Origin: Candidatus Saccharimonadota bacterium
GTDB taxonomy: Bacteria; Patescibacteriota; Gracilibacteria; UBA4473
Assembly: GCA_030429505.1 (NCBI GenBank)
Contig: JAUIFI010000001.1
Location: forward strand, 30,001 to 62,000
DNA: 32,000 nt
Reading direction: 5' to 3'
The stretch's first letter is position 1. The number at the start of each line of letters is the position of its first letter. Position numbers and translations under genes: made by a program. Of the stretch, positions 1-32,000 are shown one piece after another. Under the pieces are notes generated by a model. The model searched no databases and was not told the origin of the DNA. It worked only from the letters and a program-made list of their open reading frames with translations.

Positions 1-43
1 ATTACAAAAACACAATTAAAAAAACAAGAAATAATCATCTTTG

Positions 44-78
44 TTAAAAACAGGTGCAATTTGATATAAACTGCACCC
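44..78 (-). terminator. possible weak intrinsic terminator after the 52-aa ORF
   Basis: Minus-strand hairpin GGTGCA (77-72) / TGCACC (58-53) with a 13-nt loop, followed on the minus strand by TGTTTTT. The stem is short. Confidence 0.3.
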
Positions 79-122
79 GAAAACTCCGAAAAGAAACGTC
101 TGAAAACAAAACTATTGCATAT

Positions 123-281
123 TTATAGTAACATTGCAGTTACTATAACCACAACAATGACTCCCACTACCAGCATAGTTGCTGTGTTGCGATTCTTTGG
201 ACAGCTAAGTTGTGCTAAAAAGGCTTTTGCTTGATCGGTCGTATATCTCGCTACTTCTTGATCCTTCTTTCGTCTTGCCAC
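123..281 (-). CDS. small tail-anchored membrane protein (52 aa), unknown function; below the ORF-track size cutoff
   Basis: GTG start at 281-279 lies 6 nt downstream of a GGAGG (292-288 on the minus strand). Translation is VARRKKDQEVARYTTDQAKAFLAQLSCPKNRNTATMLVVGVIVVVIVTAMLL with TAA stop at 125-123: a basic N-terminus plus one C-terminal TM helix. A predicted promoter lies upstream and a hairpin downstream. Confidence 0.4.
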   Translation of the reverse strand: MARRKKDQEVARYTTDQAKAFLAQLSCPKNRNTATMLVVGVIVVVIVTAMLL

Positions 282-369
282 GATAAACCTCCTGTAGTCC
301 AATGAATAGAACTTAAACGTAAAAGACGTGCACTAAGCTGGAAAAATTCCAAGACCTAATAGCTAAAAA

Positions 370-398
370 ATATTAAAATTGGATGAAAGATGTGTCAA
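370..398 (-). promoter_or_regulatory. sigma70-like promoter for the 52-aa ORF
   Basis: Minus strand reads TTGACA (398-393), 17-nt spacer, TAATAT (375-370). Confidence 0.4.
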
Positions 399-409
399 AT
401 TATTTAGAA

Positions 410-438
410 TTGACGTTTTTTTGAAGTTGTTTTATAAA
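410..438 (+). promoter_or_regulatory. sigma70-like orphan promoter facing the uvrA 3' end
   Basis: TTGACG (410-415), 17-nt spacer, TATAAA (433-438). It lies back-to-back with the minus-strand promoter at 370-398. Confidence 0.4.
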
Positions 439-497
439 AAGCGAGCAGGAACGGAAGTGCAAATAGTATTCCTCTTAAGTGTTATTGTACTTTCATT

Positions 498-544
498 CTC
501 CCGCGGCAAGTCTCCGTGTTTCGTTGCGACAGGGGGCTTTTATT
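498..544 (+). terminator. possible intrinsic terminator of the short plus-strand transcript
   Basis: Imperfect hairpin: CTCCC (498-502) pairs with GGGGG (532-536), with inner GCAA/TTGC pairing, followed by CTTTTATT. No T-run follows in the minus orientation, so it is not the uvrA terminator. Confidence 0.35.
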
Positions 545-570
545 GAGACGAAGAATATATTTCTTTGGTA

Positions 571-3447
571 TTATTTTTCGCTCAGCATCTTATCCAAAAA
601 TTGACCAGTATAACTTTCTTTTACTTTTGCGACTTGCTCCGGCGTTCCTTGCGCTACAATCGTTCCTCCAGATTTCCCGCCTTCCGGACCTAAATCAATC
701 AGATAATCACATGATTTGATTACATCCAAATTGTGTTCAATCACTACCACAGAATTCCCTTTATCTACGAGTCTTTGTAAAGCATCTAAAAGTTTTTTTA
801 CATCACTAAAATGCAACCCGGTTGTTGGTTCATCCAGCACATAGATAGTTTTTCCAGTCGATTTTTTCATGAGTTCCGTTGCGAGTTTGACTCGTTGAGC
901 TTCTCCTCCTGATAATGTTACCGCACTTTGTCCCAAATGAATATACCCAAGACCAACCTCTTCAATAGCTTTGAGTTTGTGAGAAATTACTGGAAAATTT
1001 TCAAAAAATTGAGCGGCTTCTTCTACCGTCATTTCCAAGACCTCGGAAATAGATTTTCCTCGATACTTAATCTCCAACGTCTCTTCATTATACCGCTTTC
1101 CTTCACAGACTTCACACGGTACGTAGACATCGGGCAAAAAGTGCATCTCAATCTTTTTAATTCCATCTCCCGAACAAATCTCACATCGTCCTCCTTTGAC
1201 GTTAAAACTAAACCGACCAGCTCCATAGCCTCTCATTCGAGCTTCAGCGGTATTCGCAAAAACATCACGAATATCAGTAAAGACTCCTGTGTAGGTTGCC
1301 GGATTTGATCGAGGTGTTCGCCCAATTGGGGTTTGATCAATAGAAATCAGTTTATCGAGTTGATCAATTCCCGTGATAGTATCATGAGCTCCTGCAGTAC
1401 GTTTTGCTCGGTTTAATTCTCGAGCCAAAGTCGGTACTAAAATACGGTTAATCAGTGAAGATTTGCCTGACCCAGAGACTCCCGTAATACCAACAAAAGT
1501 TCCAAGTGGTATGGATACATCAATTTTTTTTAAATTATTTTCTCGAGCGCCTTTAATAACAATCTCTCCAATCGAACGACGACGAATACGGGGGACAGGA
1601 ATATTTTGTCGCCCAGATAAAAAATCAATGGTTTCTGACTCAATATCTTTCATCTCTTCCAATTTTCCACTACACACCACATACCCACCATGAAGTCCTG
1701 ATTTAGGACCGATTTCTACCATATGATCAGCAGCTCTAATCGTGTCTTCATCATGTTCAACCACAATGACCGTGTTACCAATGTCCCTTAAGTTTTCCAG
1801 AGTTTTAATTAATTTTGAATTATCTCGTTGATGGAGACCAATAGAAGGTTCATCGAGAACGTAAAGCACACCTTGCAGTTGAGATCCAATCTGAGTAGCC
1901 AGTCGAATCCGTTGGGCTTCTCCCCCTGAAAGTGTATTAGCCGTTCGGGCTAAATTGAGATAACTTAAACCTACTTTTTCTAAAAAAGAAAGACGATCTA
2001 TAATTTCTTTTTGGATAGGCTCGGTGATTTTTTGATTATTCTCTGAAACTTTTATACCAGCAATCCAAACTTTTAAATCAGAAACAGCCATATGAGTAAT
2101 ATCAGCAATATTTTTGTCATTGAGAAAAACATTCCGACCATAAATATTGAGCCTCGTTCCATCACAAGTAATACACGTTTTTTCTGTCATAAACTCATTC
2201 AACTTTTTCCGTACAAAATCAGAATCTGATTCGTTATATCGTTTTTCAGTCTGAGCAATAATACCTTCAAATCGAGTGTCCGTATTATGTCCTCGAAAAG
2301 CACCACGAAGTTTTACCTGAAAAATCTCATCTCCAAAGCCACGGAAAAGTTTTTCTAAAATATCTTTTTTTATTTTTTTAATCGGCTCATCAAGTGAAAA
2401 TCCATACTTTTGACCAATAGCCTCAAGTACTGAAAAATACCAGTTTTGAGCATTTGTTCCCATAGAGGTCCAAGGCAAGATACCTCCTTCACGGATAGAA
2501 AGATTTGGATTAAGAGAGCTTACTTGATCAGCCTCTAGTCTATATCCTAGACCATGACAAGCTTCACAAGCTCCATGAGGTGAATTAAAGGAAAAAAGTC
2601 GTGGTTCAATCGGAGGAAAAGAAAATCCACTTTCGGGATCAGCCAAATTTTCCGAAAACAAATGATCGGTCTCATCAGATATTCGGTGAATCACCACAAT
2701 CCCATCACCAAATTTCAATCCTGTTTCAATAGAATCAGTTAAGCGTAAACGATCATCGTTCTTTTCTTCTATCTTTTGACCACTAGAAAGCTTCACAGTC
2801 TTTTTTGAATAATCAGCTTTGACCAAACGATCAATCACTACTTCAATTGTATGTTTTTTCTTGGGATCAAGTTCTATATCTTCATTTATAGTAGTAATGA
2901 AACCATCAACTCTCAGTCTCACGAACCCCGCTTTCTGAATGCGAGCGAAAATATTTTTATGTTCCCCTTTCTTATCCTTAATCATAGGAGCTAATACCAA
3001 AAATTTTTCTCCTTCGCTCCAAGTATTGAGCGTATCAACAATTTGGCTTGGAGTTTGCTTTTGTAACTTTTTCCCCGTGTGAGGATTCATCGGCGTTCCG
3101 ACTTTAGCAAAAAGCAGTCGCAAATAATCATAGATCTCCGTAACAGTCCCTACGGTAGAACGAGGATTGCGCACCACACTTTTTTGATCGATAGATATGG
3201 TGGGGGATAAACCTTCAATACTATCTACTTCAGCTTTTTCCTGTAGCTGTAAAAACTGCCGAGCATACGTTGAAAGACTTTCCATATATCGTCTCTGTCC
3301 TTCAGCAAAAATAGTGTCAAACGCTAAAGACGACTTTCCAGAACCAGATACTCCAGTAATAACAGTTAGCTTATCACGCGGAATTTCCACATCGATATTT
3401 TTAAGATTATGCATTCGGGCTCCTCGAACAACGATTTTATCACTCAT
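571..3447 (-). CDS. uvrA: excinuclease ABC subunit A (UvrA)
   Basis: Two ABC modules: GVSGSGKSS Walker A twice and LSGGEAQR signature twice. CxxC zinc-finger pairs are present (CEACHG, CITCDG, CEICSG, CEVCEG). I prefer ATG 3447 ([17 protein letters not shown]) over the ORF-track TTG at 3507. Confidence 0.97.
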
Positions 3448-3464
3448 GAGAAAAAGAAAAATAC

Positions 3465-3488
3465 AAAAAAAAGCGAGACGCGCTCGCT
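3465..3488 (-). promoter_or_regulatory. terminator-like stem-loop plus U-run in the uvrA 5' leader
   Basis: Minus strand reads AGCGAG-CGCGT-CTCGCT followed by seven further T (the stem's last T makes a run of eight). It sits between the predicted uvrA -10 box and the ATG at 3447. Confidence 0.35.
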
Positions 3489-3497
3489 CATACGAGC

Positions 3498-3526
3498 ATC
3501 GTAGCAATCGACTTGTTATTTGTCAA
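3498..3526 (-). promoter_or_regulatory. sigma70-like promoter of uvrA
   Basis: Minus strand reads TTGACA (3526-3521), 17-nt spacer, TACGAT (3503-3498). Confidence 0.45.
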
Positions 3527-3541
3527 AGAATTTGGTATAAT
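3513..3541 (+). promoter_or_regulatory. sigma70-like promoter with extended -10, for the 117-aa ORF
   Basis: TTGTTA (3513-3518), 17-nt spacer ending in TGg, TATAAT (3536-3541). It overlaps the divergent uvrA promoter. Confidence 0.5.
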
Positions 3542-3561
3542 GAAAAGATATCCCATTAAAC

Positions 3562-3915
3562 ATGAATCATGAATCCATCGGCTCCAAATCAGTAGAAAGT
3601 AATGCAGATGCTATTTCAAAAGCAACGGAAAAAGGAAAAGAACACCAACCATCAAAGTTAGATCCTAAGAGACAAGAACATATTGCCTCAGTAGAAGCAG
3701 AGGAACGAAGTGGAGCTGATAAAGCTTTAGAATCACTTCATAACCAACCAACAGCTTCTTCTTTTGCTAATCCTGAAGATTCTAAACATGCTGAGATTGT
3801 AGTAGCTGATGCTTTTAAAGCTCTTGAAAAAGCAAACCAAACAACAGAAAAAGAAATGAAAAAAAACCATATGTGGAGTCAATTTCAAAGCTTTGGTGGA
3901 GAAGATATTGTTTAA
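3562..3915 (+). CDS. hypothetical acidic, low-complexity (likely disordered) protein, 117 aa
   Basis: ATG ORF downstream of a good promoter match. Composition is E/K/A/S-rich with no TM segment and no motif I recognise. Confidence 0.5.
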   Translation: MNHESIGSKSVESNADAISKATEKGKEHQPSKLDPKRQEHIASVEAEERSGADKALESLHNQPTASSFANPEDSKHAEIVVADAFKALEKANQTTEKEMKKNHMWSQFQSFGGEDIV

Positions 3916-5084
3916 TGAATAATAGCTTCGAATAGTCTTTTTTTTGTTTCCTGGGCTGAGAAATTTGCCTCTACAAAAGCTCTGGCTTTTTCGGTATAAC
4001 GCGAAATTTCTTCTGGATGATCAGCAAAAAATCCAATAGTTTCCGCTAAGCTCATAGCATTGCCTTTCTCTACGAGAAGAGGACTGTGCTTAAGCTTCAA
4101 AAATTTTTCATATTGTTTCATGATTTCTCGTGGTCCAGTCTCGTCAAAAGCCAGAACTAGCTTTCCCATACTCATTCCTTCAATCACAATACGACCAAAA
4201 GTTTCTGCTTGTGTAGATAATACCAGAACACAATCTGCTTTTCGCATAGTACGAAAAGGTTCACTTACTGCTGATTCAAATCGAACATTCCTGAGATGTC
4301 TTTTTTCCGCAAAATCACGAAGTTTCTGCGCATATTCAACCGTATCCGGATCGCCTGCAAAAGGATCTCCTACGATCACAAATTCGAGATCAGGATTCCG
4401 TTCCTGCAATAAATCAGCTGCTTCCAAGGCATACATCTGACCCTTTCGTGGATCAATACGACCAAGTAAAAGAATCTTCCTGATTTCCGTAGGAGGTTTT
4501 GGCGTGGGGATATTTTCAAAATCAAGCCCATTTTCAATGATACGAATTTTTGAAAAATTACGTTCATGAATCCATTGGCGTAAATGGGCACGTGTTTGTA
4601 ATGATACCGCTACCATACAGTCCGCATATCGTCCCATTTGTCGACGAAGCCAAAGATGGAGGTATTTCCACCAAGCTTTTTGAGTGTTCAGATCATGCAC
4701 AATAATCACCCATCTCACCGGACTTCTAAAAAACATCTTGGTCATAAGAGCTATAAAATTAGCTCGAGGAGAATTTGTCACAATAGTTTTCGCTTGAAAT
4801 GTGCGAATAGCTTTTTTTAATTTCGCTGCAGATCGCAGGATGTTGATTCCTGCCAAGGCTTTCAGAAAAATATTGCCTTTTACAGAAGGAAAGAAAAAAT
4901 CATATCTGGGAATATTGTCCGGAAGTTTTTGGCGATACTCAGAGTGTTTTCCTCCTAAAAGAACAGGTCTGAGACGCTGAATGTCTTTTTCTTTTAAAAG
5001 CTTGAAAAAATCCAGTAAAAAACGTTCTCCTCCCCCCAACGTCTCGCCCTGATCCAAAAACAAAATTCTTTCTTTTTCTTTCAT
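3912..5084 (-). CDS. glycosyltransferase, GT4 family (Glycos_transf_1 type)
   Basis: 390 aa. The C-terminal half carries a GT-B retaining signature, E-x7-E (ETFGRIVIE), and the N-terminus has a G-rich LDQGETLGGGERF motif. Confidence 0.85.
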   Translation of the reverse strand: MKEKERILFLDQGETLGGGERFLLDFFKLLKEKDIQRLRPVLLGGKHSEYRQKLPDNIPRYDFFFPSVKGNIFLKALAGINILRSAAKLKKAIRTFQAKTIVTNSPRANFIALMTKMFFRSPVRWVIIVHDLNTQKAWWKYLHLWLRRQMGRYADCMVAVSLQTRAHLRQWIHERNFSKIRIIENGLDFENIPTPKPPTEIRKILLLGRIDPRKGQMYALEAADLLQERNPDLEFVIVGDPFAGDPDTVEYAQKLRDFAEKRHLRNVRFESAVSEPFRTMRKADCVLVLSTQAETFGRIVIEGMSMGKLVLAFDETGPREIMKQYEKFLKLKHSPLLVEKGNAMSLAETIGFFADHPEEISRYTEKARAFVEANFSAQETKKRLFEAIIH

Positions 5085-5152
5085 TCACGCGGATTTTTAT
5101 TCTTTTATTATAAAAATCAAGAGGAAAATAGGTTCTTAAAAAGCTTTGTATC

Positions 5153-6655
5153 CTAGGACGTCTCTTTCTTGATTATATCTATATCTCGTTCTAAAAAAGT
5201 ATGAGTAAAGCTCCTCGAAACATTTCCCCACACAAAAAATCCAAAAACGAAAACGAATCCAAAATAAGAAACGAAATGAGGAATAATCATTGGTTGCACC
5301 TGCCCAAAAAATGAAGCTATACTTATGACTATCTCCAAAAGAATAAAAGAGGGAATACTAATAATGTCACCTATAAATCCAGGTAAAAATCCCAGTACTG
5401 ACGTCACAAAAGAAAAAAGCATTGTCCAAGGAATAAGCGGCTCGACTAATAAATTTGATACAATCCCAATCCAAGGAAACGTTCCAAAAGAAAATCCCAA
5501 AAGTGGGAAAACCGCCAACTGAGCTGCCAAGGTAGTAGAGAGAAGGGTGCGAAGTGCAAACCTATGAGTTATAAATGACAAACATCGTTCTAATACTGGT
5601 GTTCCTAAGATAATTCCCATCGTAGCCACAAAACTCAATGCAAAACTCAAGTCTTCCTGAATCATCTTTGGTTGAAACAAAGCTAATATTGCCGCAGATA
5701 AAAGTAAGATATTTCTCGCTTCCGCCAACCGTCCCATCGTCGCAGCCCAGCCAACTACCGCCCCCATTACCGCCGCTCTTAGTATCGGCGGTTCAGCTCC
5801 TGTCATAGCTACAAAAAAAATCAGAAAAAAAAGACTGATCACAAAAGTCAAAGGACCTCCAAGCATTCTGCGAAAAAGAATCGAAACAAAAACCAAAATA
5901 ACCGTTACATTAAATCCGGAAACTACGAGTATGTGTTGTAATCCAGAATTCCGAAAAGCTGTTGAAAGCACAGGAGAAAAGCCATGTTTTATGCCCAATA
6001 AAATGCCCATAGCCATAGTTTGATGCGTCTGAGGAAGATTATTGCCTAAGTTCGTAGCGAGTCTCGATCGAACTTTGTCAGCCCACCGCATGACCATATT
6101 TCCTCCAGTTTTTTGAAAAAGTATTCGAAAAGATTTCGGACGTGATACGATGGTATGAACATCAAATCGCTCCAAATATTTTTTATAATCAAAATCTTTC
6201 ATATTACGAGGCTGCTGTAGCTTCCCCGAAAACGAAATTATGTCACCGTAGGCAATGTCATAAGAAGGTGAAAGAACCAAGAGTATTTTTTCATTTGTCT
6301 TTACTTCAGGCAGTTTTACAGAGACATAAGCTCGTACAGATTTCTCACGTCTATCAGGAAAACTTACGACTGTTCCTGTCATCTCCAATGTTTCTCCATA
6401 AAGCTGAGGGAGAATGTGATTATTTTCATTATGAAAAGGATCCCAAGCACCATAAAAAAGTGCTACCAAAAAAATCCCGCCCACCAAAGCAGAAAACCAT
6501 TTCCACTGCCAAGCTATTAAAAAAAATATGACAGAAAAGAGCAGAACAAGAGAGAGAAGGGTAAGTGGTAAAAAACTCCCACCCCATAACCCAATTAAAA
6601 AAACAGCGAAAACGATTCGAAGTTTTTCTGATGGAGACAATGCAGGAAATCTCAT
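5153..6655 (-). CDS. comEC: ComEC/Rec2-like DNA uptake channel protein (OB-fold DUF4131 region plus Competence domain; no metallo-beta-lactamase domain)
   Basis: 500 aa and polytopic. The N-terminal soluble insert (TGTVVSFPDRREKSVRAYVSV...) is followed by a GLQHILVVSGFNV motif typical of the ComEC competence domain. No HxHxDH motif is present. Confidence 0.8.
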   Translation of the reverse strand: MRFPALSPSEKLRIVFAVFLIGLWGGSFLPLTLLSLVLLFSVIFFLIAWQWKWFSALVGGIFLVALFYGAWDPFHNENNHILPQLYGETLEMTGTVVSFPDRREKSVRAYVSVKLPEVKTNEKILLVLSPSYDIAYGDIISFSGKLQQPRNMKDFDYKKYLERFDVHTIVSRPKSFRILFQKTGGNMVMRWADKVRSRLATNLGNNLPQTHQTMAMGILLGIKHGFSPVLSTAFRNSGLQHILVVSGFNVTVILVFVSILFRRMLGGPLTFVISLFFLIFFVAMTGAEPPILRAAVMGAVVGWAATMGRLAEARNILLLSAAILALFQPKMIQEDLSFALSFVATMGIILGTPVLERCLSFITHRFALRTLLSTTLAAQLAVFPLLGFSFGTFPWIGIVSNLLVEPLIPWTMLFSFVTSVLGFLPGFIGDIISIPSFILLEIVISIASFFGQVQPMIIPHFVSYFGFVFVFGFFVWGNVSRSFTHTFLERDIDIIKKETS

Positions 6656-6687
6656 GAGTAGAAGGAGTGTTTCTACTCTATCAAATT

Positions 6688-7752
6688 CTAAAAATAATGA
6701 TTGGGATTGACTTTGCGTCCGTTAATCCGAATTTCATAATGCAAATGAATACCAGTTCTTCCTGCAACACGTCCAGTATTTCCCATGAGTCCAATAATCT
6801 GCCCTTTTTGTACTTTTTGCCCTACATCAATCTTTCGAGTATTTAGATGAGCATAGACAGTCTGAACGCCATTGTCATGATCGATAATCATATAATTTCC
6901 ATAACCATAGTTCCAGCCATCTTTTGATACTGACACCACTCCATCTTCAGAAGCATAGATAGGAGTATTGAGCTTATTCGCAATATCAAGTGCTGTGTGT
7001 CCTTTTCGTACTCCTTGAGTCAATGTACCAGTCGTAGGGCGTTTGAGTTTAAACCCAATAGATTTTATTTGAGGTGTTTGTTGTCGAAATACTTTTCCAG
7101 TAGAGGTATCAACAAGCGGTTGTTGTACAAAAATCTTTCGAGCCTGAGGTAAAAATATCTCTTGTCCAACCTGAATAGCATCCCCCTCTTTGAAAGAGTT
7201 GTATTGATAAATATCAGAAAGAGGGATGTCGTGGATTTGTGCAATTTGAGATAAAGATTCTCCCAGTTGAACCGAATAATAGATGCCATCAGTGGGAGGT
7301 ATGGTAAGTTTTTGACCTGGTTTAAGTGTACTTTTTGCTGTTAAGTTATTGTTCCAAAGCAAAGTCGAGACTTTAATTCCAAATTTATGACTGATTTTTG
7401 ATGGATTGTCTCCGGATTTAACAGTATACGTAATAGCTCGATCAAGAAGTCTTGGATGAACTTTTCGTACCAAGCCCCCTTCTTTATCTTCAATCAAAAC
7501 TTCCTGCAATCCAGAAGTGTCAAAACCAGCAAAATTATCAATAAATCCATTTTCAGAAATAGTAAATGGAGCCTCGGGAATATCGCTAAACACTTCCTCG
7601 CCAAAAGGTTCGGGTTCCCATAAAAAATGAGGTGGTCGGAAGCTTGTCAGAAAAAGTACCACAAACCCCAAGATAAAGGTTTGCATTCCAAAAGGAGAAT
7701 GAAGGGCTCTTTTAACAAAATTGGCACACCAATCCCACAAATATTTAGTCAT
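6688..7752 (-). CDS. LysM-domain M23 family metallopeptidase (peptidoglycan hydrolase)
   Basis: Two LysM repeats (YTVKSGDNPSKISHKFG..., YYSVQLGESLSQIAQIH...). The C-terminal M23 core has HTALDI, GYGNYMIIDH and HLHYEI motifs. I prefer ATG 7752 (MTKYLWDW) over the TTG at 7845, which would overlap the divergent gene. Confidence 0.9.
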   Translation of the reverse strand: MTKYLWDWCANFVKRALHSPFGMQTFILGFVVLFLTSFRPPHFLWEPEPFGEEVFSDIPEAPFTISENGFIDNFAGFDTSGLQEVLIEDKEGGLVRKVHPRLLDRAITYTVKSGDNPSKISHKFGIKVSTLLWNNNLTAKSTLKPGQKLTIPPTDGIYYSVQLGESLSQIAQIHDIPLSDIYQYNSFKEGDAIQVGQEIFLPQARKIFVQQPLVDTSTGKVFRQQTPQIKSIGFKLKRPTTGTLTQGVRKGHTALDIANKLNTPIYASEDGVVSVSKDGWNYGYGNYMIIDHDNGVQTVYAHLNTRKIDVGQKVQKGQIIGLMGNTGRVAGRTGIHLHYEIRINGRKVNPNHYF

Positions 7753-7900
7753 ACATTTTTCAGATAAAAGGATTGTGCGTAAATAGAAAAAAATTTCAAG
7801 GAAGGCATCATAAAGAGTGCCCTTGTGTTTTTCAATTTTTCCCAAAAAACAACATCAAAATAAAGTTGCATTTCTAGGAAACCATGCCACAATCCAAGTA

Positions 7901-8227
7901 ATGAAATACAACTATATTCAACAAATAGCTCAGCGTATTCTTGAAGATATTTCATGTCCCCGATGCAAACATTCTTTTCAGAAAGAAAAGATGGAAATAG
8001 ATGAAATAGGGGAAAGTCAAGTGGACTTCTTTATTCCTTGTGCTCATTGTGATGCGAAAGTCTCAATTTGTGCAGATATTGAAGTTATGAATTCGGCATT
8101 TCTCCCTAGACAGCACAATGCAGTAAAAAAAGGCAACAATGCTCAAAAACTCTCTCCTCAAAATATTCAACAAATTACACAATCAATTCAGAAATTTCGG
8201 GGAAAAGATGTAAGGAAATTATTCTAA
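7901..8227 (+). CDS. hypothetical zinc-ribbon protein
   Basis: CPRC...CAHC pair of CxxC motifs. I prefer ATG 7901 (MKYNYIQQ) over the longer 7817 start. Confidence 0.55.
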   Translation: MKYNYIQQIAQRILEDISCPRCKHSFQKEKMEIDEIGESQVDFFIPCAHCDAKVSICADIEVMNSAFLPRQHNAVKKGNNAQKLSPQNIQQITQSIQKFRGKDVRKLF

Positions 8228-8237
8228 TTCATTCATA

Positions 8238-8552
8238 ATGGGGAAATTAATCTTGTTATTACTCGTCTTTGGAGGGGGATGGTTCGGGTGGGAATACATG
8301 AACCATTCAAGCATCACGAACCAATTGTCTATTTCCTCTATCCAAGAAAAACAATATGAACTGGAACAAAAAAAAGAAAATTTAAGTCAAAGGATACAAG
8401 TCTTACAACAAGAAATAGCCGATAAAATAGAGCAAGGAGAGGAAAGAGTGGATGAGATAAAAACATCTTTGGAACAAGCTCAAAGATCGTTTGTCAATAC
8501 AAAGTCGGCACTAGAACAATTAAAGACCTCTGTCGTGGGAAATAATAAATAA
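8238..8552 (+). CDS. hypothetical membrane-anchored coiled-coil protein
   Basis: N-terminal TM segment (LILLLLVFGGGWFGW) followed by a heptad-like Q/E/K-rich region. It starts 10 nt after the previous gene, so it is probably co-transcribed. Confidence 0.6.
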   Translation: MGKLILLLLVFGGGWFGWEYMNHSSITNQLSISSIQEKQYELEQKKENLSQRIQVLQQEIADKIEQGEERVDEIKTSLEQAQRSFVNTKSALEQLKTSVVGNNK

Positions 8553-8774
8553 TTAATGAGGGGTTTGTTTAATTCGACCCTTCACATTACTCAGTTTTTT
8601 CCTCGAAATTTCTGTAACACTTCTGAAGGAAAGATGAAAATATAAAAATACAAAGAGTTCTTAACTTTACTCTATTACAAGGATGAAAAGTCTTTTTAGG
8701 AAAAAAGAAAAAGTGTGTAACAAAAAACAAAAATATTCGTTATAAATATTGACGATCATGTGGCAGGAAATTCC

Positions 8775-8802
8775 TTGATTTTTTCCTCTTTCTTCATACA
8801 AT
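8775..8802 (+). promoter_or_regulatory. candidate promoter of the S-layer gene (would give a leader of about 215 nt)
   Basis: TTGATT (8775-8780), 16-nt spacer, TACAAT (8797-8802). This is the best sigma70 match in the 470-nt intergenic region. Confidence 0.4.
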
Positions 8803-8953
8803 CGTCAAGGTCCGAACGGCTTGTACATTTTGATTTACTCCCGTTCCGTTCTCTAGACACCAAAATGGTGAAAGAGTTCGTCCAAAAGACCCTGATCTTT
8901 TACATAACGGTCTGAGAGGATAACTATCCTTTCTAGAAATTTACAGAATTTAA

Positions 8954-8996
8954 TTCGTATCGAGGAATAATCCTCGAAACGAACAAATCTTTTTTA
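8954..8996 (+). promoter_or_regulatory. leader stem-loop plus T-run immediately upstream of the S-layer start codon
   Basis: TTCGT-a-TCGAGGA-ATAA-TCCTCGA-a-ACGAA (8954-8983), 12 bp with one A.A mismatch, then CAAATC and TTTTTT (8990-8995). The ATG is at 9024. Confidence 0.4.
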
Positions 8997-9023
8997 TTTA
9001 TATTTTTTTAACACGCTTTAAAA

Positions 9024-12000
9024 ATGGACTTATTTTTCCGCTTAAAGAAAAGCGTAGCATCACTAGCTCTCGTGGCTATGGCTGCATTTCTGGCTCCGCC
9101 AGTGGCTGTCACCGAGGCACGACTCGATTTTAGTGATACTACAGAAATTCCTTCTTGGGCAACTGAAGCGATTGAAGAACTTATGGGCCAAGGTGTCATC
9201 CAAGGAAACGATGACGGGTCTTTTGCTCCCAACAGACAGTTGAATCGAGCTGAAGTATCCAAAATCATCGTTCTCTCTTCTGGAGTCGACCTTGATACCA
9301 CTGGAGGTTCTCCTTTCCCTGATGTCTCAGAAGGAGACTGGTTTTATGACTATGTCATAACCATGTACAATTATGGCTGGATTAACGGATATCCTGACGG
9401 ACTCTTCCGACCAGGAGTTGGTATTAATCGAGCTGAAATCGCTAAGATGGTTGTTAACGCATTCGAACTTGAACAAGATCTTTCAGGGGCGCCTCATTTC
9501 GATGATACCGCTGAATCAGATTGGTTCTACGGATACGTTGAAACCGCTTACAATAATGGACTCATGCGAGGATACGGTGACGGGACCTTTGGTCCAGCTA
9601 ATGCCGTTACTCGTGCTGAAACCGTTAAAATCGTTTACGATGCTCAACTTGTAGTAACTATTCCAAGTGGACCAGCAGAAGGAACCTTGGAAGTTCGTCT
9701 TTCTGACGCTACAGCTCGAGCAACAACTATTCCATTCAACGCTGTATCTGTTCCATATACAACTCTTGAGTTGACGGCTTCAGACGACAGTGATGTAGAA
9801 GTTTCATCACTTACAATTACCCGTTTGGGATTAGGAGATAATGATGATTTCGATAATGTATGGATTGAAGTTGACGGATTTAAAATCGGAAACGACAAAT
9901 CTGTGAATAATGATGATATTAGTGAACTTCGGTTTAATCCTCCTATGTTCATAGCTGCAGGACAAACTATTCAAGTTGACTTCGTAGCATCTTCAAAATA
10001 CACAGCGACTGATAAAAATACAGGACATCATAACCGTTTCGCCCTCGTTTCTGCTGATGATATCGTATCAACAGCTGAAAACATCGTAGGAGACTTTCCT
10101 ATCGAAGGAGAAGAAATGGAAGTAGCTGATTACCAAGTTTCACAAGTTCGATTTTCTTCTCTTGGTTCTGATGCCACTATCGATGTTGGAGATATTTTTG
10201 TAGAAATCGGAAAATTTCGACTAGAAAATGCTTCATTCGTAAACAAAGATATTGAATTTAGAGCTCTTACCTTCAAAAATGATGGAACTGCCGAACTCGA
10301 AGATACTTTGGAAAACGTAGCTCTCTACGTTTCTGGAGAACAAGTTTCTGCTGAAACCATTATTGATGGTGACTATATTACCTTCCGTCTTGATAACGGT
10401 GTGACCGGTGGTTACGTCGTTGAAGATGGTGACAGCCGAATCTTCTCTATCCGAGCTGATATTGTTTCAGCTGAAGAAGGAGACTCTCTCAACTTCAAAA
10501 TCGATAACTTCGAAGACATCGTTGCCGTAGAAATCGGAACTTCATTCGGAGTGAAAGGAATCGCCGGTGGTACCGGGTTCACATTCTCCAATGGTGCAAC
10601 TTCAGCTGGAACCTGTACAGCAGGTACTGATAGTGCTGAAGATAATTGTGCTCGTTTGAAAGCTTACACGCTTGATGCTGGAGACTTAAACGTATCTCGA
10701 GATCCTGCTTCTCTTGGAAATCAAGAATACGCTCCTGGATCAAATGATGTTGTCTTCATGACAGCTCGATTGATTGCTGGACAACCACTTCTCCTTGACG
10801 GAGTTCAAGTACAAGTTTCTGGTGGTGCTACTGGTTCTGACGTAAATGTCAATGCCGCTAACTCTGCTTGTGCCGTTATCGGTACAGCAGCTCAAAACAA
10901 AGCATGTTTTGATTCTGTTTTCGACAATTTCCGACTTTTCATCAATGACAAACTCATTGACAGTGAAAATTCATTTTCAGGAACTGCTGCTTCAGCTACT
11001 GATGCAGAAGGAATGTACCTCGATTTCAATACAACTTTTGAACTCGCTGGCACATCTATCTTGAAACTTGTTGGAAACATCTCTTCTGATGCTTCAGATA
11101 ATGATCAACTCAAATTTGATGTTGCCGCTACAAACTTCCTGTCTCCTGAATACATTTCTACTGGAGACCAAGTTCAATCTACAGAACTTCTTGGTACTGC
11201 GACATCTTCTTTCGCGAAAGTACTCAAATCACAGCTCACGATTACCAAAACCGACGGACTTTCCGACGGAAACAAACTCGTAGCTGGTTCTGATGACATT
11301 GTGTTCAATGAGTTTGTATTGGATAACAATGATTCTGGAGATGTAAATGTGACTTCTGTCACTGTGAAACCAGATGTAAGCGTTAATACAACCAATGCTG
11401 GTAAAGGGCGATCTGGAAGCGCGCGAACTGGAGGAAATTATACACTTGCTATCTTTGTAGATGGAACTCAACAAGGTTCAGCGAAAAACTTTGATGCTAC
11501 ATCAGTTACAGCCGCCTTTAATGACATAAATGTTGTCATTCCATCAGCAGGACAAAAAGAATTCACTGTTGTTACTGATACCATTGAATCTTCAGCAACT
11601 GCTATCGCTACAATACCACTGGCTGGTCAAAACGAAACAGCGCTTGGTAATTCAGCAAATGTAGTGGTCGGTTCTACTACCGGAATGACTGTAGGGGATT
11701 TAATTGTCTTCGATAACGCTGGTACTGATATTGTACGAGCTATTACAGCAGTTGTGAATGCAACAACTCTAACGCTTGATGCAGATATCGGAGCCAATAT
11801 TCCTGATGGATCGTCAGTAACTATTCGACATCAAATCAAATTCGACATTATCGCTGTTGACGCAGACAATGTCGAAAACGGATCAACAGTAACCGTCCTT
11901 GAAGGAGGCGTTGCTCTTAGTACAGCGAATCCTCTCGAAGGAACACTTTTCGTACTTGTTGGTTCTGGTACCCTCAAAGCTTCTCTCCAATCTACTGTCT

Positions 12001-13373
12001 TCGCAGACGTACTTGTAGAAGGAGAAAAAGGTGCCACTATCATGAAAGTTCAGTTCAATGCAGCTGATGATGAAGTCCATATTACCGATCTTTACTTCGA
12101 AAATGATATCGATAACGACGGTACCTTGGATAATTCTGCAACGAACAATACAAATGTTGAAGGACGAATCGACTTCGAACTTTTCAATGAAGCTGGACAA
12201 ATGATTCAAAGAAAACAAATGATTAGCGGAGTTCTTCATTTCCAACTCCAAAATCAAAAACGAATTCGAGTACCAAAAGATGGAGACACATTCGTAACCA
12301 TAAAGGGAGATGTTCGTTCCATCACTCGAGCTGATCAAACCGGGAAACGGTTGAGACTCTCGCTCGATGGTGATAACGCAGCAAATTTCCGTGGTGTTGA
12401 AGCTATTACAGCTGCAACTGGAGACGACATTGACCTTCCAACTGCTACTCCATGGTGGGAATCTGTGGTAAATCAAGTAACCAGTCAGGAATTTGTGTTG
12501 TACAAAACCAACTTGATCGTTGAACCAGCATCAACTCAACCAAGCTTTTCTGGTCCAAACGTCCAAGCACAAGAAATGTTCCGATTCACTGTTTCTGCTG
12601 ACGCAGCAGATCAAGCTGATGTTGAACGTTTGACTATGGATGTTACCATATCAGGTATGCGTGGAAACGGAAATGCTGCTGTTGAATCTGCAGACTTCTC
12701 TATCTTCCGAGTTGATAACGGTATAGCTCAAACTGGTAATACCATTACTGACAGTGTCGTTGCATACAACGTATCAACAACCACTGCTCGAGTAGTCGTG
12801 GATTTCACTAACGAAACAGTGTCTCATGCAACTCCAGTTACCTACGCACTCTTTGTCGGTGGTACAGAAGATGATGGATCCGCTCGAAGTGATGATGATG
12901 CGATCAGCGTCACATTCCTCCAAGATGAAGCGTACGATGCACCAACAACGCAAACACTCATGAAGCAAGGAACTACTCCAGCTGCTTCATCAGCAGACGG
13001 TACTACAACAACTATTATAGTACCTGATACTGAAGCACTTGCTGCTGGTATCATCGATGCTGACGACAACGCCGCTCAGACTTATACTGAGTCTATTGGA
13101 CGATACGCTATCGTAACTGATGCGGTTACAGCTGCCAATTCACGTCTGGTAAAAATTACCAACGCGGTCAGTGATGCCACTGACCTCACGGTAACCTTTA
13201 CACCAGCCGTAGGAGCTGCTACTGCCAATGTAGATAACGATACTATTGTTCTCTTTAGTGCAGTTGTCTGGTCTGATGAATCAGATCCTTCCCATTCAGC
13301 TTCTACATCTGACTGGTTGAACGGATTTGAAGTTGGAGTCAATACTTCATCTACTCAAGTCGGACCATACTAA
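9024..13373 (+). CDS. S-layer-type surface protein with signal peptide and three N-terminal SLH domains (1449 aa)
   Basis: Signal peptide is MDLFFRLKKSVASLALVAMAAFLAPPVAVTEA. Three SLH repeats are present: FSDT..WATEAIEELMGQGVIQGNDDGSFAPNRQLNRAE; FPDV..WFYDYV..GYPDGLFRPGVGINRAE; FDDT..WFYGYV..GYGDGTFGPANAVTRAE. The remaining ~1240 aa are T/S/A/V/D/N/G-rich with only two Cys pairs. Confidence 0.9.
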   Translation: MDLFFRLKKSVASLALVAMAAFLAPPVAVTEARLDFSDTTEIPSWATEAIEELMGQGVIQGNDDGSFAPNRQLNRAEVSKIIVLSSGVDLDTTGGSPFPDVSEGDWFYDYVITMYNYGWINGYPDGLFRPGVGINRAEIAKMVVNAFELEQDLSGAPHFDDTAESDWFYGYVETAYNNGLMRGYGDGTFGPANAVTRAETVKIVYDAQLVVTIPSGPAEGTLEVRLSDATARATTIPFNAVSVPYTTLELTASDDSDVEVSSLTITRLGLGDNDDFDNVWIEVDGFKIGNDKSVNNDDISELRFNPPMFIAAGQTIQVDFVASSKYTATDKNTGHHNRFALVSADDIVSTAENIVGDFPIEGEEMEVADYQVSQVRFSSLGSDATIDVGDIFVEIGKFRLENASFVNKDIEFRALTFKNDGTAELEDTLENVALYVSGEQVSAETIIDGDYITFRLDNGVTGGYVVEDGDSRIFSIRADIVSAEEGDSLNFKIDNFEDIVAVEIGTSFGVKGIAGGTGFTFSNGATSAGTCTAGTDSAEDNCARLKAYTLDAGDLNVSRDPASLGNQEYAPGSNDVVFMTARLIAGQPLLLDGVQVQVSGGATGSDVNVNAANSACAVIGTAAQNKACFDSVFDNFRLFINDKLIDSENSFSGTAASATDAEGMYLDFNTTFELAGTSILKLVGNISSDASDNDQLKFDVAATNFLSPEYISTGDQVQSTELLGTATSSFAKVLKSQLTITKTDGLSDGNKLVAGSDDIVFNEFVLDNNDSGDVNVTSVTVKPDVSVNTTNAGKGRSGSARTGGNYTLAIFVDGTQQGSAKNFDATSVTAAFNDINVVIPSAGQKEFTVVTDTIESSATAIATIPLAGQNETALGNSANVVVGSTTGMTVGDLIVFDNAGTDIVRAITAVVNATTLTLDADIGANIPDGSSVTIRHQIKFDIIAVDADNVENGSTVTVLEGGVALSTANPLEGTLFVLVGSGTLKASLQSTVFADVLVEGEKGATIMKVQFNAADDEVHITDLYFENDIDNDGTLDNSATNNTNVEGRIDFELFNEAGQMIQRKQMISGVLHFQLQNQKRIRVPKDGDTFVTIKGDVRSITRADQTGKRLRLSLDGDNAANFRGVEAITAATGDDIDLPTATPWWESVVNQVTSQEFVLYKTNLIVEPASTQPSFSGPNVQAQEMFRFTVSADAADQADVERLTMDVTISGMRGNGNAAVESADFSIFRVDNGIAQTGNTITDSVVAYNVSTTTARVVVDFTNETVSHATPVTYALFVGGTEDDGSARSDDDAISVTFLQDEAYDAPTTQTLMKQGTTPAASSADGTTTTIIVPDTEALAAGIIDADDNAAQTYTESIGRYAIVTDAVTAANSRLVKITNAVSDATDLTVTFTPAVGAATANVDNDTIVLFSAVVWSDESDPSHSASTSDWLNGFEVGVNTSSTQVGPY

Positions 13374-13401
13374 GATTCTTCTTTCAAAAATGAGAATCGC
13401 C

Positions 13402-13431
13402 ATCTGAAATTTCTCTCTGAGAGATTCAGAT
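13402..13431 (+). repeat. hairpin resembling a degenerate copy of the GIY-YIG-associated repeat
   Basis: gcCATCTGAA...TTCAGATaac. ATCTGAA (13402-13408) pairs with TTCAGAT (13425-13431), plus an inner 4-bp stem. Compare GTCATCCTGAA...TTCAGGATGAC. Confidence 0.3.
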
Positions 13432-13441
13432 AACCTCAAAA

Positions 13442-13473
13442 GCCCTACCGGGTTCGCCCGGTGGGGCTTTTTG
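13442..13473 (+). terminator. rho-independent terminator of the S-layer gene
   Basis: GCCCTACCGGG-TTCG-CCCGGTGGGGC (11-bp stem, one G.U pair) followed by TTTTT. Confidence 0.8.
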
Positions 13474-13574
13474 TAAATGCAACTGATACAAAGTGAAAAA
13501 AGAGAAGGGGGCTATTGAAGAAAGAGAATCTTGCCAAAAAATTTTTTTCTGGCAGACTATACAGCACGTCCCAA

Positions 13575-15548
13575 ATGACAGAAAAGAAATTTCAACTGCA
13601 ATCAGATTTTTCCCCTACAGGCGACCAGCCACAAGCAATTGATAATCTCACCAAAGGCTTGGAAAACGGACTTCGGCATCAACTCCTTTTAGGAGCCACC
13701 GGAACGGGAAAAACTTTCTCCATGGCCAATATCATACAGCGTACCCAACGACCAACCTTGGTACTCGCGCATAATAAAACTTTGGCTGCGCAATTGTGTG
13801 CTGAGTTTCAGCAGTTTTTTCCAAATAACGCAGTCTGCTACTTTGTCAGCTACTACGACTACTACCAGCCCGAAGCTTATATGCCCAAGACAGATACCTT
13901 TATCGAAAAAGAATCCACCATCAACGAAGAAATCGAAAAATTCCGTCATGCTTCCACCATTAACCTTCTGACCCGACGAGACGTCATCATCGTCTCATCC
14001 GTGTCCTGTATCTACGGTCTAGGAGATGTCGAGACCTACGAAAGTCTGGGATTTGTCATCGAACAAGGCAAAGACTATCCTCGTACAGACCTCCTTCGAA
14101 AACTCGTCAGCATCCAATACGATCGCGTGAAAACCGACTGCGTCCGAGGAACCTTTGAAGTATTGGGAGACGTGATAACTGTCTTCCCTCCCAATAGCGA
14201 CACCGGCTACCAAATGGAATTTTGGGGAGATACATTAGAAAAAATATCCGAAGTCGATAGTTTTACCGGAGAAGTGATTACTGAACTCGATTCAGCCATG
14301 ATTTTTCCCGCCAAACATCAAGTTACCACTCCAGAACGCATCGAAGCTGCTGCTGTACAAATTGAAAAAGATCTCGAAATCCGCTTGGCAGAGCTTCGAA
14401 AAATGGGAAAAAATCTCGAAGCTCATCGACTCGGACAACGTACTCGTTATGATCTCGAAATGCTTCGGGAAATGGGGTACGTCAATGGGATTGAAAACTA
14501 CACACGATATCTTTCCGGCAAGAAAGAAGGGGAGCCCCCTTCTACTTTGCTCGACTACTTTCCGGATGATTTCCTCTGCTTCGTTGATGAATCACATATC
14601 TCCATTCCGCAAGTCGGGGGAATGTTCAATGGAAACCTTTCGCGCAAAACCACACTCGTCGAGCACGGCTTCCGCCTCCCTAGTGCCTTTGACAATAGAC
14701 CTCTCAAGTTTGAAGAATTTGAAGATCGCATCCATCAGGCGGTCTATGTTTCAGCCACACCAGGAAAATACGAATACAAACATTGTGGAAAAGAACACAC
14801 CTGGGAGCAAATTATCCGTCCCACCGGATTGCTCGATCCCCCTATCGAAATCAAAGGAACAAAACACCAGATCGATGTACTGCTCAATGAAGTTCAGGAA
14901 ACGACCAAGCAAGGTCATCGAGTTCTGATCACCACCGTTACCAAGAAATCTGCAGAAGATTTGTCAGAATATCTAATTGAGTCTGGCGTCAAAGCTAAAT
15001 ATCTGCACTCGGAAATTGATACCTTGGAACGAATTGAGATTCTCACTCAACTCCGTAGTGGCAAAATCGACGTCATTGTCGGGATTAACTTACTCCGAGA
15101 AGGACTCGATCTGCCCGAAGTATCACTTATTTGCATCCTAGATGCCGATAAGCAAGGTTTTCTTCGTTCTCGCGATTCACTCCTCCAAGTCATCGGACGA
15201 GCCGCTCGAAACGCCGAAGGCCGTGTCATCATGTTTGCTGATCGTGAAACCGAGGCTATGAAACAAGCCATTGACGAAACTAACCGTCGTCGAGAGATTC
15301 AAGCCGCTTATAACAAAAAGCACGGCATCACCCCCAAGACCATTATCAAAAAAATCGTCGATATCTCCAAAGACCTCACCTCTGGACAGACCCGAAACTT
15401 CGATAAACTCACTAAACGTGAAGGTATAGAAAAAATGATCAGAGAACTCGAAAATGAAATGGATCTCGCTACCAAAAACCTCGACTTCGAACGCGCCGCT
15501 ATCCTGCGCGATGAGATTTATGAACTAGAGAAGAAGTTGAGGAAATAA
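13575..15548 (+). CDS. uvrB: excinuclease ABC subunit B (UvrB)
   Basis: GATGTGKTF Walker A, DESH box ([11 protein letters not shown]), conserved [14 protein letters not shown], and a C-terminal UVR motif ([18 protein letters not shown]). ATG 13575 matches canonical UvrB N-termini. The alternative TTG 13515 follows a GGGGG and adds 20 aa. Confidence 0.95.
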
Positions 15549-15563
15549 AAATACCTCTCCTTT

Positions 15564-15588
15564 GTCATGCTGAACTCGTTTCAGCATC
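15564..15588 (+). repeat. hairpin repeat copy H1 (forward orientation)
   Basis: GTCATGCTGAA-CTCGT-TTCAGCATC. The 8-bp stem is ATGCTGAA/TTCAGCAT. Confidence 0.85.
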
Positions 15589-15618
15589 TCCTACTACAAA
15601 AATAAGTAAGAAAAAAGA

Positions 15619-15643
15619 GATCCTGAATCAAGTTCAGGATGAC
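15619..15643 (-). repeat. hairpin repeat copy H2 (reverse orientation)
   Basis: Plus strand reads GATCCTGAA-TCAAG-TTCAGGATGAC, the reverse complement of GTCATCCTGAA-CTTGA-TTCAGGATC. Confidence 0.85.
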
Positions 15644-15661
15644 AGTATAGTGTGATTACTT

Positions 15662-15958
15662 TTACAAAAAATCCTGACTCAAGTCTTTCCACCCGGGATT
15701 TTCTTGTTGAATTAAATTTCTTTTCCATGCTCTATGCCATCGCTTCAGTTGCTTTTCTCGTTCCAGAGCAACATGAATATAACTCGTTTCTTCATAATAA
15801 ACGAGTTTGGTACAATTATACTTTTTTGTAAAACCTTCCACGAGCTTTTGTTTGTGTTCATACATCCTCCTGACTAAATCATTGGTCACACCGATATAAA
15901 GAACCGTATGCATTGTATTCGTAAGAATATAGACAAAGTAATGATGGCTTTGTGGCAT
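15662..15958 (-). CDS. small GIY-YIG nuclease family protein (YhbQ/UPF0213, COG2827 type), 98 aa
   Basis: YFVYILTN...VLYIGVTNDLVRRMYEHK...GFTKKYNCTKLVYYE...REKQLKRWHRAWKRNLI..NPGWKDL. This matches the GIY..YIG, R, E and N core of the URI/GIY-YIG fold in its short stand-alone form. Confidence 0.9.
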   Translation of the reverse strand: MPQSHHYFVYILTNTMHTVLYIGVTNDLVRRMYEHKQKLVEGFTKKYNCTKLVYYEETSYIHVALEREKQLKRWHRAWKRNLIQQENPGWKDLSQDFL

Positions 15959-15970
15959 ATGTTTTAATGA

Positions 15971-15995
15971 GATTCTGAAATGAATTCAGAATGAC
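15971..15995 (-). repeat. hairpin repeat copy H3 (reverse orientation)
   Basis: Plus strand reads GATTCTGAA-ATGAA-TTCAGAATGAC, the reverse complement of GTCATTCTGAA-TTCAT-TTCAGAATC. Confidence 0.85.
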
Positions 15996-16015
15996 ATGGC
16001 ACAATAAGGTTGTAT

Positions 16016-16040
16016 GTCATCCTGAACTTGTTTCAGGATC
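16016..16040 (+). repeat. hairpin repeat copy H4 (forward orientation)
   Basis: GTCATCCTGAA-CTTGT-TTCAGGATC. Confidence 0.85.
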
Positions 16041-16098
16041 CCTATGGGAGAATGTAGAGTAAAATGTGCAATGCCACAAGAATCAGTATGCTGTGTTT

Positions 16099-17856
16099 TT
16101 AATCTTTTATCACCTCAATATTCTGCTCTCTCACTTCCTTCTCCGGCATCACGGAAGGTGCCCCGAGCATGAGATCTTGCGCAGATTGATTTTTCGGAAA
16201 GGCAATGACTTCTCGGATATTCGGCTCATCCGCAAAGAGCATCACCACTCTATCTAATCCCATCGCACACCCACCATGAGGTGGACAACCGTAATTAAAA
16301 GCCTTGAGCATATGCCCAAACTTCATTTGAATTTCCTCTTCCGACATCCCCAAAGCTTCAAAAACCCGATGTTGTAAATCTCGATCATGAATCCGAATGG
16401 AACCGCCACCCGCCTCTACACCATTGAGTACAATGTCATAGGTATATGATCGAGCTTTGAGAGGGGCAGTCTTCAGTAAACCGATATCATCGATATGCGG
16501 CATAGTAAAAGGATGATGAGCCGCACCCATCGTACCGTCATCTTTCTGTTCAAAGAGGGGAAACTCTGTTACCCACAGATAGGCAAATTCATTCTCATTT
16601 CTTAATCCAAACAGATCTCCCAGAGTTAATCGGACAGCTCCCAAAGGTTCATGAGCGGAAAGAAAATTCCCCGCCCCAAAGAAAATCATATCTCCATCTG
16701 AAGATCCCGTTTTCTGTTTTACGGCTTCCAAAAACTCATTTTTTGCATTTTTCGCCACAGGTCCCGAACCATCACCGACTCTGTACCATGCGAGTCCTCC
16801 GGCTCCATTTTGCTTCGCTAATTCCGTCAGATCATCAATCTCTTTCCGAGAAAATTCCCCCAGCGTCTTCTCCACTCGCAAAGCTGACACATATTCAGAC
16901 TTTTCAAAAATACCAAAGCCACACGTTTTCGCATCTTCTGTAATATCCGTTAATTTCAATTCGAACCGTAGATCTGGCTTATCAGAACCATACTGACTCA
17001 AAGCCTGATGCCACGTCATACGACGAAATTTTCCTTTATCTAAAAATTTCTTCCATTCTTTTTCCGGAGCACATTTTTCCGTAAGCTCCACAAAACATCT
17101 CTCAATCACATCCAGTACATCATTTTCTTCTGCAAAACTCATCTCGATCTCAAATTGAGTAAATTCAGGTTGTCTGTCTCCCCGTAAATCCTCATCCCGA
17201 AAACACCGTGCAATCTGAAAATATTTATCCACTCCGCTCACCATAAGCAACTGTTTCAACTGCTGCGGAGATTGAGGGAGGACATAAAATTTCCCCGGAT
17301 GAATGCGAGAAGGCACGAGGTATTCTCGTGATCCCTCGGGGGTGCCTTTGACCATGATGGGCGTCTCGATGTCGAGAAAACCTTGCTGATCAAAATACCG
17401 ACGAATGACTTGCACCATATCATGACGCAGTTTGAGATTTCTCTGCAGTCTCTCTCGACGTAGATCGAGATACCGATACTCCATCCGCAAATCTTCGTTT
17501 TTGACATCGGCATCGATTTCAAAAGGAGGTGTCTTGGCTTCGTTCAAAATCTCAATTTTTTCTCCTCTCACTTCGATTTCTCCCGTAGCCATATCTTGAT
17601 TGGTCATGCCCTTGGCACGAGGTTGAACTGTTCCGGTGATTTTGAGAACCCACTCGGAACGAACTTTTTCAGCGACGGTATGGGCTTCTTTATTTTTCTC
17701 TGGATCGATAATGATTTGCGTCAGTCCATATCGATCTCGCAGATCGATGAAAATCAGTCCCCCTAGATCACGTCGACCGTGTACCCAGCCACAAAGGGTG
17801 GTCTTGGAGCCTTTATTTTTTATATTGAGTTCGCCACAGTTGTGTGTTCTGAGCAT
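16099..17856 (-). CDS. aspS: aspartate--tRNA ligase, bacterial type (585 aa)
   Basis: N-terminal OB fold (CGWVHGRRDLGGLIFIDLRDRYG), class II motif 2 (FRDEDLRGDRQPEFTQFEIEMSF) and motif 3 (GLDRVVMLF). The length is consistent with a GAD insertion. Confidence 0.97.
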   Translation of the reverse strand: MLRTHNCGELNIKNKGSKTTLCGWVHGRRDLGGLIFIDLRDRYGLTQIIIDPEKNKEAHTVAEKVRSEWVLKITGTVQPRAKGMTNQDMATGEIEVRGEKIEILNEAKTPPFEIDADVKNEDLRMEYRYLDLRRERLQRNLKLRHDMVQVIRRYFDQQGFLDIETPIMVKGTPEGSREYLVPSRIHPGKFYVLPQSPQQLKQLLMVSGVDKYFQIARCFRDEDLRGDRQPEFTQFEIEMSFAEENDVLDVIERCFVELTEKCAPEKEWKKFLDKGKFRRMTWHQALSQYGSDKPDLRFELKLTDITEDAKTCGFGIFEKSEYVSALRVEKTLGEFSRKEIDDLTELAKQNGAGGLAWYRVGDGSGPVAKNAKNEFLEAVKQKTGSSDGDMIFFGAGNFLSAHEPLGAVRLTLGDLFGLRNENEFAYLWVTEFPLFEQKDDGTMGAAHHPFTMPHIDDIGLLKTAPLKARSYTYDIVLNGVEAGGGSIRIHDRDLQHRVFEALGMSEEEIQMKFGHMLKAFNYGCPPHGGCAMGLDRVVMLFADEPNIREVIAFPKNQSAQDLMLGAPSVMPEKEVREQNIEVIKD

Positions 17857-17914
17857 GGGAAAAATTCAGGTCTATTGTCCTGTTTGAGAAGGAAATGTCA
17901 AAGGCAAGAGATTG

Positions 17915-17942
17915 TTGACATTTTTTGCTTTTTATTTATAAT
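17915..17942 (+). promoter_or_regulatory. consensus sigma70 promoter for the 71-aa membrane protein
   Basis: TTGACA (17915-17920), 16-nt spacer, TATAAT (17937-17942). Confidence 0.6.
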
Positions 17943-18009
17943 AAATATAGATTTGTTTGCTTCAGTGGGAGCAACTCACGTGTTGTTTTAAATTTAACGG
18001 AGACTTCCT

Positions 18010-18225
18010 ATGAATAGAACTAACGTTTCGGATTGGCTCTTGTATACTGGAATTGCTGGTATTGCGATGGGCATATGTTTTTGTTTGGCTCTGTTCATAC
18101 CATCAATGCCAGTCTTCATCGATGGAATGATTGTTTGTGCGGTTGCCGTCATTGTTTTTATGATTGCTTACGCATTTACTGAGCTTCGTTCTCTGCACAA
18201 TCCATATTGTGCAACGCTCGTTTGA
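18010..18225 (+). CDS. hypothetical small membrane protein (71 aa, two predicted TM helices)
   Basis: ATG lies 7 nt after a GGAG. There are two hydrophobic stretches. A consensus promoter lies upstream and a terminator downstream. Confidence 0.6.
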   Translation: MNRTNVSDWLLYTGIAGIAMGICFCLALFIPSMPVFIDGMIVCAVAVIVFMIAYAFTELRSLHNPYCATLV

Positions 18226-18251
18226 TTGGCTTTCCGGTAGACGGATCTTCT

Positions 18252-18290
18252 GAGGGAGGAGTGACATTTGTGTGCCCCCCTCTTTTTCTT
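18252..18290 (+). terminator. intrinsic terminator of the 71-aa gene
   Basis: GAGGGAGG (18252-18259) pairs with CCCCCCTC (18275-18282) with one mismatch, followed by TTTTT. Confidence 0.6.
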
Positions 18291-18295
18291 AATAT

Positions 18296-19684
18296 TTAAA
18301 ACTCCGCATTTTTCGGCACCCGCGGAAACGGAATCACATCTCGGATATTTGCCATGCCTGACAAATACATAATCATCCGTTCAAAGCCCAAACCAAATCC
18401 TGCATGCTTTACGCCTCCATATTTTCTCAAATCCAAATACCATTGATATTCTGAGGTGTCGAGCCCCATTTCTCGGACTCGCTGTTCTAGTTTATCCAAT
18501 CGCTCCTCACGCTGTGAACCACCGATCAATTCTCCGACCCCCGGAACGAGTAAATCCATCGCCGCTACGGTTTTCCCGTCATCATTGAGACGCATATAAA
18601 ACGCCTTGATATCTTTGGGATAATCCTTCACAAACGTCGGTTTGCCGAGTTTTTTACACACATACTGTTCGTGTTCGGTTTGCAGATCAATGCCCCATTG
18701 GACCGGGAATTCAAATTTCTCACCTGATTTCTCCAAGATCTCAATCGCTTCAGTGTAAGTAATCCGTTCAAAATCAGAATTCAAGATATGATCCAGTCGT
18801 TCCAGCAACGTCGTATCGATGAATTTGTTGAAAAATTCCATCTCCTCAGGCAATTTCTCCATAACCTCTGAAATGACATACTTCATCATATCTTCCGCCA
18901 AATCCATATCATCCTCCAGATCCGCAAAAGCGATCTCTGGCTCCATCATCCAAAATTCCGATGCGTGACGGGCAGTATGAGAGTTTTCCGCCCGAAAGGT
19001 TGGTCCAAAGGTATAAACATTGCGAAGCCCCAAAGCAAAAGCCTCTGCATTGAGCTGACCACTCACTGCCAACCCAGTTTCTTTGGCAAAAAAATCTTTG
19101 GAAAAATCTGGTTCGCCTTCTTTGGTCTTAGGCACGTCCTTCAAATCCAACGTCGTCACCTGAAACATCTCACCCGCTCCTTCACAATCACTCCCCGAGA
19201 TAATGGGCGTATGCACGTACACAAACCCTCGTTCCTGAAAAAAAGTGTGAATAGAATGACTCAAAACCGAACGCAGGCGAAAGATCGCTGAAAACGTATT
19301 CGTTCGTGGTCGAAGGTGGGCGATCGTTCTCAAAAATTCAAACGAATGACGTTTCTTTTGCAATGGATAATCAGGATCGGAATCTGCTAGAAGCGTAATT
19401 TTATCCGCCTGAATCTCACACGATTGCCCGCTTCCTGGAGATTCGACCAGTTTCCCTTCGACCTCAATCGCTGAACCAATCGTGAGTTTGGTCAAATCCT
19501 CAAAATTTTTCAGCTTATCCTCAAATACCACCTGAATCCCCTTAAAGAAACTTCCGTCATTGACCTCGATAAAGCCGAAATTCTTGGAACTTCGCACCGT
19601 CCGAACCCACCCGGAAATACGGACATTATTATTCACATATTGCTTGCTGTCGCGAAGGATAGATTTAATAAGTGTTGTTTCCAT
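18296..19684 (-). CDS. asnS: asparagine--tRNA ligase
   Basis: 462 aa. Motif 2 is [24 protein letters not shown] and the C-terminus is [27 protein letters not shown], both typical of AsnRS rather than AspRS. Confidence 0.95.
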
Positions 19685-19728
19685 GAGCTTGTTTATTGTG
19701 CTTTTTTAAGCCAAAAAGTCAAAATCAT

Positions 19729-19779
19729 AAAAAAAATCCCTTTCACATATGCACAAGAATGCAACACACATAAAAGGGA
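19729..19779 (-). terminator. intrinsic terminator after the PgsA-like gene
   Basis: Minus strand reads TCCCTTT...AAAGGGA with an extended wobble-rich stem, followed by T8 (plus-strand A-run 19729-19736). Confidence 0.6.
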
Positions 19780-19785
19780 ATGAAT

Positions 19786-20382
19786 TTATGAAGGAAATAT
19801 AATCTTAAAAAAAACGAGTAATACGAGGCGTTTTGTTTTTTGCGAGAGAGGATACATTAAATAGCTCCCCATTCTTACCAGAGACAAAATCAATACTACT
19901 TGAAACAAAAAATCAACAAATGCTGGGAATTGGTAAGTGCCAAACAAGATAAGACCAATAGCTACAAATTGTAGGAAAGATGTGACCTTACTCGTTTTTG
20001 TGATGGTATGACCACGAAGTTTCATGACCATCCATGCACAAACAGCAGAAAGGGCTTCTATGCCTACTATTACCAAAGTCCACTGCCAGTTTACAAAAAA
20101 CAAAACACAGATCAGAACCCTGTCAGCCACAGGATCAAGAATCTTTCCCAGAGCCGATTCCTCATTCCTCTTACGGGCTACATACCCATCAAGAGAATCT
20201 GTCCCGGCTGCAGTCACAAAAAGAACAATCGTTGCCACCAAATAGCCAAATTCTCCAGAGCCATACAAATATTTCCAGATACAAAAATTTGCTACCAGAG
20301 CAACTAATATCCGGGCAAAAGTAATTTTGTTGGCAAGAGTATTTATCCTCCTAGGAGGTGGATCAACTCGTAAAGTTTTCAT
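19786..20382 (-). CDS. pgsA: CDP-alcohol phosphatidyltransferase (PgsA-like)
   Basis: Exact family motif D-x2-DG-x2-AR-x8-G-x3-D-x3-D in DSLDGYVARKRNEESALGKILDPVAD. Polytopic, 198 aa, with a strong SD (GAGGTGAT) upstream. Confidence 0.8.
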   Translation of the reverse strand: MKTLRVDPPPRRINTLANKITFARILVALVANFCIWKYLYGSGEFGYLVATIVLFVTAAGTDSLDGYVARKRNEESALGKILDPVADRVLICVLFFVNWQWTLVIVGIEALSAVCAWMVMKLRGHTITKTSKVTSFLQFVAIGLILFGTYQFPAFVDFLFQVVLILSLVRMGSYLMYPLSQKTKRLVLLVFFKIIFPS

Positions 20383-20472
20383 TTTATCACCTCATATATA
20401 TTAAAGACGTTAAACAGCAGTATTTCTCCCCAAAAGAACAACCTCGAATAGTGTCTTTCAAAGATTGATTTT

Positions 20473-20502
20473 AATATAAAACTGATATGGGAATTATGTC
20501 AA
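20473..20502 (-). promoter_or_regulatory. candidate promoter of the PgsA-like gene
   Basis: Minus strand reads TTGACA (20502-20497), 18-nt spacer, TATATT (20478-20473). Confidence 0.4.
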
Positions 20503-20506
20503 AAAA

Positions 20507-21757
20507 TTATCCTTCTAAAAACTCCCTCACAAACCCACTTATCCGACCAGCTCCCATAAAGACAACTGCATCTCCCTTTTCAAATTTTTGTAAAAACTGA
20601 TCAGCTTCTTCTTTTGTTTTCACGCTCACCGAGCCAGCAATTTTTTCTTGCAAACTCTCGATCGATACGGTCGCTTTGTCCTCCTGACTATCTCGAGCCT
20701 CATAGATCGGAAAAAGTCCTACTTCATCCGCTGTGTTTAAAGCTTCCACAAATTCATCCAAAAACACTCGTGTACGAGAAAACTGATGCGGTTCAAAGAT
20801 GACTACAATCTTACTTTCAGGAAATTTTTCTCGCATCGCCTGAATCGTCGCTCTGACCTCGGTCGGATGATGAGCATAATCATCAAAGATATTCACTCCA
20901 TTCTTCTCGCCCAAATATTCTTGCCTGCGTCCGGCACCAGTAAATTGTTCCAAACCTTGTTTAAAATTTTCCAAATCCAACTCTAAATATTTTGCTAACT
21001 GCATCGCCAAAGCGGCATTCGCCTGATTGTGATCTCCTGAGACTGATAAATCGAGACTTGTTCTTTTCACAGGTATTTTTTCTACAGATAGTGTTTGCAA
21101 GAGTTTTGTCGCCATCACATCTTCTTCATGAAAAATCACTGTTTTTGCTTTCGCCAAAAAGCTTTGAAAAGCTTTCAAATACTGCTCTTCCGTCTGGTAA
21201 TAATCCGGATGATCCCATTCCACGTTCGTTAAAACAATAATCTCAGGATGGAGAAAACGAAAATTTTCTCGATATTCACACGCCTCAATCACCGCATACT
21301 CATTCGTGCCAGAATGAAAATTCGATCCACCAAATTCCTTCAAAGTTGAACCTACAAAAAACGTTGCTGAAAAATCAGCTGCTAAGCTTCCCGCCGCTAT
21401 CATCCCACTCGTCGTCGTCTTTCCATGTGTTCCAGCTACGGCAATGGTACGAAAATCTTTAGAAATTTCTCCCAAGGATTCAAAGTAAGATTTTTGTGTG
21501 ATTTTTCGTTTGGTAGCTTCTTGTCTTTCAGGATTCTCTTCCGAAATCGCCTCACTGTAGACTACTAGATCGCACACTTCAGGAATATTATCAGTCTTTT
21601 GACCATCGATCATCACCTTCATTCCTTGCTCTCTCAGCTTGGGTATGATCTCGGTTTCCCCTTGATTAGAGCCAGTAACACTATCTCCTCGCCTCAAGCA
21701 GTATTGAGCCAGAGCTGAAGTACCAATACCACCAATTCCAATAAAATGAATCTTCAT
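20507..21757 (-). CDS. murC: UDP-N-acetylmuramate--L-alanine ligase (MurC-like Mur ligase), short form 416 aa
   Basis: N-terminal FIGIGGIGTSALAQ Rossmann motif and Mur ligase P-loop AVAGTHGKTTTSGM. Confidence 0.8.
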   Translation of the reverse strand: MKIHFIGIGGIGTSALAQYCLRRGDSVTGSNQGETEIIPKLREQGMKVMIDGQKTDNIPEVCDLVVYSEAISEENPERQEATKRKITQKSYFESLGEISKDFRTIAVAGTHGKTTTSGMIAAGSLAADFSATFFVGSTLKEFGGSNFHSGTNEYAVIEACEYRENFRFLHPEIIVLTNVEWDHPDYYQTEEQYLKAFQSFLAKAKTVIFHEEDVMATKLLQTLSVEKIPVKRTSLDLSVSGDHNQANAALAMQLAKYLELDLENFKQGLEQFTGAGRRQEYLGEKNGVNIFDDYAHHPTEVRATIQAMREKFPESKIVVIFEPHQFSRTRVFLDEFVEALNTADEVGLFPIYEARDSQEDKATVSIESLQEKIAGSVSVKTKEEADQFLQKFEKGDAVVFMGAGRISGFVREFLEG

Positions 21758-21766
21758 TCTGCACGA

Positions 21767-23938
21767 CTAGTTTTGTGGAATTTCAAATAAAATCAACCGT
21801 TGTCCCTCGAAAAGTACTGGCAGAGGTACTTCTTTTACAAATTGCTCAAAATCATTCACTTTCTGATGTAAAGTTCCATTCGAATTGAGTTCTATCGAAT
21901 CAGTCGCTCGATCAAATATGATAAACTGAAAATCATTTTCCTGCCACCTTTGTAGTGTTTTTTGAGGATCTTTATCTCCAAAGCTTTGAGTGAAAATATC
22001 CAACTGTGGATCATTGAGAATTCTCGTATCTGCTTGATGGATGAAAAAAGGCGTATTGGTTCCAATTCGAAGAATAAAACTATCAAGCTTTTTATTTACT
22101 ACATTTGCAGCTTTTATTTCCTCGGCAAAAAATCCTTGTTGCAACTCATTTGCATTAAGGGGGGTGGGAGATGTTGCCCAAGCTGCCGATGTATGAAAAG
22201 CTGAGGGCACTATATGCTGAAGCCGAGACCAGATTCCAAGCAGCATAGAAAAGCTTAGAACACTATACAAAACTGTTCGTGAATGTTTTATTGATGACAA
22301 AAATGTTCCAGCAAGAAAAAGTACGATTACCAAAAACGGAAATCCATACCACGGTACGGCTTTACCCATAAAAATCCAACCCACAAAAAAACTCGTCCCC
22401 AAAAGTAAAAGAGCTCTATCTCGAGGATGAATTTTGTACCAATGAAGAAGTATAAAAAGAAAGATAAATGGCAGTACTGCCAACCACCAAAATCCTAAAT
22501 CACTATATTGCTTCTGCGTATCTGGAATATTCGAATTCGTCAGCCGTTCCCAGAGTACAGTAAAGACATTTGAAGAAAAATGACTATACCGCTCTACTTC
22601 TTCTTCAAATCCGGTAGACGAATTCGTTATCATCTCCTCTATCACAAACTCAGGCGTCTGAGCAGGGGACTTAAAAGCTTGTTCTAAGAGCTGATCATAC
22701 GTTGTCGGAAAAAATCTGTGTTGCACCATATTTATCCCACTCCAGAGAACTATAGGAGTCAGTAGTATGCTGGCACTAATAGCTTTTTTTTGCCATGGAA
22801 TTGTTTGCAAACCAATCAGTATCAAAAGTCCCGGAAAAAACCAGAGAGCGGTTAATTTCAATAAAACAGACATTCCCAAAACAAAAGCTCCCATATACCA
22901 TTTTCGGTCAAACAAAAATGTAATGCCAATCAAAACGATCTGCAGAAAAATCAGATCCACTTTCGTATCACGCGTCATTTGAAACTGTACAGCCGGAATC
23001 AGAAAAAAAGCCGTAGCCAAAACCATATTGATCACAGGTGGAATAGATAATTTTTTCCCCACATACAAGCAGGTCAACCACAACCCACTACTCCATAATA
23101 CCAAAGTCATTTGAGAAAAAGCTATTCCGCCAAAAATTCCCCCAATCGCAAGTGGAATCTCTGTCAAACTTGGAAAAATTCCGGTACGAAGAATTCCGGA
23201 ATCTATCAAACTTCGAACGGACAACAGAGAGTGATTGAGTGCATCCCATCCCAAAGCAAACGGAAAAAAAGTCTGCAGTATATTGAGAATCACAATACTC
23301 AACACCAGACTCCCGAAAAAAAGTTCAGATCTTCCTAGAGAAAATTTAAAAGTAAAAAACAGTCGAAATGAATCCCAAGCATCTTCCCTCCATAAAAAAA
23401 TAGTTCCTCCAAAAAGAAGAAGAAACGCTATCGGATGAAAAAAATTCAAATGAACCAAAATAAATCCTGCTATAGCAAGCACTACAAATCCTATGGTCCA
23501 TTGTTGAAGGGAAGTTAGGTTTTTGTCTGAAAAGCTGATGCGACCAAGAAAAAAAATCCACCACGTAAAAGCAAGGACGCCTATCACAGAGATGAGAATC
23601 GTTGCCAACATTCTTTTTCCTGAAGTCCAGAGTGAATGGTCTTGAAAAAATCCTTCGATTCCTCCCGCCAACAACATTCCCAACCAAATAAGTAGGATGA
23701 AAATTCCCCCTACTATGCTCAGAGAAAGCTTGGAACGGAAAAGAAACACACAAATCCCTGAAACAGTCCAGAGAAACAAAAACAAAACAATCCACCAGTG
23801 ATGCGGCATTATCTCCCCATACGTCGGATGAGCTTCGAGAAAAATAAAAGCTAAAACAAAACTCCATCCCGCAAAAATAACTGCAAACCAAGGAGATGTA
23901 ATTATATTTTTTAACCAACCAATAACATTATTCTTCAT
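21767..23938 (-). CDS. large polytopic membrane protein, unknown function (possible GT-C-like glycosyltransferase; speculative)
   Basis: 723 aa with many hydrophobic helices, a soluble central loop and a ~120-aa soluble C-terminal domain. It overlaps the upstream VanW-like gene by 11 nt and ends 9 nt before murC. Confidence 0.75.
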   Translation of the reverse strand: MKNNVIGWLKNIITSPWFAVIFAGWSFVLAFIFLEAHPTYGEIMPHHWWIVLFLFLWTVSGICVFLFRSKLSLSIVGGIFILLIWLGMLLAGGIEGFFQDHSLWTSGKRMLATILISVIGVLAFTWWIFFLGRISFSDKNLTSLQQWTIGFVVLAIAGFILVHLNFFHPIAFLLLFGGTIFLWREDAWDSFRLFFTFKFSLGRSELFFGSLVLSIVILNILQTFFPFALGWDALNHSLLSVRSLIDSGILRTGIFPSLTEIPLAIGGIFGGIAFSQMTLVLWSSGLWLTCLYVGKKLSIPPVINMVLATAFFLIPAVQFQMTRDTKVDLIFLQIVLIGITFLFDRKWYMGAFVLGMSVLLKLTALWFFPGLLILIGLQTIPWQKKAISASILLTPIVLWSGINMVQHRFFPTTYDQLLEQAFKSPAQTPEFVIEEMITNSSTGFEEEVERYSHFSSNVFTVLWERLTNSNIPDTQKQYSDLGFWWLAVLPFIFLFILLHWYKIHPRDRALLLLGTSFFVGWIFMGKAVPWYGFPFLVIVLFLAGTFLSSIKHSRTVLYSVLSFSMLLGIWSRLQHIVPSAFHTSAAWATSPTPLNANELQQGFFAEEIKAANVVNKKLDSFILRIGTNTPFFIHQADTRILNDPQLDIFTQSFGDKDPQKTLQRWQENDFQFIIFDRATDSIELNSNGTLHQKVNDFEQFVKEVPLPVLFEGQRLILFEIPQN

Positions 23939-25160
23939 AATTCATAGAAACCTTTCGCACTCCATGAAGCTGTTTGGCTCGCCATGGACGATAAAGAGAA
24001 GCAAAAGTTTCTACTGTCTCCTCGCCATCTTTTTCTACCGTTCGTACCCATTCAGCTGTAAAACCATCATGAGCATAATCTATCTGATGCACCTCTCCAA
24101 AAGGCAAATCTTCTGTCTCGTAGACAATGGCTTCAGTCGGTGCTGGTCTATATTCAGAAATAAACGGCCCTTCTAAAGCAACCTTACGCCCATCATCTGT
24201 CCCATAAAAAACAAAAAATACATCATTATCTTCGACAAAAGCCTGAACTAAAATATCTCCTGGAGTGTTATTTTTAAACCGCAAATCTGCCGCTCCCAGA
24301 TAAATAGCCGCATCCAGACCAAATGGTTTGTAATATTGAATCGCATACGAATGATTCCGCCTTTCTTTGATATGAAGACCGGATGCCATAGCGGCTCTAA
24401 AAGCTGTAGTCGATACCTGACATACACCACCTCCCAACTCTTTCTCGGTCTTATTTCCTTTGATCACGAGTTCAGGAACAAATCCATCTTCCTCTGCCAC
24501 AGAGTCTAGAATGTGATTAAAAGAAAAATAGCGATTCTTTTTTATCACAGCTCCATTAAATTTTTTCACTGCTGTAGTGATATTTTGAATTCGAGTTTCA
24601 GGAGAGCCAGAAAAATTAGACTCTCCAACGCCAATCACTTCTCGAATACCTCTTTTTTTGAGATGGGGATGAATCACAACTTCAGAAAAAACTTTCTCTC
24701 CCGGAACATATATATGTTTTTGTCCTGTGTGCAAAGCTTGGTTCAGCAAAAAAACTAAATGTGCTTCATCAATCCTAAAGCCATGCTGAGGAGTTCCTTC
24801 AAACGTAATATGTCCTTTTGAATCAGTATTAATCAGGACAGGTTCTTGATGATCATCAACAAGAAGTGAAGCTGAACCAAAAAAATCATGAAGCATGACA
24901 GGGTCGATCTGTGTCTCAAAAGAAACTTCAATATTCCAGTCATCTGTGTGAGAAAGAAGTTGATTTTTGGTATCGAGAGGGATTTTTACACTCCCGACAA
25001 TCAAGGTGTACTGAGGTACAGATTGTAATAGTTCTGGCTGAGCCTCGAAGTTTAAATTAATCGTTCGATCTGGGAAAATCAGAGCAATTTCTGAGGGAAT
25101 ATTCGATGCTGCCCCAACGGGTGATATCAAAAAAAACAAAATCAACACCCATCTTTTCAT
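23928..25160 (-). CDS. VanW-like protein
   Basis: VanW core is LGGGVCQVSTTAFRAAMASGLHIKERRNHSY...FGLDAAIY, with an N-terminal signal/anchor. I prefer ATG 25160 over the adjacent GTG 25163. Confidence 0.85.
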   Translation of the reverse strand: MKRWVLILFFLISPVGAASNIPSEIALIFPDRTINLNFEAQPELLQSVPQYTLIVGSVKIPLDTKNQLLSHTDDWNIEVSFETQIDPVMLHDFFGSASLLVDDHQEPVLINTDSKGHITFEGTPQHGFRIDEAHLVFLLNQALHTGQKHIYVPGEKVFSEVVIHPHLKKRGIREVIGVGESNFSGSPETRIQNITTAVKKFNGAVIKKNRYFSFNHILDSVAEEDGFVPELVIKGNKTEKELGGGVCQVSTTAFRAAMASGLHIKERRNHSYAIQYYKPFGLDAAIYLGAADLRFKNNTPGDILVQAFVEDNDVFFVFYGTDDGRKVALEGPFISEYRPAPTEAIVYETEDLPFGEVHQIDYAHDGFTAEWVRTVEKDGEETVETFASLYRPWRAKQLHGVRKVSMNYEE

Positions 25161-25222
25161 CACTTTGAACTATATGAGATTGAGAATATAGATGCAAGTA
25201 AGATGAATATCTATATTTAAAT

Positions 25223-25250
25223 TTTACAAAAAATTACATTGTAATACAAT
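25223..25250 (+). promoter_or_regulatory. promoter of the RHH-kinase operon, with an operator-like palindrome over the -10 box
   Basis: TTTACA (25223-25228), 16-nt spacer, TACAAT (25245-25250). A perfect inverted repeat ATTGTA-a-TACAAT spans 25238-25250. Confidence 0.5.
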
Positions 25251-25276
25251 TTACACAAATATATTTTTCATTTCAT

Positions 25277-25615
25277 ATGTCTGATAAAAAAGATTACATC
25301 TTCAATATTCGGCTTTCTCGTGATACGTACGAAAAGCTTAAGCAAAAAGCGACTGAAAACCGGGAAACCATGTCCAATCTCGCTCGTAAGGTTATCGATG
25401 ATGGACTAGAGATCTTTCAGGATGTATCAAATGATTTGTTTGGAAACAGCGTTTCTGCTAGAGATAAAATCGTGCATTCCTACAAAGTCTTTTTACATCA
25501 GGATGCAGTGTGCGCAGAGACAGGTCAAACCATGAAAAAAGGGGAGCAAGCCATCGTTGGAGAAACACAAACAGGAAAAAAATATATCTTTCATCCTTCA
25601 TGTTTTGAGAAATAA
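25277..25615 (+). CDS. ribbon-helix-helix (CopG/Arc-like) DNA-binding protein with a Cys/His-containing C-terminal extension
   Basis: YIFNIRLSRDTYEKLKQKATENRETMSNLARKVIDDGLE fits a beta-strand/helix/helix RHH pattern. The C-terminal part contains C..C/H (CAETGQ...HPSCF). Confidence 0.65.
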   Translation: MSDKKDYIFNIRLSRDTYEKLKQKATENRETMSNLARKVIDDGLEIFQDVSNDLFGNSVSARDKIVHSYKVFLHQDAVCAETGQTMKKGEQAIVGETQTGKKYIFHPSCFEK

Positions 25616-25616
25616 A

Positions 25617-26990
25617 ATGTTACGAACCTTTGTCATTTTAAAACAAGTTGTCAGTCTATTATGGTTTCGATTATTACATAGTCGAAAATCAGATTTTGAT
25701 GCTCGATTTGCCACAAAGATTCGCGAAACGTTTGAGCAGCTCGGACCGACCTTTATCAAACTTGGGCAAGTGCTCAGTATGCGACCAGATTTTTTACCAA
25801 AAGTATACTGTGATGAGTTTGAGAAGTGCTTGGACTCGGGACCTACATTGCCCTTTTCTAAAATTCGTAAACTCATCGAAAATGAATTAGGTGATACACT
25901 AGAGAAAGTCTTTCTTTCCTTTAACGAAAAACCTATTGCTGCGGCTTCTTTATCTCAAGTACATAAGGCCATATTAAATTCAGAAGAAGTTGTCGCAGTG
26001 AAAATTATTCGTCCCAAAGTAAAAAAATTAATTACTGGTGATATAAGAATATTAAGACAAGCTACTAAGATTTGGGGAAATAAGATTGGTACCGTAGGGA
26101 AATCGTATTGGTTAGAACTGATAGAGCAAGTGTATGAATGGCTATCTCAAGAAACCGATTATCAAAAGGAAATAAACAATATCCGATTAATACAAAAGAA
26201 GGCGAAAGATCTAAAAAACATTACTTTTCCTGAGATTTATTCTGATTTAAGTACAAAAAAGATTTTAGTACTGGAATTCATTGAAGGAATATCTCTTCTC
26301 GAATTAATTAAAAACTATCAGAATGGTGTGTATCCAACTAATTTTTCGGTTGAAGAAAAAGTATTCGAACTATTTGAGTCAGTAATAAATATGAGTTTGC
26401 AGAAAGGATTTTTTCATGCAGATTTACATCCAGCCAATATTATCGTTAGACCAGATGGAAAGATTGTTTTATTAGACTTTGGTTTGATTGGTTACTTTGA
26501 TAAAAATCTTCGCAGAGCTATTTTGATATTTTTAATGGGAGCGGCATTTGCTGATGCTGATCTAACAATGAAAGGGACCAAGATGACGAATGATTTCCCA
26601 GAAAACTATGATGAAAAAGCTTTGTACAAAGAACTATCACATCTATGTGACCGCTATAAAGGAGCTTTGATCTCTGAAATGAGTAATGGACAATTCTTAA
26701 TGGAAGGTATGCACATATGCCTACAACATAACATAAAATTCCCATGGCCTGTTTTTTTATATGCTCGAACAACTCTCAATATTGACGGTATGATTCTCAA
26801 GCTTAACCCAAACTACATCTTAATGAATCATGCTCAAAAAGTATTTTTACGCATTTACCGTGAAAACATCATAGAAGATCTATATTCTCTACCAAAATTT
26901 ATCAAACTCTTTGAAGATACATGGGAAACAATAAAAAAATCTCCTACAACTATCAACAAAGTATTTACTTCATTCTTTGAAAAAACATAA
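25617..26990 (+). CDS. ABC1/UbiB-family atypical protein kinase
   Basis: KxGQ motif (FIKLGQVLSMRPDFLP), A-rich loop (AAASLSQVHKA), VAVK lysine, HADLHPANI catalytic loop and DFG (LLDFGLIG). The ATG at 25617 lies 1 nt after the RHH stop. Confidence 0.9.
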   Translation: MLRTFVILKQVVSLLWFRLLHSRKSDFDARFATKIRETFEQLGPTFIKLGQVLSMRPDFLPKVYCDEFEKCLDSGPTLPFSKIRKLIENELGDTLEKVFLSFNEKPIAAASLSQVHKAILNSEEVVAVKIIRPKVKKLITGDIRILRQATKIWGNKIGTVGKSYWLELIEQVYEWLSQETDYQKEINNIRLIQKKAKDLKNITFPEIYSDLSTKKILVLEFIEGISLLELIKNYQNGVYPTNFSVEEKVFELFESVINMSLQKGFFHADLHPANIIVRPDGKIVLLDFGLIGYFDKNLRRAILIFLMGAAFADADLTMKGTKMTNDFPENYDEKALYKELSHLCDRYKGALISEMSNGQFLMEGMHICLQHNIKFPWPVFLYARTTLNIDGMILKLNPNYILMNHAQKVFLRIYRENIIEDLYSLPKFIKLFEDTWETIKKSPTTINKVFTSFFEKT

Positions 26991-28331
26991 CTACTCTTCC
27001 TCTGCTTCAAGAACTTTTTCCACCTCTTGTTCTATAACAATTTCTTCTTTATTTTTCTTTTCCAAAAGCGTCGGTATTTCATTATTTCGCAAAATTTCAA
27101 GCGCACGATCCAAGACGGGGTCTTCTTCATTTTCAAAGTCTTCAGAAGTTCGTTCAATAAATTCATCTGGATCAATACCAGTCTCATTGATAGATCTACC
27201 CAAAGGGGTAAGCCATTCAGCAATAGTTACTTTCAGACTAGAACCATCAGACAATGGAATTACATTTTGTACCGATCCTTTCCCGAAAGTAGTTTCTCCT
27301 AAAACAATTCCACGGTTATGATCCTGAATTGCCCCAGCAAAAATCTCCGAAGCAGAAGCCGAGCCTTTATTGACCAAAACCACCAAAGGTATATCCAAAA
27401 AAGCTCCTTTATCCCCACTCATGATTTCCCCAGAATCACCAAATTTTCGCCCTTTTGTCTGAACAATCAACTTTGTATCTAAAAATTCAGAAGCAATTTT
27501 CACACATGCATCCAAAAGACCTCCTCCATCATTCCGTAAATCAATAACCATACCTTCTGGCTTTTCTAATAAAGCTTCAACGATAAACTCCTGAAACTCT
27601 TTCACCACATCCGTTCCAAATTGGGATAATTCAACGACGGCAATGCCATCACGCATCTCCCACTCCACATTTTTTAAAATAATACTGTCACGAACAATCG
27701 ATATTTCTAAAGGTTCACTCTCACCTTCGCGAAGAATCGTTAGATCAACTTTTTCTCCCTTAGGACCACGTATTTTTGTCACTGCTTCTTCGATAGACAG
27801 ACCATGCGTCGGTTCATCATCGACTTTAAAAATAACGTCCCCGGCTCGAATTCCTGAAGCTTCTGCAGGAGATCCTTTGAGAGGAGCAATAACAATCAAT
27901 TGATTGTCACGTTTCCCGATCTCAGCGCCGATACCTTCAAATTCCCCAGAAATAGATTCATCAAATTTTTTTGATTCTTCCGGATTGAGAAAAACTGTAT
28001 AAGGATCATCAAGAGAGTTAATAAGACCTTTGATAGCTCCATAAATCTGATCTTGAGTTTTGAGAGAATCTTTGTTTAAAAAATTAGCTTCCATCTGTGT
28101 CCACGCTTCCCAGAAAAGCGATAGATCAGTTTCTTCAGCTTTTTTCTGCCGAGCGAGAATACTCTTGATAGGAGAGGTTTTAATGACATCTTCTCCACTT
28201 TTTATTTCAACTGTTACTGAAGGTGTCTTCGTATCAGAGTTTTTGAGACTCAAACTCCACCCCAATAAAAACCCTATGATTGGCAAGATCAGAAAGAGTA
28301 TGAGCCTTAGGTTTCGTTGATAATGTACCAT
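26991..28331 (-). CDS. C-terminal processing peptidase, S41 family (PDZ-containing)
   Basis: PDZ region (GIGAEIG...GSPAEASGIRAGDVIFKVD), IDLRNDGGG, catalytic GSASASEIFAGA and TFGKGSVQ. I prefer ATG 28331 (MVHYQRNLRL plus a TM segment). Confidence 0.92.
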   Translation of the reverse strand: MVHYQRNLRLILFLILPIIGFLLGWSLSLKNSDTKTPSVTVEIKSGEDVIKTSPIKSILARQKKAEETDLSLFWEAWTQMEANFLNKDSLKTQDQIYGAIKGLINSLDDPYTVFLNPEESKKFDESISGEFEGIGAEIGKRDNQLIVIAPLKGSPAEASGIRAGDVIFKVDDEPTHGLSIEEAVTKIRGPKGEKVDLTILREGESEPLEISIVRDSIILKNVEWEMRDGIAVVELSQFGTDVVKEFQEFIVEALLEKPEGMVIDLRNDGGGLLDACVKIASEFLDTKLIVQTKGRKFGDSGEIMSGDKGAFLDIPLVVLVNKGSASASEIFAGAIQDHNRGIVLGETTFGKGSVQNVIPLSDGSSLKVTIAEWLTPLGRSINETGIDPDEFIERTSEDFENEEDPVLDRALEILRNNEIPTLLEKKNKEEIVIEQEVEKVLEAEEE

Positions 28332-28456
28332 TTGTGTGTGTGTTTGAAAGAAAAAAATCTTCGGAAATTGTAAAAGAGTCAAAGGAATTTGTAAATCCTT
28401 AACCTTTTCCGAAAAAGCTCTCACTTTTTACTGAGCAAGAGCTCTTTTAATATATT

Positions 28457-29776
28457 TTAATACCCTTCTCGTCCATTTCGAGGTGGACGTTGTCCTTTTT
28501 CTTCCTGACGATTTTCACGCCGTTCTTGACGGATCTCCCGACGTTCATCTCTTTGTTCTTGAACGGCAGCTCGAGCTTCTTCTCGATTCATTTCACCTGA
28601 CTGGACACCTTCTCGAATCTCTTCACGAAAATCACGTCGCTCTTCTTGTCTTTGCTCACGATTCTCTTCGTGTTGTTCCATTTTTTCTCTCATTTTTTCC
28701 GCACGCTCGGGATTTCGTTCTTCGATATTCTCTACACGTTGTTCTCGCCTTTCTTGTCTTTCTTCTTTTCGCTGTTCACGTTTTTCAAATCGCTCTTTTT
28801 TGACTTCCAAATGTTTTTTTTGTTTTTCCATTCTTTGGTCCTGGTGAGCCTTAAATTTTTCTGCTTTATCAGGATTTTTCTCAAGTAACTTTTGATACAC
28901 TTGTTCTGAGCGCTCTTGCTGATGAGCCATACGAGCTTCATGCCACTGAGATCGAGCCTCAGCTCTCGTAAGTTCTCCAGACTCAATTTGTTCTTTCAAG
29001 GTTTCACGAAGTTCTTGTCGTTCTTCTCGACGTTCTTCAGCCTTCTCTTTAATATTATTGTTTCGCTCTTCGATTTCCTCTGGACTCAATCCCTTTTGCT
29101 CCCATCGTTCCTCTCGTTTTTCACGCCATTCTTGCCGGCGTTCTTTTTTCTTTTTACGAGCTTCTTTTCGATTATAAAGAACATTGCCTTCTCCACCAGC
29201 CTCAATACCGACAGGAATTTCGACCGTCACTTCCTCATCACCGCTTTCAATCGCTTCTTCCACTTCGGCTTGAGCTTCTTGTACTGTTTCAATATTTTCC
29301 TCCAATTCTTCGACTGTTTCCTCTACTTCGTCGCTATCAACTTCTTCCAAGTCGACTAGAATCTCCTCCTGAGTACTAGTAATATTTTCCAAAATTTCTT
29401 CTACTACCTCAGGATCAGTTTCTTCGTTTGCTGCTTGGGTAGCCAGTTCGAGATTGAGCTCGATTTCAGTCAAAAGCTGTTCAATAGTTCCTTCTTCATT
29501 ACTCTCTTCATCTTGGGCATGAGCTACAGGCGCCAAAAAATCAATAAAACTCACTGGTTCGTTTTCTGATTCCAATTTTTCGAGTAATTTTTCTTTCGCT
29601 TCTTCCGCTCGACGAAGATACTCAGACACTTCTTCATCAGTCTTTTCTGTCTCTACGGGAGGAGAAAGGGTTTCGATAGTCACCTCTGTTTCAGAAGTAG
29701 TATCGGTATCACGAGTACTAATATCTTGACACCCAGCAAGAACGACAAGAGTCAAAAGCAAGCATAATTTTTTCAT
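28457..29776 (-). CDS. highly charged lipoprotein (acidic N-terminal half, ER/K-rich C-terminal half), unknown function
   Basis: Lipobox signal peptide MKKLCLLLTLVVLAGC from ATG 29776. The mature protein is dominated by E, R, K and Q and has an internal duplicated unit. Confidence 0.8.
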   Translation of the reverse strand: MKKLCLLLTLVVLAGCQDISTRDTDTTSETEVTIETLSPPVETEKTDEEVSEYLRRAEEAKEKLLEKLESENEPVSFIDFLAPVAHAQDEESNEEGTIEQLLTEIELNLELATQAANEETDPEVVEEILENITSTQEEILVDLEEVDSDEVEETVEELEENIETVQEAQAEVEEAIESGDEEVTVEIPVGIEAGGEGNVLYNRKEARKKKKERRQEWREKREERWEQKGLSPEEIEERNNNIKEKAEERREERQELRETLKEQIESGELTRAEARSQWHEARMAHQQERSEQVYQKLLEKNPDKAEKFKAHQDQRMEKQKKHLEVKKERFEKREQRKEERQERREQRVENIEERNPERAEKMREKMEQHEENREQRQEERRDFREEIREGVQSGEMNREEARAAVQEQRDERREIRQERRENRQEEKGQRPPRNGREGY

Positions 29777-29867
29777 AGGAGAAAATTTTAGAAATGTATA
29801 CACCCGGAAGAATATCAAATTTTTACAAAAAAAAGCAAATTATCTTTCCCTCTGGCAAAGTTTCTAT

Positions 29868-29895
29868 TTGACGAAATATCTGCGGAGAATAGAAT
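29868..29895 (+). promoter_or_regulatory. sigma70-like promoter upstream of the tRNA
   Basis: TTGACG (29868-29873), 16-nt spacer, TAGAAT (29890-29895). This implies a leader of about 120 nt before the tRNA. Confidence 0.55.
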
Positions 29896-30026
29896 CGACA
29901 AGCTTTTTTCATTACTAAGAACCACGAGTTCTGACTGGTCAGAACGAGTGAAGAGGAGAGAAGACGAAGGCAAGCGAAGTTTCGCTTCAGCAAAACGGAG
30001 TAGGAGAAGTCTACTAGCTCCGAAAC

Positions 30027-30103
30027 GGCTCGGTAGCTCAGCTGGTTAGAGCGTCGGATTCATAACCCGGAGGTCGGCAGTTCAAGTCTGCCCCGAGCCA
30101 CCA
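30027..30103 (+). tRNA. tRNA with CAU anticodon: elongator tRNA-Met type (tRNA-Ile2/lysidine not excluded), CCA encoded
   Basis: Manual cloverleaf: acceptor GGCTCGG/CCGAGCC, D arm GCTC-AGCTGGTTA-GAGC, anticodon loop TTCATAA, T arm GGCAG-TTCAAGT-CTGCC, 3' ACCA. G1-C72 is paired, so it is not an initiator. Confidence 0.93.
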
Positions 30104-30146
30104 ACACAAACCTTACAAACCCTGCAAAGGTGTTTTGTGTTTTTTG
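30104..30146 (+). terminator. possible AU-rich intrinsic terminator after the tRNA
   Basis: ACACAAACCTT (30104-30114) pairs with AAGGTGTTTTGTGT (30127-30140) with a 3-nt bulge, followed by TTTTT. Confidence 0.45.
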
Positions 30147-30252
30147 ATGTATTCTCCTTACTCCAATCAAAAGAATCTTTTTATTATGTAGCTATATTCT
30201 ATGTATCAATGTATAACATAATTGGCATGTTTCTACTTGTTATTTACACGAC

Positions 30253-30786
30253 ATGAAAAAATCCAATAATTATAGTTTTGATGAAGATTATAATGTTAAA
30301 ACGAGTATAGTTGTCGTCATAAGAAAGGTTGTTTTGGCCGAAATAGTATTGGCTTCTATTGCTTTTCTCTTTAATTTTTTTGTATTTTCAGGTGGAAACT
30401 TAGTAGTGAAAACGAGTAGTACCTTTTATATAGGATCTTTTTTCTTAGTAATTAATCTCACAATATTTATTTGCTTGTTTCTTGGTTGGAACTACAGATA
30501 TTATGTTATTTCTCAAGATGGGATAAGCTCAAATACTGGAGTTGTTTTTAGAAAAACAAAGAGCATAGACATTCCTTCCATTCGTTCAATCAGTATTAAT
30601 CAAGGTTTTTTTGGCAGGATTTTCAACTATGGCACCATAGTTCTGGAAAGCCCTGTATTATCAGAAAAGTTTTATATGCATTATCTTCCAACACCTTTTA
30701 GACATGCTACTTTAATTGAAAATGCAAGGGCAAAAGCCCTCAAAGACGGAAAAGTTGAAAATATTATAATTGGTACTAAGCCTTAA
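30253..30786 (+). CDS. membrane protein with bacterial PH domain (bPH_2 / YdbS-YdbT-like)
   Basis: Two TM helices are followed by YYVISQDGISSNTGVVFRKTKSIDIPSIRSISINQGFFGRIFNYGTIVLES, the typical bPH_2 pattern. Confidence 0.7.
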   Translation: MKKSNNYSFDEDYNVKTSIVVVIRKVVLAEIVLASIAFLFNFFVFSGGNLVVKTSSTFYIGSFFLVINLTIFICLFLGWNYRYYVISQDGISSNTGVVFRKTKSIDIPSIRSISINQGFFGRIFNYGTIVLESPVLSEKFYMHYLPTPFRHATLIENARAKALKDGKVENIIIGTKP

Positions 30787-30859
30787 TAATCCTGATGAAT
30801 CTTAGTATTTATCAAAATGTAGGTAGAAGCCATTTAAGCCCACAATACCTGATGCTTTA

Positions 30860-31483
30860 TTACCGTATAATTCCTTCAGGGTAAGAGTTTTGTACGGGAT
30901 AGGAATTCCTTCTTTTTCCAGGATAGAGATATCTATCAGAAGAAAAGTCAGCTCTAATTGATGGAAGACTCGGGTGCACTGACCGGATTCTTCCTGAGAA
31001 ATTATTTCTTCTTATTGTAGGAACAGCATCAAAGTTTCTTTGAGAATCGGATTCAAAAAGAGAATTTATTCCTTGATATGCTGGATTAAAGGTGCTGTAT
31101 TTTAATCTATGAATTTTATCTGCTTCTTCTGAAGTAGTTCCTTGAAAATCAGGATTAAAAGGACTCCGTTCTAGTTTTATCTCATCTAATTCCTTTGAGG
31201 TTGTTCCCTGAAAATCAGGGTTTGAAGTACTATGCTCGAGTCTTATTGCATCTAGCTCTTCAGAAGTTACTCCTTGAAATTTTGGATTGAAAGTACTGCG
31301 TTCTATTCTCTCATAATCCCATGCTTCTGATGTTTTTCCCCGAAGTACGGGGTCAAAGGTACTCTGTTCTAATCGATGCATTTTTGTTTCATAGGCTGAC
31401 GCTTGGATGGTTGTAGCTCTTAACGGAATAAAAAGAACAAAAGAAAAAACACAGGATACAAAAACGGTAAAAAGATACGTCAT
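30860..31483 (-). CDS. hypothetical secreted or anchored protein with five 22-23-aa tandem repeats
   Basis: Hydrophobic N-terminus, then five repeats with core S-T-F-N-P-x-F-Q-G-x-T-S-E-E-x-D-x-I-x-L-E. The C-terminal tail is basic and Pro/Ser/Arg-rich. Confidence 0.7.
   Translation of the reverse strand: MTYLFTVFVSCVFSFVLFIPLRATTIQASAYETKMHRLEQSTFDPVLRGKTSEAWDYERIERSTFNPKFQGVTSEELDAIRLEHSTSNPDFQGTTSKELDEIKLERSPFNPDFQGTTSEEADKIHRLKYSTFNPAYQGINSLFESDSQRNFDAVPTIRRNNFSGRIRSVHPSLPSIRADFSSDRYLYPGKRRNSYPVQNSYPEGIIR
31061..31378 (-). repeat. intragenic tandem repeat (66-69 nt period, 5 units)
   Basis: The Ser of the STFNP core recurs at aa 41, 63, 85, 107 and 130. Units are more conserved at protein level than at DNA level. 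Confidence 0.75.
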
Positions 31484-31746
31484 GTTCTAACCATGTCTTT
31501 CTTTCATTTTTAAAGCAATTGTTTTACGTATACAGCGTTTTGTTTATCTGTTACTTTGCTACTTATTTTTTGCGATTTAAAAAGGTTTTTCTATCCCCTT
31601 ATAAGAGAATAGAAATCATCTAAAAATTTGAAGTCTTACTTTTTTCAAATCCAAAGTAAAAAATAAAATAAGTAGAAATGTTTGTGATACCAATAAAATC
31701 TTATCTCACGAAAAGTTAAACTGAGAATTATTGCTTAGCGTTATTT

Positions 31747-32000
31747 TTACTCTGGCTGTATTTCTACTAAAACCTCACTCAAACTTACTAGGGGAAAAGT
31801 AAGTGGGGGATGGTAATAAGCCATAATCACCTCGTCTTTGAATAAAATATTGTCTGCTTCAAGCCTTTTTTTGAGCTGATTCTGTTTACTTTTCACCCGA
31901 CTTTGCCACCGCCAACCACGAAAAGGAAGGACTGCAAAAGTTCCTCCCGGAACTTCACGAATAGTAACATTCTTATTAACTGGAGTTGGTAATGATTCCA
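31747..32000 (-). CDS. SOUL/heme-binding-protein-like protein, C-terminal fragment (gene continues beyond the window)
   Basis: Not in the ORF track. Minus-strand translation is ...VTIREVPGGTFAVLPFRGWRWQSRVKSKQNQLKKRLEADNILFKDEVIMAYYHPPLTFPLVSLSEVLVEIQPE with stop at 31749-31747. This matches, from memory, the SOUL family C-terminal pattern (F.G...; Y..P.....R.NEV...). Confidence 0.55.
   Translation of the reverse strand, partial: ESLPTPVNKNVTIREVPGGTFAVLPFRGWRWQSRVKSKQNQLKKRLEADNILFKDEVIMAYYHPPLTFPLVSLSEVLVEIQPE

Follow-up and report, generated by a model that had tools for sequence, protein, structure and literature searches.

Members of the Ssn family are single-domain GIY-YIG proteins (CDD cd10448; 94 aa in Neisseria meningitidis) that target oriented repeats of the form GTCAT-hairpin-ATC, which they bind as single-stranded DNA (ssDNA) only (Chenal et al., Nat Commun 2025, PMC11893778). 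These repeats occur as the NTS, CGTCATTCCCGCGMAVGCGGGAATCYRG, as the variant NTSvar, CGTCATACTCGGGN5CCCGAGTATC, and as a broader Ssn-related motif (SRM), for which the printed search string HGTCWYN(0-2)YYVSBRHN(0-5)WNVSBRGN(0-2)RNCYNB was derived from 29 genomes (PMC11893778). Cleavage falls a few nt 5′ of the motif, and neither double-stranded DNA, RNA nor the reverse strand is acted on. Cutting depends critically on the three bases ahead of the palindrome and binding on the C behind it, while the substitutions Y6A, Y17A and E64A each abolish cleavage by SsnA (PMC11893778). The gene lies in an NTS-ssnA-NTS layout, with further repeats dispersed in the genome, and across the family at least one SRM is found near 71% of homologues, with an SRM on both sides in 42% (PMC11893778). 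In Neisseria, the Ssn system lowers transformation by NTS-bearing DNA. The published examples come mostly from Pseudomonadati, and the authors liken the NTS-ssnA-NTS arrangement to insertion sequences (IS200/IS605) and to REP/BIME/RAYT systems (PMC11893778).

The stretch of DNA analysed here, a 32-kb window, carries a gene for a small GIY-YIG nuclease between uvrB (+ strand, stop at 15548) and aspS (− strand, stop at 16099). Four copies of a hairpin repeat, H1–H4, surround this gene, which we call ssn:

15563–15588, + strand: H1, TGTCAT-G-CTGAA-CTCGT-TTCAG-C-ATC, exact pattern match
15619–15644, − strand: H2, TGTCAT-C-CTGAA-CTTGA-TTCAG-G-ATC, exact pattern match
15662–15958, − strand: ssn, 98-aa single-domain GIY-YIG nuclease, Ssn family by sequence
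15971–15996, − strand: H3, TGTCAT-T-CTGAA-TTCAT-TTCAG-A-ATC, exact pattern match
16015–16040, + strand: H4, TGTCAT-C-CTGAA-CTTGT-TTCAG-G-ATC, exact pattern match

A first-pass annotation of the window had described four oriented hairpin copies around a GIY-YIG gene, and the description holds. The 26-nt pattern TGTCATNCTGAAN5TTCAGNATC has four exact matches on the two strands of the 32-kb window, against a mean of 0.00 in 100 dinucleotide-preserving shuffles. Allowing up to 3 mismatches adds no further copy in the window, and a generic detector, defined by a GTCAT-like head, a perfectly paired stem starting at the AT of the head and then a C, returns 0 copies there besides H1–H4. A fifth, bare CTGAA-N5-TTCAG core at 14281 within uvrB lacks the GTCAT and ATC flanks and was rejected as a copy. 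As ssDNA, all four copies fold into an 8-bp stem, AT-N-CTGAA/TTCAG-N′-AT, with a 5-nt loop (dG −6.0 to −6.7 kcal/mol, z −3.8 to −5.4; H1, dG −6.7 and z −5.4). The one variable stem pair is always complementary, being G:C in H1, C:G in H2, T:A in H3 and C:G in H4, in agreement with the compensatory change that had been claimed.

The order across the locus is H1(+) H2(−) gene(−) H3(−) H4(+), also as originally reported, with spacers of 30 nt and 18 nt. H1 starts 14 nt past the uvrB stop and, relative to ssn, is the outer downstream copy, inverted and with its head away from the gene; H1 and H2 make a tail-to-tail doublet across the 30-nt spacer. H2 starts 17 nt past the ssn stop and points in the same direction as ssn. 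On the other side of the gene, H3 ends 12 nt ahead of the ssn ATG in the gene's own direction and is the canonical upstream copy. H3 and H4 stand head to head, with 18 nt between their TGTCAT heads (20 nt when counted from GTCAT), and 58 nt separate the end of H4 from the aspS stop.

Stem-loops in such a position could be plain terminators or RNA-stabilising structures that serve three convergent genes, the GIY-YIG gene being an unrelated neighbour. The copies do lie where genes end and transcription converges, and CTCTTTTTTC comes after H2 on the ssn strand; a terminator scan rates H2 as terminator-like (8 pairs, 3 G-C), so H2 may double as the terminator of ssn. The earlier statement that no copy is followed by a U-run is correct for H1, H3 and H4, for which the scan finds no T-run and no terminator-like score, and wrong for H2. 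A T-run after only one of the four copies argues against a general role in termination, as does the position of one copy upstream of the ssn start codon. Furthermore, the asymmetry of a GTCAT head and an ATC tail persists, along with the gene, across phyla, the tested enzymes of the family do not bind RNA (PMC11893778), and no Rfam family matches the repeats: around the hairpins Rfam gives sub-threshold chance matches alone, and at gathering score it reports one tRNA in the whole window. The association of gene and repeat across genomes, described below, appears to refute the terminator explanation largely, and we regard it as very improbable for the locus as a whole.

The protein has a Pfam GIY-YIG match over residues 7–81 (E 9.8e-18) and no other domain. 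It aligns without gaps over 90 aa to the SsnA orthologue of N. gonorrhoeae (51% identity, 72% positives, E 7e-34, 99.4 bits), a 94-aa, NTS-flanked ORF with Y6, Y17 and E64 that is an orthologue of the tested N. meningitidis protein and not the tested protein itself. This reference was taken from two N. gonorrhoeae chromosomes filed in a plasmid collection. Y10, Y21 and E68 of the window protein align with Y6, Y17 and E64 of gonococcal SsnA at identical spacing, and with R31 they make up the predicted catalytic residues. The catalytic Tyr, Tyr and Glu are kept in 82, 82 and 83 of 83 homologues, respectively; with R31 included, the counts are 82–83 of 83. More than 5,600 relatives are present in the protein collection, the best of them 65–73% identical and mostly 97 aa long. 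NCBIfam holds no specific model for the protein, and TIGR01453, a model of group I intron endonucleases, reaches 21.1 bits where the cutoff is 56. No solved-structure relative was found by sequence search, and 50,697 phage records contain no Ssn homologue.

The first-pass annotation had labelled the gene YhbQ/COG2827-type, and both this protein and Escherichia coli YhbQ are single-domain GIY-YIG proteins of about 100 aa. The locus might on that basis be read as a housekeeping DNA-damage nuclease of the YhbQ/UPF0213 type that happens to lie amid unrelated local repeats. However, E. coli YhbQ aligns to the window protein with gaps, at 28% identity and 30.8 bits, as opposed to the gapless 51% and 99.4 bits of the Neisseria protein. 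In addition, the repeats co-occur with homologues of the window protein on dozens of unrelated contigs. The protein groups with SsnA, the YhbQ label has to be replaced, and a housekeeping nuclease among bystander repeats is barely credible.

The locus is very probably an Ssn-SRM module, in which the 98-aa protein belongs to the Ssn family, with H1–H4 as its cognate repeats. Apart from the length (about 94–98 aa), the single domain and the Tyr/Tyr/Glu spacing of the protein, the repeats themselves have the orientation determinants of the published ones: the head reads (C/T)GTCAT, its AT opens a stem of 8 bp or more, the loop is short, and the palindrome is immediately followed by a C. As in the published system, repeats stand on both sides of the gene, and in other genomes they are intergenic and mostly far from it. 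The stem is what differs, being A/T-rich N-CTGAA with a 5-nt loop in the window and TCCCGCG with a loop of 3–4 nt in the NTS. Eight metagenomic homologues that share 52–63% identity with the window protein have copies of the published NTS, CGTCATTCCCGCGMAVGCGGGAATCYRG, beside their genes, with 1 mismatch at most, so the CTGAA-flanked and the NTS-flanked proteins form one family.

Two observations run against this assignment. The printed SRM string matches none of H1–H4, although NTS and NTSvar, used as controls, both match, and the window holds four copies, all of them at the gene, with none in the rest of the ~32 kb examined of a contig of about 1.02 Mb. The string misses H1–H4 because it demands a G/C-rich stem, and it matches only 16 of the 83 homologue loci. 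It is a search heuristic and not a functional definition; the CTGAA stem type lies outside it all the same.

As an Ssn-SRM module, the window locus is a further example of the system characterised in 2025, and the partnership itself is already known. The first reading had proposed that nuclease and repeat are partners in an arrangement resembling REP doublets, which the homology to SsnA and the published SsnA/repeat system bear out (PMC11893778). It had also called the partnership uncharacterised; this claim to novelty fails, since the partnership was described and tested in 2025 (PMC11893778). Searches of the literature for the literal hairpin sequence, or for COG2827/YhbQ, gave nothing relevant. 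For the family, ssDNA binding, cleavage and modulation of transformation are established; a role of the nuclease in spreading or maintaining the repeats, like that proposed for RAYTs, would go beyond this.

We then collected homologue loci from other sources. The set comprises three initial loci and 80 further metagenomic loci (relatives 52–71% identical), 83 in total, of which 62 have enough flanking sequence. In each of the three initial loci, one hairpin lies 20–45 nt before the ATG in the direction of the gene and a second, inverted one lies directly past the stop, and the stems covary between copies (for example, TCCGAA/TTCGGA versus GCTGAA/TTCAGC). At least one canonical flanking copy is present at 45 of the 62 loci (73%), and both are present at 34 (55%), where the published survey gives 71% and 42% (PMC11893778). 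The upstream copy, in the direction of the gene, occurs in 36 of the 62 at a median of 27 nt from the first aligned codon; the inverted downstream copy occurs in 43 at a median of 13 nt from the stop. Stems vary by locus (CTGAA/CCGAA, CCCGCG, CCTGC, GCCCGG and others), with the GTCAT head and the ATC tail constant. Median identity to the window protein is 66% for loci with CTGAA-type stems only and 60% for those with other stems only. The first-pass annotation's remark that hairpins of the form CTGAA...TTCAG occur beside such genes in other phyla is correct.

Individual loci also repeat the finer architecture of the window. The closest metagenomic homologue locus (L127) has a (+) and then a (−) copy downstream, as in H1/H2, and head-to-head doublets just upstream of ssn recur in six loci (L139, L167, L179, L190, L200 and L203). 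One locus (L082) contains alternating repeat arrays.

The repeat also occurs on its own. When one genome per species was searched for GTCATNCYGAAN5TTCRGNATC, at least 120 stretches matched, compared with about 70 chance matches across the whole collection by our own arithmetic, which assumes uniform base composition. Among the matches listed are sphingomonads, Bacteroidota, Treponema, Gastranaerophilales, Nitrospirota, Elusimicrobiota, several CPR groups and one Nanoarchaeota MAG. The pair N6:N22 is Watson–Crick in 156 of 165 copies among the matches listed (G:C 71, C:G 60, T:A 25, A:T 0), which extends the compensatory pattern of the window to other genomes, and the pair at positions 8 and 20 is Watson–Crick in 163 of the same 165. 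Because these stem pairs covary, the CTGAA-type matches in other genomes are, judged by their sequences, not chance.

Within the matches listed, 33% of copies fall inside six-frame ORFs of at least 120 aa, compared with 88% of background bases, and the copies are thus intergenic. Tail-to-tail is the commonest pair type (52 of 78 pairs among the matches listed), with a median gap of 33.5 nt, which is the arrangement of H1/H2; head-to-head pairs in the same listing resemble H3/H4, being a median of 15 nt apart. An Ssn-like ORF is present in 4 of the 120 stretches listed. Hairpins that stand without the gene in relatives had been proposed as a refutation of the partnership; this is not a valid test, because most repeat copies lie far from any ssn gene. 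The near-identical 25-nt motif extends across many phyla and to viral contigs, some of which carry 5–10 copies in the same orientation; 120 repeat-bearing viral stretches contain no Ssn homologue.

To place the locus in its lineage, we compared the surrounding genes with their relatives. The best named relatives of UvrB belong to Candidatus Gracilibacteria (73–79% identity). An alternative genetic code was considered for this Gracilibacteria-like host and set aside; the standard code already gives a coding density of ~87% with long genes intact, so the host does not appear to be recoded. In relatives whose UvrB is 80–81% identical, the space between uvrB and aspS is taken up by other genes, and neither ssn nor an intact repeat is found there; in one of these relatives, decayed hairpins follow uvrB. 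The comparison of this junction, suggested as a means of defining the cassette, demonstrates the absence of the cassette in relatives, but its boundaries are undefinable there since other genes occupy the interval. In a second organism that carries ssn, the cassette is located between a gene for an SNF transporter and rsmI, and most of the named relatives of this organism's RsmI belong to Candidatus Gracilibacteria. Two relatives of this organism (78–81% RsmI identity) are without the cassette at the rsmI junction, and one of the two (L230) has a degenerate pair of heads-out hairpins exactly at that junction.

A selfish mobile cassette is a rival reading, which overlaps with the Ssn-SRM assignment and would explain the presence of the unit here by insertion rather than host function. 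A head-hairpin, ssn and an inverted head-hairpin would form a current or recent autonomous element, and the gene-less tail-to-tail doublets would be its non-autonomous derivatives, comparable to REPINs and MITEs. The same hypothesis was raised by the authors of the published system (PMC11893778). It is consistent with the absences at the uvrB-aspS and rsmI junctions and with the remnant pair at the latter, with the heads-out inverted-repeat layout in 34 of the 62 loci, with the predominance of gene-less tail-to-tail doublets of ~33-nt spacer, and with the distribution of a near-identical motif over phyla and viral contigs. Several of the locations also point in this direction. The cassette occupies short operon spacers, between genes for a B12-binding mutase subunit and an epimerase in two loci (L002 and L004) and between hydrogenase small and large subunit genes in another (L003), and in a further case (L209) it lies in a sugar-modification cluster, where one repeat is nested inside another.

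Other evidence weighs against movement. Two Ssn proteins, with identical copies on 18 and 23 contigs, each occur in one genomic context, single-copy and with no sign of recent movement. Neither a target-site duplication nor a clean filled-empty pair at high identity was found among the loci, and absence from relatives of ~80% identity is equally explained by loss. Finally, a GIY-YIG nuclease is a hydrolytic enzyme without known strand-transfer activity, and movement of the cassette would therefore need host repair. We consider the cassette somewhat unlikely to be a mobile element. In its fullest form, which we put forward just as tentatively, ssn and its heads-out hairpins would constitute a mobile element of ~0.4 kb and of a new mechanistic type, whose ssDNA-specific GIY-YIG nuclease would drive movement through a nick in each strand just beyond the element's own end. 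The gene-less doublets would be non-autonomous, the element would have spread horizontally over most bacterial phyla, CPR and phage genomes, and the CTGAA type would be its most widespread form.

For the Ssn-SRM module itself, a mechanism can be proposed from the tested enzymes. Repeat-bearing DNA would become single-stranded during uptake, replication, repair or conjugation, and the GTCAT...ATC strand would fold into its 8-bp hairpin. The protein would then bind the hairpin and the C behind it, with the bases GTC/CAT before the stem acting as cleavage determinants, and cut a few nt 5′ of the GTCAT head. As with the tested Neisseria and Wolbachia enzymes, there would be no cutting of RNA, of double-stranded DNA or of the opposite strand. 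On this model, the predicted cut for H1 lies on the + strand just past the uvrB stop, that for H2 on the − strand between the ssn stop and H2, and those for H3 and H4 both within the 18-nt spacer, one per strand. These positions are extrapolated from homology to the Neisseria and Wolbachia enzymes, and we likewise infer from the tested homologues that the window protein would bind and cleave repeats of the CTGAA type.

CPR bacteria generally depend on DNA uptake. The locus places the Ssn-SRM pair in a reduced-genome, Gracilibacteria-like member of this group, where an ssDNA-specific nuclease may act on incoming DNA. The CTGAA-stem repeat is common over phyla and viral contigs and lies outside the published search string; because it escapes that string, the published counts of repeat-bearing genomes are possibly underestimates. 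Every new pair of protein and stem could enter the toolbox of ssDNA cutters proposed by the authors of the system (PMC11893778), and the layouts collected here make the mobility of the cassette directly testable. The conceptual gain is small, as the locus amounts to a blind rediscovery of a system published in 2025; the stem type and the host lineage were not highlighted in that paper.

Beyond the Ssn family, REP/REPIN elements with their RAYT transposases, and BIMEs, resemble the locus in several respects: the palindromes are short, oriented and extragenic, they form inverted doublets at a fixed short distance as well as alternating arrays, a single-copy nuclease gene is itself flanked by repeats, and a hairpin is recognised on ssDNA. 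The sole gene among H1–H4, however, encodes a hydrolytic GIY-YIG nuclease and not an HUH/Y1 transposase (IS200/IS605-like TnpA), and Ssn has no known covalent intermediate or strand transfer, so the likeness is architectural only. IS200/IS605 elements similarly carry a small nuclease gene between subterminal hairpins that are recognised as ssDNA, and act in a strand-specific manner. Their enzyme has another fold, and their ends are not inverted copies of one motif, both cuts falling on the same strand, whereas the inverted copies in the window would put the cuts on opposite strands.

The GIY-YIG homing endonucleases I-TevI and I-BmoI possess the same type of catalytic domain and are encoded by free-standing genes in intergenic spacers. 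Unlike the 98-aa window protein, which has no extra domain, they are two-domain proteins of ~250 aa with a C-terminal DNA-binding domain and cut double-stranded DNA. E. coli YhbQ (UPF0213, annotated as a 'DNA damage response nuclease') resembles the window protein in size and domain content and differs in the gapped, low-identity alignment given above; it is not known to have a repeat partner. The Ssn/SRM system is the closest, from which the locus departs, besides its stem, in a Gracilibacteria-like CPR host as against the mostly Pseudomonadati hosts of the published examples. The two also differ in layout: in N. gonorrhoeae the nearest copies head toward the gene, whereas in CTGAA-type loci the heads mostly point outward, and the window locus has both.

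The variable stem pair of the hairpin repeat is G:C, C:G or T:A, and A:T occurs in 0 of 165 copies among the matches listed for the repeat-bearing genomes (L005-L124). Its absence from these copies suggests base-specific recognition at the variable stem position, beyond mere pairing. A MAG that bears the label Nanoarchaeota has one perfect copy on a contig (TGTCATGCTGAACTTGTTTCAGCATC; L045 2672-2696); this copy may represent an archaeal occurrence, a transfer or a binning error. The CTGAA-type hairpin is also common in IMG/VR viral contigs, where at least 120 stretches carry it; no Ssn-like ORF was found in the viral repeat-bearing stretches among the 120 matches listed. Three of these contigs (L282, L290 and L345) hold 5-10 copies each in a single orientation throughout. 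In L282, and in L345 across its initial 8 kb, this orientation mostly runs against the coding strand of the adjoining genes.

At a locus of an ssn homologue (L209 2413-2492), one repeat is seemingly nested within another. The outer repeat, TGTCACCCTGAA...CTTGTTTCAGGGTCTC, is split by a segment of ~48 nt that holds a complete copy, TGTCATGCCGAACTTGTTTCGGCATCTC, with duplicated CCCTGAA/TTCAGGG on its flanks, an arrangement that could have been left when a repeat inserted into a hairpin. At the junction where the ssn-carrying organism L218 has the cassette, its relative L230 lacks ssn and carries a degenerate heads-out pair, TGTCATTTTGAATTCAGATTCTGCGGCAAGTTCAGAATGACA, exactly between mutL and rsmI (2925-2970). 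This pair is either a remnant of ssn loss or a gene-less doublet.

The repeats also distort gene calls (L218 2463-2468; the ssn homologue loci L003, at 3001-3336, and L163). An ATG in the complement of the GTCAT head lengthens a neighbouring ORF, as in the SNF transporter, called at 529 aa versus 506 aa, and several ssn ORFs run on through the downstream hairpin to give products of 105-123 aa with spurious tails. No annotation is listed for the ssnA region of the Neisseria gonorrhoeae records (NZ_CP119140.1 and NZ_CP119142.1; L227). Both records, at ~2.17 Mb each, are filed as plasmids of this species in a plasmid collection and are evidently whole chromosomes.

In a relative (L207 5975-6290), a spacer of ~300 nt downstream of uvrB is packed with G/C-rich palindromes, including CCCTCTCCCTTTGGGGGAGGG and, lacking a GTCAT head, ATCCCCGCGAAGGCGGGGATC; these may belong to a different or decayed repeat family. 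Within uvrB of the window, a bare CTGAACTCGATTCAG palindrome (14281-14295) has neither the GTCAT head nor the ATC tail; it probably matches by chance. Other features of the window are as follows.

Other features of the window
9024-13373, + strand: 1449-aa protein with three S-layer-homology domains
16099-17856 and 18296-19684, both - strand: neighbouring pair of class II aminoacyl-tRNA synthetase genes: aspS and a second paralogue, of the Asp/Lys/Asn type
30027-30100, + strand: tRNA gene

Another Gracilibacteria MAG carries a head-to-head doublet in which one stem is of the CTGAA type and the other of the CCTCGCG type (L005 6317-6380), with no ssn gene in the surrounding stretch. Some genomes hold repeat arrays (L082 1489-1677; L101 58-217; L089 47-248; L109 3883-4547). 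One, in an Ignavibacterium MAG, comprises five copies of alternating orientation with a period of ~40 nt and two stem types in alternation; other genomes have tandem arrays with all copies in the same direction. It is the array of alternating copies in the Ignavibacterium MAG that resembles a BIME cluster.
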